From an uncultured Algoriphagus sp. (lineage in GTDB: Bacteria; Bacteroidota; Bacteroidia; Cytophagales; Cyclobacteriaceae), in contig CBFHWO010000006.1 of NCBI GenBank assembly GCA_965659625.1, positions 24,587 to 88,586 of the forward strand: a stretch of 64,000 nucleotides of DNA. Direction: 5' to 3'. Below the pieces are notes generated by a model that saw only the letters and a list, made by a program, of their open reading frames with translations, was not told where the DNA came from and searched no databases. The position numbers were made by a program, and so were the translations under genes. Below are positions 1 to 64,000 of the stretch, in pieces. Position 1 is the first letter of the stretch. The number at the start of each line of letters is the position of its first letter.

Positions 1-656
1 ACGGGGTGAGAAAGGTAGACGGAATTTTAGCTGACTTAGGGATTTCTTCTCATCAAATTGATGAGCCAGGTCGGGGGTTTTCTACCCGATTTAGCGGGAG
101 CTTGGACATGCGGATGAACCAGTCCTCAGATCTTTCTGCCAAGGAGGTTTTGAATACCTATGACGAGGCAAAACTCCATAAGATTTTTGGGATATATGGA
201 GAAGTGAAAAATGCCAAAACTTTGGCACAAGCTATTGTAGCTGAGAGAGCTGCACAGCCTTTTGAAACCACAGAAGGCTTTACGGCTTTTTTGAAAAAAT
301 ATGCCCCGAGGGGCAAAGATTTCAAATATTATGCTCAGGTCTTTCAGGCATTGAGGATAGAAGTAAATGATGAAATGAGTGCTTTGGAAGAGATGTTGCT
401 TGAAGCGGTAGACCTTTTAAAGCCCGAAGGTAGACTGGTTGTGATGAGCTACCATAGTCTGGAGGACCGATTGGTCAAAAACCTGTTCCAAAAAGGAAAA
501 TTTCAGGGTGAAGTAGAAAAGGATTTTTATGGCAATCTCATTAGACCACTTGAGCCGGTAAGTAGAGGTGTGGTGATAGCTGATGAGGAAGAAATAGCTA
601 GGAATCCAAGAGCAAGAAGTGCGAAACTGAGGATTGCAAAAAAGACAGGGAAATGA
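1..656 (+). CDS. rsmH: 16S rRNA (cytosine1402-N4)-methyltransferase RsmH/MraW, C-terminal part (5' end lies upstream of the window)
   Basis: The frame is open from the window edge. The translation ILADLGISSHQID...GFS...LDMRM...SYHSLEDR matches the RsmH signature. It is the first gene of the dcw cluster, and its stop at 654-656 overlaps the next ATG (ATGA). Confidence 0.93.
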   Translation, partial: GVRKVDGILADLGISSHQIDEPGRGFSTRFSGSLDMRMNQSSDLSAKEVLNTYDEAKLHKIFGIYGEVKNAKTLAQAIVAERAAQPFETTEGFTAFLKKYAPRGKDFKYYAQVFQALRIEVNDEMSALEEMLLEAVDLLKPEGRLVVMSYHSLEDRLVKNLFQKGKFQGEVEKDFYGNLIRPLEPVSRGVVIADEEEIARNPRARSAKLRIAKKTGK

Positions 657-1042
657 GTCAGAATACATTTAAGAAGAAGCTCAAAAAAGAAAACTCTCCA
701 AAAAGTGGAAATGGGCCACGCAAGACCATTTTTACTTGGATAGAGGAAAAATTGAATGTAACCGGTTTGCTGGGAGAAGGAGTTCCGGTTCAATTGGTTC
801 CGCCAGTAGGGTTTGTTGTGTTATTGGCACTTATCTATATCTGGAGTAATCACCGTGCTGAAAACATGGTAAGAAAAATTGAAAAGGCTCAGCAGGAAGT
901 AGAAGATCTCAGGGCTGATGTAACGACCCTAGAGGCTGAGTATATGCTTAGCAGTATGCAATCAGAAGTTGCCAAAAGAGTGGCATCACAAGAGATAGAA
1001 GAATTGAATCAACCACCAATCAAAATAGAGATTGATAAGTGA
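653..1042 (+). CDS. ftsL: FtsL-like small bitopic division protein (129 aa)
   Basis: It occupies the conserved slot between rsmH and ftsI. It has a basic N-terminus, one TM helix (VGFVVLLALIYIW) and a coiled-coil-like tail. It is translationally coupled at both ends. Confidence 0.7.
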   Translation: MSQNTFKKKLKKENSPKSGNGPRKTIFTWIEEKLNVTGLLGEGVPVQLVPPVGFVVLLALIYIWSNHRAENMVRKIEKAQQEVEDLRADVTTLEAEYMLSSMQSEVAKRVASQEIEELNQPPIKIEIDK

Positions 1043-3147
1043 ATATAAAACGATCCATATTGCTCCGAGTAAGGGTGGTTTTCATCTTGGTTGCTCTGAT
1101 TGCAGCAGCAATACCCTATCGTATTGCCCAGTTGCAATTGGACGAAGGAGATAAATGGAGAGAAAAAGCAGAAACCATCAATTTTCAATATAGAGAAGTT
1201 GCTGCTACTAGGGGGAATGTTTATGCGGGTGATGGAAGTCTTTTGGCTACCAGTCTTCCTTTTTATAGAGTAGCAATAGATCCGACTATGGTAAAAGAGG
1301 ATCGTTATAAAGCTAAAATTGATTCACTCTCTGAGAAGCTTTCCGCTTTCTATAAGGATAAGTCGGCGAAGGCATATAAACGAATGATCAATGATGCCCG
1401 AAAAGATAACAAGCGTTATTTGGTATTGAATAGAAGACAGATTGGATATCAGGATATGCAGATGATGTCCACCTGGCCTATTTTCAGAGGAGGGCGATTG
1501 GGAGGTGGAGTTCTATTCGAAAAAGTAGAAAAAAGATATAGACCATTTAATTCCCTTGCCAGCAGAACAGTTGGCTTTTTGAATGAAGATGATTACGGTG
1601 CAGGAATAGAGTATTCGTACAATTCATATTTAAAGGGAAAGGATGGGAAAGCATTGTTTCAAAGATTGGCAGGAGGAAGCTGGAAACCTGTTTTTGATGC
1701 GGAGGATGTCAAGCCTGAAAATGGTTTTGACGTGGTTACAACCTTAGACGTGAATATTCAAGATGTGGCTGAGACGGCTTTATTGGCTCAATTGATAGAT
1801 CGGGATGCAGAGTTTGGTTCTGTGATCGTCATGGAAGTGAAAACTGGGCAAATCAAAGCTATAGCAAATCTTCAAAAAAATAAAAGTGGAAATGGATACG
1901 GCGAAAATTACAATTTTGCCATCGGAGATCAGGGAAATACAGAGCCTGGATCCACGTTCAAGCTACTTTCCATGTTGGCACTTTTAGAAGAGAATAAAAT
2001 CAGCTTAAACGATAAAGTGGAGACCGGGAATGGAACTCATAAATTCTATGACCGCACCATGCGAGATGCTAAAAATGGTGGGTATGGGACTTTAACCATC
2101 CGGGAAGCTTTTGAGAAATCTTCAAATGTTGGTATTTCAAAATTAGTAGATGAACATTTCGGTTCAAGTCCTTCCAAATTCATGGCCTATGTAGATCAAG
2201 CTGGATTGAAAGAGCCAGTTGGATTCCAGTTGATAGGGGAAGGGAAGCCCTATTTTAAAAAGCCTGGCGATAAAAACTGGTATGGAACATCCTTGCCTTG
2301 GATTTCTATTGGGTATGAAATCAAGTTAAATCCACTTCATACGCTTGCATTATATAATGCAGTCGCCAATGGAGGCATTATGGTGAAGCCGATGATTGTC
2401 AAGGCAATTGCCAAAGGAAATACAATCCAAGAGAGATATGACACTGAAATAATCCGGAAACAAATAGCTTCAGATAAAACAATCAAGCAATTACAAGAGC
2501 TTTTGGAAGGTGTAGTAGTACGGGGAACAGCAAAAAATATCGCAAATGCCGACTATAAAATTGCAGGGAAAACAGGAACTGCCCAAAAGTTAATTGACGG
2601 AAGATATACCCAAAAGTACTACACAAGTTTTGCGGGCTATTTTCCAGCGGACAATCCTAAATATTCCATGATTGTGGTGATTGATAGCCCAAAAGGCTTT
2701 GCTGCTTATGGAGGTGATGTCTCAGCGCCGGTCTTTAAGGAAATCGCAGACCGGATTTATGCTTTGGATATTGAATTGAATCCATCTAATCAAACCCAGA
2801 TTTTCCAGGCCGAAAATAACAATCCAAAGACTCCATTTATAAGAGCAGGGAGAGGCGGAGAGTTAAATGAGATTTTTGATGAATTAGGTTTGAAAGCCAG
2901 TCCTGCAAATGCAGAAGAATGGGTGAGGACTGTCTCAAATGGGGACAATATCCAATGGCAGGACAATGAAATGGATAAACCAATTGTTCCTGATGTTTCA
3001 GGATTGCCACTAAAGGATGCCTTATTTATCCTCGAAAATAAAGGACTGAAAGTCAATTATTCCGGTAAGGGAGTTGTGAAAAATCAATCTCTTTCTCCTG
3101 GAACTGAATTAATCAATAATGCCACCATTAACCTTGTATTGGGCTAA
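1039..3147 (+). CDS. ftsI: Penicillin-binding protein 3 / FtsI transpeptidase with a C-terminal PASTA-like domain
   Basis: The GTG start overlaps the ftsL stop (GTGA). It has an N-terminal TM anchor and the transpeptidase motifs STFK, SSN and KTGT. The C-terminal roughly 60 aa (VPDVSGLPLKDALFILENKGLKV...) looks PASTA-like. Confidence 0.93.
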   Translation: MNIKRSILLRVRVVFILVALIAAAIPYRIAQLQLDEGDKWREKAETINFQYREVAATRGNVYAGDGSLLATSLPFYRVAIDPTMVKEDRYKAKIDSLSEKLSAFYKDKSAKAYKRMINDARKDNKRYLVLNRRQIGYQDMQMMSTWPIFRGGRLGGGVLFEKVEKRYRPFNSLASRTVGFLNEDDYGAGIEYSYNSYLKGKDGKALFQRLAGGSWKPVFDAEDVKPENGFDVVTTLDVNIQDVAETALLAQLIDRDAEFGSVIVMEVKTGQIKAIANLQKNKSGNGYGENYNFAIGDQGNTEPGSTFKLLSMLALLEENKISLNDKVETGNGTHKFYDRTMRDAKNGGYGTLTIREAFEKSSNVGISKLVDEHFGSSPSKFMAYVDQAGLKEPVGFQLIGEGKPYFKKPGDKNWYGTSLPWISIGYEIKLNPLHTLALYNAVANGGIMVKPMIVKAIAKGNTIQERYDTEIIRKQIASDKTIKQLQELLEGVVVRGTAKNIANADYKIAGKTGTAQKLIDGRYTQKYYTSFAGYFPADNPKYSMIVVIDSPKGFAAYGGDVSAPVFKEIADRIYALDIELNPSNQTQIFQAENNNPKTPFIRAGRGGELNEIFDELGLKASPANAEEWVRTVSNGDNIQWQDNEMDKPIVPDVSGLPLKDALFILENKGLKVNYSGKGVVKNQSLSPGTELINNATINLVLG

Positions 3148-4611
3148 ATGAAAGTACTAAAAGACATATTGTACAAAGTTTCTCTAATCAGCACTACCGG
3201 TGACATGGAATTGCGGATTCAGAATATTGTCTTTGATAGCCGAAGGGTAATTGAGAGGTCAGTTTTTGTAGCCGTTCCTGGAACTCAGGTAGATGGGCAT
3301 GAATTTATTGAAACAGCCATTGGGAAAGGGGCTACAGTAATTGTTTGTGAACAATTGCCTGAGAAATTAAACGAAGGAATCACTTTCGTACAAGTCATAA
3401 ATTCGGCAAAAGCCATGGGGATTATGGCTGCAAACTATTTCGACAATCCATCTGAGAAAATCAAGGTAGTGGCAGTGACTGGCACCAATGGCAAAACCAC
3501 TACGGTTACGCTGTTGCACCAGCTCTATATGGGTTTAGGTTATAGCACTGGATTACTTTCCACAGTAGAGAATAAAATAAATGATGAGGTAATTCCAGCT
3601 ACCCACACTACTCCAGATTCAGTAAGTGTTCAGGAATTACTCCGAAAAATGCTAAATGCAGGTTGTACCCATTGTTTTATGGAAGCGAGTTCGCATGCCA
3701 TTGTTCAGGAGAGAATTGCAGGTCTGAAGTTAGCTGGAGCTGTTTTTACCAATATTTCTCACGATCATCTAGATTATCACAAGACCTTTGATGAGTATAT
3801 AAAAGCCAAGAAAAAACTTTTTGATGAGTTGCCAAAGGATGCTTTTGCTTTAGTCAATGAGGACGATAAACGGGGAATGGTCATGCTCCAAAACTGCAAG
3901 GCTACACATCAGACTTTTGGACTCAAATCGCCATCCGATTTCAAGGCTAAAATTATCTCCAACACCCTCGAAGGATTAGAACTAGATATCAATGGTAAGT
4001 TGATTTGGTTCTTGATGATTGGAGCTTTCAATGCTTACAACCTTTTGGGGGTAATGGCAACGGCTGTTCTTTTGGGCGAGGAAGAGGAAGAGGTCCTTAG
4101 AGAATTGTCTGCCATAAAAGGTGCCAAGGGCAGATTTGATAGAATTTCTATTGGTGGCATTACTGCCATTGTAGATTATGCACATACGCCTGACGCATTA
4201 GATAATGTGTTGAAAACTATCAATGGAGTCCGAACAGGAATAGAACAGTTGATCACGGTAATTGGATGCGGTGGAAATCGTGACAAAACCAAAAGGCCCA
4301 TCATGGCAAAAATCGCTGTTCAGGAAAGCAGCAAGGCGATTTTAACTTCAGACAATCCTCGTTTTGAAGATCCAATGGAGATTTTGAAAGACATGCAAGC
4401 TGGTATCGGTCCTACAGAAATAAGAAAAACTTTAACGATTGAAGATCGCAGAGAGGCAATAAAAACAGCCTGTATGCTTTCCAATAAAGGAGATATTATC
4501 CTCATCGCAGGCAAAGGCCATGAGGATTACCAGGAAATAAAAGGTGTGAAACATCACTTTGATGATGCGGAAGTAGTAACTGAATTATTAACGCAATTTA
4601 CCCAGAGCTAA
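3148..4611 (+). CDS. murE: UDP-N-acetylmuramoyl-L-alanyl-D-glutamate--2,6-diaminopimelate ligase
   Basis: It carries the Mur ligase P-loop [10 protein letters not shown] and a DNPR motif ([10 protein letters not shown]), which is typical of meso-DAP-adding MurE. Its position in the dcw cluster fits. Confidence 0.93.
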
Positions 4612-4613
4612 GA

Positions 4614-5825
4614 ATGTTATATCCGATTTTTGAATATTTAGATCAAGTCTTAGACATCCCGGGAACAGGAGTGTTTCGTTACATTTCATTTCGGGCGGGT
4701 ATGGCTGCGCTCTTTTCTTTGATCATCACCATCACTTTTGGTAAAAATATCATCAACTGGATAAGAAAAAAGCAAATCGGTGAGACAGTAAGAGACTTAG
4801 GGCTTGAGGGACAATCACAGAAAAAAGGAACACCCACGATGGGCGGCTTGATGATGATTGCTGCGATTCTTATTCCAACGCTTCTTTTTGCCGACCTCAA
4901 CAATATCTATATCATTCTATTATTGATCACCACGGTTTGGTTAGGTGGTATAGGTTTTCTGGATGATTACATCAAAGTTTTTAGAAAGAACAAAGAAGGG
5001 CTTGCGGGCAAATTCAAAATTGTTGGACAGATAGGAATTGGGATTATTGTGGGAACCACGCTTTATTTCAATGAGGATGTCGTGATCCGAGAATTCCAAA
5101 ATCCTGTTTCGATTGAAGAAGGAGTGGTAGAAACTCCCGCGTTTAAAGATGTGAACGTTGCAAAAACCACCATACCATTTGTCAAAAATAATGAGCTGAA
5201 TTATGAGACCTTACTCGACTTTTTGGGCGAGGCCATGACTCCCGTTTTATACATTTTGGTCGTGATATTCATCATTACCGCAGTTTCTAATGGAGCAAAT
5301 ATAACGGATGGCATTGATGGCTTGGCCGCTGGGACCTCTGCCATTATAGGCTTGACCATTGCGATTTTCGCATACCTCAGCGGTAATGCCATTTTCTCCC
5401 AATACCTCAATATCATGTACATCCCCAACTCCGGTGAGTTGGTGATTTTCACTTCCGCATTTATAGGAGCGTGTATCGGTTTCCTTTGGTACAATGCCTA
5501 TCCTGCCCAGGTCTTTATGGGAGATACTGGAAGCTTGATGTTGGGTGGAGTGATTGCGGTTTTGGCTTTGACGCTTCGCAAAGAATTATTGATTCCAATT
5601 ATGTGCGGGGTGTTTGTGGTAGAAAATGTCAGTGTAATTATTCAAGTCAGTTACTTCAAATACACCAGGAAGAAATACGGAGAAGGCAGGCGGATATTTC
5701 TGATGTCACCGCTCCATCACCACTACCAAAAAAAGAATATTCCCGAATCTAAAATTGTGACTCGATTCTGGATTATGGGAATTCTGTTGGCAGTTATCAC
5801 ACTTGCAATTTTAAAATTGAGATAA
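4614..5825 (+). CDS. mraY: Phospho-N-acetylmuramoyl-pentapeptide transferase
   Basis: It is a polytopic membrane protein with MraY motifs ([36 protein letters not shown]). Confidence 0.95.
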
Positions 5826-5831
5826 AAGAAA

Positions 5832-7184
5832 ATGAAACAAATAGCCATTCTGGGAGCAGGAGAAAGCGGATTGGGAGCAGCATTGCTCGCAAAACGGAAT
5901 GGCTTTGCCGTTTGGGTTTCAGATTCCGGAAAGATAAGTGACGCTAGAAAAGAAAAATTGAAGGAACATGAGATCCCTTTCGAAGAAGGAGTGCATTCCG
6001 AATCAATCATTCTTGAATCTGACTTTATTATTAAATCACCGGGCATTCCCTCCAATGCACCAATCGTAAAAAAAGCGATGAATGAGGGGATTTCGGTTAT
6101 TGACGAGTTGGAGTTTGCAAACAGATTTAGCACCGGAAAAGTAGTCGCAATCACAGGCACTAACGGAAAGACAACGACCACGCTTTTGACTTATCATTTG
6201 ATGAACGAAGCCGGTCTTGATGTAGGCTTGGCAGGAAATGTAGGAAAAAGCTGGGCTGCTCAATTATTGGAAAGAGATCATGAGTGGTGGGTGATTGAAT
6301 GTAGTAGTTTTCAGATAGATGGATTTTTCGACTTTAAACCATCTATTGCGATTTTGACCAATATCACACCGGACCATTTGGATCGATATGAATATAAGGT
6401 AGAGAATTACGTGCAGTCCAAATTTGGATTGTTTAAAAATATGGAAGCTAAGGACCATGCTATTCTCAATGAGCAAGATCCTCTAACCCAGGAAGGTTTG
6501 AAGAAGGTGAATTTCATCCCTGAGATTTTATGGGTCAATGGAAATAACAAAAAAGATAAAGGAGCCTTTTCTGATGGAAATTCTTTGCACTTAAAGACTG
6601 CAGATCAAAGCGTGACTATCCCATTGGAAGCACTTTCTATAAAGGGAGATCATAATGTGATGAATGCGCTTTGTGCAGGAATGGCAGCTTTATTGGCTGG
6701 AGTTAGCGAAAAGCAAATGCTAAAAGCGTTTGGGACTTTTAAGAATGCTCCCCATAGAATGGAACTCATCAGGGAAATTGATGGCGTCTCATTTATCAAT
6801 GATAGCAAAGGAACAAACGTGGAAGCTACCGCCTATGCTTTGGATGCCTTTAAGAATCCATTGATTTGGATCGCCGGAGGAGTAGATAAAGGAAACGATT
6901 ACAACTCAGTTTTAAGCTTAGTTGAAGAGAAAGTGAAATGCCTTATTTGTTTGGGAAAAGACAATTCAAAATTGAAAAAGGCATTTGGTAATACCGTCAG
7001 TGAAATTAGAGAAACTCAAAGTATCAAAGAAGCTGTTGGCTGGAGCCAACTCTTAGCAGTCCCGGGAGATGTGGTTTTACTGTCTCCGGCATGTGCAAGT
7101 TTTGACTTGTTCAAGAATTATGAAGATCGCGGGGAGCAATTTCGAACCGCAGTATTTGAACTTAACCCAGAAACCATCGCATGA
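5832..7184 (+). CDS. murD: UDP-N-acetylmuramoylalanine--D-glutamate ligase
   Basis: It has an N-terminal Rossmann motif ILGAGESG and the Mur ligase P-loop [10 protein letters not shown]. It sits in the expected dcw position. Confidence 0.93.
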   Translation: MKQIAILGAGESGLGAALLAKRNGFAVWVSDSGKISDARKEKLKEHEIPFEEGVHSESIILESDFIIKSPGIPSNAPIVKKAMNEGISVIDELEFANRFSTGKVVAITGTNGKTTTTLLTYHLMNEAGLDVGLAGNVGKSWAAQLLERDHEWWVIECSSFQIDGFFDFKPSIAILTNITPDHLDRYEYKVENYVQSKFGLFKNMEAKDHAILNEQDPLTQEGLKKVNFIPEILWVNGNNKKDKGAFSDGNSLHLKTADQSVTIPLEALSIKGDHNVMNALCAGMAALLAGVSEKQMLKAFGTFKNAPHRMELIREIDGVSFINDSKGTNVEATAYALDAFKNPLIWIAGGVDKGNDYNSVLSLVEEKVKCLICLGKDNSKLKKAFGNTVSEIRETQSIKEAVGWSQLLAVPGDVVLLSPACASFDLFKNYEDRGEQFRTAVFELNPETIA

Positions 7185-8347
7185 ATCAGTTTAAGGCATG
7201 GATAGATGAACACTTCAAGGGCGACCCACTTATTTGGGGGATTGTGATCTTGTTGTCGCTCTTCAGTATTCTGGTAGTTTACTCTGCAACAGGATCTTTG
7301 GCATACAAATATGCCGGAGGCAATACTGAAGTGTATTTATTCAGGCATTCTTTCTTGGTACTAGTATCACTGGTAGTAATGTGGTTTGCGCATAAAATCC
7401 CATATAAGAACTATGCTCTTTACGCCAGATTGGCCATGTTCCTTTCGATTCCATTATTGCTGTTGACCTATATGTTTGGCTCAAATATCAATGAGGCAAA
7501 TAGATGGTTGACCATACCGGTGATTAATCAAGCGTTCCAACCTTCAGATTTGGCAAAACTCGCTTTGATAGCAGCTTTGGCGGCCATGCTTGCTAGAAAA
7601 CAAAATAATATCAAAGACTTCAAAAACACATTTGTCCCGATCATCATTTCTATTGGGGTGATTTGCTTACTGATTGCGATGGCAAATATGTCAACAGCAA
7701 TATTGCTTCTTTTGACTTGTCTGCTCATCATGTTTATTGGCCGGGTACCAGTGAAATATCTCGCAATGGTAGTCATGGTCGGTGTACTTGGATTGACAGC
7801 GGCAGTTTTCTTAGGCCAAAGAGGGGAAACCTTCTTTTCCAGAATTGAGGCATTTATGGATGAGGAGGAAGTTCCTTTCCAAGCAGAACAGTCCTATATC
7901 GCGATTGCAACTGGTGGAGTAACGGGCAAGGGGCCCGGAAATAGCGAACAGAGAAATTCATTGCCTCATCCTTATTCGGATTTTATCTATGCCATCATTA
8001 TTGAAGAATACGGTGTTGTTGGTGGTGTTTCTGTCCTCTTTCTCTATTTGGCTTTGCTATACAGAGGAATGAGAATCGTCGCCAATTCCAATAAAGCATT
8101 TGGAGGATTGTTGTCAGCGGGACTCAGCTTTGCCTTGGTGATTCAAGCCTTGGTGAATATGGCCGTGGCAGTAGGTCTTGGACCAATTACAGGATTGCCT
8201 CTTCCGCTCCTAAGTATGGGAGGAACTTCCTTGGTATTTACGGGAATATCCTTAGGAATTATCCTCTCGGTAAGTCGAGGGGATCATCAAGATGAAGAAT
8301 CGGGCAGCATTGCGGCATTGAATAAATCAAGATTAAAAACAGCTTAA
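7181..8347 (+). CDS. ftsW: SEDS-family peptidoglycan glycosyltransferase FtsW
   Basis: It has about 10 TM segments and SEDS motifs (PSDLAKLALI, LPHPYSDFIYA, GLPLPLLSMGGTS). The ATGA overlap with the murD stop couples the two genes. Confidence 0.92.
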   Translation: MNQFKAWIDEHFKGDPLIWGIVILLSLFSILVVYSATGSLAYKYAGGNTEVYLFRHSFLVLVSLVVMWFAHKIPYKNYALYARLAMFLSIPLLLLTYMFGSNINEANRWLTIPVINQAFQPSDLAKLALIAALAAMLARKQNNIKDFKNTFVPIIISIGVICLLIAMANMSTAILLLLTCLLIMFIGRVPVKYLAMVVMVGVLGLTAAVFLGQRGETFFSRIEAFMDEEEVPFQAEQSYIAIATGGVTGKGPGNSEQRNSLPHPYSDFIYAIIIEEYGVVGGVSVLFLYLALLYRGMRIVANSNKAFGGLLSAGLSFALVIQALVNMAVAVGLGPITGLPLPLLSMGGTSLVFTGISLGIILSVSRGDHQDEESGSIAALNKSRLKTA

Positions 8348-8375
8348 AATCGAAACAAAAAGAACATATCGCATC

Positions 8376-9458
8376 ATGATCAGTGGCGGAGGAACCGGAG
8401 GACATATCTATCCGGCGATCGCCATTGCAAATGCCTGGAAAGAAGAATTTCCAGACAGCGAGATTCTTTTTGTGGGTGCTCTTGGGAAGATGGAAATGCA
8501 CAAAGTTCCTGAAGCTGGATATAGAATTGAAGGATTACCGGTAGCAGGATTGCAAAGAAGTTTGACTTTGGAAAACCTAAAATTCCCTATCAAACTCATT
8601 AAAAGCTTAATGAAGGCGAAAAAAATGGTGAAGAGGTTTAAGCCAGATGTAGTCGTAGGAGTAGGCGGATATGCAAGTGGCCCTATTCTCTATGCTGCAC
8701 AAAGTAAAGGGATCCCAACACTGGTTCAGGAGCAGAATTCCTATGCTGGTTTGACCAATAAGATTTTAGCTAAAAAGGCAAATAAGATATGCGTAGCATA
8801 CCCTGATATGGAACGCTTTTTCCCTGCTGAAAAAATAGTCTATACGGGAAATCCTGTTCGAAAAGATATCCTTGAGTTAGATGGAAAGCGGGAAAAGGGG
8901 TTTACACATTTTGGTCTGAAAGAAGGTAAGAAAACAGTTTTGATTTTGGGAGGCTCATTAGGAGCAAGAACACTCAATCAGGCAGTTTTGAAAGACATGA
9001 AGATGCTGGATGCAGATGGGTATCAAGTTCTTTGGCAATCAGGCAAATTCTATTTCAAAGAAATGCTTGAGAAAACAGCAGATGCTGGATTGAAGAATAT
9101 CCATTTGCGGGAATTCATCAGAGAGATGGATTTGGCCTATGCATCAGCTGACGCGATCGTTTCAAGAGCAGGAGCATTATCCGTTTCCGAATTGTCTCTT
9201 GTCGGGAAGCCAGTGATTTTCATTCCATCACCGAATGTGGCTGAGGACCATCAGACAAAAAATGCAATGGCATATGTAAGTCATGATGCCGCGTGGCTTT
9301 TGAAGGACAAGGAAGCTGTAGGGAAATTGAAATCGACATTAGATGAACTCATGAGAGATCCTTCCATAGGATTAGCATTGGGATTAAATATTAAAAGTTT
9401 GGCAAAACCGGATGCGGCAATAGCCATCAGAAAAGAAATTGAACAATTGGTAGGATGA
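8376..9458 (+). CDS. murG: Undecaprenyldiphospho-muramoylpentapeptide beta-N-acetylglucosaminyltransferase
   Basis: It carries the MurG motifs GGGTGGHIYPA and SRAGALSVSEL. The first ATG leaves an unusually short N-terminus, so the start is uncertain (see findings). Confidence 0.9.
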   Translation: MISGGGTGGHIYPAIAIANAWKEEFPDSEILFVGALGKMEMHKVPEAGYRIEGLPVAGLQRSLTLENLKFPIKLIKSLMKAKKMVKRFKPDVVVGVGGYASGPILYAAQSKGIPTLVQEQNSYAGLTNKILAKKANKICVAYPDMERFFPAEKIVYTGNPVRKDILELDGKREKGFTHFGLKEGKKTVLILGGSLGARTLNQAVLKDMKMLDADGYQVLWQSGKFYFKEMLEKTADAGLKNIHLREFIREMDLAYASADAIVSRAGALSVSELSLVGKPVIFIPSPNVAEDHQTKNAMAYVSHDAAWLLKDKEAVGKLKSTLDELMRDPSIGLALGLNIKSLAKPDAAIAIRKEIEQLVG

Positions 9459-10867
9459 GCTTTGAAGGTATACATAGCGTTTATTTTCTTGGAATCGGCG
9501 GCATAGGCATGAGTGCTTTGGCCCGATGGTTTCATCATGAGGGATATGCTGTATCCGGATATGATAGAACTCCTTCTCCATTGACAGAGGAATTAATCAC
9601 CGAGGGAATGCCGGTGACTTTTGAGGATTCTTTGGAAGCAATTCCCGAGAAAGTGAAAAAGTCATCGGATTCTTCTTTAATCGTCTGGACTCCCGCCATG
9701 CCTAAAGACAGTGTTCAGCTTAGATTTTTCCAAGAGAATGGATTTAAGTTAAAAAAGAGGTCTGAGGTTTTAGGAATAGTGACAAGCAATTTCTACACTA
9801 TAGCAGTTGCTGGAACTCATGGTAAAACCACGACATCTTCTTTAATTGCTCATTTGCTGAAAGATGCAGGAAAGCCTGTAGCGGCATTCTTGGGGGGAAT
9901 TACCCAGAACTACCAAAGCAATTTGATTTTGGGAGATAAGAAATCCAAAGAGCGAACATTGGTAGTGGTAGAAGCTGACGAATTCGATAGATCTTTTTTG
10001 AGACTACATCCAAATGAGGCAGTGGTAACGAGTACGGATGCTGATCATTTGGATATTTATGGAGATGAAAATACCATTCTCGATGGTTTTGGAGAGTTTG
10101 TAAAGCTGATTGATAAGAAAGGAAAACTATTCATCCAATACAATGCAGCAGATAGACTTGGAGTAGATAGAATGCCAAAAGTGGCGACTAGATTATATGG
10201 TCTAAGATCCGAAGGAATACGGGCAAATAATATTCAGGCGAAGCCAGGTTCTTTCGTCTTTGATTTTGTGGATGGAGCAAAAGTAATTTCACAATTGGAG
10301 TTATTCATTCCTGGTTTTCACAACGTGGAAAATGCTTTGGCAGCAATTGCAATTGCGTCAGAACATGGAATTACTGATGACCAAATCAAAAAGGGATTAG
10401 CATCTTTCCGTGGGGTAAAACGAAGATTTGAGATTCATGTCAATCAGGAAAAACTGGTCTACATTGATGATTACGCGCATCATCCTGAGGAAATCAGAGC
10501 TTGTTTGAGTTCAGTTATTGCCATGTATCCCATGAGCAAATTGACAGTGATTTTCCAACCGCATTTATTTTCCAGGACCAAAGATTTTTCAGCTGGATTT
10601 TCAGAAAGTCTGTCTTTAGCTGATGAGGTGATCTTATTGGATATCTATCCGGCGAGAGAATTGCCGATAGCGGGAGTGAATTCTGAAATGCTATTAGAAA
10701 AGATCCAATCAAAGAAAAAATCTTTGGTCAAGAAAGCTGACTTAATGGATCATTTAGAAAAATCAAGTCCTGAGGTATTGGTGACTTTGGGAGCTGGAGA
10801 TATAGATCGTTTGGTTCCGGAAATTGCAGCATGGATGAATTCTAGGAGAAAATCGAAAGCCTTATGA
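9455..10867 (+). CDS. murC: UDP-N-acetylmuramate--L-alanine ligase
   Basis: It has the motifs FLGIGGIGMSALA and VAGTHGKTTTSS and a Mur ligase C-terminal domain. The ATGA overlap with the murG stop couples the two genes. Confidence 0.93.
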   Translation: MSFEGIHSVYFLGIGGIGMSALARWFHHEGYAVSGYDRTPSPLTEELITEGMPVTFEDSLEAIPEKVKKSSDSSLIVWTPAMPKDSVQLRFFQENGFKLKKRSEVLGIVTSNFYTIAVAGTHGKTTTSSLIAHLLKDAGKPVAAFLGGITQNYQSNLILGDKKSKERTLVVVEADEFDRSFLRLHPNEAVVTSTDADHLDIYGDENTILDGFGEFVKLIDKKGKLFIQYNAADRLGVDRMPKVATRLYGLRSEGIRANNIQAKPGSFVFDFVDGAKVISQLELFIPGFHNVENALAAIAIASEHGITDDQIKKGLASFRGVKRRFEIHVNQEKLVYIDDYAHHPEEIRACLSSVIAMYPMSKLTVIFQPHLFSRTKDFSAGFSESLSLADEVILLDIYPARELPIAGVNSEMLLEKIQSKKKSLVKKADLMDHLEKSSPEVLVTLGAGDIDRLVPEIAAWMNSRRKSKAL

Positions 10868-11622
10868 AAAAGATAAAAATCAAAAAGACGCTTGTTTTTC
10901 TGGTGCTATGCATAGTCTTAGTAGGCTTTATTGGATTTGTTGAAAAGCAAACCCTATACAAAACTTATCAGGGTTCCGAAATTGATATAAAAGGAGTTAG
11001 CGGTCTTTATTTCGTCGAAGAAAAAGAAGTTCAAGAGATCTTGAAAGCTGCATTCCCTGAGTTGAAAGCAGGTTTGATGCTGGAGGAAGTGAGGCTAAAA
11101 GCAATAGAACAAAGGCTCAGCGGACATCCATTTATCAAGTCAGTGGAAGCCTCTTTGGGACAAAAAGGAATTTTGAATTTGAAAATCGAGCAACATCAGC
11201 CAATTGCAAGGATAGCTCGCTCTTATGCTGCAGATGGTTATATCACAGTGGAAGGAAAAGTAATTCCAACTTCACCTTCTTATACCAGCCGTGTGTTGAT
11301 TTTGCAAGGCAAAGAAGCAGAGAGTCTAATGGAAACAGGAGATGTAAATGAGCAGATGCCAGAGTTGATGGATCTGATCAAATTCATTGTCAGTGATGAT
11401 TTCTGGGCAGCGCAGATTCCGGAACTGGAGGTAAACTCCAAAACAGATATTCGCATGATGCAACAGGTAGGAAAGCAGGTGATAGAATTTGGAGATGCGA
11501 AGGATATTGAAGAGAAGTTTAAAAAAATTGAGGTCTTCTATAAGGAGATTTTACCGCGAAAAGGCTGGAATGCCTACGAGCGGGTAAGTGTAAAGTTTAA
11601 AGATCAAATTGTTTGTGAATAA
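10864..11622 (+). CDS. ftsQ: Cell division protein FtsQ (POTRA-containing)
   Basis: It has a single N-terminal TM segment followed by a periplasmic domain. It occupies the conserved slot between murC and ftsA, with an ATGA overlap to murC. Confidence 0.8.
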   Translation: MKKIKIKKTLVFLVLCIVLVGFIGFVEKQTLYKTYQGSEIDIKGVSGLYFVEEKEVQEILKAAFPELKAGLMLEEVRLKAIEQRLSGHPFIKSVEASLGQKGILNLKIEQHQPIARIARSYAADGYITVEGKVIPTSPSYTSRVLILQGKEAESLMETGDVNEQMPELMDLIKFIVSDDFWAAQIPELEVNSKTDIRMMQQVGKQVIEFGDAKDIEEKFKKIEVFYKEILPRKGWNAYERVSVKFKDQIVCE

Positions 11623-11632
11623 TAGCTTGGGA

Positions 11633-12943
11633 ATGGAAAATGACAAACTAATTGTCGGATTGGATATTGGAACTACCAAAATCTGTGCGATCATAGGCCG
11701 AAAAAATGAATTTGGCAAACTCGAAGTACTCGGAATGGGGAAAGCCGTCTCGGACGGAGTCAACCGCGGGGTAGTAACGAATATTGACAAGACCGTACAT
11801 GCAATCCAAAAGGCTGTGGAAGATGCTTCCGAAATGGCCGATGTGGATATTGCAGAGGTAATTGTTGGTATCGCAGGACAACACATCCAAAGTAAAATTG
11901 TGCATGGTAGTATCATGCGAACTCCAACTGAGGATGAAATAACGGTAGAAGATGTCCGAAGACTTTCCAGTGATATGGAAAATATTGTCGTCCCTCCAGG
12001 AAATAGCATTATCCATGTGATGCCACAGGATTATACCGTCGATTACGAAGGGGGAATCAAAGATCCAGTCGGAATGTCAGGTACACGACTCGAGGCAGAT
12101 TTCCATATCATCACAGCACAGACAACAGCAATTAATAACATCAACCGATGCGTTCGCAGAGCCAACCTCACTTCCAAGCAGTTGATTCTAGAACCATTGG
12201 CAAGTTCGCTTTCTGTCTTAAGTGAAGAAGAAAAAGAAGCAGGTGTATGCCTTGTGGATATAGGCGGGGGAACAACGGATATTGCCATTTTCTATGAGAA
12301 TATTATTCGCCATACAGCAGTAATTCCTTTGGGAGGAAACATCATCACAACCGACATTAAAGAAGGTTGCATGGTGATGCAAAATCAAGCTGAATTGTTA
12401 AAAACCCGATTTGGAAAAGCCATTGCCAATGAGGCCAATCCTAATGAGATTGTTTCAATTCCGGGATTGAGAAATAGACCTCCAAAAGAGATTTCTATCC
12501 GAAATCTTGCTTCTATCATCGAAGCAAGAATGGAAGAAATTATAGAGATCGTCCAAAATGAAATCATGCAATCTGGACACTATAAGAAACTTGCCGGGGG
12601 CATAGTCTTGACAGGAGGCGGTTCTCAATTACAATGTATCAGTCAACTATTTGAATATATGACCGGCTTAGATACGCGAATCGGGTATCCTAATGAGCAT
12701 TTGGGTAAGTCAGTAGTCGAAGAAGTAAAATCCCCGATGTACGCTACCTCCGTGGGGTTGGTTTTGGCAGGCTTCAAATCACTTGATGAAAGAGAAGAAG
12801 GATATAAGAAGCGGATTGCAAACACAGGCCCAGTTCTAAGGCCAGAGAATAAAGAATTTATGTCAAAAGATATTTTCAAAAGCATCGGCGATAAGCTAAG
12901 AAGAATCATCACCGATGATATAGGAGACGATATTACCTACTAG
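11633..12943 (+). CDS. ftsA: Cell division protein FtsA
   Basis: It has the actin-like ATPase motifs VGLDIGTTKI and VDIGGGTTDIA and a C-terminal amphipathic tail. I chose the ATG at 11633 (MENDKLIVGLDIG) over the TTG at 11609, which overlaps ftsQ. Confidence 0.92.
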   Translation: MENDKLIVGLDIGTTKICAIIGRKNEFGKLEVLGMGKAVSDGVNRGVVTNIDKTVHAIQKAVEDASEMADVDIAEVIVGIAGQHIQSKIVHGSIMRTPTEDEITVEDVRRLSSDMENIVVPPGNSIIHVMPQDYTVDYEGGIKDPVGMSGTRLEADFHIITAQTTAINNINRCVRRANLTSKQLILEPLASSLSVLSEEEKEAGVCLVDIGGGTTDIAIFYENIIRHTAVIPLGGNIITTDIKEGCMVMQNQAELLKTRFGKAIANEANPNEIVSIPGLRNRPPKEISIRNLASIIEARMEEIIEIVQNEIMQSGHYKKLAGGIVLTGGGSQLQCISQLFEYMTGLDTRIGYPNEHLGKSVVEEVKSPMYATSVGLVLAGFKSLDEREEGYKKRIANTGPVLRPENKEFMSKDIFKSIGDKLRRIITDDIGDDITY

Positions 12944-13039
12944 GGCTTATGATTGAGTGGAGATAAATGGCTTTGCTGTTTATTTCCCTTCATTACCTTT
13001 TTCCATAACAACAGAAACTAATTCACCAAAACAATAAAT

Positions 13040-14704
13040 ATGTCAGATAATATGAAAGATTACAGATTTGATCTTCCAAAAAATCAGAAGTCGATTATCA
13101 AAGTGATTGGCGTAGGTGGGGGCGGTTCCAATGCCGTAAACCACATGTTCAGCCAAGGAATTAAAGATGTAGAGTTTGTCGTGGTCAACACCGATGCGCA
13201 GGCTTTAAAATCTAGTCCAGTTCCTTTGAGACTTCAGTTGGGAGCAAACCTTACAGAAGGTTTAGGCGCAGGAGCAAATCCTGAGCAAGGAAAAAATGCC
13301 GCTATTGAATCTCAGGATGAGATACGTGAGCTATTGGCAGATAATACCAAAATGGTATTTATTACTGCTGGTATGGGTGGTGGTACCGGAACAGGTGCAG
13401 CACCTATTATTGCAAAAATTGCAAAAGAGCTAAACATTTTAACGGTGGGTATTGTCACTGCTCCGTTTATGTTTGAGGGAAAAAAGAAAATGAATGTTGC
13501 TCAGCAAGGGATCGAATCACTTCGTGAAAATTGTGATACCGTGTTGGTAATATTGAATGACAAACTGAGAGAGATTTACGGTAATCTTGCTATCAGAACT
13601 GCTTTTGGAAAAGCCGATGATATTTTGACTACCGCTGCCAAATCTATTGCAGAGATCATTACGATTCATCAAGACGTTAACGTCGATTTTGAGGATGTGA
13701 AAACTGTCATGAAAGATGCGGGAGCAGCAGTGATGGGATCTTCTACTGAAGAAGGTGAAGGCAGGGCGATCCGTGCAGCTGGTGCAGCTATTTCATCTCC
13801 ATTACTCAACAATGTAGATATCAAAGGAGCGGAGAAAATCCTTCTTTCTATCATGTCTGGTGAAGACGAGGAGCTTTCAATGGATGAATTGAGTGAAATC
13901 ACTGAATACATTCAGGAGAAAGCGGGCGATAATGCTGAAGTTATTTTCGGTCAAGGAATTGATCCAGAATTGGGCAAAGCTATCCGGGTAACAGTAATTG
14001 CTACCGGTTTTGAAATGGATAGATTAGATGGCTTGAAAAGAGCAGAGATGAAAACTCCACTACCTACTCCTATTATTGCTCCTAGTGTGGTGGAAAAAGC
14101 TCCTGAGCCAGAAGCAGTAAAAACTGTCATTAATCTAGACTCTGGAAAAAGTGAAAAAGTAAAAGAAGAAGCCGTAGGAAATGGATCCACCTTTGTCTTT
14201 TCTTTTCCTAAAGCAGCTCCTTTGGCAGATAAGTCTGCAGAAGAAAAGCCAGAAGCTAAAGAACAAACTACCAAGGTAGAGCCAGAATTTAATTTCGAAA
14301 TTAAGCCTAAACAGGAAGAGAAATCAGAGTTTGAATTTGTTAAGCCTGAGGAAGAAAAGATCGTTCATGATCTTTATGAAGAAGAAGATGCTAGTGAGCC
14401 TCAGCCTAATAAGGAAGAATCTGAGCCTACAGCCCCGGTATTCGCTAATGATTACTATGAGCAAATGAAGCAAAAAGCAATTCAAAGGGCTCATGAGAGA
14501 TTTGAAAAGTTAAGAGGTAACCGTACGTTCAATCCTACACCAGAAGAATTGAAAGAGAAAATGGAAGTGCCTGCTTACCAACGTAAGAATGTGAAATTGA
14601 ATGAGCCTCAGCACAGTTCAGAAGAGAACATTAGTAAGTTCAATCTGAATGACGATAATGAGATTCTTGGAAATAATAGATTCTTGCATGATAATGTTGA
14701 CTAG
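13040..14704 (+). CDS. ftsZ: Cell division GTPase FtsZ with a long acidic/lysine-rich linker
   Basis: It carries the tubulin signature GGGTGTGAAP and the motifs GVGGGGSNAVN and NTDAQAL. About 200 aa of low-complexity E/K/P linker precede a conserved C-terminal peptide (NRFLHDNVD). Confidence 0.96.
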   Translation: MSDNMKDYRFDLPKNQKSIIKVIGVGGGGSNAVNHMFSQGIKDVEFVVVNTDAQALKSSPVPLRLQLGANLTEGLGAGANPEQGKNAAIESQDEIRELLADNTKMVFITAGMGGGTGTGAAPIIAKIAKELNILTVGIVTAPFMFEGKKKMNVAQQGIESLRENCDTVLVILNDKLREIYGNLAIRTAFGKADDILTTAAKSIAEIITIHQDVNVDFEDVKTVMKDAGAAVMGSSTEEGEGRAIRAAGAAISSPLLNNVDIKGAEKILLSIMSGEDEELSMDELSEITEYIQEKAGDNAEVIFGQGIDPELGKAIRVTVIATGFEMDRLDGLKRAEMKTPLPTPIIAPSVVEKAPEPEAVKTVINLDSGKSEKVKEEAVGNGSTFVFSFPKAAPLADKSAEEKPEAKEQTTKVEPEFNFEIKPKQEEKSEFEFVKPEEEKIVHDLYEEEDASEPQPNKEESEPTAPVFANDYYEQMKQKAIQRAHERFEKLRGNRTFNPTPEELKEKMEVPAYQRKNVKLNEPQHSSEENISKFNLNDDNEILGNNRFLHDNVD

Positions 14705-14707
14705 GTC

Positions 14708-15232
14708 TTAAAACTCTAGCAACATGTCTGCCTGGGTCTGCAATAAGTCCAAGTAAAGCCTGTTGGTGAGCAGGTTATCTGACATATTTTGCTCTATTTT
14801 AGCAAGTTTCGGCTTGAGAGCGAGGACATGCATTCCCAGATAATGGAATATATCGGTGAGGTGGCTCAAAGCGATGCCACCTCCCCCGATTCCAGAAGAG
14901 ATGCCCACTAGGGCACTTTTTTTGTTTCTAAAAGAATTGGGATAAGTCATTCCATCAATAAAAGTTTTTAAAATTCCAGGAAAGGATCCATTGTATTCCG
15001 GAACGATGAAAACAAATTTTTTCCCTGATTTCAACCTATCATGAAACGAGTTGTAATCTTCATTTTTACCATTGTTTTCATAAAGAGCAGTTCCAATAAA
15101 ATCGATGGGTAAGTTTTCCAATTCCAAAATTTCGGATTCAGCTCCTTTAGCTTCAAGAATGGATTGGTAAAGTTCAGCGATTGTTTTCGAAACTGAATTT
15201 TTTCGGTTGGTGCCAACAATAATTTTGATCAT
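14708..15232 (-). CDS. NADPH-dependent FMN reductase family protein
   Basis: The N-terminus MIKIIVGTNRKNSVSK and the motif IVPEYNGSFPG are typical of the NADPH-dependent FMN reductase fold. I preferred the ATG at 15232 over the TTG at 15250. Confidence 0.8.
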   Translation of the reverse strand: MIKIIVGTNRKNSVSKTIAELYQSILEAKGAESEILELENLPIDFIGTALYENNGKNEDYNSFHDRLKSGKKFVFIVPEYNGSFPGILKTFIDGMTYPNSFRNKKSALVGISSGIGGGGIALSHLTDIFHYLGMHVLALKPKLAKIEQNMSDNLLTNRLYLDLLQTQADMLLEF

Positions 15233-15327
15233 TCGAGATTCTTTTGCCAACTAATACAAGGTGTTGAGGGTAATAGTTCGAAAAAAGGCCAATTTTAATA
15301 TCTTTACTATACTTGATTTTTATTTCT

Positions 15328-16146
15328 ATGAATTACTCAGATCAAATCCAAGAAGCATTTCAATTCATCAGTACCCTTTATACAGATACCGTCAATATCG
15401 GAATTATTCTGGGAACGGGACTAAATAAGATAGTTGATCAAATCCATGTTGATATTGAGATTGATTATAGCGAAATACCTCATTTTCCATTGTCTACAGT
15501 TGAGAGTCATTCAGGAAAATTGATTTTTGGAACTATAGGTGATAAAAAAGTCGTGGCAATGAAAGGACGCTTTCACTATTATGAAGGGTATTCTATGAAA
15601 GAGGTTACATTTCCGGTGAGGGTGATGAAATTGTTGGGAGTGAAACATCTTTTAGTTTCCAATGCAAGTGGCGGGTTAAATCCTTCTCAGCATGTTGGCG
15701 AGGTGATGATTTTAACAGATCATATAGATTTGTTTCCAGAAAGCCCGTTGAGAGGTAAAAATTTAGATGAATTTGGCGTAAGGTTTCCGGATATGAGCGA
15801 AACATATTCTAAGAGACTGATTCAGCTAGCTGAGGAAATCGCTGTGGAACATAATTTCATGTTTCATACCGGTGTTTATGCAGGAGTTCAAGGACCAAGT
15901 TTGGAAACCCCTGCAGAATACAAATACCTGAGAATAATAGGTGCGGATGCTGTAGGGATGAGTACTGTCCCAGAAGTGATTGTAGCTAGACATATGGAGA
16001 TTGAAGTCTTTGGGATTTCAGCCATCACAGATTTGGGAATAGAAGGGAAAATCAAAAAAGTCACACTATCGGAGATTTTGAAGGCGGCAAAGATGGCAGA
16101 GCCAATCATGTCAAAAGTAATGTCTGAACTTGTGAAAAGGATGTGA
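15328..16146 (+). CDS. Purine nucleoside phosphorylase (PNP/MTAP trimeric family)
   Basis: It shows the motifs GRFHYYEGY, SNASGGLN, GPSLETPAE and GADAVGMSTVPE. I preferred the ATG at 15328 over the upstream TTG. Confidence 0.9.
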   Translation: MNYSDQIQEAFQFISTLYTDTVNIGIILGTGLNKIVDQIHVDIEIDYSEIPHFPLSTVESHSGKLIFGTIGDKKVVAMKGRFHYYEGYSMKEVTFPVRVMKLLGVKHLLVSNASGGLNPSQHVGEVMILTDHIDLFPESPLRGKNLDEFGVRFPDMSETYSKRLIQLAEEIAVEHNFMFHTGVYAGVQGPSLETPAEYKYLRIIGADAVGMSTVPEVIVARHMEIEVFGISAITDLGIEGKIKKVTLSEILKAAKMAEPIMSKVMSELVKRM

Positions 16147-16235
16147 TTTTTTTCGTTTTAATTATTTAGTGAACATCCTGAATATTAATGAGTTTAATAT
16201 TGGAAGCAGAAGCTGTTTTTGAAAAGCAATCTTAT

Positions 16236-18653
16236 ATGATTCGGACTATACGATTATGTTTTTTATTAATATTTCTAGGAGTAATTCCTTCCTATGGACA
16301 AAGTGATTCCCTCAGTTTTTTCTTTGGGAAAAATACTGTTGTTTTGGCTCCTTCTTACATACTTACAGGAAAAATAGTTGATAAGTCAAGCGGAGAACCC
16401 ATTGAGGGGGTTGGCCTTCACATCGATGGAACTTATTCGGGAATTAGTTCGGATCGATTCGGCACTTATCTCGCCAATCTGAAGCCTGGAGTTCATCGGG
16501 TTGCGTTTCGAAGCTTATCAAAAATCCCATTATTTACTCAGATCACCATTTATGAAAATGCTGTCCTCGATCTTCAAATGGAGGATAAAAGCTTTGAACT
16601 AGAAGGAGTCGTTGTTCTTTCTGATCAGCCCGACAGGAATGTGCGGGATCCAATAACAGGCATTGCAAAACTTACCACTCGAGAATTAAAAGCGATTCCG
16701 GCATTTTTGGGAGAGGCAGATATTTTCAAAGGACTTCAGTTGCTTCCAGGAGTGAGTTCTGTGGGAGAAGGTACTTCAGGGATAAACGTGAGGGGAGCAA
16801 AGACAGACCAAAATTTATTGCTTATGGATGAGGTGATGGTTCTGAGTTCCAATCATGCATTGGGGTTTTTATCCGCATTTAATACAGATGTCACAGAGAC
16901 TTTTACTTTATACAAAGGAAATTTACCAGCAAATTTTGGTGGGAGAGCTGGATCGGCCTTGAATATCCAAATGCGAGATGGGGATAAGGAAAATTGGGGA
17001 GGACAATTGGGGATTGGAACTTCCAACGGGAGGATTTTACTGGAGGGGCCATTGGCAAAAAATAAAGCCAGTTTGATTTTGGGAGCTCGGGTTTCCAACA
17101 CCAATTGGTTACTGAAACAGGCCAGGAATTTTGATATTAAAAATAGCAAATTGAATTTTTATGATGGCTATATCGGTCTTGCTTGGGAGCTTTCAAGAGG
17201 GCACAATCTTGAAGTTAATACCCTATTGACGAGTGATTATTTTAAGTTCTCTGAAGAGTTTGGGTATGATTGGATGAATCGTGTTAGTTCCGCAAATTAT
17301 AGAGGAGTCTTAAGTGAAAATCTCTCGATTCGTGCTGTGATAGCAGATGGAGATTTCAATAATTCATTTTTTGACCCTGTAGGAGCTGAAGCTGCCACTG
17401 TTACAAATGGAATGAGATATCAACAGGGCAAGGTTTCTTTAGTTTGGGCCAATGAAGCTATTTCATTCACGCTTGGTACCGAGGCTATCAACTATTCCAG
17501 TAAACCTGAGAAGATAAGTCCTTATGATGATTTTTCATCTATTCAACCATCTAAAGTAGGGAAGGAACAAGGATTGGAGGCTTCAGGGTTTGGCTCAATG
17601 GAATGGGATATAAATAAAAATATTGGAGTGGTAGCAGGTCTTAGATTTTCCACCTTTTCACAATTGGGTGCAGATACTGTATATCAATATCTTCCAAATG
17701 CTCCTATTACGGAAGAAAATATCATAGGAAATACTCCTGTTGGGAAAGGGGCAATCAAAACGTATTCCGGACTCGAACCTCGGGTTTCTATTAGGAGAAA
17801 TTTAGGAGAGCAAACTTCCATTAAAATGAGTTATGCCCGATTATTTCAATACATACAATCTGTCAGCAATACCTTCGGTCCTACTCCAATAGACCTTTGG
17901 CAGTTAAGCACTACTTACATTCCACCACAGAAAACAGATAATTTTTCGCTTGGCATTTTCCATAATTCAAAAGGGAATGTCTGGGAATATTCGGTAGATG
18001 CTTTTTACAGAATCACAGAAAATCAAGTGGAGTATAGAAATTTTGCTCAGATTTTTCAAAATCCTCATCTGGAAACAGAGTTGGTTTTTGGAGATGGAAA
18101 AGCCTATGGACTAGAATTTCTTGTCAAAAGAAATCTTGGCCAAGTAACCGGGTGGCTTGCTTACACCTATTCCCGATCTTTTTTCAGAACCTTGAGTGAT
18201 TTCCCTGAAGAGCAAATAAACAATGGGGATTGGTTTCCCTCCAATTTTGACAAGCCTCATGAAGTCAATTTCATCCTCAGTCGGAAAATGTATCCCAGAG
18301 GACTGTTCAATCTGAGCATAAATTATGCAACAGGCAGACCGATCTCTGCCGTAAATGCCTCCTACATTTTGGGAGGCCTGATCGTTCCAGAATACACGGG
18401 TAGGAATGAATACAGGGTTCCGGATTATTTCCGGGTGGATATTTCCTATACCGTAGAAAAAGTTTTTTCCAAAAAAGGAGATAGCCTCAATTTCAGTATC
18501 TATAATCTACTTGGAAGAAGAAATGCCTATTCGGTTTTTTGGCAAAAAGATGGCGATTCGCAACAATTGAGACCTTATCGATTAGCTATTTTGGGAGCTA
18601 TTTTTCCATCTATCACCTATAGTATTAAATTTGGAGGGGCTGCAAATGAATAG
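16236..18653 (+). CDS. TonB-dependent outer-membrane receptor with an N-terminal carboxypeptidase-regulatory-like domain
   Basis: A signal peptide starts at M17 (MIRTIRLCFLLIFLGVIPSYGQ). A CarbopepD_reg-like segment (GKIVDKSSGEPIEGV) and a plug region follow. The C-terminal half is rich in beta-strands and ends aromatic-rich. Confidence 0.82.
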   Translation: MIRTIRLCFLLIFLGVIPSYGQSDSLSFFFGKNTVVLAPSYILTGKIVDKSSGEPIEGVGLHIDGTYSGISSDRFGTYLANLKPGVHRVAFRSLSKIPLFTQITIYENAVLDLQMEDKSFELEGVVVLSDQPDRNVRDPITGIAKLTTRELKAIPAFLGEADIFKGLQLLPGVSSVGEGTSGINVRGAKTDQNLLLMDEVMVLSSNHALGFLSAFNTDVTETFTLYKGNLPANFGGRAGSALNIQMRDGDKENWGGQLGIGTSNGRILLEGPLAKNKASLILGARVSNTNWLLKQARNFDIKNSKLNFYDGYIGLAWELSRGHNLEVNTLLTSDYFKFSEEFGYDWMNRVSSANYRGVLSENLSIRAVIADGDFNNSFFDPVGAEAATVTNGMRYQQGKVSLVWANEAISFTLGTEAINYSSKPEKISPYDDFSSIQPSKVGKEQGLEASGFGSMEWDINKNIGVVAGLRFSTFSQLGADTVYQYLPNAPITEENIIGNTPVGKGAIKTYSGLEPRVSIRRNLGEQTSIKMSYARLFQYIQSVSNTFGPTPIDLWQLSTTYIPPQKTDNFSLGIFHNSKGNVWEYSVDAFYRITENQVEYRNFAQIFQNPHLETELVFGDGKAYGLEFLVKRNLGQVTGWLAYTYSRSFFRTLSDFPEEQINNGDWFPSNFDKPHEVNFILSRKMYPRGLFNLSINYATGRPISAVNASYILGGLIVPEYTGRNEYRVPDYFRVDISYTVEKVFSKKGDSLNFSIYNLLGRRNAYSVFWQKDGDSQQLRPYRLAILGAIFPSITYSIKFGGAANE

Positions 18654-19752
18654 ATTGACTAAGATACTATTGATTCCAGCTTTTGCGCTGATATTCTTCA
18701 CTTCTTGTGTTGAGCAGATTGATTTTCCATTAAATCTAGGAGTAGAGAAACTCATTGTCTCAGGTCAGGTAACTAACCTTAATGAACCTCAACTGGTATT
18801 TTTATCCGAAACTACTTCAGCAGATAGGGAGCCATTGCTTTCAGGAAATTACTTTACCATCAATGATTTGCCAAGACCGGTTTCCGGAGCATCAGTTAAG
18901 CTCATCGTGAATTATCCGGGATCTAGTTCGAATGTCTTATATACCGAAACCAAGAATGGGCAATATGAGATGAATACAGGTTTGAATTTAGAAGAGGCGA
19001 CGGAAATTTATCTTGAAATTGAAGTTCAGGGAAGGACCTATCGGACAAAACCACAATCGATGCCTGAAGTCATTGGGACTGACGAACTCTCGTATTCATT
19101 CACAAGAGGGATTATTGAGGATCAACCAGAGACAGCCTTCATTTCTATAGAGACCACAGTAACGTTACCGCAAGAATCAGGGGGTTATTACTTAAGGTGG
19201 GATGTAGATGAAGCCTATTATTGGAATTTGACTTTTTTTCCAAACCCTTTCAATAGAGCTCCACCAGATTGCTATGTTTTTGATTATCCTGATCCAGGTC
19301 GAATAACCTTGGTCAATGGAGATTTACTCAACAATCCAGGAGGAGAAACTAAGCAAATTGTTGCTCAAAGGATAGTTGATGAATCTTTTTTAAGTCGACA
19401 TTATTTCAATGTAAGGCAAGTAAGCACTGATAAGGAATCCTTCGAGTATTGGCGAAAAATCAAGGAGTTGGTGAATAATACCGGATCGGTATTTGATACT
19501 CCACCTGCTCCGGTTTTTGGAAATGTGTATAACATCAATGACAGTGAAGAGGTAGTGCTGGGATATTTTGAAGTTGCCAAAGTAAATCTGACCAGGATCT
19601 ATACTACCCGTGCTGATGTTCCATTCTTCAATCCAGAAGTTTGTACTTATTCTCCAGAAAAATCATTGGATGATTATCCCAGGACATGTCTGAGATGCAG
19701 TGAGTTTAAAAATAGCAGTAATGACACTCCACCTTGGTGGTTTGACCAATAA
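18646..19752 (+). CDS. Lipoprotein, probably DUF4249-type, partner of the preceding TonB-dependent receptor
   Basis: It has a lipobox (IFFTSC) and overlaps the receptor stop by 8 nt. This gene order is recurrent in Bacteroidota. The family call is from memory and is unverified. Confidence 0.6.
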   Translation: MNRLTKILLIPAFALIFFTSCVEQIDFPLNLGVEKLIVSGQVTNLNEPQLVFLSETTSADREPLLSGNYFTINDLPRPVSGASVKLIVNYPGSSSNVLYTETKNGQYEMNTGLNLEEATEIYLEIEVQGRTYRTKPQSMPEVIGTDELSYSFTRGIIEDQPETAFISIETTVTLPQESGGYYLRWDVDEAYYWNLTFFPNPFNRAPPDCYVFDYPDPGRITLVNGDLLNNPGGETKQIVAQRIVDESFLSRHYFNVRQVSTDKESFEYWRKIKELVNNTGSVFDTPPAPVFGNVYNINDSEEVVLGYFEVAKVNLTRIYTTRADVPFFNPEVCTYSPEKSLDDYPRTCLRCSEFKNSSNDTPPWWFDQ

Positions 19753-19790
19753 AAAAGGCCTCGATTATTTTTACAATCGAGGCCTTTTAT
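19751..19790. terminator. Bidirectional rho-independent terminator between convergent genes
   Basis: A 10-bp perfect stem pairs GGCCTCGATT (19757-19766) with AATCGAGGCC (19775-19784). An A-run flanks it on one side and a T-run on the other. Confidence 0.85.
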
Positions 19791-19800
19791 TTGGATTGAA

Positions 19801-21105
19801 TTAGTGATTCATTCCCATATAATCTACCACAAAATAGCTCAAAGTTCGAACACCAAGCTTAAATCCACTTTCTTCGATAAAGAAATCCGGGGTATGATGT
19901 GAAGCAGTTTTCAAAGGATCTCCTCCCTTTTTCATTCCGCCTAGCATAATGAATATTCCAGGTTTTTCCTTCTGAAAAAAGCTAAAATCCTCTGATCCTG
20001 TGATAGGATCCATTGCGATTACATTTCCTTCTCCTGCTGCAGCTTGAATCGAAGGAAGCATTTGTGCAGTGAAAGCTGGGGGATTTACTGTGGAAGGATA
20101 GAGTTTTCCAATGTTAACATCAGCACTTCCTCCGGCACTTTCAGCAATATTAGTTGCGATTTCCGTAATTCTTTTGTGTACTAATGCCTGCTGCTCATCC
20201 CCAAAGGTTCGGATGGTGCCGATCATCTCTACTTTTTCAGGAATGATGTTATGTCTAATTCCGCCATGGATCGCTCCAATGGTCACGATTGCTGGGTTTT
20301 GGGTAATGTTTACACTTCTAGATAAGACAGTCTGGAGACCCATGACAATCTGAGAGGAAGTGACGATTGGATCTACTCCAGACCATGGGGAGGCTCCATG
20401 AGCTTGAGTACCGTTGACAGTGATTTCAAGATTATCTACTGCAGCCAAAAATGGTCCTGATCTGTAGCCAACTTTACCAGCCTCAACTGTTGCCCAGATA
20501 TGTAGGCCGAAGATCGCATCTACATCTTCCATTACCCCTTCTTGAACCATTTGCTCTGCTCCGGCAATATCCGCATCGTAAACACCTTCCTCTGCGGGTT
20601 GAAAAATAAACTTTACAGAACCTTCTAATTGATCTTTCATTCCAGCCAAAACTTCAGCTACGCCCATTAGAATTGCCATATGAGAATCGTGTCCACAAGC
20701 ATGCATTACTCCGGTTTCCTGTCCATTATAGGTCGTGGTAACTGTTGATTTGAAAGGAAGGTCACCGCGCTCAGTCACGGGTAAAGCATCCATGTCTGCT
20801 CTAAGACCTACCATAGGCCCAGGTTTTCCACCTTTCAAAACACCTACAACTCCCGTGACAGCTACCCCTTCGGTTACTTCCATACCAAGTGAGCGGAGAT
20901 GATCAGCAATTACTTTTGCAGAACGAAACTCTTGATTACCCAACTCTGGATTCTCGTGAAAATCCCTCCGCCAATCGATGACCTTGGATTCAATTTCATC
21001 TGAGGATTGGTCAATTTTTGGGCGTAAACTGGACTGACCGAAACTGGCGATGGAAAGAAAGAGAAATGGTATAAGGAGCTTTTTCAAAATTTTTGGTTTT
21101 AGCAT
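19801..21105 (-). CDS. Exported M20D-family amidohydrolase (N-acyl-amino-acid amidohydrolase / hippurate hydrolase-like), paralog A
   Basis: It has a signal peptide and the motifs LRADMDALPV, MHACGHD and FQPAEEG. By eye it is about 80% identical in amino acids to the next gene. Confidence 0.88.
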   Translation of the reverse strand: MLKPKILKKLLIPFLFLSIASFGQSSLRPKIDQSSDEIESKVIDWRRDFHENPELGNQEFRSAKVIADHLRSLGMEVTEGVAVTGVVGVLKGGKPGPMVGLRADMDALPVTERGDLPFKSTVTTTYNGQETGVMHACGHDSHMAILMGVAEVLAGMKDQLEGSVKFIFQPAEEGVYDADIAGAEQMVQEGVMEDVDAIFGLHIWATVEAGKVGYRSGPFLAAVDNLEITVNGTQAHGASPWSGVDPIVTSSQIVMGLQTVLSRSVNITQNPAIVTIGAIHGGIRHNIIPEKVEMIGTIRTFGDEQQALVHKRITEIATNIAESAGGSADVNIGKLYPSTVNPPAFTAQMLPSIQAAAGEGNVIAMDPITGSEDFSFFQKEKPGIFIMLGGMKKGGDPLKTASHHTPDFFIEESGFKLGVRTLSYFVVDYMGMNH

Positions 21106-21335
21106 TTAAATAATTTGTTTTAGAATTCAGTCTCGATTGACTTATTCTAAATAGAATATTGATTTTCTAAGATAGATAAATCTGCTTTATTCTTAGTGGA
21201 TTTATGGTTCCTTGTTTTTGGCTAGGTTTCCCATTTTTTGGAATAAAAAATACCTGAACCAGTTAGCTCCAGGTATTTTCAAATTCAATTTTTATAGGAG
21301 GGATAAATCGTATGTCTTGTGTAGCAAATCCGATA

Positions 21336-22619
21336 TTATTTCATTCCCATATAATCCACTACAAAGTAACTCATCACCCGCATACCCAATATAAAACCGC
21401 CTTCGTCAATGTAGAAATCTGGAGTATGATGCGATGGAGTCTTTGTTGGGTCGCCTCCTTTTTTCATTCCGCCAAGGGAAATAAATAAGCCCGGCTTTTC
21501 TATTTGAAAGAAACTGAAATCTTCAGCACCTGTAATTGGTGGGTTGGCTATCACATTGCCTTCTCCGGCAGCAGCTAAAATCGTAGGCTCCATTTTAGCA
21601 GTCAGTGCTGGATTATTGACAGTGGAAGGGTATAGCTTTTCAATTTTAACATCAGCTGTAGCACCAGCGCTTTCTGCAATATTTATAGCTATTTCGCGAA
21701 TTCTCTTATGAACAAGATCTTGCTGCTCTGTACCAAAAGTTCGGATGGTACCGATCATTTCTACTTTTTCTGGAATAATATTATGCCTAATTCCTCCATG
21801 AATGGCTCCGATAGTTACCACTGCAGGGTTTTGTGTGATATTGACACTTCTGGAAAGGATCGTCTGCAATCCACTTATGATTTGAGATGAAGTCACAATT
21901 GGATCCACTCCAGACCAAGGTGAAGCTCCATGAGCTTGAACACCATTGACAGTTATCTCCAGATTATCCACTGCTGCCAATGCTGGACCCGAGCGGTATC
22001 CAATTTTACCAACTTCCATCCGTGAACCTATATGCAAACCGAAGATCGCATCCACATCTTCCATCACTCCTTCTTCTACCATTAATTCTGCGCCAGCTGT
22101 AGACCCGTCATAAACGCCTTCCTCTGCAGGCTGGAAAATAAATTTGACATTTCCCTGGAGTTGATCTTTCATCCCTGCTAAAACTTCGGCAACTCCCATC
22201 AGAATAGCCACGTGGGTGTCATGGCCGCAAGCATGCATGACGCCTGTTTCTTGTCCGTTATAGGTTGTTGTCACTGTAGATTTGAAAGGTAAATCTACTC
22301 GTTCGGTCACGGGTAATGCATCCATATCTGCTCTCAGTGCTACAGTAGGCCCAGGTTTACCACCCTTAAGGACGCCCACCACTCCTGTGACAGCAACGCC
22401 TTCGGTCACTTCTATGCCCAAGGATCGTAAATGATCGGCTACTTTTTTGGCAGTGCGAAATTCCTGATTTCCAAGTTCAGGATTTTGATGAATGTCTCTG
22501 CGCCATTCTATTACTTTTGATTCTATTGCCGAAGCTTTGGAATCAATGGAAGGTCTAAGTTCAGATTGCGCTAAGACGGAGCCTGAGATCAGAAGTAAGG
22601 GGAATATTAGTTTTTTCAT
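21336..22619 (-). CDS. Exported M20D-family amidohydrolase, paralog B (tandem duplicate)
   Basis: It carries the same motifs as paralog A and has the signal peptide MKKLIFPLLLISGSVLAQS. Confidence 0.88.
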   Translation of the reverse strand: MKKLIFPLLLISGSVLAQSELRPSIDSKASAIESKVIEWRRDIHQNPELGNQEFRTAKKVADHLRSLGIEVTEGVAVTGVVGVLKGGKPGPTVALRADMDALPVTERVDLPFKSTVTTTYNGQETGVMHACGHDTHVAILMGVAEVLAGMKDQLQGNVKFIFQPAEEGVYDGSTAGAELMVEEGVMEDVDAIFGLHIGSRMEVGKIGYRSGPALAAVDNLEITVNGVQAHGASPWSGVDPIVTSSQIISGLQTILSRSVNITQNPAVVTIGAIHGGIRHNIIPEKVEMIGTIRTFGTEQQDLVHKRIREIAINIAESAGATADVKIEKLYPSTVNNPALTAKMEPTILAAAGEGNVIANPPITGAEDFSFFQIEKPGLFISLGGMKKGGDPTKTPSHHTPDFYIDEGGFILGMRVMSYFVVDYMGMK

Positions 22620-22767
22620 GGTTGATGGTTTAAATCTGTGTTGATCAAATTTAGAAAAATGCGCCCAAGTTGTATTCTTGAATTGAGATTTACCAATAAA
22701 AGCTTCCTTTAGCAGAACTATTTTGTTTGGAATTGCTTTAAATGGGAGTACTTAATAAATAGTCAAA

Positions 22768-23466
22768 ATGAAATTGAAAGATAAAATTGCGGTTGTTACT
22801 GGTGTTAGCAAGGGAGTAGGGCTGGAAGTAGTAAAGCTTTTATTGGAAAAAGGTACAATTGTCGCCGGTTGGGGTAGAAACATTCCGGATTTTAAACATG
22901 ACAATTTTCACTTTTTTACTTGTGATGTGGCCAAAGAGGAGTCGGTAGAAAGTGCTTTTCAGGCCACTAAAGAGAAATTGGGGTCTGACATCAGGATTTT
23001 AGTGAATAATGCCGGATTCGGTGTAGCTGGAGCTACCGAAACTTTCTCATCCGAAGACTGGAAAGCCATGTTTGACACGAATGTGCATGGGATATTCTAT
23101 ACGACAAAACGATTGATTCCTGGCATGAAGGCTGCAGATGAGGGACATATTCTCAATGTGGCGTCTATCGCCGGGCTGAATGGCGTAAATCAGTTTGCCG
23201 GATACGTTGGAACAAAGCATGCCGTAAGAGGAATATCCCACTCCTTGTATATGGAGCTCAGAGATTTTGGAATCAAAGTGTCAACCATCTATCCGGGTTC
23301 AATTCAGACTAATTTCTTTGATGAAATACCAGGAGTAGATGCTCATGAAAATATGATGAGGCCAATCGATGTAGCAACAACAATGGTACAAACTCTAGAA
23401 ACGCATCCTAATTACTTTGTGGCAGATGTGGAATGTCGTCCTTTGAGACCAAGAGGAAAGAAGTGA
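22768..23466 (+). CDS. Short-chain dehydrogenase/reductase (SDR) family oxidoreductase
   Basis: It has the cofactor-binding motif VTGVSKGVG, an NNAG motif and the catalytic YxxxK (YVGTKHAV). Confidence 0.88.
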   Translation: MKLKDKIAVVTGVSKGVGLEVVKLLLEKGTIVAGWGRNIPDFKHDNFHFFTCDVAKEESVESAFQATKEKLGSDIRILVNNAGFGVAGATETFSSEDWKAMFDTNVHGIFYTTKRLIPGMKAADEGHILNVASIAGLNGVNQFAGYVGTKHAVRGISHSLYMELRDFGIKVSTIYPGSIQTNFFDEIPGVDAHENMMRPIDVATTMVQTLETHPNYFVADVECRPLRPRGKK

Positions 23467-23547
23467 TGTATTATCATTCCGTGTGTTTTAAAATTGTTTT
23501 GATTAGCTTAAGTATTTAATTTCACCCTTCATTTATCAAGTCCTTGC

Positions 23548-24072
23548 ATGAAAAAACTTAATCTGATTATTTTAATTGTAGTACTTATCGGAGGGTCTGC
23601 CTACATCAGTTTGCTTTCAAAAAATGAGCTACCAATCCAAAAACCTGAAGTTGCTGCACCTGCTATTCTTCCGGACTTTATGCTGAATGACATTAACGGA
23701 AAGCCCAATTCCATTCATCAACTGGCATCAAATAAGCCCACACTGTTTATTTACTTTAGCTCTACCTGTCACTTGTGCCAGGATGAACTCGGAGCGATTT
23801 CAAAACGAATTGAGGAGTTTAAGGATTATAATCTAATCCTCACGACTGTTCAACCACGGGAGGAGATGATCGGTTTTGTGGATGGTCTTGGGATAAAGGA
23901 TAAAAGCTATGTTCATTTTTTGCTTGATGCCGAAATGAAAGTTGCTACTTTCTATCAGATCAGAAGCGTGCCATCTATCTATTGTTACAATTCAGAAAAG
24001 CAGCTTGTAGGAGAATACGTGGGGATCACTGATCTGGATCTTTTGTTGGAGAAATTGGCCCAAGGCAAATAA
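23548..24072 (+). CDS. TlpA/redoxin-like thiol-disulfide oxidoreductase, membrane-anchored
   Basis: An N-terminal TM/signal anchor precedes a CxxC active site (SSTCHLCQ) in a thioredoxin-fold context. Confidence 0.75.
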   Translation: MKKLNLIILIVVLIGGSAYISLLSKNELPIQKPEVAAPAILPDFMLNDINGKPNSIHQLASNKPTLFIYFSSTCHLCQDELGAISKRIEEFKDYNLILTTVQPREEMIGFVDGLGIKDKSYVHFLLDAEMKVATFYQIRSVPSIYCYNSEKQLVGEYVGITDLDLLLEKLAQGK

Positions 24073-24172
24073 GTTAAAAAGTTTCTCTTGAATTTTATTT
24101 ATAAGAGGATTAGATGCCTTGTTTAACTAATTGCCACTTGCAGTTCGAATAAAGGAAACTACTTTTTTTCCT

Positions 24173-24180
24173 TACTTTTG
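24173..24180 (+). promoter_or_regulatory. Candidate Bacteroidota -7 promoter box (TAnnTTTG) upstream of gldA
   Basis: TACTTTTG lies 19 nt upstream of the gldA ATG and matches the TAnnTTTG consensus. I saw no well-spaced -33 TTG. Confidence 0.3.
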
Positions 24181-24198
24181 ACTGATTAAATAAGCAAA

Positions 24199-25104
24199 AT
24201 GTCCTTAGAAGTATCGCAACTCACCAAACTTTACGGAACCCAAAAAGCACTGGATAATGTGTCTTTCAAGGCTTCGCCCGGGAGGATTTTGGGGTTTTTG
24301 GGTCCCAATGGTGCTGGAAAATCTACAACGATGAAAATCATCACCGGATTTATTCAGGCAGATTCAGGAGCAGTTACGGTAATGGGAAAAGATGCTCTAA
24401 ATAATCCCAAGCAGGTTAGTCCAATGATTGGCTATTTACCTGAAAACAACCCTCTTTATTTAGATATGTATGTGAGAGAGTTTTTGGAGTTTTCTGCTGG
24501 AATGTATGGGTTAACCGGTAAAAAAAGAGAAGAGAGAATTAAAGAACTTCTCCAGAAAACCGGATTGATTCCTGAGCAACACAAAAAAATCGGGCAACTT
24601 TCTAAAGGGTATCGACAAAGAGTTGGATTGGCAAGAGCATTGATTCATGATCCGCAACTGATCATATTAGATGAGCCCACTACGGGATTAGATCCAAACC
24701 AGTTGGTAGAAATCCGAAACCTTATTTCTGAAATTGCTCGTGATAAAACTCTCATTCTTTCTACTCATATTATGCAGGAAGTGGAGGCGATTTGTCATGA
24801 TGTGGTCATCATCAATAAAGGAAAAATCCTAGCTTCTGAGACATTGGAGAATTTGAAATCAAGAACTTCAGAGGAGCAGTTAGAACTCGAGACAGAGGAA
24901 AATCTTGAGCTAGAATGGTTTCAAGAAATAGGAGCGGCTTCTTTTAGTAAAAAATCAGAAAAATCACTTCTGATTTCTTGCAAGGATGCTGGCGAAGCTC
25001 GGAAAGCTATCATGAAAGTTGTTCAGGAAAAGAATCTTAACTTGATAAGCATGAATCAAAGTAAAAAGAATTTGGAACAAATTTTCAGAGAGATTACGCA
25101 ATGA
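24199..25104 (+). CDS. gldA: Gliding-motility-associated ABC transporter ATP-binding subunit GldA
   Basis: It has Walker A (GPNGAGKST), the ABC signature (LSKGYRQR) and Walker B (LIILDEP). Genes of GldF and GldG type follow it. Confidence 0.85.
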   Translation: MSLEVSQLTKLYGTQKALDNVSFKASPGRILGFLGPNGAGKSTTMKIITGFIQADSGAVTVMGKDALNNPKQVSPMIGYLPENNPLYLDMYVREFLEFSAGMYGLTGKKREERIKELLQKTGLIPEQHKKIGQLSKGYRQRVGLARALIHDPQLIILDEPTTGLDPNQLVEIRNLISEIARDKTLILSTHIMQEVEAICHDVVIINKGKILASETLENLKSRTSEEQLELETEENLELEWFQEIGAASFSKKSEKSLLISCKDAGEARKAIMKVVQEKNLNLISMNQSKKNLEQIFREITQ

Positions 25105-25191
25105 AATCGAGCATGACTAAAATGTTACCCACTGGAACAGCTATTAACCATGCGAGATTCCTGATGACCTTTGAAAAACAATTATAAACAG
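25101..25191 (+). repeat. Unit 1 of an ATGAAA-bounded ~90-nt repeat family; contains an intact 28-codon ORF (25101-25187: MKSSMTKMLPTGTAINHARFLMTFEKQL)
   Basis: It shows 5 differences from unit 2 over the first ~72 nt. Its ATG at 25101 overlaps the gldA stop at 25102-25104 (ATGA). Whether it is translated is unproven. Confidence 0.8.
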
Positions 25192-25287
25192 ATGAAATCG
25201 AGCATGACTAAAATGTTACACAATGGAACAGCAATTAACCATGCGAGAATCTTGATGACCTTAAAGAGACAAATCATAATCACATGA
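25192..25287 (+). repeat. Unit 2 of the same repeat family; contains an intact 31-codon ORF (MKSSMTKMLHNGTAINHARILMTLKRQIIIT)
   Basis: It is a direct tandem copy of unit 1. Its stop TGA at 25285-25287 overlaps the gldF ATG at 25284-25286 (ATGA). Confidence 0.8.
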
Positions 25288-26003
25288 AAAGCCTGTTTCT
25301 AAAAGAATTAAATGCATTTTTTGGGAGTCTTTTGGGCTATTTGGTTTTGGCCCTATTCTTAGTTGCAATTGGCTTGATTGTGTGGGTTTTTCCAGAGAGT
25401 AGCGTTCTTGAATATGGCTATGCTGATTTGGAGGCCTTGTTTACCTACACTCCCTATGTATTTACATTTTTAGTGCCTGCTTTAGCGATGCGATCAATCG
25501 CTGACGAAAGAAAAACAGGAACTTGGGAGTTGCTCAGAACTTCTCCGCTTTCATTATTGAAAATTATTTTAGCTAAGTATTTTGCTTTGCTCTTTTTAGT
25601 GATTTTGGCAGTTTTGCCCACCCTGCTTTATTTCTTTAGCATTATACAATTGGGAGATCCGGTCGGCAATTTGGATCAAGCAGGATTTTTTGGATCCTGG
25701 ATAGGTTTGCTGATGATCGGAGCAGTATTTGCGGCGGTTGGTTTATTTGCGAGTTCTCTGACTTCTCAGCAGGTCTTGGCCTTCGTTCTCGGAGTGTTTT
25801 TGTGCTTTGTTCTATACTTTGGGTTTTCAGCTTTGGCGGATTTGCAAGTTGGTGATTTTGCATATTGGGTGGAGGAATTGAGCTTAAGCTTTCATTATAT
25901 CAATTTGAGCAGAGGCGTGGTAGATTCTTCAGACATCTTTTTTATGCTGGGTATGATTTGGCTTTTCTTGGGATTGAGTGTTTTGACTTTGAAAAATAAA
26001 TGA
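25284..26003 (+). CDS. gldF: Gliding-motility-associated ABC transporter permease GldF
   Basis: It is a 239-aa ABC-2-type permease with 6 TM segments and the N-terminus MKSLFLKELNAFFGS. It lies between gldA and gldG. Confidence 0.82.
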   Translation: MKSLFLKELNAFFGSLLGYLVLALFLVAIGLIVWVFPESSVLEYGYADLEALFTYTPYVFTFLVPALAMRSIADERKTGTWELLRTSPLSLLKIILAKYFALLFLVILAVLPTLLYFFSIIQLGDPVGNLDQAGFFGSWIGLLMIGAVFAAVGLFASSLTSQQVLAFVLGVFLCFVLYFGFSALADLQVGDFAYWVEELSLSFHYINLSRGVVDSSDIFFMLGMIWLFLGLSVLTLKNK

Positions 26004-27688
26004 AAAAGTCTACTCTAAATACCGTCAAGCCTTGGTTAATCCTCTTTTTAGGAATTGCAGCTATTGCATTGTTGTCTCAGATTTTAAGATTTAGAATAGA
26101 TCTTACAGAGGAGAAAAGATATTCCTTACATCCTGCCACAGAAGAGGTTTTAACTCAATTGACAGATCCCATTCACGTGGATATTTTATTGGTCGGAGAA
26201 AATCTGCCGGGAGGAATGCGAAGATTGCAAAAGTCCATCGAAGAAACTGTCAGGACATTCAATTCCTATAGTCCAGAAAAGATAACTTTCTCTTATTTCG
26301 ATCCGCTTTCAGTTGCAGAAAATGAGCAGGAAGAATTTATTGGAACACTTACTCAGTACGGAATTAACCCGACTAATGTCTATGAAAGACAAACTTCGGG
26401 TCAGCAAGCGACTTTGATTTTTCCTGGGATTTTGGTCAGCAATCAAGAGTTTGAAACTGGAGCTTTGGTGCTTAAAGGTGAAAGAGGAATGGGGCCCGAT
26501 GAGATTTTGAATCAGTCTATTGAAAACCTGGAATTTGAATTGAGTAATGCCATCAAGAAACTGGTCAGCCCTGAAGAGTCTGCTATTGCGATGATCATGG
26601 GACATGGTGAGATGTCGGAAGATGATGGTTTTGGATTAGTAGAAGCCTTGGATGGAGAATTTGAGTTGTTCAAAGTTCCATTGGAGCAGGCAAAAAATCC
26701 TTCTGACTTGGCAAATTTTAAGATCATTTTTATCGAAGGACCAAGGGAAATTTATTCTGAGCGTGAGATTTATCTCTTGGATCAGTATGTCATGAATGGA
26801 GGAAATCTAGTAGTGATGGTAGACGGTGTTGCAGTGGATATTTCACAGGCAGGCGGGGAAGGGACTTTTGCCATGCCTGTAGATTCAGGTTTAGAAAATT
26901 TGTTGTTTAAATATGGGATTAGAGTCAACAAGGATCTGATTCAGGATTTGAATTTTGGGTATTTCCCTGTGATGGCTGGGAATTTTGGAAATCAAGATCA
27001 GATGGTTCCATTGCCTTGGCCTTTTTATATTCAGGCCGGTGTCATGCAAGAGCATCCTATCACTAAGGGACTGGATGTTATTTATTATCGCTTTGCGAGC
27101 AGTTTGGATACGGTGATGGCAGAAGGAGTGAAAAAGACTCCCTTGATTTTTTCTTCCGATAATTCCAGAATATTAACTGCACCTGTTCGGGTAGCATTTA
27201 GCGATATGGACCAGGCACCACAATATGAAAGCTTTTCTATTCAAAATCTCCCGATGGCTTATTTGCTGGAAGGGGAATTTACATCCTTGTATAAAAATCG
27301 GTTTTTACCGGAAGGATTTGCAAAAACTGATTTTAAAGAATCAGGGAATGGAAAAGTGGTGGTTTTTGGCGATGGTGATGTTTTTCAAAGTCAAAGAAGC
27401 CTTCAAGATGGAAGTCCATTGGCATTGGGTGAGGATCCTTTTAGTCAAATGACATTTGCCAATAAATTATTATTGAGAAACATGGTGAAATATTTGGTGG
27501 ACCCTAATGGGATCATTGCATCAAGAACTAGAACATTTCAGATTAGACCTTTGAACAAGGTGAAAGTAGCTCAACAGAAGGTGTTTTGGCAATTCGTGAA
27601 TGTGTTGGCACCGATTATTATTTTGCTTTTAATAGGAGCTTTCGTCTGGTGGATTCGTAACCAAAATTATTCAAAGAAAATAAACTAG
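26000..27688 (+). CDS. gldG: Gliding-motility-associated ABC transporter substrate-binding/accessory protein GldG
   Basis: It is 562 aa with N- and C-terminal TM anchors around a large periplasmic domain. It overlaps gldF by ATGA. Size and topology match GldG. Confidence 0.8.
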   Translation: MKKSTLNTVKPWLILFLGIAAIALLSQILRFRIDLTEEKRYSLHPATEEVLTQLTDPIHVDILLVGENLPGGMRRLQKSIEETVRTFNSYSPEKITFSYFDPLSVAENEQEEFIGTLTQYGINPTNVYERQTSGQQATLIFPGILVSNQEFETGALVLKGERGMGPDEILNQSIENLEFELSNAIKKLVSPEESAIAMIMGHGEMSEDDGFGLVEALDGEFELFKVPLEQAKNPSDLANFKIIFIEGPREIYSEREIYLLDQYVMNGGNLVVMVDGVAVDISQAGGEGTFAMPVDSGLENLLFKYGIRVNKDLIQDLNFGYFPVMAGNFGNQDQMVPLPWPFYIQAGVMQEHPITKGLDVIYYRFASSLDTVMAEGVKKTPLIFSSDNSRILTAPVRVAFSDMDQAPQYESFSIQNLPMAYLLEGEFTSLYKNRFLPEGFAKTDFKESGNGKVVVFGDGDVFQSQRSLQDGSPLALGEDPFSQMTFANKLLLRNMVKYLVDPNGIIASRTRTFQIRPLNKVKVAQQKVFWQFVNVLAPIIILLLIGAFVWWIRNQNYSKKIN

Positions 27689-27808
27689 TTAAAAAAAGAC
27701 CTTTTCTTCATAATAATTTCGAGACTTTCCGATTATGGTCAGTTCTGAATCGATTTTATTTCTAAATTTACCCCCATTGCAAGAATAAAAAATTATAAGC
27801 CCTTCGAT

Positions 27809-28933
27809 ATGAAATTTATTGTTTCCTCTTCTGCCTTACTTAAGCAGCTTTCGGCGATCAACGGTGTGGTAACAACCAATCCTGTTGTTCCTATTTTGGA
27901 AAACTTCCTTTTTGAGATAAAAGACGGTGTATTGACCATTACTGCATCAGATCTTCAGACATCTATGATTACTGAAATTCCAGTGGAGGCCAAGGAAGAT
28001 GGGAATATTGCGGTTCCTGCGCGTATTTTGATTGATACATTGAAGAATTTGCCAGAGCAGCCAGTTACTTTCAGTATTGATCATGATACCTATGCTGTGG
28101 AGATCAGTTCTGATAATGGTCGATATAGACTAGCTGGAGAGAATGCAACGGATTTTCCTAAGATTCCGACTGTAAGCAATGCTACGACTGTGGACATGTC
28201 TACAGAGGTTCTTGCAAGTGCTGTTTCTAATACTATTTTCGCGACCAGCTCAGATGAATTGAGACCAGCAATGACCGGTGTTTATATTAACTTGAGCTCC
28301 ACAAATACTACGTTTGTAGCTACTGATGGCCATCGTTTGGTTCGTTATAGAAGAGTTGATGTAGCCTCTTCTGATGCTGCAAGTTTGATCATTCCCCGCA
28401 AGGCTTTAAACTTGTTGAAATCTACTTTGCCTTCCGAGAATGTACCTGTTTCAGTAGAATTCAACCAATCAAATGCCTATTTCAAATTCAGCAGTATCAA
28501 AATGATCTGTCGATTGATTGACGAGCGTTTTCCGGATTATGAAAATGTTATTCCGGCAGAGAATCCTAATTTAATGACGATCGATCGCTCTGAGCTGTTG
28601 AGTTCATTGAGACGAATCGCAATCTATGCTAATAAAACTACACACCAGGTTAGATTAAAACTGACAGGAAGTGAATTGTTGATATCTGCCGAAGATCTTG
28701 ATTTCTCCAATGAGGCGAACGAAAGGTTATCATGTGAGCATGATGGTGAAGATATTGAAATAGGCTTCAATGCGAAGTTCTTGGTAGAAATGTTGAATAA
28801 CCTCTCTTGTAAAGAAGTTACTTTGAAATTCTCTGCTCCAAACCGTGCAGGATTAATTGTCCCTGCTGAGCAAGATGAAAATGAAGACATCCTGATGCTA
28901 GTTATGCCGGTGATGTTGAATAATTACGTATAA
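27809..28933 (+). CDS. dnaN: DNA polymerase III beta sliding clamp
   Basis: It has the N-terminus MKFIVSSSALLKQLSAINGVV and the three-domain clamp length (374 aa). The C-terminus reads LMLVMPVML. Confidence 0.93.
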   Translation: MKFIVSSSALLKQLSAINGVVTTNPVVPILENFLFEIKDGVLTITASDLQTSMITEIPVEAKEDGNIAVPARILIDTLKNLPEQPVTFSIDHDTYAVEISSDNGRYRLAGENATDFPKIPTVSNATTVDMSTEVLASAVSNTIFATSSDELRPAMTGVYINLSSTNTTFVATDGHRLVRYRRVDVASSDAASLIIPRKALNLLKSTLPSENVPVSVEFNQSNAYFKFSSIKMICRLIDERFPDYENVIPAENPNLMTIDRSELLSSLRRIAIYANKTTHQVRLKLTGSELLISAEDLDFSNEANERLSCEHDGEDIEIGFNAKFLVEMLNNLSCKEVTLKFSAPNRAGLIVPAEQDENEDILMLVMPVMLNNYV

Positions 28934-28952
28934 CAACCACAACTATAAAGCG

Positions 28953-28982
28953 AAAAGCCCGGAGATTTCTTCGGGTTTTTTT
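28953..28982 (+). terminator. Rho-independent terminator of dnaN
   Basis: The stem CCCGGA/TTCGGG (with one G-U pair) has a short loop and is followed by a run of 7 T. Confidence 0.75.
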
Positions 28983-28989
28983 GATTATT

Positions 28990-29020
28990 AACCTTTGAGG
29001 TTTTAAAAACCTCGAAGGTT
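28990..29020 (+). repeat. 31-nt palindromic hairpin unit (AACCTTTGAGGTTT-TAA-AAACCTCGAAGGTT)
   Basis: It forms a 14-bp stem with one T-G wobble and a T-rich tail. An inverted copy lies at 29194-29224. Confidence 0.8.
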
Positions 29021-29193
29021 TTATTTTTTAACCACAAAAGTCACGAAGGCGCAAAGTCGTCTTTATTATCGTCACTGCGATTGCCAGAGGCCGAAGCAGT
29101 CTCGTTTTAGGGATTAATCCTATCCGGTTTCCAGAACTTTTTAAACCGCAAAGAGGTCGTGAAGGATGTCACAATGATCAACTATTTAATAAA

Positions 29194-29224
29194 AACCTTC
29201 GAGGTCTCGAAGACCTCAAAGGTT
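29194..29224 (-). repeat. Inverted copy of the 31-nt palindromic hairpin unit
   Basis: Its reverse complement, AACCTTTGAGGTC-TTCGA-GACCTCGAAGGTT, has arms matching the 28990 unit. On the minus strand a T-rich tract follows, so it could terminate minus-strand transcription. Confidence 0.8.
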
Positions 29225-29233
29225 GTAAATAAC

Positions 29234-29311
29234 CTTTCTTCGCATCACGTAAAGACTTCAAATACAAACTTGTCTGGCGCAAGTCTTCAAACTTGTCCAC
29301 TTTGAAAGACG
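29234..29311 (-). pseudogene. Decayed duplicate of the 3' end of the adjacent VF530/DUF2132-type gene
   Basis: Positions 29241-29269 match 29370-29398 at 25 of 29 positions. The minus-strand translation ...[13 protein letters not shown] compares with the gene's C-terminus [13 protein letters not shown]. There is no start codon or upstream coding body. Confidence 0.6.
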
Positions 29312-29357
29312 TTAAACAGAAGTCGTTGCGCCGCCGCGTAGTTGCGAGCAAAAAAAA

Positions 29358-29606
29358 TTACTTCTTATTCGCATCCCGCAAAGATTTCAAATACAATCCC
29401 TCCACTCGCTCTCTGGCCCAAGGAGTTTTGCGAAGGAATTTCAAGCTTGAGTTGACCGAAGGGTCATGAGTAAAACATCGAATCGTAATTCTTTGACCTA
29501 ATTCCTCCCATCCATAGAACTCAACTAAATGAGAAACCATGTCCGCTAGTTTAACACCATGAAGCGGGTTGTTGGGTTGGTTTTCAGGATTTGTGTTATC
29601 TGACAT
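29358..29606 (-). CDS. VF530 / DUF2132-family small putative DNA-binding protein (82 aa)
   Basis: The motif string LHGVKL...[36 protein letters not shown] is as I recall for this family. The family call is from memory. Confidence 0.7.
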
Positions 29607-29617
29607 TTTTAATCGAA

Positions 29618-31336
29618 TTATTTTATAAAGATAGTCTGCCCTTCTTTAATCGTTTCCAAAACTTGAATATCCTTAAGCTGCATTGGATCTATTTTCAAAG
29701 GATTTTGATCCAAAATAACTAAGTCGGCCAGTTTTCCCTCTTTCAAACTTCCTTTTCTACCTTCCTCAAAATGCTGGTAAGCCCCCCAAATCGTAATGGA
29801 TTTTAAGGCCTCGTAAGGCGTCAAACGTTCTTCGGCTCCGATTACTTCTCCACTTCGAGAAACTCGATTGACAGTTGTCCATAAGATCATCATCAAGTTT
29901 GGAAATGCCACTGGAGCATCTGTGTGAGAAGTTACTTTCATCCCTCGATCCAAAGCCGAGCGAATCGGTGAAATCTTATCAGCCTTTTCCTTACCGATAA
30001 TCTGCCGATGCCAATCTCCCCAATAAAAGGTATGCATCGGAAAAAGTGACGCCACCACATCCATGTCAGCAAGACTGTCCAATTGATCTATTCGGATGTA
30101 CTGACCATGGATGAGCACATTTCGACGATCCTGATTTCCATACTTTGCGATAGCAGGTCGAAGCGTTCGGATTAATTGGTCGATTGCAGCATCTCCGTTT
30201 CCATGGGTAAGCAGCTGCCAATTGTTTTCAAAAGCCATGTTGACTATTCGTTTCACCTCCGAGTCTTCTGCGATTGCAGGATAGCCTTTATAGTCTTCGT
30301 TTTGGCCATCTGGAGGGATCAAATATGGTTCCGTCCTCCAAGCTGTTCTACCTTGTGGCGAACCATCGAGCGTCATCTTCAGGCCTCCAATACGGTAGCG
30401 ATTGAGATAATCTTTTGAATTCCATTTGGTTTCCATGTATTGCGGTCCGCTGTAGTCGATGTAAGACACTACATCCAAATAAAATTTACCTTGCTCGGCA
30501 TAGCTTGCCATCAATTCATGATTTGCCATGGCTCTTCCTTCTTGGGCAGTGGTATAGCCAAACTTGGCTGCCATCTCTTGAGATTTGTCCAAATAATAAA
30601 AAGCCAGCTCAGGATCAGAAGGACCGATAATTGGAAAAAATAAAGGAATAGCCGCAAGCTCTTCCAAAACGCCATTGGGTTCCTGACTGCCTGGCATTCT
30701 TCTAATAATTCCGCCCGATGGGTCTTTTGATTCTGCTGTTACGTTACTCATTTTCAGACCTTTGGAATTCATCACTGCGAAGTGTCCAGAGATATGAATG
30801 ATACAAATGGGGACCTCAGTTGAGACTTGGTCTAGGTCTTCTTTGGTAGGAAATCGATTTTCAGCTAAAACCGCATCGTCGAAGCCTAATCCAATGATCC
30901 AACCTTGAGTTTTGTCGGTGCCATTTTCTGAATACCAAGATTTCAGTTCAGCTATTAATTCTGGAATTGAATTTACTTCGCCGTCAGGGCTGGCCAGTAA
31001 ATTAGCTGCGATAGCCTGTACTCCAAATCCGCCAAAATGTGCGTGACCATCGATAAAACCGGGGACAAGTGTCTTTCCATTTAGATTTTTCATCTGATGA
31101 CCTTTACCGGCTTTTTCCATGGCTTCGTCCATAGCACCGACAAAAAGGATTTCCCCATCTTTTTCCACCAATGATTCTACATAAACGGGTTCTTCACCTT
31201 CCATAGTAATAATATCACCTCCAAAATACATGGTGGCGACAGATCCACTTTCTTCTTCTTTTTGGCTACAGGAAAAAGTAAAAATTAATAGACTTAATAA
31301 AAGTGTTGAGTTTTTCATAAGCTTTTGATAGATCAA
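29618..31336 (-). CDS. Exported metal-dependent amidohydrolase (COG1574-type, amidohydrolase_3 family) lipoprotein
   Basis: It has a lipobox (FTFSC), the HxH metal site (FIDGHAHF) and a C-terminus ([11 protein letters not shown]) typical of this family. Confidence 0.82.
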
Positions 31337-31433
31337 AAATTAATTTAAGTAAAATAATAAGTTAAGCAATACCTGATCTTTCTTTAAAAGATCGAATGGA
31401 ATTGATTGAGCTTACGGAAAAAATATTGAATAT

Positions 31434-31459
31434 AGGCACGGAAGGAAGGCTCCGTGCCT
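31434..31459 (-). terminator. Possible terminator hairpin downstream of the NAD(P)-binding protein gene
   Basis: A 9-bp stem pairs AGGCACGGA with TCCGTGCCT. On the minus strand the T-run starts about 10 nt after the stem, so the arrangement is imperfect. Confidence 0.45.
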
Positions 31460-31466
31460 ATTAAGA

Positions 31467-32111
31467 TTATTTATCCCAGATGAAGGGAGCTTTTCTGCAA
31501 AATTCCTCCGATTCCAGTTGATCCACCATAAACTGTGCTAAGCTGGCGGCAGCTATTTTACTTCCCTTACAGTCCAAAGTAGACACTGCAAACATCCTTT
31601 TTTCTTCTGTCAACTCAATTAATGTAGACCGAATTAAAGTCCAGTTTAAATCTGACTCAAGCAATACTTCATATTCCTCTTGTTTGTTTTGACTGGAAAT
31701 GGGGAAGTTGGAATACATAAACTCAGTGCCTGCTTTTATGGATTCGCTCTTTTGGTCAAATTCAGTATTGACATTCAAGCCAGACAGTACGATATATCGA
31801 GTTTGCGGCCTGAATTGAAGCTGCTCAATAATCAATTTTGTTGTTTCCTTGAATATGGTCTTACTACTCATAGGTACGCCTATCCCTAGTGCACTGACGA
31901 TCGCTTCACTACCGGAAAGTAGGTCACTAACTGATTCTGGGTCAGACACATCTCCGTAGACTATTTCTAGATTTTGATGAAATGTTGGGGTTTTTTCAGG
32001 ATTTCTTACAAGCAACCGTACTTTGTAATTTCTCTCCAGAAGTTCTTTTACAAGGTAAGTTCCGGATTTTCCTGTGCCGCCAATTACGGCGATTGTATGT
32101 AGATTTTTCAT
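31467..32111 (-). CDS. NAD(P)H-binding (NmrA/atypical SDR-like) protein
   Basis: It has the N-terminal Rossmann motif IAVIGGTGKSGTYLVKELL and is 214 aa long. Confidence 0.78.
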   Translation of the reverse strand: MKNLHTIAVIGGTGKSGTYLVKELLERNYKVRLLVRNPEKTPTFHQNLEIVYGDVSDPESVSDLLSGSEAIVSALGIGVPMSSKTIFKETTKLIIEQLQFRPQTRYIVLSGLNVNTEFDQKSESIKAGTEFMYSNFPISSQNKQEEYEVLLESDLNWTLIRSTLIELTEEKRMFAVSTLDCKGSKIAAASLAQFMVDQLESEEFCRKAPFIWDK

Positions 32112-32287
32112 GTGATTCCGAATAAAATTTGATAAAATAAAGCCCTTACCTCATAGAATTGAGGCAGGTTTCAGCCTTTTTTTGGCTGAGAAAATGGCGA
32201 TACAAATTTTATATGGAGATTTTAATAGGCTAAAGCTACCTTTTTTTGGCTAATTCAACTCTAAATAAAAAGTCAAACAGTAATAAC

Positions 32288-32650
32288 TTATATATCCTCT
32301 ACAAAAAATATGGAGTTGTTATTCAGGTCGTAAATTCCGAATTCATTGGTGCCCCAAGGCGTGTCTTTTCGCAATTTATCTTTTGGGACAACCCCTTTGG
32401 CTACAAGTTGGTTGAAATATTTGTCAATATTTTTAACAAAAATCCGAACGACTGATCCACCAAGTAATGGATCATCTTTCGTATCTGCATGCCACTGGAG
32501 GTGTAGCCAAACAGTTTTAAAGTGGATTCCTGCGTACATGCAGTCTCCAAAAATCTTTTTAAATCCTAAATTTTCTTCATACCAAACTAAGTCTCTTTCA
32601 ATATCACTAGAGGGTAAAACTGGCACTGTGGATAAAAATTCGGTCTTCAT
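32288..32650 (-). CDS. VOC / glyoxalase-bleomycin resistance family protein
   Basis: It is 120 aa. The N-terminus LSTVPVLPSSDIERDLVWYEENLGF and the C-terminus FGIYDLNNNSIFF fit the bleomycin-resistance-like VOC fold. Confidence 0.72.
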   Translation of the reverse strand: MKTEFLSTVPVLPSSDIERDLVWYEENLGFKKIFGDCMYAGIHFKTVWLHLQWHADTKDDPLLGGSVVRIFVKNIDKYFNQLVAKGVVPKDKLRKDTPWGTNEFGIYDLNNNSIFFVEDI

Positions 32651-32708
32651 TTTTAAGGTTTAAAAAAAGGGATCCAATAAAGTTTACTGAATCCCCAGTG
32701 CAAAGGTT

Positions 32709-33656
32709 TTATCCTTTTGTCTCAAGCGTCGTCCTTACCTCCTCAAGATCTCTTTTGATTTCATTAATACTTTGCCATTCTCTTCCCTCTTCGCCATGTT
32801 CGATTCCTATGTACCCATGAAAATTATGAGCCAAAACTATTTTGATCATTCTCGTAAAATCAAGTGGGTGCTCTTTTCCTGCATCGTCCCATACAACAGG
32901 CTTTAGACTTACACCTTTTGCATAAGGCATTAATTCATCCACACCTCGATAGGAATCATACGAAATGTTTTTGTCGTTTTGGTTGGCAATTCTAAAATTC
33001 CCGAAATCTGGTAAAGTTCCTGCTCTTGGATGAGCAGTTTCTTTGATCATTTCTGCTAGCCATTTGCCGTCACTGGAGAATCCTCCATGATTTTCTATGA
33101 TCACATCTATGTCAAAGTCATCTGCAAATTCGCAAAGTTGTCTTAAGCCAGAGCTAGTGATGTCCATAGCTGTTTTGGCATCGGTAGGATTGGTGCTCCA
33201 AGGTACTGCAGAATATGCGTTGACACGGATGGCATGGCATCCAAGAAATTGGGCCGCTTCTACCCATTTTTTGTGATTTTCTACTGTTTGTTTCCTACCC
33301 TCAGAAGTCGCTGCACCTAGCATTCCTTCTCCGTCTACCATAATCAAAACTGAGGTGACACCTTCTCCATCAGCACGAGTTTTCATTTCTTGGAGATATG
33401 CCATGTCTTGGGCTTTGTCTTTAAAGAATTGATTCACGTATTCTACCGCATCGATAGTATGCTGTTTTGCAAGAATAGGAAAATCTAAATGGTCAATTTT
33501 TCCTGAGAATAAGGCTTTATTCAAGGACCATTCTGCAAGCGATATTTTGAAAAGTGGATCAGCTTTCTTGGATGTAAAGCTCATTTGCGGTAAGCTTATT
33601 CCAAAAGCTGCAGTTGCCAATCCTGCTGTTTTTAAGAATTCTCTTCTTGTTTTCAT
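32709..33656 (-). CDS. TAT-exported sugar phosphate isomerase/epimerase (xylose isomerase-like TIM barrel)
   Basis: It has a twin-arginine signal (MKTRREFLKTAGLATAAFG) and TIM-barrel motifs (IRVNA, IENHGG, IGIEHGEEG). Confidence 0.82.
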   Translation of the reverse strand: MKTRREFLKTAGLATAAFGISLPQMSFTSKKADPLFKISLAEWSLNKALFSGKIDHLDFPILAKQHTIDAVEYVNQFFKDKAQDMAYLQEMKTRADGEGVTSVLIMVDGEGMLGAATSEGRKQTVENHKKWVEAAQFLGCHAIRVNAYSAVPWSTNPTDAKTAMDITSSGLRQLCEFADDFDIDVIIENHGGFSSDGKWLAEMIKETAHPRAGTLPDFGNFRIANQNDKNISYDSYRGVDELMPYAKGVSLKPVVWDDAGKEHPLDFTRMIKIVLAHNFHGYIGIEHGEEGREWQSINEIKRDLEEVRTTLETKG

Positions 33657-33707
33657 GTTGATGATGTTTAAGTGAATAAAAAGTTGTTATAGAAAATTAA
33701 GTACTAT

Positions 33708-35222
33708 TTAAATCTCCCACCCTTTCCGATATTCTCTGGTTAAGAATTTATTGAAAGATTCATCATTCGTTATTTTTGGAATAGAAGCATCAAATTCTAC
33801 TCTTTTCTTAGCTCTCAGAGCTATCGCCCCAAGATTTAGAGTATCTGTAATTGTTTGAGCTCTAATAAAACTTCCAGGCGTTTGCTTTTTATCTCTTATT
33901 GATTCAACCCACATGTCTGTATTTCTGTCTACCTCTCTTGAGTTTATGATTTCAGCACCAGGTCGGTTTTTCATTTTGCTCTCTGGGATCAAAACGGGAT
34001 TTTCACCCCTAAACCCACCTAATATTTTCCCTTTTGTTCCAACCAGCATTAAACCTTCTTCCGGTGTGTCTTTTCCATCTATTTCCAATTCTTCCGGGGC
34101 AAAGGGTTTCATTCCTCCATCATACCAAAACAAATCAAATGCAGGTAAACTTTCTTGCGCAGGGAAATTCCATTTGATCATGCAACTGGCAGGAAATGCA
34201 ACATCATTTTCCACCCAATGATAGACATGATCAATTTCTTCTCGGGTAGTTGTTCCATAGGCTTTGGCGGCATTTGGAGATCGATTGATTCCCAATGTTT
34301 CAAATAATGGAAACAAGCTATAATGTCCCATATCTGCAATCGATCCTCCACCGAATTCATACCATCCTCTGAAGACATTGTTTGTATAATGCGGATGATA
34401 ATTCATGTCGGGCACAGGCCCAAGCCATAAATCCCAATTAAATCCTTTGGGTGTAGGAGGGGTGTCCATTGGTCTTTTGGTCCATTGCTGCCAAACAGGT
34501 CTATAGGACCAGTTGTGGATTTCTTTCAAATCACCGATTAACCCTTCATCGATCCAGGATTTTATTTGACGGTATTCCGGACGATCCGACCAGGCTAGTA
34601 AATGCGTTATCACACCAGTTGATTTTGCTTTTTCAATCACTTTCCTACCTTCAATCAATCGGTTAGAAATAGGTTTGTGAGTGACAACACTGATGCCGTT
34701 GTTCATGGCAGCTATTGCAATAGAAGCATGTGTATGATCCGGAGTCATAATTTTCACCACGTCAATCCCTTTTTCTTTTGCAAATAACTCACGAAAATCT
34801 TCGTACGATGAACAGCCTTTATAAGTGCCATTTGGACTGTTTTTAGCATAATATTTTTCAACATAGGCTTTTCCAACATCCCTGCCTCCTGGAATTCCTT
34901 TCGCATTGCTCCACCAAGAGTCATCACCCAAAACTTTCCGAATGTCATCTCTTATGCCATAGGGGGACCAATCAATGTAATCTTCCGTGTATTTATTGGA
35001 ATCGCAAACTGAAACTACTCGGATGGTTGGGTTCAGTAACATTCCTCCCATTTCTCGGAGGCCTTGGGTTCCACAACCAATGTTTGCAACAGTGATTTGA
35101 TCTGAGGGCGGGACTTTTCCCAGGCCAGCAATAACGCTAGAAGGAACTATTGAAAAAGAGGCTGCGATCGTAGCTGCAGTACCGATAAATTCTCGACGAT
35201 TAAGATTGTCTTTTGAAGACAT
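33708..35222 (-). CDS. TAT-exported Gfo/Idh/MocA-family oxidoreductase
   Basis: It has a twin-arginine signal (NRREFIGTAATIAASFS), a Rossmann segment (VANIGCGTQG) and a Gfo/Idh/MocA-like core (TPDHTHASIAIAAMNNG). Confidence 0.85.
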   Translation of the reverse strand: MSSKDNLNRREFIGTAATIAASFSIVPSSVIAGLGKVPPSDQITVANIGCGTQGLREMGGMLLNPTIRVVSVCDSNKYTEDYIDWSPYGIRDDIRKVLGDDSWWSNAKGIPGGRDVGKAYVEKYYAKNSPNGTYKGCSSYEDFRELFAKEKGIDVVKIMTPDHTHASIAIAAMNNGISVVTHKPISNRLIEGRKVIEKAKSTGVITHLLAWSDRPEYRQIKSWIDEGLIGDLKEIHNWSYRPVWQQWTKRPMDTPPTPKGFNWDLWLGPVPDMNYHPHYTNNVFRGWYEFGGGSIADMGHYSLFPLFETLGINRSPNAAKAYGTTTREEIDHVYHWVENDVAFPASCMIKWNFPAQESLPAFDLFWYDGGMKPFAPEELEIDGKDTPEEGLMLVGTKGKILGGFRGENPVLIPESKMKNRPGAEIINSREVDRNTDMWVESIRDKKQTPGSFIRAQTITDTLNLGAIALRAKKRVEFDASIPKITNDESFNKFLTREYRKGWEI

Positions 35223-35402
35223 TTATTTTAAGGTTTTTTGGGTTAAGTACTTAATTTACCAAAGCTGTAATCGAATACAAAATATTTTATTTTCTTCAGA
35301 TAAATTTCAGAAACGAGTTTAACCCATTGATTCAAAATTATTATTGGGTTCTCTGCTAAAAACCATAACTTATCTGAATCCTTTCAATATCCCTACTAAT
35401 CA

Positions 35403-37049
35403 ATGAAAGCATCAGCCTTTATTCCAAACTTCATTTTACTAATCGCCTGCTTGTGGATTTTTTCCTGTAGCAGTTCCAATGAAAAGGAGACAATAATTCA
35501 ATATCCGGAACGTCCCAATATTGTCTGGATTGTGAATGAGGACATGTCACCTGAGCATCTGGGGTCATACGGAGGGACGGGTGGAAAGACACCAAACTTG
35601 GACCAGTTTGCAAAAGAAAGCCTGAAATATACCAATGCTTTTTCGACAGCAGGAGTCTGTGCTCCAAGTAGGGCAGCTATTATAACAGGAGCGTATCAAA
35701 CATCCATCGGAGCTCATAATATGCGTACACTTGGGATGTCGGCCAATGCGTTAGATGCTTATCCTGACGATTTCAAGTCTTACTCAACGGTACTTCCAGA
35801 AGAAATGAGAGGTTTCCCGGAATACTTGCGGATGTTGGGATATTACACCACTAATAATTCTAAAGAGGATTATCAGTTTGTAGCCCCAAAAACCATGTGG
35901 GATGAAAGCAGTAACAAGGCACATTGGAAAAACCGACCGGATCCGGATCAACCTTTCTTCTCCATTTTTAATTTGACGATTTCTCATGAATCGCAAGTTT
36001 GGGCAAGAGAAAATGAGCCTTTGCTAGTTGATCCTGATTCTGTGACAGTGCCTCCTGTTTATCCAGATGACTCCATCTCCAGAAGAACATTGGCAAGATT
36101 TATTACCAATGTCGTGAGAATGGATTCTCAAGTGGGAGAAATTATTAAAGAGTTAAAAGATGCAGGGTTATATGATAACACGATCATTTTCTATTATTCT
36201 GATCATGGTGATGGGATGCCTTATTTCAAAAGAGAATTGTATGATCGAGGATTAAAAATACCTCTTCTTATTAAAGCTCCATTCCTTGAACCAGGGACAG
36301 TAACAAATGAGCTCGTTAGTTTTATTGATTTTGGTCCTACGGTCTTATCCTTAGCCGGAATTAAAATTCCTATGGCAATGCAAGGACAGCCGTTTTTAGG
36401 TGAACAAAAAGCAGCTCCAAGAAAATATGTTTATGCAGCCCGGGATAGAATGGATTCTGAAGTTGACAGGGTTAGAGCTGTCAGCGATGGACGCTTCAAG
36501 TATATTCGGAATTACATGATCAATAAACCAAACTATCAGAATATCCAATATCGATTGAATAATCCATTAATGATTCATCTTTTAGAGCTCCATGAGCAAG
36601 GAGAGTTGACTCCGGAACAAGATCGATGGTTTGATGAAATCAAGCCGAAAGAAGAACTTTATGATACACAGGAAGATCCTTGGGAGTTTAACAATCTCGC
36701 AGGGAATCCAGAATATGAAGCTAAGCTGGAGGAAATGAGAAAGGCTCATTTGGACTGGATAAATTATTATGGAGATCTTGGGGCAAAAAATGAAATGGAA
36801 ATGGTGAGAGAATGGTGGGGAGGAAATAATTTTGCGCCTACCACAGAACCAGCTGCGATTTTATTTGAGGATGGTCTTGTTGCTTTAAAATCACCTACTC
36901 CTAGTGCATCAATAGGTTATAGAAAGTCAACAACAGACGTTTGGACTGTTTACCAAAAACCATTTGAATGGAATACAGGGGATTCTTTGTATGTCTTAGC
37001 CCATAGAATCGGATATGAGCCTTCGATGGGAGCTATGGTAGTGAAATAA
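35403..37049 (+). CDS. Sulfatase (formylglycine-dependent, S1 family) lipoprotein
   Basis: It has a lipobox (IFSCSS), the formylglycine motif CAPSRAAIITG and the motif YSDHGD. Confidence 0.9.
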   Translation: MKASAFIPNFILLIACLWIFSCSSSNEKETIIQYPERPNIVWIVNEDMSPEHLGSYGGTGGKTPNLDQFAKESLKYTNAFSTAGVCAPSRAAIITGAYQTSIGAHNMRTLGMSANALDAYPDDFKSYSTVLPEEMRGFPEYLRMLGYYTTNNSKEDYQFVAPKTMWDESSNKAHWKNRPDPDQPFFSIFNLTISHESQVWARENEPLLVDPDSVTVPPVYPDDSISRRTLARFITNVVRMDSQVGEIIKELKDAGLYDNTIIFYYSDHGDGMPYFKRELYDRGLKIPLLIKAPFLEPGTVTNELVSFIDFGPTVLSLAGIKIPMAMQGQPFLGEQKAAPRKYVYAARDRMDSEVDRVRAVSDGRFKYIRNYMINKPNYQNIQYRLNNPLMIHLLELHEQGELTPEQDRWFDEIKPKEELYDTQEDPWEFNNLAGNPEYEAKLEEMRKAHLDWINYYGDLGAKNEMEMVREWWGGNNFAPTTEPAAILFEDGLVALKSPTPSASIGYRKSTTDVWTVYQKPFEWNTGDSLYVLAHRIGYEPSMGAMVVK

Positions 37050-37068
37050 CAAAAAAGGACTCAGATTA

Positions 37069-38571
37069 TTAATCTAAACAAGGAATCCCTTCTTTTGAAT
37101 ATTTCCCAAAAGGAGGGATTATTTTATATTCTTTAATACTATTGAAATAATCGTAGTCCTCAAATTGATATTCTGGAGTGTATCGAACTTCATCCCAATA
37201 TAAACTTCTAGGTTCACTGGCTCTTAAATCACCCGTGTTTTCCATCCACTTTTGAAGTTTCTCTTTCCTGTCTTTTCTGACGATCTCCAGGGATTTTTCC
37301 CCCGCAAGATTATTCAACTGATATGGGTCTGCAATGACATCGTAAAGCTCTTCTTCAGGCCTTTTTTCAAATGCCAATTTGAAAAAATCAGGTTGGCCAG
37401 AAATTGACTTTCCTTCCATATTCATGATTAAAAATTTGGTAATGGAATTGTCTACATCTCCAAATTGCCCTACAGATTGGTGCACGGTCGGGTCTCCAGC
37501 TGGATTTCTCTCCGGCATCATATTTCTGATGTATAAATACTGGTGATCTCGAATCGCTCTCATCGGATAGGAAAGGTCGCCTTTTCTGACATTGGCATGC
37601 CGCTCCCGTTCAAGATAAACTTGATCTCGATCTTGTTTTTCACCCGCCAATAAAGGCCAAAGTGATTGCCCACTCATGGTTTCTTGGCTTAGTCCAGCAG
37701 CCTCAACAAAACTCGGGGCGAAATCCACAAAATTGACAAAATCATGGATAACTGTTCCAGCTTTTATTTTTTCCGGGAATCTGATTACCAAAGGCATGCG
37801 AGTGCCGTAATCATACAAATTTGCTTTAGCTCTTGGAAATGGCATGCCATTATCGCTGGTCATCACAATGATGGTATTGTCAAGTTCCCCAGCTTCTTCC
37901 AGCATTTTTATCAATTGTCCACACTCTCTATCAAATCTTTCCACTTCAAAATAATAGTCCAAAATATCGTTTCTGACACAATCATTATCAGGGAAAAATC
38001 CAGGAACCTTTACGTCTTCCAATGCCATCCCAGTTTGAATTCCAGTATTAGTCACATAGGTACGATGTGGATCAGTACTTCCAAACCAGAATGTAAAGGG
38101 ATCGTCTTTACTTTTTTCGGCTAAAAAGGACTTGAAATCTTCGAAGGTTTTTCCGGCCGGATTATTTTCTAAACCACTAATTTTAAAATCTCCTGGCCCC
38201 CAGCCTTTTCGAGTGGAACCGGTAAAATATCCTGCTTCTTCCAATATGGAAACGTAGCTCGGGTACTGGGCAGGGAATTCAGACCAAAGATTTCCGCCAT
38301 CCTCATTTTGATGAGGATATCTTCCTAAAAGAATGGAGGCTCGCGATGGAGAGCAAGAAGGAGATGCTGTATATGCGTTTGTAAAAAGTGAACCTTCTGC
38401 GGCTAACCTGTCAAAAGTAGGTGTTCTGACTGTTTGGTCGCCATATACTCCTGCATGCGGAAAAGACCAGTCATCGGCGATTAAGAATAGAATATTAGGT
38501 TTTTTATTTTGGGCTTTTGCCATAAAATTTACAAAAGCAAAAAGAGCGAAAATAAAGAGTATGTTTTTCAT
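37069..38571 (-). CDS. Sulfatase (formylglycine-dependent, S1 family), secreted
   Basis: A signal peptide starts at the internal Met (MKNILFIFALFAFVNFMAKAQ). It has the motifs CSPSRASILLG and TSDNGMP. I consider the 22-codon extension in the ORF track unlikely. Confidence 0.88.
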   Translation of the reverse strand: MKNILFIFALFAFVNFMAKAQNKKPNILFLIADDWSFPHAGVYGDQTVRTPTFDRLAAEGSLFTNAYTASPSCSPSRASILLGRYPHQNEDGGNLWSEFPAQYPSYVSILEEAGYFTGSTRKGWGPGDFKISGLENNPAGKTFEDFKSFLAEKSKDDPFTFWFGSTDPHRTYVTNTGIQTGMALEDVKVPGFFPDNDCVRNDILDYYFEVERFDRECGQLIKMLEEAGELDNTIIVMTSDNGMPFPRAKANLYDYGTRMPLVIRFPEKIKAGTVIHDFVNFVDFAPSFVEAAGLSQETMSGQSLWPLLAGEKQDRDQVYLERERHANVRKGDLSYPMRAIRDHQYLYIRNMMPERNPAGDPTVHQSVGQFGDVDNSITKFLIMNMEGKSISGQPDFFKLAFEKRPEEELYDVIADPYQLNNLAGEKSLEIVRKDRKEKLQKWMENTGDLRASEPRSLYWDEVRYTPEYQFEDYDYFNSIKEYKIIPPFGKYSKEGIPCLD

Positions 38572-38738
38572 AGCATTGGAATTTAGTCCGTTATTCTTTT
38601 GATTCCAAAACTTCTGTATTTCTAGATATTTATTCATCTGATCTAACTGCGAAATAATTTTTTAACAAATGCAACCTTTGAGTTGTGAGCTGCATCTTTA
38701 AGTAGGAAACTATTATTATTAGGAAAAACCTCTCAGTA

Positions 38739-39545
38739 TTGAAAATTGTCACTTCTATTTTATTCCTTCTGCTTTGTCTTCAACATGCCAAAGCCCAAGA
38801 AAAAGAAGGCTATTGGGGTCTCGCCATAGGTTTAAGATCCCAGATGGTACAAGATCAGTTGATCACCCGTAGCAGATACAATGGAGCTCCCATTTATTTC
38901 ATGCTGAATCACGAACGGCAAAAGCCGAAAAAACTCAGCACTTTTCAATTTGAAGGAAGCATCGGACCACTCAAAACTCAAGAATTTGAAATCGGGCAAA
39001 ACTTGGGTAGATATCAGCAGCCCCAAATCACATCCTATTGGAATGAAATTAGCTATTCTTCCCTCTTTTTACTCCGATCATCGGAAGAACGTGAATGGTG
39101 GCTCGGGCCTTCTCTCTCCAATTTGATCCATGTGCGCTTCTCTCCCCGATGGGATAATAGCGCCATCAATTACGATATAAGTGGAAATCTGCAGGCAGAA
39201 CTCCGATATAGACGGGGTTTTCGGCTTTTCGGAAAAGATATGAAAGCTAATGTAGGACTAAAGGTACCAATTCTGGGCTACATTACCCGCCCGATCTATG
39301 CGGGAGTACCCGACTTTTTAGATCAGGAAAGCAGCTTTGAAAGCCAGCTGTTTGAAAACACGAGTTTGAGCTGGTTGGGAAACTTTCCTAGAATCCAGTT
39401 TGACAATTTTGTGGAATTCCCTATCGCGGGAGGTAATAAAATCCAAGTCATCTACAATTGGGAATATTATTCCTTTCAGAAGCCCAATCCTGTGCAGACT
39501 GCAGCACATACTTTTGGTATTAACTTTCTAATGCGCACAAAATGA
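38739..39545 (+). CDS. Hypothetical secreted protein, possibly an outer-membrane beta-barrel
   Basis: A TTG start leads directly into a signal peptide (KIVTSILFLLLCLQHAKAQ). The sequence has an alternating aromatic/polar pattern. Its stop overlaps the next ATG (ATGA). Confidence 0.6.
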   Translation: MKIVTSILFLLLCLQHAKAQEKEGYWGLAIGLRSQMVQDQLITRSRYNGAPIYFMLNHERQKPKKLSTFQFEGSIGPLKTQEFEIGQNLGRYQQPQITSYWNEISYSSLFLLRSSEEREWWLGPSLSNLIHVRFSPRWDNSAINYDISGNLQAELRYRRGFRLFGKDMKANVGLKVPILGYITRPIYAGVPDFLDQESSFESQLFENTSLSWLGNFPRIQFDNFVEFPIAGGNKIQVIYNWEYYSFQKPNPVQTAAHTFGINFLMRTK

Positions 39546-40552
39546 AAAATATAAATAAGATAGTATGCTTTGCCTTTGCAATCATCTTTTCCTCCTGTGA
39601 GCAAATTTTTCTTGAGGCACAGCCTGAAAACAATAATTCCGAAAACTTTGATATTCTTTGGGAAGTGATGAATGACCGCTATTCACTTTTTGAATATAAA
39701 AAGATAGACTGGGACAGCATACGAAATGTATATAGACCTTTAGCAATTCAGGCAAAGAATGACACCGAGCTTTTTGACGTCCTTGCAGCTATGCTTAATA
39801 CACTTAAAGATGGCCATGTAAATCTCCGAACCCCATTTGACATCAGTCGCTACTTTCCTTATCTAGGCGAACCAGCAAATTATAGTTTCGACGTACTAGA
39901 GCAAAATTACCTCGGAGATTACCGCTTCACCGGCTTCTTGCTAAATCAGGAAATTGATGGAGTTGGTTATATTCATTACAGGAGTTTTGCTACTCCTATT
40001 TTGGATTCCGAATTGGATTTTGTAATTGAACGGTTTAAGGGATTGCCAGGAGTAATTATTGATATCCGGAACAATGGAGGTGGAAATCCCGCGAATGGCC
40101 TCAAAATTATCTCCCGGATTATTTCTGAGCGGACCAAGTTATATTCCTACCGATTGAAGGATGGACCTGGACCAAATGATTTTACAGAGGAGAAAGAGGT
40201 TTTTCTGGATCCTGATACTGAAAACTCAGAATTTGAAGGACGGATAGTGGTGCTGACCAATAGGGTGGTGTACAGTGCCGGTAGTTATTTTGCCGCATAC
40301 ACCAAAGCCTTACCAAATGTAATACTTATGGGTGATGATACAGGCGGCGGCGGCGGAGTACCTGCAGGATATGACCTTCCCAATGGCTGGTATTTCAATT
40401 ACAGCTCCACAATTGGATATACTGTAGGTGGGTTAAATTTTGAGTCAGGAGTACCGGTGGATATTCCCATTTCCATGAGCCAGGAAGATATAGCTACTGG
40501 ACGAGATCCCATTTTGGAGCGAGCCATAGAGTATGTGAAGACGGGGAATTAA
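39542..40552 (+). CDS. S41-family (tail-specific / C-terminal processing-like) peptidase lipoprotein
   Basis: It has a lipobox (IFSSC) and the motifs IIDIRNNGGGN and VVLTNRVVYSAGSYFA, which are typical of the S41 catalytic domain. Confidence 0.8.
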   Translation: MKNINKIVCFAFAIIFSSCEQIFLEAQPENNNSENFDILWEVMNDRYSLFEYKKIDWDSIRNVYRPLAIQAKNDTELFDVLAAMLNTLKDGHVNLRTPFDISRYFPYLGEPANYSFDVLEQNYLGDYRFTGFLLNQEIDGVGYIHYRSFATPILDSELDFVIERFKGLPGVIIDIRNNGGGNPANGLKIISRIISERTKLYSYRLKDGPGPNDFTEEKEVFLDPDTENSEFEGRIVVLTNRVVYSAGSYFAAYTKALPNVILMGDDTGGGGGVPAGYDLPNGWYFNYSSTIGYTVGGLNFESGVPVDIPISMSQEDIATGRDPILERAIEYVKTGN

Positions 40553-40717
40553 TTAGATAAGCAAGTATTTAAGTTTCGTCACTATATGATGATTTTATGA
40601 CACTTGGAGTTATAATCGATTATTCAAAATCCTGGTTTCATAAATTTGAATAGAATTTAAAATAAAAGTTCATTGATTTCCCTACATATTTCGACACGTA
40701 TTTTGTTGCTTGAATCT

Positions 40718-41515
40718 CTATTCGAGTATTGTCAATTTTTGAAGCTCAGATATTCCTCCACGAAGAATATTTAAATCCACATTTTCGCTGATTCCATTCA
40801 TTCTACCTTTCTCAGAAAATTGCCAAATCAGCCATTCATCGCTCTTTGGTTCTTTAACGGGATTATAGTTTGCCACCCAAAGAGGATATTCCTCGAATCC
40901 ATTACCAACTAAAACATCTCTGTTGAAATTGTCTCCAGTGTAAATGATTGGCTTTACCCCGTAATGTGCTTCTACTAATTCCAACCAGTTTTGGATACCA
41001 GTCCTGAGACGCTCTTTCGATTGAATGGTGGAATGTCTCTCAATATCTAAAATTGGCCTTAAGTCTCCAGGTTTTAGGATTACATTTTTAATAAAATTCT
41101 CTGCCTGTTTTGTACTGTTTTCGTTAGGCCTATAATAATGATAAGCTCCTTTGACAACGTTCAATGTATCTAGTGCCTCCCAATATTCATTGAAAAGATT
41201 GTCTTGATCATAACCCATGGTAGCTCTGAAAATGAAGAAGGTTACAGGCTTATCTTTGATTTGAAGTTCTAGCCTATCCCAATTGATCTTACCTTGATAA
41301 TGTGATATGTCAATTCCTAAAATAGCCTCTGGTTGGGTTCTAAATACATATTCAAATTTTAAAGCTTCGTGCTCTGAAATAGGTTTGTTGGCATAATAAG
41401 GAATATTATGCAGTTGATTCCAGGTAGTATAGATTAGAAATCCAGCTCCCGTCGTTAGTAATATCAAAAGAAGGATCAACCCTAATGGAGTTGATCTGGA
41501 CTTTTTTCGGGGCAT
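40718..41515 (-). CDS. GH25-family muramidase (lysozyme), membrane-anchored
   Basis: An N-terminal TM anchor precedes the motif GIDISHYQG.INWD and later WQFSE, which are GH25 signatures. Confidence 0.85.
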   Translation of the reverse strand: MPRKKSRSTPLGLILLLILLTTGAGFLIYTTWNQLHNIPYYANKPISEHEALKFEYVFRTQPEAILGIDISHYQGKINWDRLELQIKDKPVTFFIFRATMGYDQDNLFNEYWEALDTLNVVKGAYHYYRPNENSTKQAENFIKNVILKPGDLRPILDIERHSTIQSKERLRTGIQNWLELVEAHYGVKPIIYTGDNFNRDVLVGNGFEEYPLWVANYNPVKEPKSDEWLIWQFSEKGRMNGISENVDLNILRGGISELQKLTILE

Positions 41516-41536
41516 ATTCTTGCGATTTGAAAGCTT

Positions 41537-42823
41537 TTATCTAGTCAGGCGATAGAGAAATAAGGTGCTTCTTTTAATCAATTCAGGATACTCTTTCATG
41601 TTGATCGTCTCACCCGGTGCATGGGCTCCTCTTCCAGATGCCCCTAAACCATCCAAACAATCAACATAGTCAGCCACAAAGGAAATATCTCCTGCTCCTC
41701 TACTTCCTGGATCTCCTGGCTTGACCTCACCTAAACCCATGTCCAGACTTAATTCGTTTAGGATACCTGCTAAAGCCATGTTTCCTTCGGTAGGGATCAT
41801 AGATGGTAATCCATCTTCAAAGGTAATTTCCGCATCGGTTTGATTCAGATTTCTATCAACAATAGTCTGCATTTTCACTCTTGCGGCTTCTTTTTGGTCT
41901 TCGCCTAGGAATCTCAAGTCCCCGGTGACAAGAGCTTCCCTTGCTACAATATTTGTTTTACCCAAAGCTTCACCTTTACCGGTTTCAGAATTATAACTAA
42001 TATCTGAACCTCCGATAATCTGCCCAGGATTAAAGGTTAAATATTGTTCACCAGCCAATTCATTTTGAAATTCTGTGAGAATTCTTGCAGCCTCATAAAT
42101 TGCTCCATAGCCTACTGATTCGCGAAAAACCCCACTGGAATGAGATTGTCTCCCTGAAGTTTTCAAGGTCCATCCGCTACTTCCTCTTCTGGCTACTGTG
42201 GCTATGCCAAAGCTTTGGGAGGTTTCATACCCCAAGGCAATATCATGTTCTTTAGCTCTTGCTATAAAGTCCCTTCTGGAAAGCTCTTCGTCTCCGGAAC
42301 TCTCTTCATCTCCAGTAAAATAAACAGTGACTGTTCTGTCTTCTAACAAACCTAGATCATGAAGTGCTTTGAGACTGGCAAATGCCATCACATCTCCGCC
42401 TTTCATGTCATTGACTCCCTGCCCTGTTGCTGTCGAATCATTCAAGTAAGTAAATGGAGTAAATGGCATATCCTTTTCAAAAACTGTGTCCAAATGCCCG
42501 ATGATAAAGATTTTCTTTCCTTTGGTTCCTTTTCGAGTCGCAATGAAATGGCCTGATCTTTTGACTTCCGCAGGAAGTTTGAACCATTCTGTCTCGAATC
42601 CGATTTTTTGAAATTCTCTCTCAAAAACCTTTGCAACTGCTTCAACTCCTTCTGCATTTAGCGAACCGGAATTGATATTGGTTACCTCCTCTAAAAGTGC
42701 AACCGTTTCCTGATAGTTTTTTTCGACTTCAGCGATTAATTTTTCCTCGGTTTCTGTCAGTTTCTGAGCAAAACCAAGGCAATAAAAACCCATCAGGGCA
42801 AAAGAAAGGATCAGTTTTTTCAT
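41537..42823 (-). CDS. Secreted M20-family metallopeptidase (carboxypeptidase G2 / glutamate carboxypeptidase-like)
   Basis: It has a signal peptide and the motifs IGHLDTV, GVNDMKGG and FTGDEESSG. Confidence 0.85.
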   Translation of the reverse strand: MKKLILSFALMGFYCLGFAQKLTETEEKLIAEVEKNYQETVALLEEVTNINSGSLNAEGVEAVAKVFEREFQKIGFETEWFKLPAEVKRSGHFIATRKGTKGKKIFIIGHLDTVFEKDMPFTPFTYLNDSTATGQGVNDMKGGDVMAFASLKALHDLGLLEDRTVTVYFTGDEESSGDEELSRRDFIARAKEHDIALGYETSQSFGIATVARRGSSGWTLKTSGRQSHSSGVFRESVGYGAIYEAARILTEFQNELAGEQYLTFNPGQIIGGSDISYNSETGKGEALGKTNIVAREALVTGDLRFLGEDQKEAARVKMQTIVDRNLNQTDAEITFEDGLPSMIPTEGNMALAGILNELSLDMGLGEVKPGDPGSRGAGDISFVADYVDCLDGLGASGRGAHAPGETINMKEYPELIKRSTLFLYRLTR

Positions 42824-42898
42824 AGGTGAAAATTAAGTCAATTGTCTGACATATGACTTCCAATCTTAATAAATCAAATCAAATTAAAAGCTTGATCA

Positions 42899-43354
42899 TT
42901 ACAAAAACTTTCGAATCGCCATCATATAACCCATGTGAAGCCCTTCGTGGTAATTATTGAATTCTAGCGCATCTTCTAAATTACCTAAGTGAAATCCAGT
43001 GGCAGTCTGTCTTTCTTTATATTCTTTGAAAACTCCATTTTCAAGGTCTTTTTCTGTCTGATTTACCAAATCCAGCGTCAACTTTTTTAGCGTATTCATT
43101 TCTTCTTGTGAGGTCAATCCATCCGGTTTAGTCCCGGGTTTATAGGTTGCATATAGCTCGTCAGAAATATGACCTTTCAATCCTGATGATTTATAGACAA
43201 GTCCTTGTTGGGCCACGATGACATGGCCTATATTCCAGATTAAGTTATTGTTGAAACCAGCCGGGATGGTATTGAGTTGCTCTAGTGAATATTGATCAAA
43301 AATATTCAATAAGAGATTCCTTCCGGTTTTCCAGGTTTTTAAGGTCGATTTCAT
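42899..43354 (-). CDS. DinB-family (DinB_2) protein
   Basis: The His-bearing helices (NIGHVIVAQQ and HEGLHMGYMMAIRKFL) fit the DinB four-helix bundle. I chose the start at M45 (ATG 43354), which leaves a normal divergent promoter gap. Confidence 0.7.
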   Translation of the reverse strand: MKSTLKTWKTGRNLLLNIFDQYSLEQLNTIPAGFNNNLIWNIGHVIVAQQGLVYKSSGLKGHISDELYATYKPGTKPDGLTSQEEMNTLKKLTLDLVNQTEKDLENGVFKEYKERQTATGFHLGNLEDALEFNNYHEGLHMGYMMAIRKFL

Positions 43355-43500
43355 AGAGGTTTGATTTATAGTTGTTAAAGTTAGTAGCATTTTTTTTTTA
43401 GAAACCTCTTTTGAAACATTCGGGATACCATTTGTTGCGATTTCATACCCTTGCTTTTTTGTAGAAATGGCTAACTTAAGGCCCAATTAAATTTAAACCT

Positions 43501-45207
43501 ATGGCCAATTTTAATATTGACGCAAAACAAGAAATGACCTACGATGCGATTGTGATCGGATCGGGAATCAGTGGGGGCTGGGCTGCGAAAGAGCTTTGTG
43601 AAAAAGGATTAAAAACACTCGTTCTGGAAAGAGGAAGAATCGTGGAACATGTCACAGATTATCCAACGATGAGTCTGGATCCTTGGGATACGGAACTGCG
43701 AGGAAGTTTAACTCCTGAACAAAAAGCAAAGCACCCAAAAGGCATCCGGTCAGGCTTCATTGGATCTAACAACGAGCATTTTCATGCAAACGACGTAGAA
43801 AATCCATATACAGAAGTAAAGCCATTTCTTTGGGTTAGGGCACATCAAATGGGTGGTAGGTCTTTGCTTTGGGGGAAGCAATGTTACCGTTGGTCTGATT
43901 TGGATTTTGAAGCTAATTTAAAAGATGGGCATGGAGTAGATTGGCCAATCAGATATAAAGATCTTGCACCATGGTATACTTATGTAGAAAAATTCGCAGG
44001 AATTTCTGGTGAAGCTTTAGGGCTGCCACAACTACCGGATAGCCACTTTCTACCACCAATGGAGTTGAATTGTGTGGAAAAACATGTGAAGGAGCGTATC
44101 GAAAAAGAATACAATGGGCGAAATATGATCATCGGCCGTGTGGCACATTTGACTGAGCCGCTTAATGGCAGAGGCAAATGCCAGTTCAGAAACCGATGCG
44201 ATAGAGGCTGTCCTTACGGAGCGTATTTCAGCAGTAACGCTGTGACTTTGCCCGCGGCAAATGCCACAGGAAATTTGACGATCCGTCCATTTTCCATAGC
44301 TCAGTCTATTATTTATGATGAGGCAAGTGGTAAAGCTACAGGCGTAAGAATCATTGATTCTGAAACGAGTGAAGTGATGGAATACAATGCGAAGATCATT
44401 TTCTGTAATGCTTCGACTTTGAGTTCTACCCAGATTTTGATGAATTCCACATCGGATAGATTTCCAAATGGTTTGGGCAATGACAGCGGTGAGCTTGGAC
44501 ATAACCTGATGGATCATACTTATAGAGTAGGAGCGATGGGCAAAGTGGATGGTTTTGAAGATCAATATTACAAAGGAAGAAGACCTAATGGCATCTACAT
44601 TCCGCGCTATTATAACTTGGATGAACAGACCAAATCTGACAAATTTGTTCGTGGGTTTGGATTTCAGGGTAGTGGAGGAAGATCTGGCTGGGGCGCAGGC
44701 TCCAATCAAGAGAATTTTGGAGGAGAATTCAAAGACGGATTAATGAAGCCCGGACCTTGGGAATTTTTCATTACTGGTTTTGCAGAATGCCTTCCAAGTC
44801 ATGAGAATAAAGTGTATCTCAATAAAGATGTATTGGACAAATGGGGTCAGCCGACCCTATCGATAGATGCAGAATGGGGAGAAAATGAGCTGGCAATGAA
44901 CAGGCAGATTAAAATAGATGCCAAAGAAATGTTGGAAAGAGCTGGACTTCAGGATATCACAGACTTTGATAATGAACATGAAATGGGATATGGGATCCAT
45001 GAAATGGGGACAGCAAGAATGGGACGTGATCCGAAAACTTCTGTTTTGAATGGAAACAATCAAGTACATGGTGCCAAAAACGTCTTTGTAACCGATGGCG
45101 CTTGTATGACTTCCTCCTCTTGTGTCAATCCATCCTTGACTTATATGGCTTTGACGGCCAGAGCCGCAGATTTTGCAGTATCCGAACTCAAGAAAAATAA
45201 CCTTTAA
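43501..45207 (+). CDS. GMC-family FAD-dependent oxidoreductase (no signal peptide)
   Basis: It has the FAD-binding N-terminus YDAIVIGSGISGGWAAKEL and the GMC C-terminal motif (HEMGTARMG, NVFVTDGA). Confidence 0.88.
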   Translation: MANFNIDAKQEMTYDAIVIGSGISGGWAAKELCEKGLKTLVLERGRIVEHVTDYPTMSLDPWDTELRGSLTPEQKAKHPKGIRSGFIGSNNEHFHANDVENPYTEVKPFLWVRAHQMGGRSLLWGKQCYRWSDLDFEANLKDGHGVDWPIRYKDLAPWYTYVEKFAGISGEALGLPQLPDSHFLPPMELNCVEKHVKERIEKEYNGRNMIIGRVAHLTEPLNGRGKCQFRNRCDRGCPYGAYFSSNAVTLPAANATGNLTIRPFSIAQSIIYDEASGKATGVRIIDSETSEVMEYNAKIIFCNASTLSSTQILMNSTSDRFPNGLGNDSGELGHNLMDHTYRVGAMGKVDGFEDQYYKGRRPNGIYIPRYYNLDEQTKSDKFVRGFGFQGSGGRSGWGAGSNQENFGGEFKDGLMKPGPWEFFITGFAECLPSHENKVYLNKDVLDKWGQPTLSIDAEWGENELAMNRQIKIDAKEMLERAGLQDITDFDNEHEMGYGIHEMGTARMGRDPKTSVLNGNNQVHGAKNVFVTDGACMTSSSCVNPSLTYMALTARAADFAVSELKKNNL

Positions 45208-45211
45208 TCCG

Positions 45212-45805
45212 ATGAATAGAAGAAACGCCTTACGTAGAACAGCATTGCTGGCAGGTTCAGCAGTCGCAGCACCGACTTTGCTTTCCTTACTGCAATCATG
45301 CAAGGAGCAAAAGCGGGTGGATTGGATTCCTCAGTTTTTAGATCAGGATCAGGCAGTATTTCTTGCTTCTTTTGTAGACACAATTTTACCTCGAACAGAG
45401 ACTCCAGGAGCATTGGATGTGAAAGTAGATATATTCATGGACTTGATGTATGCGAAAGCTTATGATGAAAATGCTCAGAAGTATGTTTCAGCAGAGATTG
45501 ATAAGTTCAATGCTGCTTGCAAAGAGGAGTACGGAGAAGTTTTTGCTGATTTGAGTGCCGAGGATAAAACCGCTGTTTTGAAAAAAGCAGAAGCTGAAAC
45601 GGCCAAATTCAATCCCGGAGTTTGGGGAACTGCTGTAGGAGATCAGAAACCAGTAGCTTTTTACCGTCAATTGAAATCCATGGCACTTTGGGCTTATTTC
45701 TCTTCTGAGGAAGTAGGGAAAAATATATTGAGTTACGATCCTATTCCAGGAGAATACCTCGGCTGTATTCCGCTTTCGGATGTAGGAAATACCTGGAGTT
45801 TGTAA
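45212..45805 (+). CDS. Gluconate 2-dehydrogenase subunit 3-like small protein with a TAT signal
   Basis: It has a twin-arginine signal (MNRRNALRRTALLAGSAVAAP) and starts 5 nt after the GMC stop. I rejected the longer ORF-track start at 45173. Confidence 0.78.
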   Translation: MNRRNALRRTALLAGSAVAAPTLLSLLQSCKEQKRVDWIPQFLDQDQAVFLASFVDTILPRTETPGALDVKVDIFMDLMYAKAYDENAQKYVSAEIDKFNAACKEEYGEVFADLSAEDKTAVLKKAEAETAKFNPGVWGTAVGDQKPVAFYRQLKSMALWAYFSSEEVGKNILSYDPIPGEYLGCIPLSDVGNTWSL

Positions 45806-45826
45806 TTGGATTCCACTTTTAAAAGG

Positions 45827-45855
45827 AAAGGATCAGAGCTAATTTCTGATCCTTT
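45827..45855. terminator. Bidirectional terminator hairpin between convergent genes
   Basis: An 11-bp stem pairs AAAGGATCAGA with TCTGATCCTTT. T-rich flanks lie on both strands. Confidence 0.7.
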
Positions 45856-45860
45856 TCTTT

Positions 45861-46751
45861 TTATAAAATTTCGAGTGAATTGCCGGATGCGAAATGAGTA
45901 ACTGGCATTCCAGGAACATTTTCTTCGATCCAGTTTTTCATAAATTCAGATCCACCTTCCTCAGATGCTGAATGGCCGATAACAATCAGTCCCAGTTTTT
46001 CGCCCATCTCATTTGCATTTCTGACATATTCAGGAGTTTCCCATTCTGGACTTTCCCCACAGATCAAGACATCGGGTTTTTCGTCCATCATAATTTCAAT
46101 TTGCCGTCTACCCCCAATTGCGCCAGGGAGTAAGAGTATTTTAGAAACTTTTTGGGATAAATCGCCTACGTATCTTATTGCTGGAACCTCCATTTTTTCT
46201 TTGATATGGTCGATAAGTCCTCCAAGCGTAGTTTCAGGGAGATTTAAAACAGCATTTTGATTGTAATAGTCTTCCCAACCCAATTCTTTAACCACTCCTT
46301 TTTGTACCCCATCGACCCGAAGGCTGTGGACATAATCGTGATTTCTCCAAACTGCAATTCCATGATCATTCAATAGTTTGGCTTTGTGTTGATACACAGG
46401 GTCATTTGTTAACCATTCTGTTTCATCTAAGTGATTGTAAAAAGTAGGTTCATGTACAATGATAAAATTGGCTTTCAGTTCAATGGCTTCTCGAATTACT
46501 GTCAATGTTGCGAACATGGTGGTGACTATTCCTGTGACTATCTGGTCTTTGTCTCCAGACTTAAGCGTGTCGACCGTCGGCGAAAAAGGGCTATTTGGCA
46601 CTTGGGAAATAAAAAGATCCATGATTTCGCCAACTGTCCAATCTTTTTCAGTGTAAGCAAATAAATCTAAGGGATTGAAGATTGTGCTTGCTCCAAGCAC
46701 CAGGGAAGAACCCTTTAGAAATTCTCTTCTGGAAGTTTTGATAATGGACAT
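45861..46751 (-). CDS. NIF3-like (DUF34) dinuclear-metal-centre family protein with a TAT signal
   Basis: It has the twin-arginine signal TSRREFLKGSSLVLGAS and NIF3-like motifs (IIVHEPTFY, IGHSASEE). Confidence 0.7.
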   Translation of the reverse strand: MSIIKTSRREFLKGSSLVLGASTIFNPLDLFAYTEKDWTVGEIMDLFISQVPNSPFSPTVDTLKSGDKDQIVTGIVTTMFATLTVIREAIELKANFIIVHEPTFYNHLDETEWLTNDPVYQHKAKLLNDHGIAVWRNHDYVHSLRVDGVQKGVVKELGWEDYYNQNAVLNLPETTLGGLIDHIKEKMEVPAIRYVGDLSQKVSKILLLPGAIGGRRQIEIMMDEKPDVLICGESPEWETPEYVRNANEMGEKLGLIVIGHSASEEGGSEFMKNWIEENVPGMPVTHFASGNSLEIL

Positions 46752-46799
46752 TATTTTGGGATTTGAAGAATATACAATTTAAGGAATTGCACAAAAAAA

Positions 46800-46829
46800 C
46801 CGCTTGGATGGAACCCAAGCGGTTTTTTT
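46800..46829 (-). terminator. Rho-independent terminator downstream of the 46842-47489 gene
   Basis: An 8-bp GC-rich stem pairs CCGCTTGG with CCAAGCGG. A run of 7 A lies before it and 7 T after it, so a T-run follows the stem on the minus strand. Confidence 0.8.
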
Positions 46830-46841
46830 ATTTAAATCGGA

Positions 46842-47489
46842 TTAATTGACTGAAATATTGGTAAACCAAATAGTGGTTTGACCTTCGGAATTAGCATGTG
46901 TTGTAGCCAATTTGATCGGTCCAAACTGCTCCACATTTTCCCATGTTGTAGGTCTTCCATCAGGGGCATTTCCTCTTCTAAAGACCCATTCTGTGATCAT
47001 ATTGTTTTCATCAAGATATAAATCATACGCATCTCCTGGCGTATAACCATCCGCGCCATTATAGAGAATAGTTAATTTGGTGGTACTTTCACCTGAAATA
47101 GGAGCTGGGACATTTTCTTCAGTTTCATAGGTGTATCCTGAATCCCATGCCAACTGGAATGGATACATCATCCAATATTTATCATTTATAAATCCTTTAT
47201 CTGCAGGAGGCAAAGAATCAGCCGGCATATCTAAACTATAGGTGTAGCTAGTGTCAGGAGTTGCATAATAGACAGTTCGGTCTTTTACGTTCCATTTCCA
47301 ATCTCTCGAGACTACTCGGGAAGAGTCTACACGAACGTTCCAGGTATAGGCTATGGAATTAACTTCATCGAATTTGTCAAAACCATATGCCATGGCTACT
47401 TTCATCGGCAAAGTGTCTGGCGTTGTTTCTTTAGGCTGACAAGAGCTCAAAGCCCAAACTAATAATAGTACAAAGCTAAAATTTTTCAT
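46842..47489 (-). CDS. Hypothetical lipoprotein (215 aa)
   Basis: It has a lipobox (WALSSCQ) and a clean ORF with its own terminator. I recognise no motif in it. Confidence 0.6.
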   Translation of the reverse strand: MKNFSFVLLLVWALSSCQPKETTPDTLPMKVAMAYGFDKFDEVNSIAYTWNVRVDSSRVVSRDWKWNVKDRTVYYATPDTSYTYSLDMPADSLPPADKGFINDKYWMMYPFQLAWDSGYTYETEENVPAPISGESTTKLTILYNGADGYTPGDAYDLYLDENNMITEWVFRRGNAPDGRPTTWENVEQFGPIKLATTHANSEGQTTIWFTNISVN

Positions 47490-47588
47490 AGTATAGTGAT
47501 TTTCAGTAAAGTTAACTGCCTCTTGATTCCTATTGTTTACACTTCTAAATTAACTGTAAAAAGTGAATAAAACAGGTGATGTTAATTT

Positions 47589-48350
47589 TTAGTCATAAGG
47601 CGATGGACTGATGCTTGTCCATCCACCATCTACTACTAAAGTTTGGCCTGTTATGTGTCTTGCCGCATCAGATACTAAAAAGGCTGCAACAGAAGCAATA
47701 TCCTCTGGAAAAGCTGGCTTGCCTAAAGGTGTTAATTCTGACCAAGTTTTTTCATAAGTAGGATCCAAAGCTGTTCTAGAAGTTATGGTAGCGCCAGGAG
47801 CAATGGTATTGACTCTGATACCATATGGGGCTAGTTCTAAAACTAAGTTTTTTGCCAACATTTCAATTGCAGCTTTGCTCATAGCATAGGCGGCAAGGTT
47901 TTCATGGCTTTGGTGGGCAGTTACCGAGGAAGTGAGAAGAATTGACCCACCATTAGGTTGGGATTTCATTATCAAAGCCGCGGCTTGTGTAAGGAAGAAT
48001 GTGCCTTCCTGATTCACTTTTGTTACCGACTTAAAATCATCTCTTGAGTAGTTCAGAAAGCTGCCAAATAAAGTGATGCCTGCATTTGCTACCACAATAT
48101 CAACTGATCCAAAATTGGTTATGGCAGTTTCTATCATGTTATTGATTATTTCCTGATCACTAGAATCACCAGGAACAGCAATTGCAGGCATCCCAAAATG
48201 ATGGGTTATTTTTTTACAGGCATCATTTATTAGCCCTTCTTCTAAGTCATTTAAAACAAGATTTACACTTTGAGCAGCCAGTTTTTCGGCGATGGCTAAT
48301 CCAATTCCCTGGCCTGCTCCTGTGATAATGGCGGTTTTTCTGGTGCTCAT
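47589..48350 (-). CDS. SDR-family oxidoreductase
   Basis: It has the motifs ITGAGQGIG, ANAG and the catalytic YAMSKAA. It lies 9 nt downstream of the dehydratase gene. Confidence 0.88.
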   Translation of the reverse strand: MSTRKTAIITGAGQGIGLAIAEKLAAQSVNLVLNDLEEGLINDACKKITHHFGMPAIAVPGDSSDQEIINNMIETAITNFGSVDIVVANAGITLFGSFLNYSRDDFKSVTKVNQEGTFFLTQAAALIMKSQPNGGSILLTSSVTAHQSHENLAAYAMSKAAIEMLAKNLVLELAPYGIRVNTIAPGATITSRTALDPTYEKTWSELTPLGKPAFPEDIASVAAFLVSDAARHITGQTLVVDGGWTSISPSPYD

Positions 48351-48359
48351 ACTCGTGAT

Positions 48360-50078
48360 TTAATGCGAATCCCTCTTGACTTCCGATCCAGAACTGCCCT
48401 GAAGGAAATCAAAATCAACTCCTTCGTGAGCTTGGTTTACTTTGTCCAAAAATAAATTTACATACCCTCGTTCATAGGGTAGTATTATCGGCTTGAACTC
48501 TGCTTTTCGAGATTCAAATTCTTCTTCAGAAATAAGAAGATTAAGGGTTCTTGCCGGGACATTTAACTCAATTAAATCTCCGGTTTTCACAAATGCTAAC
48601 GGTCCACCAATTGCCGATTCTGGAGAAACGTGAAGAATTACAGTTCCGTATCCTGTTCCGCTCATTCGGCCATCAGAAATCCTTACCATATCTTTGATTC
48701 CTTTTGCTAAAATCTTGGTTGGCAGTCCCATATTACCCACTTCAGGCATACCAGGGTATCCTTTAGGGCCGACATTTTTCATCACCATGATAGAGTTTTC
48801 ATCGATGTCTAGATTCGGGTCATCGATTTTCGCCTTGTACTCATCTATGGTTTCAAAGACCACCGCTTTGCCAGTGTGAGTCAATAAATGAGGGCTGGCT
48901 GCAGAAGGTTTTATCACGGCTCCATTTGGACAAAGATTTCCTTTCAAAACTGCTATTCCAGAATCTGGTTTTATTGGTTTGTCAAAAGTTCCAATCAAAT
49001 CTCGATCATAACATTCGGCCTTATGGATGTTTTCTCCGATCGTTTTTCCATTGATGGTTAGAGAATCTGTATGAAGATGTTTCTCAAGTTCTTTCATCAC
49101 TGCTGGGAGTCCTCCAGCATAGAAAAGATCTTCTACCCAATGTTCACCTGAAGGCTGCACATTGGCAATTAATGGGATTTTTGAAGAGAAATGATCAAAA
49201 TCAGTCAAATCCAGTTCCACTCCAATTCTTTTAGCAATAGCTGTCAAGTGAAGAATAAAATTGGTAGATCCTCCTAAGGCTGCATTGACCATTATAGAGT
49301 TTTCAAAGGCTTTTCTTGTCAGGATTTTACTCATTTTCATGTCCTCATTGACCATCTCCACGATACGCATTCCAGACATATGTGCCAGTACTTTTCTTCT
49401 GGAATCTGCAGCGGGAATGGTTGCATTATCTGGAAGCGATAAGCCTAAAGATTCCACCATGGCCGCCATCGTTGAGGCTGTCCCCATGGGTGCGCAATGG
49501 CCCACTGATCTTGACATAGCTGCCTCAGCCTCTATAAAATCTTCTTGAGAAAGCTTTCCGGTTTTGAAATCCTCAGCAAAACGCCAAACGTCAGAGGTGC
49601 CTATTTTTTTTCCTTTGAATCTTCCAACCAACATTGGACCCCCTGAAACTACTAAAGCAGGAATGTCCACAGATGCTGCTCCCATTACTAATGAAGGGGT
49701 GGTTTTATCACATCCACACATCAAAACTACTCCATCCATTGGGTTGGCTCGGATACTTTCCTCCACATCCATGCTGGCTAAGTTTCTAAAAAGCATAGCA
49801 GTGGGTTTGATAGAGCATTCTCCCAAAGACATCACAGGGAATTCAAGCGGAAATCCACCAGCTTCCCAAATCCCTCGCTTTAGTGCATCGGCGAGATCTC
49901 TGAAATGTGCGTTACATGGAGTAAGCTCTGACCAGGTATTACAAATTCCGATTACTGGTTTGTCTCCTTCGAATAAGTGATGAGGAAAACCTTGGTTTTT
50001 CATCCAAGATCTATAAATGAAACCGTCTTTTCCAGTTCTTCCGTACCATTCTTGGCTTCGGAGTTTTTTCTTCGTCAT
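48360..50078 (-). CDS. IlvD/Edd-family dehydratase (sugar-acid dehydratase-like)
   Basis: It has the N-terminus LRSQEWYG.., the motifs CDKTTPS and SDGRMSG, and the family length of 572 aa. The substrate cannot be assigned. Confidence 0.85.
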   Translation of the reverse strand: MTKKKLRSQEWYGRTGKDGFIYRSWMKNQGFPHHLFEGDKPVIGICNTWSELTPCNAHFRDLADALKRGIWEAGGFPLEFPVMSLGECSIKPTAMLFRNLASMDVEESIRANPMDGVVLMCGCDKTTPSLVMGAASVDIPALVVSGGPMLVGRFKGKKIGTSDVWRFAEDFKTGKLSQEDFIEAEAAMSRSVGHCAPMGTASTMAAMVESLGLSLPDNATIPAADSRRKVLAHMSGMRIVEMVNEDMKMSKILTRKAFENSIMVNAALGGSTNFILHLTAIAKRIGVELDLTDFDHFSSKIPLIANVQPSGEHWVEDLFYAGGLPAVMKELEKHLHTDSLTINGKTIGENIHKAECYDRDLIGTFDKPIKPDSGIAVLKGNLCPNGAVIKPSAASPHLLTHTGKAVVFETIDEYKAKIDDPNLDIDENSIMVMKNVGPKGYPGMPEVGNMGLPTKILAKGIKDMVRISDGRMSGTGYGTVILHVSPESAIGGPLAFVKTGDLIELNVPARTLNLLISEEEFESRKAEFKPIILPYERGYVNLFLDKVNQAHEGVDFDFLQGSSGSEVKRDSH

Positions 50079-50155
50079 AGGTTATTTTGGCAAATTAGAC
50101 CAAAATTTACCAAAATTTTTTTGAAGGACAGGAAGTAAAGGAGAATGCTTGGAAA

Positions 50156-51133
50156 TTAATCTTTCAATTGGCAAATGAGATTTTCAAGTGCTTCAAGATC
50201 AATTGTGAAATCAGAAATTATAGAATCAGGGGAATCCCCTTTGTTAAGGGTATAGTAATACTTTAAGCCTAAGGCATTTGCCAAATTGAAATAACAATTA
50301 GTTTTAGAGTCTCCATGGTTTCTAAGTTCAATGACTGCACTGTCTTTAGGAAGAAACAACATGTTGGTCAATGCCGCGCCATGAAGTGAAACCAATGTTT
50401 TAGTCTCGGACATCAGAGAAATTTGATCTTTTAAGGTCAATTTTTCTGTGTAAACAATTTCAAAACCATGTTTGATCATTAAAAGCTCTACATCTACTTC
50501 ATTATGATTTTTTCGTTTCAGGGCAAATTTTCTACTTATATAAATTTTCCGGAAGGGTTTCTTTTTTGGCTTGATACCTAACTTTTCGTAAGTTATCTGG
50601 GTAAGTTCCTGATTGAAGTTTGGGAAAGTTGCTGTTCTCGGTGTCAAAACAAGATTTTCTATAAAGACATTTTCATTGGAGTGATAAAAAATCGGTTTGA
50701 TCTTGAGCATCTCCAAGCTTTCGGTGACAAAAGGAAGATGCTTGTATGAATCATGAAGAATCACACGGTCCGAAATACCGGTATTTAACCCTATCCAAAG
50801 CCGAGGTAGACAGTCAGTGATCCAGTGAAAATAGTTAGCGCTCCACTCATCTTTTATCCAGATTGCATGAGGGATTTTTCGCCATTTTTTAAGGATACAG
50901 TGTGCTATTCTTTTTCCCACAGGCAACACTCCCAAGGAATTGATGTGGGTATGCGAGGTATAAAAACTCAGGTGGGATGGAGAAAAAACCGTATCCTGAA
51001 GGATAAAGGATTTTTCTAAATGAAGGATAGGATGAATCTTAAACCTGCATTCATAATCCCCCGCAAATAACTTTTCGTCTTCAGGAAGAAGATTTAAAGG
51101 TGGATTTCTCTTTATGTATATTTCCTCCGACAA
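50156..51133 (-). CDS. Glycosyltransferase family 61 / DUF563-type protein
   Basis: It has the motifs YFHWITDCLPRL and LVSLHGAALTNMLFL. It starts with TTG, and spot counts give about 28-38% GC. Confidence 0.65.
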   Translation of the reverse strand: MSEEIYIKRNPPLNLLPEDEKLFAGDYECRFKIHPILHLEKSFILQDTVFSPSHLSFYTSHTHINSLGVLPVGKRIAHCILKKWRKIPHAIWIKDEWSANYFHWITDCLPRLWIGLNTGISDRVILHDSYKHLPFVTESLEMLKIKPIFYHSNENVFIENLVLTPRTATFPNFNQELTQITYEKLGIKPKKKPFRKIYISRKFALKRKNHNEVDVELLMIKHGFEIVYTEKLTLKDQISLMSETKTLVSLHGAALTNMLFLPKDSAVIELRNHGDSKTNCYFNLANALGLKYYYTLNKGDSPDSIISDFTIDLEALENLICQLKD

Positions 51134-51151
51134 AGCCTAAATAATATTGAA

Positions 51152-51190
51152 ATTAAAAAAGAATACCTACCCGGCCATTCAGCCGGGTGG
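51152..51190 (-). terminator. Rho-independent terminator of murA
   Basis: The stem CTACCCGGC/GCCGGGTGG (51167-51190) is followed on the minus strand by TATTCTTTTTT. Confidence 0.8.
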
Positions 51191-51192
51191 GT

Positions 51193-52500
51193 TTATGAGA
51201 TTCTTTCGATTTCTGCCCCTAAAGCATTCAGACGCTCATCTATATGTTGGTAGCCCCGATCTATTTGTTCGATATTATCAATGATTGAGGTGCCATTGGC
51301 AGAAAGTGCTGCAATCAACAAGGAAACTCCCGCTCTGATATCAGGTGACGTCATTCGGATACCCTTCAATGGATATTTTCTGTCCAATCCAATCACGGTG
51401 GCTCGATGAGGATCACACAAAATAATCTGAGCTCCCATATCGATCAATTTATCCACGAAGAACAAGCGGCTTTCAAACATCTTTTGATGAACCAAAACAG
51501 TTCCTTTTGCCTGAGTGGCAGTAACCAAAACAATACTCAATAGATCAGGAGTAAAACCTGGCCAAATGGCATCAGCAACAGTAAGAATTGAGCCATCGAT
51601 AAATGTTTCTATTTCGTAATGTTTCTGGGCTGGAATAAAGATATCATCTCCTTTGATTTCTAGTTTAATACCCATTCTCCTGAAAGTCTCAGGAATAATT
51701 CCCAAACGATGAACTTGCGCATCTTTAATGGTGATTTCGGATTGAGTCATTGCGGCTAATCCAATAAATGAACCGATCTCAATCATGTCTGGAAGCATTT
51801 TATGCTCAGTTCCACTGAGTTTATTTACTCCCTCGATTGTCAATAAATTAGATCCAATTCCAGTGATTTTTGCCCCCATTCGATTGAGCATATCACATAG
51901 CTGCTGAAGGTATGGCTCACAAGCAGCATTATAAATGGTCGTGGTACCTTCGGCCATGACAGCTGCCATGACAATATTGGCTGTACCGGTGACAGAAGCT
52001 TCATCAAGGAGCATGTAGCAACCTTTCAGGTTTTTCCCATCGATATGAAAAATTTCATTCTTCGCGTCGTATCTGAATATAGCACCCAGCTTTTGAAAGC
52101 CGAAAAAGTGAGTATCCATTCTACGTCTTCCGATTTTGTCTCCTCCTGGCTTAGAAAGTTTACCTGTTCCAAACCTTGCCAATAATGGACCCAAAATCAT
52201 GACAGAGCCTCGTAGTGAAGAGGCTTTTTTTAGAAAATCTTCTGTTTCCAAATAGTCGAGATTGACCTGATCTGCTTTGAAAGAATAGGATTCAGCACCC
52301 AGTTTGGTCACCTTTACGCCCATATCGGTTAAAAGTTCTATCAACTTATTGATATCACGAATATTTGGGATTTTATGGATGGTGACCTCCTCAGAAGTGA
52401 GTAGGACAGCACAAAGGATTTGCAAGGCTTCGTTTTTCGCTCCTTGCGGGATGATCTCACCTTTTAGACGATTTCCCCCCTTGACACGAAATGATGCCAT
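51193..52500 (-). CDS. murA: UDP-N-acetylglucosamine 1-carboxyvinyltransferase
   Basis: It has the N-terminus FRVKGGNRLKGEI.PQGAKNEALQ, the motif KPGGDKIGRRRMDTH and the length of 435 aa. Confidence 0.94.
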   Translation of the reverse strand: MASFRVKGGNRLKGEIIPQGAKNEALQILCAVLLTSEEVTIHKIPNIRDINKLIELLTDMGVKVTKLGAESYSFKADQVNLDYLETEDFLKKASSLRGSVMILGPLLARFGTGKLSKPGGDKIGRRRMDTHFFGFQKLGAIFRYDAKNEIFHIDGKNLKGCYMLLDEASVTGTANIVMAAVMAEGTTTIYNAACEPYLQQLCDMLNRMGAKITGIGSNLLTIEGVNKLSGTEHKMLPDMIEIGSFIGLAAMTQSEITIKDAQVHRLGIIPETFRRMGIKLEIKGDDIFIPAQKHYEIETFIDGSILTVADAIWPGFTPDLLSIVLVTATQAKGTVLVHQKMFESRLFFVDKLIDMGAQIILCDPHRATVIGLDRKYPLKGIRMTSPDIRAGVSLLIAALSANGTSIIDNIEQIDRGYQHIDERLNALGAEIERIS

Positions 52501-53162
52501 TAATTTCTACGTTTTTTGTTATTATGGTTACTTGGACGACGTTTATTTGTGTGCGTGCGCTTGCTTTTATGAGTTTGCTCAACTTGCAAAGGTGGCTTGA
52601 AGTCTCTTCGGGTATTGGATTCAAAAAGACCGTTTTCTTTAACTTTTTCTAGGTCAATATGAAGTTTTCCTTTTGATAAAGTTTTGATATCATCCAAGAT
52701 AATCCCGTCGTCAAAATTTTCTCTGTTCCAGGTTGAATGAAAACTTCTCATTAACTGGCCAATAAAAATAATTGCCGCTTCTTGTTCTTCATCGTCTTCA
52801 ATATCGATGGCATTTTCGATCAGCTTTTCGATATTTCTCCCGTAATGTTTGAATTTGATTTCCCCCTTTGGGTAACCAATATGTGGTGGTTTCTTGCCAA
52901 GCAATTCTTTCTCAGGCATTGGGAAGGGGCTGTCCACCTCCAATTTAAAATCAGACATGATAAACAAATCATCCCATAATTTCTGGTCATTTTCCTGCTT
53001 TAGGGGAGGATTGAGTTGCTTGATGATTTCGATGGCGGTATAAGCACTTGCTGTGCGCTTTTCGCGGTCTTCAATACCTGTGATATAATCAACAAGGCGT
53101 TGAACGTTTTTGCCGTATTCTTTCAAAATGAGTTTTTGTTTGTCAGGTTTAAGTTGCTCCAT
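52500..53162 (-). CDS. DUF4290-family protein (conserved upstream partner of murA in Bacteroidota)
   Basis: Its stop shares 1 nt with the murA start (TAATG). It has a very basic C-terminal tail (KRTHTNKRRPSNHNNKKRRN). The family call is from memory. Confidence 0.7.
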   Translation of the reverse strand: MEQLKPDKQKLILKEYGKNVQRLVDYITGIEDREKRTASAYTAIEIIKQLNPPLKQENDQKLWDDLFIMSDFKLEVDSPFPMPEKELLGKKPPHIGYPKGEIKFKHYGRNIEKLIENAIDIEDDEEQEAAIIFIGQLMRSFHSTWNRENFDDGIILDDIKTLSKGKLHIDLEKVKENGLFESNTRRDFKPPLQVEQTHKSKRTHTNKRRPSNHNNKKRRN

Positions 53163-53227
53163 TTTGCCTCCAATTTTTGCTTAATAAAAGATAGCAAAAA
53201 AATACCAAAAGGCAGGAAGGCAGGTGA

Positions 53228-55486
53228 TTAGTCTATAATTCTGAGCTTCGCAAAGCTAAGTAATAATGTTTTCTCTCCAAAATGTTCGAACTGAATCCTT
53301 GCTTTTCTATTAAGTCCTTCAGTTTCAATTTTTTGAACTTTCCCAAATCCAAATTTAGGATGCTCCACCAGCTGATCTGCTCTCAGGTTATTTGTATTTG
53401 AGGGTTTGAAGTCCGGACCTGGAGTATGTACCTTCAGTGTACTTGGCCCTCTAGTCTCTGGTTTCTTTTTGATTCCAATGAATCCCGAACTTCCAGGAAA
53501 TCCTTCTTTGCGAAAAGCTCCCGGCATTTCTCTGGTGGTTACCCGTTTATTAACTTTGATGCAGGCAGGATCTACTTCTTCTAAAAACCTGCTTGGCTCA
53601 CAATTTAACAATCTACCGAATCGATAACGAGTCAAAGCGTAAGTAAAGTATAATTTATCCATTGCGCGAGTAGTCGCCACATAAAATAACCTTCTTTCTT
53701 CCTCTAGATCTTCTCTACTTTGCATCATCATTTGAGAAGGAAACAGATCTTCTTCCATTCCTACGACAAAAACTTGCTTAAACTCAAGACCTTTAGAGGA
53801 ATGAACAGTCATCAAAGTAATTGCTTCGGTTTGATCTTTGTCCTGATCATTGTCTGTAAGCAAGGCAATTTCCTGTAAAAATGCCCCAAGACTTTTATCT
53901 TCATTTTCAGGATTGTCCACATATTCTTTGATAGCATTCAGCAATTCTTGGACGTTTTCATATCGATTCAGCCCTTCGATCGTTTTATCCTCGTAAAGCT
54001 CTCTAAGCAAACCGCTTTGTTTGGCAATATTATTTGCTGCCTCGAAAGCGTCTTTCCTTTCTACATCAATCCGAAAAGCTTTGATCATGGTGGCAAAATC
54101 ATCCACAGCATTTCCGGCTCTGCCAGGAAGAAAGCTATGTGCGTTGGTGACTACTTCCCAAAGTGGAATGTCGTGCTCGTATGCCGCAACAAGCATTTTC
54201 TCGACTGAAGTATCCCCAACGCCTCTTTTGGGATAATTGATCACTCTTTTAAAAGCTTCTTCATCTGCAGGATTGACCGTAAACCTCATGTAGGCCATCA
54301 AGTCTTTGATCTCCTTCCTTTGATAAAAAGAAAGTCCGCCTACAATCTTGTAGGTAAGGTTCATTTTACGAAGGGCTTCTTCCATAGACCTGGACTGAGA
54401 ATTGGTTCTATAGAGTATAGCAAAATCATTATTGCTCAGCTTTTTATTATTCTTCTCTTCAAAAATCGCATTGGCGACGATCCTTCCTTCCTCATTATCC
54501 GAACTTGCCTTGATCAATTCAATCTGATCACCATCTGGGTTGGATGTCCAAACCACTTTTTTAAGCTGTGCTTTATTTTTGTCGATAATAGAGTTTGCTG
54601 CTTCGACGATTGTCTTGGTCGAGCGATAGTTTTGCTCCAGTTTTACCACAAAAAGGTCTGGATAATCTTTCTCAAAATTTAGGATATTTTGAATATCCGC
54701 TCCTCGGAAAGCATAAATACTTTGGGCATCATCTCCCACCACACAAATGTTTTGATGAACGGCCGCGAGCTTCTTTGTAATCAAATATTGGGAAACATTG
54801 GTGTCCTGAAACTCATCTACCATGATGTATTTAAATCGCTGTTGGTATTTATTCAACACATCGAGATGATCACGGAAAAGGATGTTCGTATTGAAAAGCA
54901 AATCATCAAAATCCATGGCTCCTGCTTTGAAAAGCCTTTCTTGGTATCGCTGGTAGATTTCTCCCATTTTGGGTTTCATGGCAGCTTCATCATCAGCTTT
55001 GACAAATGGGTCATCTTGGTAAGACTGCCAAGAGATTAATCGGTTTTTTGCTCCTGAGATTCGGGAAAGGACGGTATTGGCTTTGTAGACTTTGTCATCC
55101 AAATGCATTCCTTTCACAATTGATCGAATCAAGGATTTGGAATCATCCGCATCATAAATGGTGAAATTGGATGGATAACCAATTTTCTCAGACTCCACTC
55201 TCAGAATTTTGGCAAAAACGGAGTGGAAAGTACCCATCCAGGTATTTCTTGCTTCCAGGCCCGCCAATGATTCTATACGATGCTTCATTTCACTGGCAGC
55301 TTTATTTGTAAAAGTCAGTGAAAGGATATTAAAGGCATCTACCCCTTTGGCATAGATCAAATGAGCAATTCTGAAGGTGAGTACTCTGGTTTTGCCAGAG
55401 CCTGCACCTGCAATAATCATCAAAGGTCCATCGGTATGTTCTACAGCTTCTCGCTGGGGTGGGTTTAAACTTTCTAGGTAATCCAT
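53228..55486 (-). CDS. UvrD/PcrA/Rep-type ATP-dependent DNA helicase
   Basis: It has Walker A (AGAGSGKT), the motifs VDEFQDTN, YRS and VHSSKGLEF, and a C-terminal Tudor-like tail. Confidence 0.92.
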   Translation of the reverse strand: MDYLESLNPPQREAVEHTDGPLMIIAGAGSGKTRVLTFRIAHLIYAKGVDAFNILSLTFTNKAASEMKHRIESLAGLEARNTWMGTFHSVFAKILRVESEKIGYPSNFTIYDADDSKSLIRSIVKGMHLDDKVYKANTVLSRISGAKNRLISWQSYQDDPFVKADDEAAMKPKMGEIYQRYQERLFKAGAMDFDDLLFNTNILFRDHLDVLNKYQQRFKYIMVDEFQDTNVSQYLITKKLAAVHQNICVVGDDAQSIYAFRGADIQNILNFEKDYPDLFVVKLEQNYRSTKTIVEAANSIIDKNKAQLKKVVWTSNPDGDQIELIKASSDNEEGRIVANAIFEEKNNKKLSNNDFAILYRTNSQSRSMEEALRKMNLTYKIVGGLSFYQRKEIKDLMAYMRFTVNPADEEAFKRVINYPKRGVGDTSVEKMLVAAYEHDIPLWEVVTNAHSFLPGRAGNAVDDFATMIKAFRIDVERKDAFEAANNIAKQSGLLRELYEDKTIEGLNRYENVQELLNAIKEYVDNPENEDKSLGAFLQEIALLTDNDQDKDQTEAITLMTVHSSKGLEFKQVFVVGMEEDLFPSQMMMQSREDLEEERRLFYVATTRAMDKLYFTYALTRYRFGRLLNCEPSRFLEEVDPACIKVNKRVTTREMPGAFRKEGFPGSSGFIGIKKKPETRGPSTLKVHTPGPDFKPSNTNNLRADQLVEHPKFGFGKVQKIETEGLNRKARIQFEHFGEKTLLLSFAKLRIID

Positions 55487-55519
55487 TCTAGCTTCTAATC
55501 TTTTTTCTATTTACCCAAC

Positions 55520-56359
55520 TTATGAGATTTTCCATCTCTTGTGGCTCCAGAGATACATGTCTGGCTGCTCCCGGATATTTTCTTCTAGCATTTTGCAAAA
55601 GGTATCGGTAATGCTATGAGGCTCATGGGCATCATAAGGAGGCTTTGCCAAAGGCACAAACTCATAATGATAAAAGCCTCTTTTTACCTTTTTTAGTTTC
55701 CCAAAATGCACAAAAAGGTTCATTTTTTTGGAAAGAAACTCGGCCCCTTCAAAAAAGACAGCAGGTCGATTCAAAAAGTCTCTTTGATATCGGTTTTCTG
55801 AAGCTGGAGGTCTTTGGTCAGATCCTAAGAGTACGATCCTAGGATCTCTGCCCAAGGTAAGCATGCCTCTGCGGAATTCTCTCTTTTCAGTTACATATCC
55901 GCCAAATCGTGTCCGGATTTTTTTCATGAGCTCATTGAAAAACGGATTGTTCACCTTTAAATAAACCGTCTCGACTAAAACCTCTGAATACAAGTTGATT
56001 CCGACTACCCCCATTTCCCAATTGAAAATATGTCCACCGACCATTAATGAACTAACCCCTTTTTTTACTGGAGCGTCGAGACCTTCCTGATTCACTATTA
56101 CAAATCTTCGACGGAATTCTTCTTCCGATATTGTCAGGATTTTGATGGTTTCGGCAAATGTGTCAGTAAAATTACGGTAAAAACGGTTTCGGATCTTTTT
56201 TCGCTCTACCTCTGATAGCTCCGGAAAAGCAAAATATAGATTTTCATCAATGACTTTCTTTCTGTACCTGACAATATAGCGTGCTACCAAATAAAGCACA
56301 TCTGTAAATAAATAAAGGACAGAAAGGGGAAGTCGTGAGAACAGCCTGAAGAAAAACAT
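55520..56359 (-). CDS. Lipid A biosynthesis (Kdo)2-lipid IVA acyltransferase-like protein (LpxL/HtrB family)
   Basis: An N-terminal membrane anchor is followed by GGHIFNWE (the HX4E/D-like acyltransferase motif). The length of 279 aa fits. Confidence 0.75.
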   Translation of the reverse strand: MFFFRLFSRLPLSVLYLFTDVLYLVARYIVRYRKKVIDENLYFAFPELSEVERKKIRNRFYRNFTDTFAETIKILTISEEEFRRRFVIVNQEGLDAPVKKGVSSLMVGGHIFNWEMGVVGINLYSEVLVETVYLKVNNPFFNELMKKIRTRFGGYVTEKREFRRGMLTLGRDPRIVLLGSDQRPPASENRYQRDFLNRPAVFFEGAEFLSKKMNLFVHFGKLKKVKRGFYHYEFVPLAKPPYDAHEPHSITDTFCKMLEENIREQPDMYLWSHKRWKIS

Positions 56360-56479
56360 AGAATGTTTGCTGGGGATTTGGCTATTAATAGCCTATTTCA
56401 ACGGACAAAATAAAGGAAAAGCAGGGAAAATTTCCCGATTCCTAGTTATAATTTGACTCAATCATTACTTTTGAAACCT

Positions 56480-57079
56480 ATGTCGGAAGTACAGCGAAGG
56501 AAATATTCTCAGGAAGAGAAAAACACCATCTTCGATGGAGAGTTTATGCCACACATAGACTCCATGTATAATTTTGCCTATCGACTCACCTTTGATGAGG
56601 ATGATGCGAAAGATCTTGTACAAGACACCTATCTCAAGGCCTACCGTTTTATCAATTCTTTTGAGCAGGGAACAAATGCCAAAGCATGGTTGTTTCGGAT
56701 CCTGAAAAACAGTTTTATCAACGAGTACCGTAAAAAAAGTAAGCAGCCTGCAAAAGTCGATTATCAGGAAGTTGAAACTTATTACAACTCAGATGATGTT
56801 GACTATCAAAGCACCACTGATTTAAGGGCAGAATCTGTCAAAGGAATGATAGGGGATGAGATCTCAAATGCTTTGAATAGCCTTGCAGTAGACTTCAGAA
56901 CAGTTATTATCCTATGTGATCTAGAAGGGTTCACTTATGAGGAAATGGCTAAAATTTTGGATATTCCTATTGGAACAGTCCGCTCTAGACTTCATAGAGC
57001 TCGAAACTTGTTGAAAGAAAAACTAAGAGGATATGCCCAGCATATGGGCTATAATACAGAGGAAGAGGAGGAAAATTAA
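56480..57079 (+). CDS. ECF-type RNA polymerase sigma-70 factor
   Basis: It has a region 2 (DLVQDTYLKAYRF...WLFRILKNSFINEYRK) and a region 4 HTH (FTYEEMAKILDIPIGTVRSRLHRAR). I preferred the ATG at 56480 over the TTG at 56453. Confidence 0.88.
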   Translation: MSEVQRRKYSQEEKNTIFDGEFMPHIDSMYNFAYRLTFDEDDAKDLVQDTYLKAYRFINSFEQGTNAKAWLFRILKNSFINEYRKKSKQPAKVDYQEVETYYNSDDVDYQSTTDLRAESVKGMIGDEISNALNSLAVDFRTVIILCDLEGFTYEEMAKILDIPIGTVRSRLHRARNLLKEKLRGYAQHMGYNTEEEEEN

Positions 57080-57089
57080 AGTAGAATTA

Positions 57090-57362
57090 CTCATGGAAAT
57101 GAATGAAGAAACATCCGGTGAACGAAAGTTAAAGTGCAGCGACACAAGTAAATGCTTTGAACTTTTGGAAAGTATTCTTGATGGAGAATTGGATAATTCC
57201 AAAGAGGTACTTAAAGAGAAGTTGGCCAAATGTCAACCTTGCTTTGAACATTATCACCTAGAGCAAGCAATCCGGGATGTATTGAAAACGAAATGTACTA
57301 AGCATCAAGTGCCTGCTGAATTGGCTGATGGTATTCGCCAGAAAATTCAGGATATCAAATAA
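57090..57362 (+). CDS. Zinc-binding (ZAS / zf-HC2-like) anti-sigma factor, soluble, 90 aa
   Basis: It lies directly downstream of the ECF sigma gene. The Cys/His pattern is C..C..(LDGEL)..C.PC..HYH. I chose the start at MEMNEE, 10 nt after the sigma stop. Confidence 0.7.
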   Translation, partial: LMEMNEETSGERKLKCSDTSKCFELLESILDGELDNSKEVLKEKLAKCQPCFEHYHLEQAIRDVLKTKCTKHQVPAELADGIRQKIQDIK

Positions 57363-57365
57363 TTT

Positions 57366-57938
57366 ATGACCCAAGGAAAGGCAATCATTTTTTCCGCTCC
57401 TTCTGGATCGGGCAAAACTTCACTTGTGAAGCACCTCATCCAAAAAATCCCAAATTTGGGATTTTCTATTTCTGCCTGTACTCGTGATAAGAGAGGTCGT
57501 CACGAAGTTCATGGAAAAGATTATTACTTCCTTTCTCAGGAAGAATTCAAGAAAAATATCGATGAAGATGCTTTTATCGAGTGGGAAGAAGTCTATGCAG
57601 GAAATTTTTACGGCACGCTTAAGGAAGAAATACAGCGCATTTGGAACTCTGGAAAAGCAGTTATTTTTGATGTGGACGTAAAAGGTGGTTTGGCACTAAA
57701 AAAATATTTTGGGGATCAGGCCTTGGCGATTTTTGTTAAAGTCCCATCTCTAGAAGTTCTTGCATCCCGACTGAGTGACCGAGGCACTGAGACTGAGGAA
57801 TCTCTTTCAAGACGATTATACAAGGCGCAGTTTGAAGCCAAATTTGAGCCTCAGTTTGACGTGACAATTGTCAATGATGATTTTTCGGTTTCTTCCGCAG
57901 AGGCAGAAAAATTGGTCGGTGATTTTTTAGCAAGTTAA
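57366..57938 (+). CDS. gmk: Guanylate kinase
   Basis: It has the P-loop SAPSGSGKTS and the motifs SACTR..R..E..G.DYYF and FDVDVKG. Confidence 0.92.
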   Translation: MTQGKAIIFSAPSGSGKTSLVKHLIQKIPNLGFSISACTRDKRGRHEVHGKDYYFLSQEEFKKNIDEDAFIEWEEVYAGNFYGTLKEEIQRIWNSGKAVIFDVDVKGGLALKKYFGDQALAIFVKVPSLEVLASRLSDRGTETEESLSRRLYKAQFEAKFEPQFDVTIVNDDFSVSSAEAEKLVGDFLAS

Positions 57939-57941
57939 AAA

Positions 57942-58508
57942 GTGAAAATCGGACTCTACTTCGGCTCGTTCAATCCCATTCATATTGGGCATCTGATCAT
58001 CGCAGATACCCTACAGGATCGCACAGATTTAGATCAAGTTTGGTTTATAGTCAGTCCACAAAATCCTCTGAAAAAGCGGCAGTCGCTGATTCATGAATTT
58101 GACAGACTGCGAATGGTAGAAATCGCGATCGAAGATAATTTCCATTTCAGGGCTTCAGATGTGGAGTTTTCCATGCCTAAACCGAGTTATACGATAGATA
58201 CACTAGCCTATCTCAATGACCAATATCCAAAGCACCAGTTTTGCCTGTTTTTGGGTTCGGATAATCTTACCCAGCTTAAGCGGTGGAAGAATTATCAGAT
58301 GATCTTGGATAACTATGAAATTTTTGTTTATCCACGGCCGGGAGAAATGAAATCTTTTGATCATCCGAATATCAAGCTGATCGATGCGCCATTACTGGAT
58401 ATTTCCGCCACTTTTATCAGGAATTCCATTTTAGAAGAAAAGTCTGTTAAATACCTTCTTCCAGATGGGGTCGCAGATTATATCCGGGATAAGAAGTTGT
58501 ATCAATAA
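57942..58508 (+). CDS. nadD: Nicotinate-nucleotide adenylyltransferase
   Basis: It has a GTG start and the motif GSFNPIHIGHL (the (T/H)xGH motif), and near the C-terminus SATFIR. Confidence 0.9.
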   Translation: MKIGLYFGSFNPIHIGHLIIADTLQDRTDLDQVWFIVSPQNPLKKRQSLIHEFDRLRMVEIAIEDNFHFRASDVEFSMPKPSYTIDTLAYLNDQYPKHQFCLFLGSDNLTQLKRWKNYQMILDNYEIFVYPRPGEMKSFDHPNIKLIDAPLLDISATFIRNSILEEKSVKYLLPDGVADYIRDKKLYQ

Positions 58509-58656
58509 GAAACATTCGAAAAAGAAAGTCCGAGTATAGGAATTCCAAGAAAGGTACTTTAGGTATAAGATTTATTTTTAAGTTTAATTTTCATAAAAGA
58601 GGTTATGAGTAAAATATTAGTGTATTTGCTTGTTAACTATTTAATAAATTAGAGGC

Positions 58657-59802
58657 ATGAAATCCTTATATTTTTTGACGATTTTAACCATTTTTCTTTT
58701 TCATGGTTGCAATTCTCCTGTTTTGGAGACTAATGAATTAAAATCCCTGAAAATAGACTTTGATAAGGAATTATCATCGGTTCATTTATTAGAATTGGTG
58801 GACCCTGAAATAGAAATAATTCCCTTATCCAACTATGAAAATGATTCGTCAATAGTTTACCTCAAAGAAATCGATAGGATTTATCAGCATCAAGACAAGT
58901 TTTACATTTTTGATATGGTATCAGGTGGAAAAGTGATGGTGTTTGATCAGACAGGTAGTTTCATAAGATCAATTGGACATAGGGGAGAAGGTCCGGGAGG
59001 ATTAATTCAACCAATGGATTTTAGGCTGGAGGGAGATGAGATTTTAGTGCTTGATTTTGGAAAAGTATTGACATTTGATTTAGAAGGAAATTTTATAGAA
59101 TCCCAAAAACTTAATTCTTTTTCAGGGCATAAATTTGCGAAAACTGATAAAGGTTATGCATTTATTGGGGCTGGAAGAGATACTGACAATTTACTACTTA
59201 CTGATGATCAATTTCGCTTAGATACCTCCTATTTTCCCTATCATACAAGAGCATTAAATCCAATTTTGCTTAATTCTCTATATGTCAACCCGGAAGGGAA
59301 ATTGATTTATAGAAGAAACTATCATGATACACTTTATCAAGTTCAAGATCTTTTCAAACCAGTTCCATATTTATACATAGATTTTAGTGAACATAAATCA
59401 AATATTCAGTCTCTATTAAGTTCTCCTGATTTAGAGAATTTATTATTGGCTAAAGGGAGTAAATCCTGTAATATTTTATATTTCTATGAGACGGAAAAAT
59501 ACCAATATTTAGCTTTTACTTTAAGAAATGAAAAGTGGATTTATATACACTCAAATAAATCTGACAAATCTGTTCTTCTTAAAAATTCCAACCTTATCGA
59601 TGAGGTTACTTATAACCCTTCTTCTTATCCAATTGGAGTGGTTGGTGATAGATTTATTTTCAGAGGAAGCCCAGCAAAAATCTTAGAAATTCTGGAAGAG
59701 GAAAATGAAGATTTATTCTTTTACCAAAAATTTCTTGCTTTGAAAAACAACTTTGATAGAGAGGGAAATCCAGTACTGTTCTTGATAAAATTTGATTTTT
59801 AA
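58657..59802 (+). CDS. 6-bladed beta-propeller (BF3164-like) lipoprotein
   Basis: It has a lipobox (LFHGCNS) and repeated beta-propeller-like segments (GEGPGGLIQP). It is markedly AT-rich, at about 30-32% GC in the sampled lines. The family call is from memory. Confidence 0.6.
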   Translation: MKSLYFLTILTIFLFHGCNSPVLETNELKSLKIDFDKELSSVHLLELVDPEIEIIPLSNYENDSSIVYLKEIDRIYQHQDKFYIFDMVSGGKVMVFDQTGSFIRSIGHRGEGPGGLIQPMDFRLEGDEILVLDFGKVLTFDLEGNFIESQKLNSFSGHKFAKTDKGYAFIGAGRDTDNLLLTDDQFRLDTSYFPYHTRALNPILLNSLYVNPEGKLIYRRNYHDTLYQVQDLFKPVPYLYIDFSEHKSNIQSLLSSPDLENLLLAKGSKSCNILYFYETEKYQYLAFTLRNEKWIYIHSNKSDKSVLLKNSNLIDEVTYNPSSYPIGVVGDRFIFRGSPAKILEILEEENEDLFFYQKFLALKNNFDREGNPVLFLIKFDF

Positions 59803-59912
59803 GCTGACAATGGCCTATAATCCATTAAAACCTTGGAATAGGTCTTACTTTTTGTTTTCTTGAAGTTAAACCCGGTAGCCAGTAACTTTTTTGATTATTT
59901 AAAATTACCTTA

Positions 59913-60005
59913 ATGAAATTGAGCATGACTCATAGCGTCCAACAGAGGGATGATTGTAATTCGAGATTCCATATGACCAAAAAAAATCAAATTATAAACG
60001 TATGA
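59913..60005 (+). repeat. Unit 3 of the ATGAAA-bounded ~90-nt repeat family; contains an intact 30-codon ORF (MKLSMTHSVQQRDDCNSRFHMTKKNQIINV)
   Basis: It shares the 5' box ATGAAATTGAGCATGACT, the 3' box CGAGATTCC.TATGACC and the tail CAAATTATAAAC with the units at 25101 and 25192. Its stop TGA at 60003-60005 overlaps the GH15 ATG at 60002-60004. Confidence 0.75.
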
Positions 60006-61786
60006 AAAAACATACCTATGGAAGTGGGTTGATTGGTAATTGTGCTTATATCGCCCATGTAGAGAAGGACACCAATATCAGCTGGCTTTGTCTTCCTAGA
60101 TTTGACTCAGATTTTATTTTCGGTGGCATGCTGGATCGCGAAAGAGGAGGTCAGTTTACGATCTTGCCAGAATCCAGCGATTTTGAAACCACTCAAGTCT
60201 ATAAGGAAAACACCAATATCCTGGAGACAACTGTGACTTATGGAGAGAACAACAGCTATAAGGTGACGGACTTTGCTCCAAGATTTAAGAATTTTGACCG
60301 ATACTATAAGCCATTGATGCTTATCCGAAAAATAGAAAGCCTAACTGGCTCACCTAGGATAAAGATAAAATGTGAACCAGTTTCTGATAATGGCAAGACC
60401 AAATTAATCCCAAGCCTAGGAAGTAATCATATTCGGTATACTGGAATTGATCAGGAATTGAGATTGACAACAAATGCTCCTATGAGCTATATTATGGATG
60501 ACAAAGCGTTTGCTTTTCACCGCCCTGTTTATTTGATTTTGACTTATGGCAGACCTTTGGAAGCTCCAATTGAGACAACTGCTGAAAAGTTTTTACATGA
60601 GACAACCTCTTATTGGCAGCAGTGGGTGAAGTCAACCAGTATTCCAAACTTTCATCAGAAGTTTGTTTTGAGGTCCGCTTTGATTCTTAAAATACATCAA
60701 TATGAGGATACTGGAGCCATTATCGCCGCATCGACCACCAGTTTGCCCGAGTCTCCAAATTCGACTAGAAATTGGGATTACCGATATTGCTGGATCCGGG
60801 ATACTTATTATACTTTGACTTGTTTCAATAGTCTTGGACACTTTGAGGAGCTGGAGAAGTACTTTGAGTTTATTCATAATCTAAATACTGGTGAAAATGG
60901 ACGCTATCAGCCATTGTATTCGATTACAGGAAACTCCCTTTTAACAGAAGAGATTTCTGATCTTGATGGGTATTTGGGAAATAAACCGGTTCGTTTTGGA
61001 AATCAAGCCTATACGCATATTCAGAATGACCTTTATGGTCAAGTACTCGTGTCACTTTTGCCTTTGTATTCTGATCAAAGATTTACAAAAGAAGAAAGAA
61101 GTCACTCCAGACCGATGATCATGAACTTGCTGAATAAAATCGAGTCAACCATGAACGAAAAAGATGCAGGGTTGTGGGAGTTCAGGAATCTTGCGCAAGA
61201 GCATTGCTATACCTTTTTATTTCATTGGGCTGGAGCAAGTGCAGCTGCAAAAATAGGGATCCGTTTAAAAAACGATGACATGTACCAAAAGGCAATCTAT
61301 CTAAGAGATGAGGCAGTTAAGAAGATAGAATCGTGTTATCTACCGGATAAGAAAGCCTATGGCCAAGCTGTTGGTTCATCGTTTATGGATGCTTCTACTC
61401 TTCAACTCATTACGATGGGTTATTTTGGCGATGACATAGAGCGAGCCAATGACCATTTGAAGGCTTTGGAAGATGAGCTTTTGGCAAAAGATTTTCTCTT
61501 CTACCGGTATAAGCATATGGATGATTTTGGAATACCGGAAACCACTTTTCTGATTTGTGCATTTTGGTATATTGAGGCTTTAGCTTGTGTAGAAAGGGTA
61601 GATGAAGCCATAGAAGGATTTGAAACTTTGATAAAATATTGCAATCATTTGGATCTATTCTCGGAAGATGTTGACCAAAAAACAGGAAGTCAATGGGGGA
61701 ATTTCCCACAGGCATATTCCCACGTTGGTCTGATGAATGCAGCTTACCGAATCGGAAAGAAACTGGATAGGCCAAATTTCTTATAA
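60002..61786 (+). CDS. Glycoside hydrolase family 15 protein (glucoamylase/trehalase-like)
   Basis: It has the N-terminus GLIGNCAYIAHV...ISWLCLPRFDS and the later motifs WDYRYCWIRD and FPQAYSHVGL. Confidence 0.88.
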   Translation: MKKHTYGSGLIGNCAYIAHVEKDTNISWLCLPRFDSDFIFGGMLDRERGGQFTILPESSDFETTQVYKENTNILETTVTYGENNSYKVTDFAPRFKNFDRYYKPLMLIRKIESLTGSPRIKIKCEPVSDNGKTKLIPSLGSNHIRYTGIDQELRLTTNAPMSYIMDDKAFAFHRPVYLILTYGRPLEAPIETTAEKFLHETTSYWQQWVKSTSIPNFHQKFVLRSALILKIHQYEDTGAIIAASTTSLPESPNSTRNWDYRYCWIRDTYYTLTCFNSLGHFEELEKYFEFIHNLNTGENGRYQPLYSITGNSLLTEEISDLDGYLGNKPVRFGNQAYTHIQNDLYGQVLVSLLPLYSDQRFTKEERSHSRPMIMNLLNKIESTMNEKDAGLWEFRNLAQEHCYTFLFHWAGASAAAKIGIRLKNDDMYQKAIYLRDEAVKKIESCYLPDKKAYGQAVGSSFMDASTLQLITMGYFGDDIERANDHLKALEDELLAKDFLFYRYKHMDDFGIPETTFLICAFWYIEALACVERVDEAIEGFETLIKYCNHLDLFSEDVDQKTGSQWGNFPQAYSHVGLMNAAYRIGKKLDRPNFL

Positions 61787-61789
61787 TAG

Positions 61790-61824
61790 AAAATCCCGCA
61801 AAATGTAAAGTTTTGCGGGATTTT
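61790..61824. terminator. Bidirectional rho-independent terminator
   Basis: A 14-bp stem pairs AAAATCCCGCAAAA with TTTTGCGGGATTTT. It lies between convergent genes. Confidence 0.85.
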
Positions 61825-61828
61825 CAGA

Positions 61829-62185
61829 TTACTTAAACTCTATCACGTGAGCCGAAGTAGTGACTTGCTTTTTCCAAACGATCAAGAAGAAAGAAGTTTT
61901 GGTTTCGAACGTCTCGTTGATCAAAGCCCTTGATTTTCCATTTAAATCGGCATTCAGGTACATGTCTTGTCGAGCAGCATTGTAAAGTGATTTCTTTCCT
62001 GTTCCTCCAATTCCAAAAACATAAATTGCTTCAGCTTTGCCGGTAACCTGATCTTTTACTACATAATTACTTTCCGAAAGGACTACATTGGTTTGATGTG
62101 CATTCAGGTTTCCTGTGTAAGAATTATGCAGCGCACAACTAGATAGCAGGAGAGATACAATTGCAAGTAGGAATAGATTTTTCAT
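61829..62185 (-). CDS. Small hypothetical lipoprotein (118 aa)
   Basis: It has a lipobox (LLLSSCA) and lies between a terminator and an AT-rich promoter region. Confidence 0.6.
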   Translation of the reverse strand: MKNLFLLAIVSLLLSSCALHNSYTGNLNAHQTNVVLSESNYVVKDQVTGKAEAIYVFGIGGTGKKSLYNAARQDMYLNADLNGKSRALINETFETKTSFFLIVWKKQVTTSAHVIEFK

Positions 62186-62195
62186 AATAGTGGAT

Positions 62196-62243
62196 TTAGT
62201 TTTATTCTTAAAAATAGATAGTTAGTTTTATTTCTAAAAATGA
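62196..62243. repeat. Two near-identical ~22-nt direct repeats in a divergent promoter region
   Basis: The repeats are TTAGTTTTATTCTTAAAAATAGA (62196-62218) and TTAGTTTTATTTCTAAAAATGA (62222-62243), giving a period of 26 nt. Confidence 0.6.
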
Positions 62244-62421
62244 TTTTTCAAAATAGAGGAAAACTTATTCTATGTACCTAAAAGCCAATTCAAAAAAAAT
62301 TTTGCTTTAGAAGCCTACTTTTAAAATTGATTATTCATTGGTGTAATCTTACTCGTTCATTTATCAATAACTATTGATATTAGCTCGTTGAATTAACAAA
62401 AAGTTAAGAGTTGCCTATATA

Positions 62422-63330
62422 ATGAGATCCGTGAAACCAGCTGAACAACGTGTAACTATCTTCTTCATAGGATTGATTTCCTTTTTATTGGTTTCCTGCG
62501 CATCTAATCCGTACAAGAAAATCAACAAAGAACACAGGAAAAATGTCAAAGAAATAGCTAAGACTTACAGGGAAATTCCACAAACCAAGGCTGAGTTAAA
62601 TTATGACACATTAAGTATCACGGATGAATGGGTGGGAACTACTAATTTCAGCATCAGAAGACCAAACTTTGTTATCATCCATCATACAGCGCAGGATTCA
62701 CTTGCTCAAACTATTTACACGTTTACAAAAAAAAGTACTCAGGTAAGTTCACACTATGTGATCGGGAGAGACGGAAGCATCGTGCAGATGCTAAATGATT
62801 ACCTTCGTTCTTGGCACGCCGGAAGAGGAAAATGGGGAAATGTGACTGACTTAAATTCCGTTTCCATTGGCATTGAGTTGGATAATAATGGTTTCGAACC
62901 ATTTCCTGAAGCACAAATAGAAAGCTTGTTGATTTTATGCAAGCGTTTGAAATGGAAATATGGAATTCCCGCAGCTAATTTTATAGGACATTCAGATATT
63001 GCTCCATCCAGAAAAGTTGACCCAAGTACTTTTTTCCCATGGAAATACTTGTCAGAAAAAGGGTATGGTTTATGGTATGATGAGGCTGCGGTTTTTCCTG
63101 AAATAAATCCTTTGGATGGAAAAAGTAACGTTCCTATTGAAAGCAAGGATGAATTGCCAAAAGACACGTTTGATCCGATAGTTGCTCTTCGAATTATAGG
63201 CTATGATGTGAGTATTCCTTCTCAGGCAATCCAATCTTTCAAGCTTCATTTTGTACAAAATGAAATTAATGGCGAACTCACAGATCTCGATATCAAAATT
63301 TTGAAAAATTTATATAAGAAATACCTGTAA
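62422..63330 (+). CDS. N-acetylmuramoyl-L-alanine amidase (Amidase_2 / AmpD-AmiD type) lipoprotein
   Basis: It has a lipobox (LLVSCAS) and the motifs IIHHTA, SSHYVIGRDG, WHAG and GHSDIAP.RK.DP. Confidence 0.85.
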   Translation: MRSVKPAEQRVTIFFIGLISFLLVSCASNPYKKINKEHRKNVKEIAKTYREIPQTKAELNYDTLSITDEWVGTTNFSIRRPNFVIIHHTAQDSLAQTIYTFTKKSTQVSSHYVIGRDGSIVQMLNDYLRSWHAGRGKWGNVTDLNSVSIGIELDNNGFEPFPEAQIESLLILCKRLKWKYGIPAANFIGHSDIAPSRKVDPSTFFPWKYLSEKGYGLWYDEAAVFPEINPLDGKSNVPIESKDELPKDTFDPIVALRIIGYDVSIPSQAIQSFKLHFVQNEINGELTDLDIKILKNLYKKYL

Positions 63331-63348
63331 GTAACCTACAGGTATTTC
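63318..63348. terminator. Bidirectional terminator hairpin overlapping the amidase stop codon
   Basis: A 12-bp stem pairs GAAATACCTGTA with TACAGGTATTTC. It lies between convergent genes. Confidence 0.75.
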
Positions 63349-63357
63349 TTGATTGAT

Positions 63358-64000
63358 CTAGGCCTCTGCCAACTTATGCAAAAGTTGTCTGACTTGTTTT
63401 ACCGATTTGATGTTATAATTCGCTTGGGTATACGCGTAGCCCACACGGATGGAATAAGCATTTTTTGGCATAGCCTTGAACGTATCTTCGTCAGTCCAGT
63501 CATCTCCAATTGCCAAGATAAAATCGAATTCATGTCCCTTCATCAGTGAATTGGAAGCTCTGCCTTTATTGATATCAGGGCGTTTGATTTCCAGAACCAT
63601 ATTGCCTTCTAAAACCTGCAAGTTATGCCCTCTTGCCATGTACTTTAGGTGGCTGAAAAGCTCACGCATTCTGAGGTCTCCCAATCCACTTTCCACTTTT
63701 CTATAGTGCCAAACCAGCGAATGATGTTTTTCTTCAATGAATGCTCCTGGAGTTCTTAATACATAATATTCCATGATGGAGCGAATATCATCTTTCCAAC
63801 TGTCATCCACTTCGGCATAGAGCTCCCAGTCTTCAGATTGATCTTTTCGGTGTACCCAAACTCCATGCTCTGCAATCATATCTATTTTCTGACCTTTAAA
63901 CCACTTTCCAAGGGTGTCCTTATCTCTGCCAGAAATGATGACAACTTGCGCCTTTCCACTCAGGTCTTTGATCAAATTCTCAAGCTCAGTATCCGGAACA
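63358..64000 (-). CDS. otsB: Trehalose-6-phosphate phosphatase (OtsB) domain, probably the C-terminal part of a bifunctional OtsA/OtsB protein (5' end beyond the window)
   Basis: It has HAD-IIB trehalose phosphatase motifs (IISGRD, LEIKP, AIGDDWTDEDTF). The frame stays open to the window edge, and a GH15 gene lies nearby, as in trehalose loci. Confidence 0.8.
   Translation of the reverse strand, partial: VPDTELENLIKDLSGKAQVVIISGRDKDTLGKWFKGQKIDMIAEHGVWVHRKDQSEDWELYAEVDDSWKDDIRSIMEYYVLRTPGAFIEEKHHSLVWHYRKVESGLGDLRMRELFSHLKYMARGHNLQVLEGNMVLEIKRPDINKGRASNSLMKGHEFDFILAIGDDWTDEDTFKAMPKNAYSIRVGYAYTQANYNIKSVKQVRQLLHKLAEA

Follow-up and report, generated by a model that had tools for sequence, protein, structure and literature searches.

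The region between gldA and gldF was analyzed within a 64,000-nt stretch of DNA from an uncultured Algoriphagus sp. (the window). The two genes are separated by a spacer of 179 nt (25105-25283), occupied by two units of a repeat, and a third unit is located upstream of a GH15 glycoside hydrolase gene. The features considered are the following:

24199..25104, + strand: gldA (ABC ATPase, 301 aa; ORF list, and Pfam ABC_tran on the identical gene)
25101..25191, + strand: unit 1, 91 nt (Tandem Repeats Finder; nhmmer E=1.5e-20; covariance model 88.8 bits; predicted fold)
25101-25106, + strand: ATGAAA of unit 1
25105-25113, + strand: 5' arm of helix P0 of unit 1 (predicted fold)
25114-25127, + strand: P1 hairpin of unit 1 (predicted fold)
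25151-25159, + strand: 3' arm of P0 of unit 1 (predicted fold)
25158-25169, + strand: block TTCCTGATGACC of unit 1
25170-25191, + strand: A-rich tail of unit 1
25101..25187, + strand: micro-ORF 1 (28 codons, 28 aa), with its TAA stop 4 nt ahead of the next ATG
25192..25283, + strand: unit 2, 92 nt (alignment, nhmmer, covariance model)
25192..25287, + strand: micro-ORF 2 (31 codons, 31 aa), with its TGA overlapping the gldF ATG (ATGA)
25284..26003, + strand: gldF (ABC-2 permease, 239 aa), which opens with the target hexamer ATGAAA (25284-25289)
27809..27814, + strand: ATGAAA start of dnaN, an unoccupied target in the window
59913..60001, + strand: unit 3, 89 nt (local alignment, ORFs, nhmmer, covariance model 83.9 bits)
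60002..61786, + strand: GH15 glycoside hydrolase gene (594 aa), with unit 3 inserted at its ATGAAA start (60002-60007)

An initial annotation had described the spacer as two units of ~91 nt with 5 differences in ~72 nt and diverged tails, and all of these coordinates and features hold. Tandem Repeats Finder reported positions 25101-25289 with a period of 91, 2.1 copies and 86% matches, and the global alignment of unit 1 with unit 2 gave 5 mismatches in the first 72 nt, followed by a diverged tail with one indel. Cores of 28 and 24 nt each match twice, while none were expected from 100 shuffles; therefore, the repeat at this locus is far beyond chance. The spans of both micro-ORFs agreed with the ORF list and the junction geometry was as described: the gldA TGA (25102-25104) shares bases with the ATG of unit 1, both units and gldF open with ATGAAA, and the ATGA overlap of gldF and gldG is present at 26000-26003. 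The idea of two successive insertions remains unsettled. The bodies of the two units are 93% identical and each is the nearest relative of the other, but unit 2 carries a different tail variant of the repeat family.

Unit 3, which is more diverged than units 1 and 2, had been overlooked. It sits in a 199-nt spacer, directly upstream of the GH15 gene, and contains a micro-ORF of 30 codons (59913-60005) whose TGA overlaps the ATG of this gene. No copies other than these three were found in the window by nhmmer (E<100) or with the covariance model run without filters.

The repeat is present in at least 19 Algoriphagus genomes, as well as in Anditalea and Lunatibacter. A pattern scan of 185,579 species genomes detected 50 loci, ~46 of them in these three genera, with matches essentially only in Cyclobacteriaceae, and 11 further loci of the same architecture came from a metagenome scan. 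The nhmmer search gave 79 hits; these yielded 65 full-length units that were distinct, distributed over 61 arrays (46 single, 14 double and 1 triple). The gldA-gldF spacer is therefore formed by two copies of a ~91-nt repeat that is dispersed beyond this locus and is not a local oddity. Each unit begins with ATGAAA, continues with the long-range helix P0, which encloses P1, and with the invariant block ATTCCATATGACC, and closes with an A-rich tail of low GC content that reaches the next ATG; units of 91 nt place a TAA 4 nt before this ATG, and those of 92 nt overlap it as ATGA. The ATG of a long ORF adjoins 46 of the 61 arrays (~75%), and the genes downstream are neither related to one another nor linked by a functional theme. 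No matches were found in the plasmid, phage and IMG/VR collections, nor any relevant hit in Rfam (window region at E up to 10; four loci with 12 units at E up to 1). Literature searches yielded no report of a repeat of this kind from Algoriphagus or Bacteroidota, and this mobile repeat, carried by Algoriphagus and its relatives, is apparently undescribed.

In three independent comparisons of filled and empty sites (gldA/gldF, dnaN and GH15), the difference was a precise insert of 89-92 nt flanked on either side by ATGAAA. At gldA/gldF, the number of units is 0 in relatives L004, L006 and L075, 1 in L002, L036 and L074, and 2 in the window. The empty sites read ...ATGAAAAG... with an ATGA junction, which is the empty state that the initial annotation had anticipated. 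According to the orthologue alignment, the single unit of L002, L036/L073 and L074 corresponds to unit 1; unit 2 is private to the lineage of the window, and the close relative L002 has only one. At dnaN, a 91-nt unit is inserted in A. winogradskyi (L041 1751-1841), and the site is empty in the window and in three relatives, while the empty GH15 site of relative L061 reads CTTTA-ATGAAA-AAACAT. Nearly all units begin with ATGAAA and are followed by it, and in the deviating end hexamers a change at one end is not mirrored at the other. Moreover, the copies found genome-wide adjoin ATGAAA start codons in a uniform orientation, in agreement with the inserted element targeting Met-Lys starts that had been proposed. 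These data show that the element integrates at the ATGAAA hexamer in a fixed orientation, leaving ATGAAA on both sides.

In the window, ATGAAA occurs at 19 gene starts, at 4 intergenic positions outside the units and 101 times within genes. It opens 19 of the 56 window genes (about a third) and about a quarter of the long ORFs at all loci. With this frequency, specificity for ATGAAA together with the loss of intragenic insertions suffices to explain the location at start codons. Each unit also offers a new target, since it starts with ATGAAA, which fits the tandem arrays, in which neighbors are usually no more similar than distant copies: identity is 0.70 between adjacent units and 0.76 between non-adjacent ones from one genome, and a single array can mix subfamilies. 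The presence of units is patchy among close relatives, and decayed copies exist, such as those of L074 and the upstream units of arrays. The all-against-all BLAST of 562 ORFs, limited to 8-kb neighborhoods, detected no repeated transposase-like ORF that could be an autonomous partner, and no integrase was found among the ORFs neighboring the units.

The covariation check that had been suggested for all copies supported P1, with double compensatory changes at 3 pairs and a covariation score reached by 0 of 500 shuffles. In subfamily 2 the arms of P0 are swapped for other complementary arms, AAATGCCC/GGGCATT and AAATACCC/GGGTATT, and within the main family several pairs of this helix have been lost with no compensatory change. 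The RNAalifold consensus comprised only 3 pairs, all of them in P1, at -0.74 kcal/mol; the helices therefore rest on the pair counts and on subfamily 2. The counts of G.U and A.C pairs (20 vs 17) were uninformative as to the folding strand or whether RNA or DNA folds. A candidate helix, P2, would pair the block CAUNUGA with the end of the tail and the downstream AUG, and its N/N' positions covary (Fisher P=1e-4). P2 can be formed by unit 3 with the start codon of the GH15 gene, but not by the gld-type units (CCTGATGACC).

The A content of the tail was 52%, against 37% in native -25..-1 regions. At position -3 the tail always has a C, and A is the favorable base there in Flavobacterium (PMC6847099), so the tail is not an ideal initiation region. 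A search by eye for a Bacteroidota-type promoter (TAnnTTTG) within the unit gave only the partial match GACCTTTG, in which TTTG is not conserved. A hammerhead-type ribozyme, considered from the CUGAUGA...GAAA of unit 1, was also discarded: the motif is present only in gld-type units, most units have CAUAUGA and there was no Rfam hit.

The micro-ORFs had been reported as intact, and this is correct for the copies of the window; across the family, however, the frame is kept in only 37 of 65 units (57%) and broken in 43%, and the start ATG is missing in 9 of the 65. Of the features that the initial annotation had proposed to record for each copy, the tie to ATGAAA and to start codons was found, but the open frame was not general. 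Variability at the three codon positions was 0.127, 0.141 and 0.134, without periodicity or third-position excess, and within the conserved blocks every codon position is conserved. Stop codons were not depleted (P=0.47, column-permutation test) and frameshifting indels outnumbered in-frame ones (15 vs 7). Codon-position variability, the stop permutation test and indel lengths were thus all neutral, and coding selection on the micro-ORFs was rejected. Judging from these sequence patterns, the open frame is inherited from the family consensus and not maintained by selection on each copy.

The orthologous units evolve 5-20 times slower than 4-fold synonymous sites. Their identity was 0.80-0.98, compared with 0.27-0.66 at the 4-fold sites of the adjacent gene (for example, 0.92 vs 0.43 and 0.85 vs 0.32 in two pairs) and with 0.53-0.70 in the neighboring intergenic regions. 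Gene conversion from other copies could partly account for this, but it is disfavored at the gld locus because the gld units retain a lineage-private signature across splits with saturated synonymous sites. Slow evolution in the absence of coding constraint on the micro-ORFs points to a function in cis at the nucleotide level.

It is very probable, therefore, that the spacer is made up of two copies of an ATGAAA-targeting, non-autonomous mobile repeat, restricted to Cyclobacteriaceae, that later came under constraint in cis. Insertion takes place at ATGAAA and intragenic insertions would be lost, so that most of the survivors lie exactly on start codons, including those of ATGA-overlapped pairs such as gldA/gldF. 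Each insertion may regenerate the start codon with a good leader independent of Shine-Dalgarno pairing, although this is inferred without expression data, and a ribosome initiating inside the unit would presumably be handed to the true start, making the insertion nearly harmless. Once inserted, the unit would behave as a constrained cis element, most probably as structured leader RNA at the 5' end of the gene downstream, with the constraint inferred not to act on a peptide. Mobilization could depend on an enzyme supplied in trans that recognizes a folded strand and the ATGAAA junctions; no such enzyme was found in the 8-kb neighborhoods, and the putative candidates are an HUH transposase of the IS200/IS605 type or a structure-specific recombinase. 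Units might be lost, or change in copy number, through deletion or duplication between the ATGAAA direct repeats.

Alternatively, the units could be translational-coupling adaptors, in which translation of the micro-ORF, by ribosomes coming from gldA or from the unit's own ATG, leads to termination at or near the gldF ATG and reinitiation, or to the unfolding of a helix that hides the start. This remains possible but is considered unlikely. The consensus frame is open and its end lies 4 nt before the ATG or overlaps it, the upstream stop overlaps the unit ATG at five independent loci, P2 would cover the downstream AUG, and the same logic has been proposed for the mycobacterial repeats known as MIRUs (PMC12548453). 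Every one of the four ATGs conserved in the unit (positions 1, 13, 37 and 64) is also in the micro-ORF frame, but a half-conserved ATG at position 50 is not, and by chance alone three out of four additional ATGs would be in frame with a probability of ~0.1. Coupling is further opposed by the broken frames, the units without ATG, the tolerance of stops and frameshifting indels, and the inability of the gld-type units themselves to form P2.

The patchy presence of the units, their decayed copies and the lack of a theme among the downstream genes would all be expected if they were purely selfish DNA without function, tolerated at start codons and decaying neutrally after insertion. Neutral decay is nevertheless hard to reconcile with orthologous units that are more conserved than both 4-fold sites and neighboring intergenic DNA, or with the persistence of the gld signature, and this explanation is regarded as improbable. 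A new kind of structure-guided mobile DNA that chooses start codons by base pairing, and later hides a decoy or the true AUG in the mRNA, is a speculative proposal that can be given little weight. It would rest on the invariant internal block GATTCCATATGA, complementary to the left junction ATGAAAT (lower P0) and to the right junction CAN'ATG (P2), so that one folded strand might present both ATGAAA junctions to the enzyme in the manner of IS200/IS605 guide sequences. In the mRNA, the same pairings could hide either AUG and thereby set the translation of the captured gene. If true, the repeat would be a mobile, reprogrammable translational leader in a phylum without Shine-Dalgarno recognition.

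A function as small peptides or regulatory leader peptides is very hard to sustain, and the leader-peptide option raised in the initial annotation found no support in the family. Although the frames are open in all three copies of the window and a pattern MKSSMT...RF.MT recurs loosely, differences between orthologues are mostly non-synonymous (~8 to 1 for L014/L017 and ~11 to 2 for window/L036), the codon positions are conserved alike, and searches of the products against Pfam and NCBIfam (E up to 10) identified no family, with just a single chance hit of 12 bits. Finally, a local tandem duplication of the 3' end of gldA or the 5' end of gldF, suggested by a faint similarity, seen by eye, between the unit and each flank, is refuted by the dozens of unrelated loci that carry the unit and by unit-flank local alignment scores no better than those of shuffled units (P ~0.45), and can be practically discarded.

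Among known systems, the closest analogue is the MIRU (mycobacterial interspersed repetitive unit) family of Supply et al. (1997), summarized in PMC12548453 and PMC3184786, without any claim of membership by descent. In both cases, tens of loci carry units of 40-100 bp, situated between co-oriented genes or at gene starts and frequently arrayed in direct tandem with a variable copy number. The small ORF within the unit overlaps, in both, the stop codon on one side and the start codon on the other (-4 spacing). Internal inverted repeats and a short direct repeat at filled/empty sites are likewise common to the two, and the mobilizing enzyme has not been identified for either. The Algoriphagus repeat thus meets the criteria of a MIRU-like class, namely dispersed short units or arrays, overlaps with co-oriented ORFs and exact filled/empty sites. 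However, MIRUs are GC-rich and belong to Actinomycetota, and this repeat is AT-rich and belongs to Bacteroidota, with no reason to expect homology, and the direct repeat is of 4 nt in MIRUs but a fixed 6-nt ATGAAA at both ends here. Unlike in MIRUs, host initiation does without Shine-Dalgarno pairing and an A-rich tail precedes the start; covariation-supported hairpins and slow orthologue evolution were shown here for the Algoriphagus repeat. Neisseria REP2 and Borrelia IR-A/IR-B (Delihas, 2011; PMC3184786) are likewise dispersed immediately upstream of genes and carry a start codon, initiation signals and two internal stem-loops near the 5' end. They include a promoter and a ribosome binding site of the Shine-Dalgarno type; a promoter could not be demonstrated in the Algoriphagus repeat, and insertion at a fixed hexamer has not been described for them.

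The repeat also meets the criterion of the IS200/IS605 type, with neither terminal inverted repeats nor a variable target duplication, and with orientation-specific insertion beside a fixed short sequence. These traits are shared with the IS200/IS605-derived PATEs and with REP/RAYT, as are the dependence on a folded hairpin and possible precise loss. The complementarity of one block to both junctions (ATTCCAT/ATGAAAT and CATNTG/CAN'ATG) resembles the guide/cleavage-site pairing of IS200/IS605. Elements of this type have subterminal hairpins at both ends, recognized by a Y1 HUH transposase; the repeat has one well-supported folded domain (P0/P1), with P2 as a candidate helix at the right end, its 6-nt target is identical at both ends and no Y1 transposase has been linked to it from the 8-kb neighborhoods. 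The repeat does not fit a DDE-derived MITE: the left end, (ATGAAA)TCGAGCATGACT, is unrelated to the reverse complement of the right end, CTGTTTATAATT, 30 nt of the inserted DNA lie outside the P0 arms, which are the sole inverted repeat, and the flanking repeat is always ATGAAA instead of a variable sequence. Integron attC sites share the folded imperfect hairpin with mismatches and the same short core at both cassette boundaries, and cassette arrays are likewise ordered and built by repeated insertion. The consensus unit, however, lacks the R''/L''-L'/R' boxes and the GTTRRRY core, no integrase or attI was seen among the sequences analyzed, and the unit, unlike a cassette, carries no gene. 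The REPs of the malE-malF spacer of E. coli lie between ABC-transporter cistrons and alter the ratio of the upstream and downstream products; REPs stabilize the upstream mRNA at its 3' end and have no association with start codons. They resemble the gld units as structured repeats between the cistrons of an ABC-transporter operon, and differ from them in the lack of this association.

A second family, unrelated to MIRU, makes the question of MIRU-type mobility and start-codon association, open since 1997, directly testable, based on the 6-nt target, the recent polymorphisms of 0, 1 or 2 units, the covariation-supported hairpins and the arm-swapped subfamilies. Moreover, a mobile repeat can stay under strong nucleotide-level constraint at an essential-looking operon junction, here that of the gliding-motility ABC transporter gldAFG and, in another species, at dnaN. 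Elements of this kind thus seem to turn into functional components of 5' leaders in Bacteroidota, a phylum in which initiation takes place without Shine-Dalgarno pairing. In practical terms, the units break short-read assemblies and give rise to spurious small ORFs or N-terminal extensions in annotation, and they could be used as copy-number markers for strain typing, as in MIRU-VNTR.

The 179-nt spacer between the end of gldA (25104) and the start of gldF (25284) was confirmed to consist of two tandem units of ~91 nt by ORF coordinates, Tandem Repeats Finder (25101-25289: period 91 nt, 2.1 copies, 86% matches) and alignment, which gave 5 mismatches in the first 72 positions and diverged tails. 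The two micro-ORFs, two ATGA overlaps and three ATGAAA hexamers of the initial annotation were all found as described. GldF homologues place the organism in the genus Algoriphagus (Cyclobacteriaceae, Bacteroidota). A local alignment scan detected a third, diverged unit that abuts the ATGAAA start of a GH15 gene without a gap, and an unfiltered covariance model search found exactly three units in the window.

25101-25191: unit 1, in the gldA/gldF spacer
25192-25283: unit 2, in the gldA/gldF spacer
27809-27814: ATGAAA start of dnaN, a target without a unit in the window
59913-60001: unit 3, immediately in front of the gene for a GH15 glycoside hydrolase (60002-61786); it carries a 30-codon ORF, the TGA of which overlaps the ATG of that gene

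The units belong to a dispersed repeat family. A scan of one genome per species with a pattern derived from the conserved blocks yielded 50 loci, ~46 of them in Algoriphagus (at least 19 genomes), plus Anditalea and Lunatibacter. An HMM search of these loci produced 79 matches, corresponding to 65 distinct full-length units and 61 arrays, of which 46 were single, 14 double and 1 triple; these figures give only minimum copy numbers per genome, since loci and not whole genomes were searched. The same architecture was observed on 11 metagenome contigs, and no unit was found in plasmid, phage and viral collections. Typical units were also present on two contigs filed as a Planctomycetota MAG (L023, 39% GC) and a Limnohabitans MAG (L042, 48% GC), which are probably misbinned Cyclobacteriaceae (L-numbers denote loci or contigs retrieved from other genomes or assemblies).

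Precise pairs of filled and empty sites were identified at three independent loci. At gldA/gldF, the plain ATGA overlap predicted for a junction without units was seen in L004, L006 and L075; one unit was present in L002/L003, L036/L073 and L074, and two in the window. At dnaN, the window and three relatives share the empty sequence CGAT-ATGAAA-TTTATT, and in A. winogradskyi (L041, 1751-1841) this position is occupied by a 91-nt unit with ATGAAA on either side. At GH15, the closest relative found (L061) reads CTTTA-ATGAAA-AAACAT, and unit 3 lies between two ATGAAA hexamers in the window; two more relatives, with an ATGGAA or ATGCAA start, are also empty. These pairs uphold the earlier proposal of insertion with flanking ATGAAA: the units are precise insertions, bounded by the hexamer at both ends and in a fixed orientation.

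ATGAAA was found at the start of nearly all units and directly after nearly all of them, and the units have no terminal inverted repeats. Since a deviation at one end had no counterpart at the other, the hexamer is a fixed sequence and not a generic target duplication. The ATG of a long ORF adjoined 46 of the 61 arrays; the downstream genes were mutually unrelated, nearly all with Met-Lys starts. The window contains 101 ATGAAA hexamers inside genes, 19 at gene starts and 4 intergenic ones not made by units. Because 19 of its 56 long ORFs begin with ATGAAA (Met-Lys), as do 23% of the long ORFs without a unit over all loci, harmless target sites are very abundant, and hexamer specificity combined with the loss of gene-disrupting insertions predicts ~80% of copies on start codons, as observed. 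The suggestion that the element targets Met-Lys starts was thus supported as regards ATGAAA specificity and array position, but the pattern can be explained without any recognition of start codons themselves.

Within arrays, adjacent units were 0.70 identical versus 0.76 for distant units of the same genome, and subfamilies were mixed, a pattern that fits repeated insertion into the ATGAAA carried by each unit. The window pair is atypical among arrays, as its bodies are mutually nearest (93%) and unit 2 has a different type of tail; whether it arose by duplication, by a second insertion followed by conversion, or by recombination is not settled. Derivation of the units from the flanking gene ends was discarded, their likeness to the gldA/gldF ends being no better than that of shuffled sequence. 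The reverse of the window pair was observed in L037 (1518-1700), where two neighbouring units from different subfamilies share tails that are 100% identical. Judging from these alignments, bodies and tails seem to have separate histories, via recombination at conserved blocks.

An alignment of 68 units revealed, from 5' to 3', two near-invariant segments, ATGAAATCGAGCATGACT and, after a variable middle, GCGAGATTCCATATGACC, followed by an A-rich tail up to the next ATG. The hairpin P1 (TGACT-loop-AGTCA) showed double compensatory changes at three pairs, with a covariation score reached by no shuffle. The main family maintains the enclosing long-range helix P0 (AAATCGAGCA/TGCGAGATT, with tandem G.A) only weakly. 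A second subfamily instead has the different, perfectly complementary arms AAATGCCC/GGGCATT, with a compensated variant AAATACCC/GGGTATT, and folds were strong (z-scores -2.2 to -3.6). This subfamily has the CACAGGGGGATGATT segment, the ATTCCAT.TG block and the tail in common with the main family, occurs with it in mixed arrays, and has its own P1 hairpin; it comprises the following units:

L025, 111-199
L026, 1390-1476
L022, 7067-7152
L037, 1518-1605

A third helix, P2, is proposed as a candidate only. In P2, the block CAUNUGA would pair with the tail end and the downstream AUG, and the positions N/N' covary (G with C in 6/7, C with G in 2/3; Fisher P=1e-4); against it, an A.G mismatch occurs there in half of the units and gld-type units are unable to form it. 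Counts of G.U versus A.C were uninformative on the folding strand, and whether RNA or DNA is the folded molecule remains unresolved. In one retrieved locus (L030, minus strand, ~7359-7455) a unit is split after GATTC by a GC-rich palindrome of ~25 nt (TCCCGATCCGCCGCGGCGGACGGGA), apparently a small palindromic repeat of another kind that sits inside the unit. In another (L057, 1365-1463), an 8-nt insertion extends P1 to a perfect 10-11-bp palindrome (TGATCCCGTACGTACGGGATCA), keeping the hairpin and changing its length. A weak T-box leader match in L026 (645-830, minus strand; E=0.024, 26.8 bits where the gathering score is 93) is probably noise unrelated to the units.

The consensus frame stops 4 nt before the next ATG or overlaps it, and the four conserved ATGs are all in that frame. 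The idea that the micro-ORFs encode leader peptides or other functional peptides was not supported. The frame was open from the unit ATG to the tail in only 37 of the 65 units, variability was equal by codon position (0.127, 0.141 and 0.134), in-frame stops were as common as under column permutation (P=0.47), and indels in the unit middle were frameshifting in 15 cases versus 7 in-frame. Differences between orthologous units were mostly non-synonymous, and the products matched no protein family in Pfam or NCBIfam. The micro-ORFs are under no coding selection and the peptide is unconstrained; rather than a gene, the open frame appears to be a trait of the founding sequence that lets insertions be tolerated. 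In L026 (4059-4151, a 93-nt unit) and L023 (~2146-2231, minus strand, with a shortened tail) the unit frame continues into the downstream gene, giving a 31-aa N-terminal extension if the unit ATG is used, a trap for gene callers.

Orthologous units, defined by the same flanks and shared private variants, were compared with the 4-fold sites of the adjacent gene in a handful of pairs.

Identity of orthologous units and of adjacent 4-fold sites
Window / L036: unit 0.85; 4-fold sites 0.32 (saturation 0.26)
L002 / L036: unit 0.90; 4-fold sites 0.27
L064 / L017: unit 0.92; 4-fold sites 0.43
L010 / L044: unit 0.98; 4-fold sites 0.66

The units evolve 5-20 times more slowly than 4-fold sites (Jukes-Cantor), and intergenic DNA upstream of gldA in the same genomes was just 0.53-0.70 identical. 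Gene conversion from other copies could contribute to this slowness; yet it would erase private variants, and a signature of this kind (TTAGCCATG, CCTGATGACC, ...TTATAACCAG) survives in the gld units, which speaks against conversion there. From this signature and the excess of unit identity over neutral and intergenic sites, purifying selection at the nucleotide level is inferred, indicating a putative role in cis.

No Rfam family matched the units, in agreement with the initial annotation, which had recognised no known ncRNA or peptide family (also without a match in Pfam and NCBIfam), and no description of the repeat was found in these databases or the searchable literature. By analogy, the closest known system is the mycobacterial MIRU family. 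According to a recent review (PMC12548453, which cites Supply et al. 1997), MIRUs are apparently mobile repeats whose insertion at start codons couples an internal ORF to the gene at -4 spacing; Delihas (PMC3184786) mentions 4-nt direct repeats at their filled and empty sites, and overlap of their ORFs with adjacent genes. The principle is common, but phylum, composition, target (here a fixed 6-nt hexamer) and translational setting differ; the Algoriphagus repeat is MIRU-like in kind, and membership by descent is not claimed. Neisseria REP2 and Borrelia IR-A/B similarly lie upstream of genes, and include a start codon together with two stem-loops at the 5' end (PMC3184786).

Mobilisation may occur in trans, by an unknown enzyme reading the folded strand; mechanistically, the nearest models would be HUH transposition of the IS200/IS605 type and the structure-specific recombination of integron attC sites. 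Insertion would be tolerated because the unit puts an A-rich, low-GC leader (52% A in the unit tail versus 37% in native upstream regions) in front of the start codon that it rebuilds. Such a leader would matter because initiation in Bacteroidota does not depend on Shine-Dalgarno pairing but on an unstructured A-rich context without AUGs close by (PMC6847099). Burial of the unit's own ATGAAA in P0, and a single frame ending at the true start, could lessen the damage from extra AUGs. A unit in place would become part of the gene's leader and be retained by selection, an inference made without expression data.

At gldA/gldF, the 4-nt overlap would have been replaced by a 179-nt structured spacer, which is inferred, likewise without expression data, to alter the tie of GldF/GldG synthesis to GldA in an unknown direction. 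The gld unit is patchy over the GldA tree, where bootstrap support is weak; this distribution and the shared signature suggest one old insertion followed by precise loss, for which deletion between the ATGAAA repeats is a plausible route. The gld-junction unit of L074 (1110-1206) has degraded blocks and is the oldest-looking; gldF now starts with ATGAAT there, and the 28-codon frame is nonetheless open to the same TAA. Logan short-read assemblies of the same organism (L001, 1-110; L059, 1096-1194) break within the tandem units on both sides, so that they are fragmented at the gld operon by the repeat.

Follow-up and report, generated by a model that had tools for sequence, protein, structure and literature searches.

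A Short Repeat Fused to the Start Codon of a GH15 Gene in Algoriphagus Is Probably a Copy of a Non-Autonomous Mobile Family

Introduction

In an uncultured Algoriphagus sp., the start codon of a GH15 glycoside hydrolase gene is directly preceded by an 89-nt unit whose end boxes recur at the gldA/gldF junction of the same stretch of DNA. How does such a unit come to end exactly at a start codon, and does it serve the gene that it adjoins? The whole stretch that was analysed, referred to here as the window, is 64,000 nt long. An initial annotation of the window had described the unit, named here u3, as sharing its end boxes with a tandem pair at 25101-25283, and all the features stated for it are present in the sequence. 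The units and genes concerned are the following.

59913-60001, plus strand: u3, 89 nt, family copy with the native leader ...AAAATTACCTTA on its 5' side and the GH15 start codon on its 3' side (covariance model, empty sites)
59913-59915, plus strand: 5' ATG, which opens a 30-codon ORF at 59913-60005 (ORF list)
60002-61786, plus strand: GH15 glycoside hydrolase gene (Pfam PF00723, E 1e-47); its ATGAAA is the proposed insertion target and its ATG pairs with the CAU of the box described below
25101-25191, plus strand: u1, a unit of the same family at the gldA/gldF junction (covariance model, orthologous loci)
25192-25283, plus strand: u2, a unit of the same family directly 5' of the gldF ATG (covariance model, orthologous loci)

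The first letters of u3 are ATGAAATTGAGCATGACT and the last are ...CAAATTATAAACGT, and ATGAAAAAACAT lies directly 3' of it at 60002. We propose, with a probability of about 0.75, that u3 is a copy of a ~90-nt non-autonomous mobile family that inserts precisely, and in sense orientation, at ATGAA(A) start codons.

Results

Membership of u3 in a Repeat Family

The covariance model R1 was constructed from 19 copies of the repeat and a structure given by hand. It matched u3 over model positions 1-98 with a score of 78.8 bits (E 1.3e-10). u3 has the 5' box, the mid box, the CAU-N-UG box, the A-rich tail, and the ATG at the end that characterize the family. Its 5' box is also found at 25101 and 25192 with one mismatch each; four matches were obtained at up to three mismatches, compared to 0.19 expected. 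The 3' box matches 25153 with two mismatches. The central ~40 nt of u3 had been regarded as unrelated to the pair, and this view had to be reversed, as u3 contains the family core there (CAACAGAGGGAUGAUUGU versus the consensus ACACAGAGGGAUGAUUAU), and u1 and u2 are the units without it. The identity of u3 to u1 and u2 is 65-68%, and its closest relative among the copies of this genome is 75.5% identical.

About 50 copies were detected in this genome (4.89 Mb, 93 contigs, 38% G+C) by fuzzy search, BLAST, and nhmmer, and 42 copies were found with R1 at E < 0.01. One of the 42 is u3, so the idea of a dispersed element fused to a start codon was borne out, and the genome-wide search that had been suggested as a check did return many further copies. 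At least 42 of ~47 copies adjoin a real gene start or another unit on the same strand. The host genes are mutually unrelated and include those for GH15, gldF, sucC, aspartokinase, a response regulator, and many secreted proteins. The median pairwise identity of the copies in this genome is 63%; these copies are old. A subfamily, B, was noticed at C1:356376, C5:105808, C5:108471, C7:8998, C32:26770, C61:986, and on C29 near 28360. In its units, which often stand in tandem with a type-A unit, GCCC/GGGC replaces CGAGCAU/AUGCGAG in the inner half of the helix P1.

The search was extended to other genomes. R1 detected from 0 to at least 101 copies in 24 congeners and gave matches in 58 of 141 genomes, or 51 of 118 sampled genera, within the family; in several of these genomes the number of matches reached the scoring cap. 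In other families of the order, 15 of 16 had no R1 match and one had a single match. A pattern scan of named genomes pointed to Algoriphagus above all, with further hosts in Lunatibacter, Lunatimonas, Cyclobacterium, Pararhodonellum, Negadavirga, Pleomorphovibrio, Aquiflexum, and Anditalea. The repeat family is confined, as far as searched, to Cyclobacteriaceae, and Algoriphagus is the richest in it. No relevant match was obtained in Rfam (the window at the gathering threshold; u3 and a consensus-like copy at E up to 10), and none in plasmid and phage collections. A literature search found no account of such an element for Algoriphagus or Cyclobacteriaceae, and the start-codon repeat of Algoriphagus and its relatives is apparently undescribed so far.

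Empty Sites and Recent Copies

At the GH15 locus, the unit is absent from 17 of the 17 orthologues found in the genus. In the nearest of them, from the sister genome G001 (92% amino acid identity), the flanks can be aligned: ...AAAAAGACATTA is followed immediately by ATGAAAAAACAT, whereas here ...AAAATTACCTTA and ATGAAAAAACAT are separated by 89 nt. The empty junction of G001 reads ...GACATTA joined to ATGAAAAAACAT. The excised state that had been predicted from u3, with the leader joined to the ATG, is thus a real sequence in G001 and in 16 other orthologues. The orthologues begin at the same ATG and have no longer N-terminus, and the empty site of G001 shows that the start assigned to GH15 is right. 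The genus also shares a conserved motif of the type CCCTTTTTTGCTTTCTTG...GACCC...AGCC upstream of this start (59780-59912 of the window, orthologous loci L032-L048). It is probably the promoter and leader of the GH15 gene, and the insertion point of u3 lies downstream of it.

At the second locus, the tandem pair u1/u2 lies between the ORFs 24199-25104 and 25284-26003. The ancestral state of the gldA/gldF junction is a stop/start overlap, ACGAAATGAAAAGCC, and most genomes are empty there. One unit is present in G001, G041, G051, G010, G049, and G013, and two are present in this genome. The junction is empty in G054 and G002, which are close relatives of the filled G051 and have the same junction sequence; the gldF products of these three genomes are each ~89% identical to that of this genome. 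Among 13 copies of G001 with an identifiable orthologous site, five sites are empty in this genome (G000) and six copies are shared. In the burst genomes G187, G107, and G082, identical 91-nt units were found before unrelated genes, from which it follows that the family is mobile. A single ancient gain followed by imprecise deletions at orthologous positions is already contradicted by these data.

Up to four units of different subtypes are arranged head to tail at one start codon in the burst genomes. Tandem neighbours tend to differ in their box type (L249, L256, L257, L258; G187, G107). In the arrays of G187 and G107, a CAG-ending tail is followed by a unit with N=G 16 times and by a unit with N=C four times. 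The scarcity of like-with-like tandems may be due to loss by recombination.

Target Site and Proposed Replacement of the Start Codon

The sequence directly 3' of the unit was determined for 163 distinct units. It is ATGAAA in 149 cases and ATGAAT in nine, and 42% of the units in this set are preceded by the CA-N tail of another unit; occupied sites are hit again. In this genome, only 22% of the ORFs start with ATGAAA, as judged from crude calls (first ATG, at least 120 amino acids). The ~9,000 ATGAAA sites include 868 at such ORF starts and 1,482 outside long ORFs. As ~90% of the copies are at true starts, the hexamer alone, even with intragenic insertions purged, is an insufficient explanation.

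A direct case of the element replacing a start codon is provided by locus L206 (G001:C296, around 21188). Compared with C2:172200, the insertion is located 6 nt inside the gene (ATGCCG^AAATC). ATGCCG of the host is retained on the left, and an ATG brought by the element is now the start of the gene, which is one codon shorter (MKSY versus MRESY). On the basis of this retained 5' flank and of the comparison between empty and filled sites, the 5' ATG of u3 is most likely the original start codon of the host gene. ATGAAA is present at both ends of the unit, but at targets of ATGAAT or CCGAAATC the 5' copy is still ATGAAAT. The 5' ATGAAAT seems to be an end of the element with a likeness to the target and not a true target-site duplication.

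According to the mechanism that we propose, the 5' ATG would be the old start of the host, with its native leader and, where present, the overlapping TGA of the upstream gene. The element would supply the 3' ATG and the A-rich tail before it, so that the invaded gene would keep a usable start. In ~59% of the copies, including u3, a ribosome coming from the old ATG would stop at the new ATG or not more than 10 nt from it (ATGA or UAA). This arrangement, which is similar to that of mycobacterial MIRUs, would make an insertion less costly.

Fold of the mRNA-Sense Strand and Its Possible Regulatory Role

Structure statistics were calculated for an alignment of 125 copies fitted to R1. The elements of the fold in u3 are listed below.

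59917-59926, plus strand: 5' strand of P1, AAUUGAGCAU; one pair of u3 is G.U through a C-to-U change (pairing of P1 across 125 copies, 90-99%)
59927-59939, plus strand: P2, variable hairpin GAC-UCAUAGC-GUC (AU/UA and GC/UA swaps)
59940-59957, plus strand: conserved single-stranded core CAACAGAGGGAUGAUUGU, consensus ACACA-SW-GGGAUGAUUAU (alignment)
59959-59968, plus strand: 3' strand of P1, AUUCGAGAUU, with tandem G.A / A.G opposite 59921-59922 and one U.C mismatch in u3 (alignment)
59970-59975, plus strand: box CAUAUG (family CAU-N-UG), which pairs with 59999-60004 (helix 4, 96.5% paired)
59976-60001, plus strand: A-rich tail ACCAAAAAAAAUCAAAUUAUAAACGU, now the immediate GH15 leader; its last CGU pairs with the box (one U.G)

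Paired cells amounted to 92.6%, as compared with 85% in shuffles and 15-46% with the partners slid, and both-side changes were observed in 15 of 18 pairs. In the family, P1 is formed by AAAUCGAGCAU and AUGCGAGAUU with an internal tandem G.A. In P2, GAC...GUC swaps to GUC...GAC and the loop is often of the GNRA type. An optional GC-rich hairpin follows GAGAUUC, and the A-rich tail ends with CA-N' before the ATG. The box CAU-N-UG pairs with CA-N'-AUG at the gene start, and the N:N' position was examined separately. The pair counts were GC 43, CG 31, AU 22, and UA 2, with few mismatches, and an independent regex parse gave a Watson-Crick pair in 145 of 163 units. When those columns were left out of the tree, at least 33 switches of pair type were counted; a tree from sequences of 90 nt is weak. 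In P1 and P5, G.U pairs outnumber A.C (22 versus 7), which indicates the mRNA-sense strand.

The minimum-energy fold of two young copies consists of P1 and the start-codon helix (z -2.1 and -1.7). The fold of u3, with one G.U and one mismatch in P1, is no better than that of shuffles (z +0.37); its box CAUAUG pairs fully with CGUAUG. No covariation was visible by eye between AUGAUU of the conserved core and AAUUAU of the tail or between ACACA and the box. The 5' flank was compared with the N of the own unit, which corresponds to the box with the tail of the upstream unit; 15 of 69 cases were complementary, and this pairing is unsupported. A hammerhead reading of CUGAUGA...GAAA in u1 was rejected, as the motif is not conserved in other copies.

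Nested GC-rich hairpins were observed at one fixed place, between GAGATTC and CAT-N-TG. Examples of their sequences are CTGTCCTACGGCAGGCGGGC, TCCCGA-N6-TCGGGACAGGCT, and CCTGCCTGACGGAAGGCAGG, and the carriers in this genome are the copies on C51 (before the gene at C51:14077, minus strand) and at C1:198151, C14:104087, C7:96801, C29:17387, and C83:1356. The hairpin of the C51 copy is absent from the orthologous G001 copy, L215, which points to a later nested insertion; these hairpins look like a second small mobile element, REP-like, that prefers this site.

The rate of change of resident copies was estimated from the comparison of this genome with G001. In gldF and gldA, 52-57% of the 4-fold degenerate sites differ, and identity is 76-79% for the orthologous gldA/gldF units and 93% for the shared unit before the gene at C7:8906. 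As the units change more slowly than the 4-fold sites, purifying selection or homogenisation acts on many resident copies. It does not act on all of them, since the orthologous copies L213 and L217 are decayed.

These data also bear on the possibility that a unit of the u3 type is primarily a regulatory leader of the host. Such a riboregulator would hide the start codon in the CAU-N-UG / CA-N'-AUG helix, which would open on a signal such as temperature, a protein, or a small RNA, and mobility would be its mode of spread. The reading is compatible with a mobile element and does not exclude it; as a primary role, we consider it rather unlikely. The start-codon helix, paired in 96.5% with compensatory changes and present in the folds of the young copies, would suit such a function, as would the slow change of resident copies and the ~18-nt single-stranded core, which resembles a binding site. 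On the other hand, the helix consists of six weak pairs closing a ~23-nt loop and is lost in the conserved gldA/gldF copies, and a pairing required for transposition predicts the same covariation. The host genes are functionally unrelated, the presence of the unit at the same gene varies between sister species, and there is no Rfam family, a combination that does not fit a riboswitch or a curated cis-regulatory RNA.

The Small ORF

The initial annotation had emphasized the intact 30-codon ORF, whose TGA overlaps the ATG of the 594-aa ORF at 60002-61786 (ATGA). This is true for u3, but the overlap marks one length class and not the whole family. In this genome, the unit lengths modulo 3 take all three values, ATGA overlap occurs in 8 of ~47 copies, and many copies stop after 6-12 codons. 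Among 91 full copies from many genomes, we found the ATGA overlap in 31, a stop not more than 10 nt before the ATG in 23, an in-frame fusion in 8, and an early stop in 29. The peptide reading therefore finds no support as a general rule. In the suggested check of codon periodicity against paired positions, the variation tracked the paired positions. Since it follows base pairs and not codon positions, no peptide sequence is conserved. A conserved micro-peptide as a feature of the family was rejected on these grounds, that is, the early stops, the occurrence of all length classes, and the variation by base pair.

A working small ORF in u3 would mean that it is translated from the old start and delivers ribosomes to the GH15 ATG via ATGA, or that it encodes a functional micro-peptide. 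This is possible but doubtful as an account of the unit. It agrees with the exact -4 geometry of u3, with the 31 ATGA overlaps and the 23 stops near the ATG counted above, and with the precedent of MIRUs (PMC12548453). The body of the unit is stop-free in the 5'-ATG frame in 79 of 91 copies, compared to 56 of 91 for a control frame and 29% for shuffled sequences, and the in-frame length class is the rarest (15 of 91). These figures are confounded, however, since lengths of 91 and 92 nt dominate and the copies share ancestry. Against it are the early stops, the in-frame fusions, and the few ATGA overlaps in this genome. Hairpin insertions of any length are tolerated, and the variation is by base pair. 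Ribosome delivery of the MIRU kind is possible for u3 and about half of the family, but it is not a defining feature.

A chance resemblance, or a mis-called start that conceals a longer GH15 N-terminus, can practically be dismissed, because u3 is a covariance hit with E 1.3e-10 among 42 copies, the 17 orthologues begin at the same Met without the 89 nt, and the 30-codon ORF and GH15 are in different frames.

Complementarity of the Box to the Element Joint

The reading of u3 as a mobile copy leads to the question of how the start codon would be found. The box stretch GAUUCCAU-N-UG is antisense, with one A.C, to CA-N' joined to AUGAAAUC, which would be the joint of a circular or excised copy; a circular joint would read CA-N'ATGAAATCG. 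Up to AUGAAA, the same sequence would form the joint between an inserted copy and its target. Since the box is antisense to the joint, P1 and the start-codon helix would be two halves of one long helix across it, and the box may be read as a built-in guide. It would align the ends of the element with the ATGAAA target for a site-specific recombinase or transposase acting in trans. The guide is suggested by this complementarity, and the covariation of box and start would equally arise from selection on the mRNA. That the family homes to start codons by means of its own box and a trans-acting recombinase, and that the helix then masks the start, giving a mobile translational control module kept by the host, seems improbable to us at present.

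Search for a Mobilising Enzyme

A mobilising gene was sought in this genome among Y1, IS110, TnpB, and reverse transcriptase genes, and none was found for the repeat. Four IS200-like Y1 (RAYT-type) genes are present at C38:298-639 (minus strand), C9:123514-123852 (plus strand), C55:12017-12205 (minus strand), and C28:24667-24837 (minus strand). Each is flanked by its own palindromic REPs (e.g., GTCCTGCTTCTGGAGAAGCAGGAC and TGCCAAAGGCAAGAC), unrelated to the start-codon repeat, and the four Y1 transposases were rejected as mobilisers because they go with these other hairpins. The only IS110 of this genome is a single copy, unrelated to the repeat, and was also rejected. This genome contains neither TnpB nor a reverse transcriptase. 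A reverse transcriptase is present in five of five burst genomes examined; it was discarded as a candidate, as there is no correlation with copy number across 40 congeners. The partial matches and the copies with long inserts yielded no autonomous long version, only nested GC-rich hairpins. In the one-contig genome G050, the 89 copies form local strand clusters, and no two-replichore pattern was seen by eye.

Discussion

Among known systems, the closest analogue of the start-codon repeat is the mycobacterial MIRU. MIRUs are repeats of 40-100 nt, apparently mobile, which insert at start codons and form tandem copies; their internal ORF ends at -4 nt (ATGA) relative to the gene that they invade, an arrangement regarded as keeping the cost of insertion to a minimum (PMC12548453). 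The repeat described here is likewise short, apparently mobile, inserted at start codons, and found in tandem, and u3 has an ATGA (-4) ORF. It differs in that the -4 ORF occurs in only about a third of the copies (31/91), and what is conserved is a fold whose box pairs with the start codon. The arrays mix different subtypes, whereas those of MIRUs consist of one repeated unit. No sequence relation is expected between the repeat, which belongs to the phylum Bacteroidota, and MIRUs; because of the different phylum, the repeat is classed as an analogue and not as a member. The present analysis adds the fold, the helix at the start codon, and a box that resembles a guide.

The repeat also resembles the PATEs of IS200/IS605 and the REP/RAYT systems (HUH Y1) in being small, non-autonomous, and structured, in having no terminal inverted repeats, and in inserting beside a short specific sequence without obvious duplication. 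IS608 recognises its ends and its target through base pairing to an internal guide beside the foot of a hairpin, and the box of the repeat, being antisense to its own joint and target, may be compared with that guide. In contrast to IS200/IS605 elements, the 89 copies in G050 have no replichore-wide strand bias by eye, no cognate Y1 with similar ends was found (the four Y1 genes have other REPs), and there is no TnpB. Moreover, the wobble counts point to the mRNA-sense strand, where the target is located 3' and not 5' of the element.

With the attC sites of integrons, the repeat shares only a logic, that is a folded single strand with a stem completed across an excised or circular joint, a short core repeated at both borders, and head-to-tail arrays. 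It lacks an integrase, an attI platform, and a cargo gene, and it is scattered at hundreds of gene starts. It may further be likened to bacterial MITEs (Correia, ERIC, RUP), which have ~100 nt, occur in many copies, are transcribed with their neighbours, and are able to alter expression. Unlike in MITEs, the orientation and position of the repeat relative to the start codon are strictly fixed. Terminal inverted repeats are also missing, as ATGAAATCGAGC at the 5' end and ...AATTATAAACAC at the 3' end do not form an inverted pair, and the inverted repeat is internal (P1).

If u3 is a mobile copy as proposed, selfish DNA can occupy the most sensitive part of a gene cheaply by finding and replacing start codons, and this family rewrites the leaders of dozens to more than 100 genes per genome. 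Bacteroidota are largely without Shine-Dalgarno-led initiation, and their translation initiation depends on unstructured A-rich leaders; the insertions would be natural experiments on the requirements of a start site in this phylum. If the box truly guides insertion, an unrecognised guided recombination system would be involved. Self-guided homing, if true, would represent a novel form of nucleic-acid-guided insertion, one directed to a coding signal and not to a fixed genomic site.

For the annotation of Cyclobacteriaceae genomes, the units explain many spurious ORFs of ~30 codons and odd 'ATGA' junctions. Typical copies were also noticed on contigs in MAGs labelled Planctomycetota (L104, L121) and Limnohabitans (L108). 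The presence of these contigs in MAGs of unrelated phyla is likely a result of mis-binning, and the repeat could therefore be used as a taxonomic marker for such contigs.
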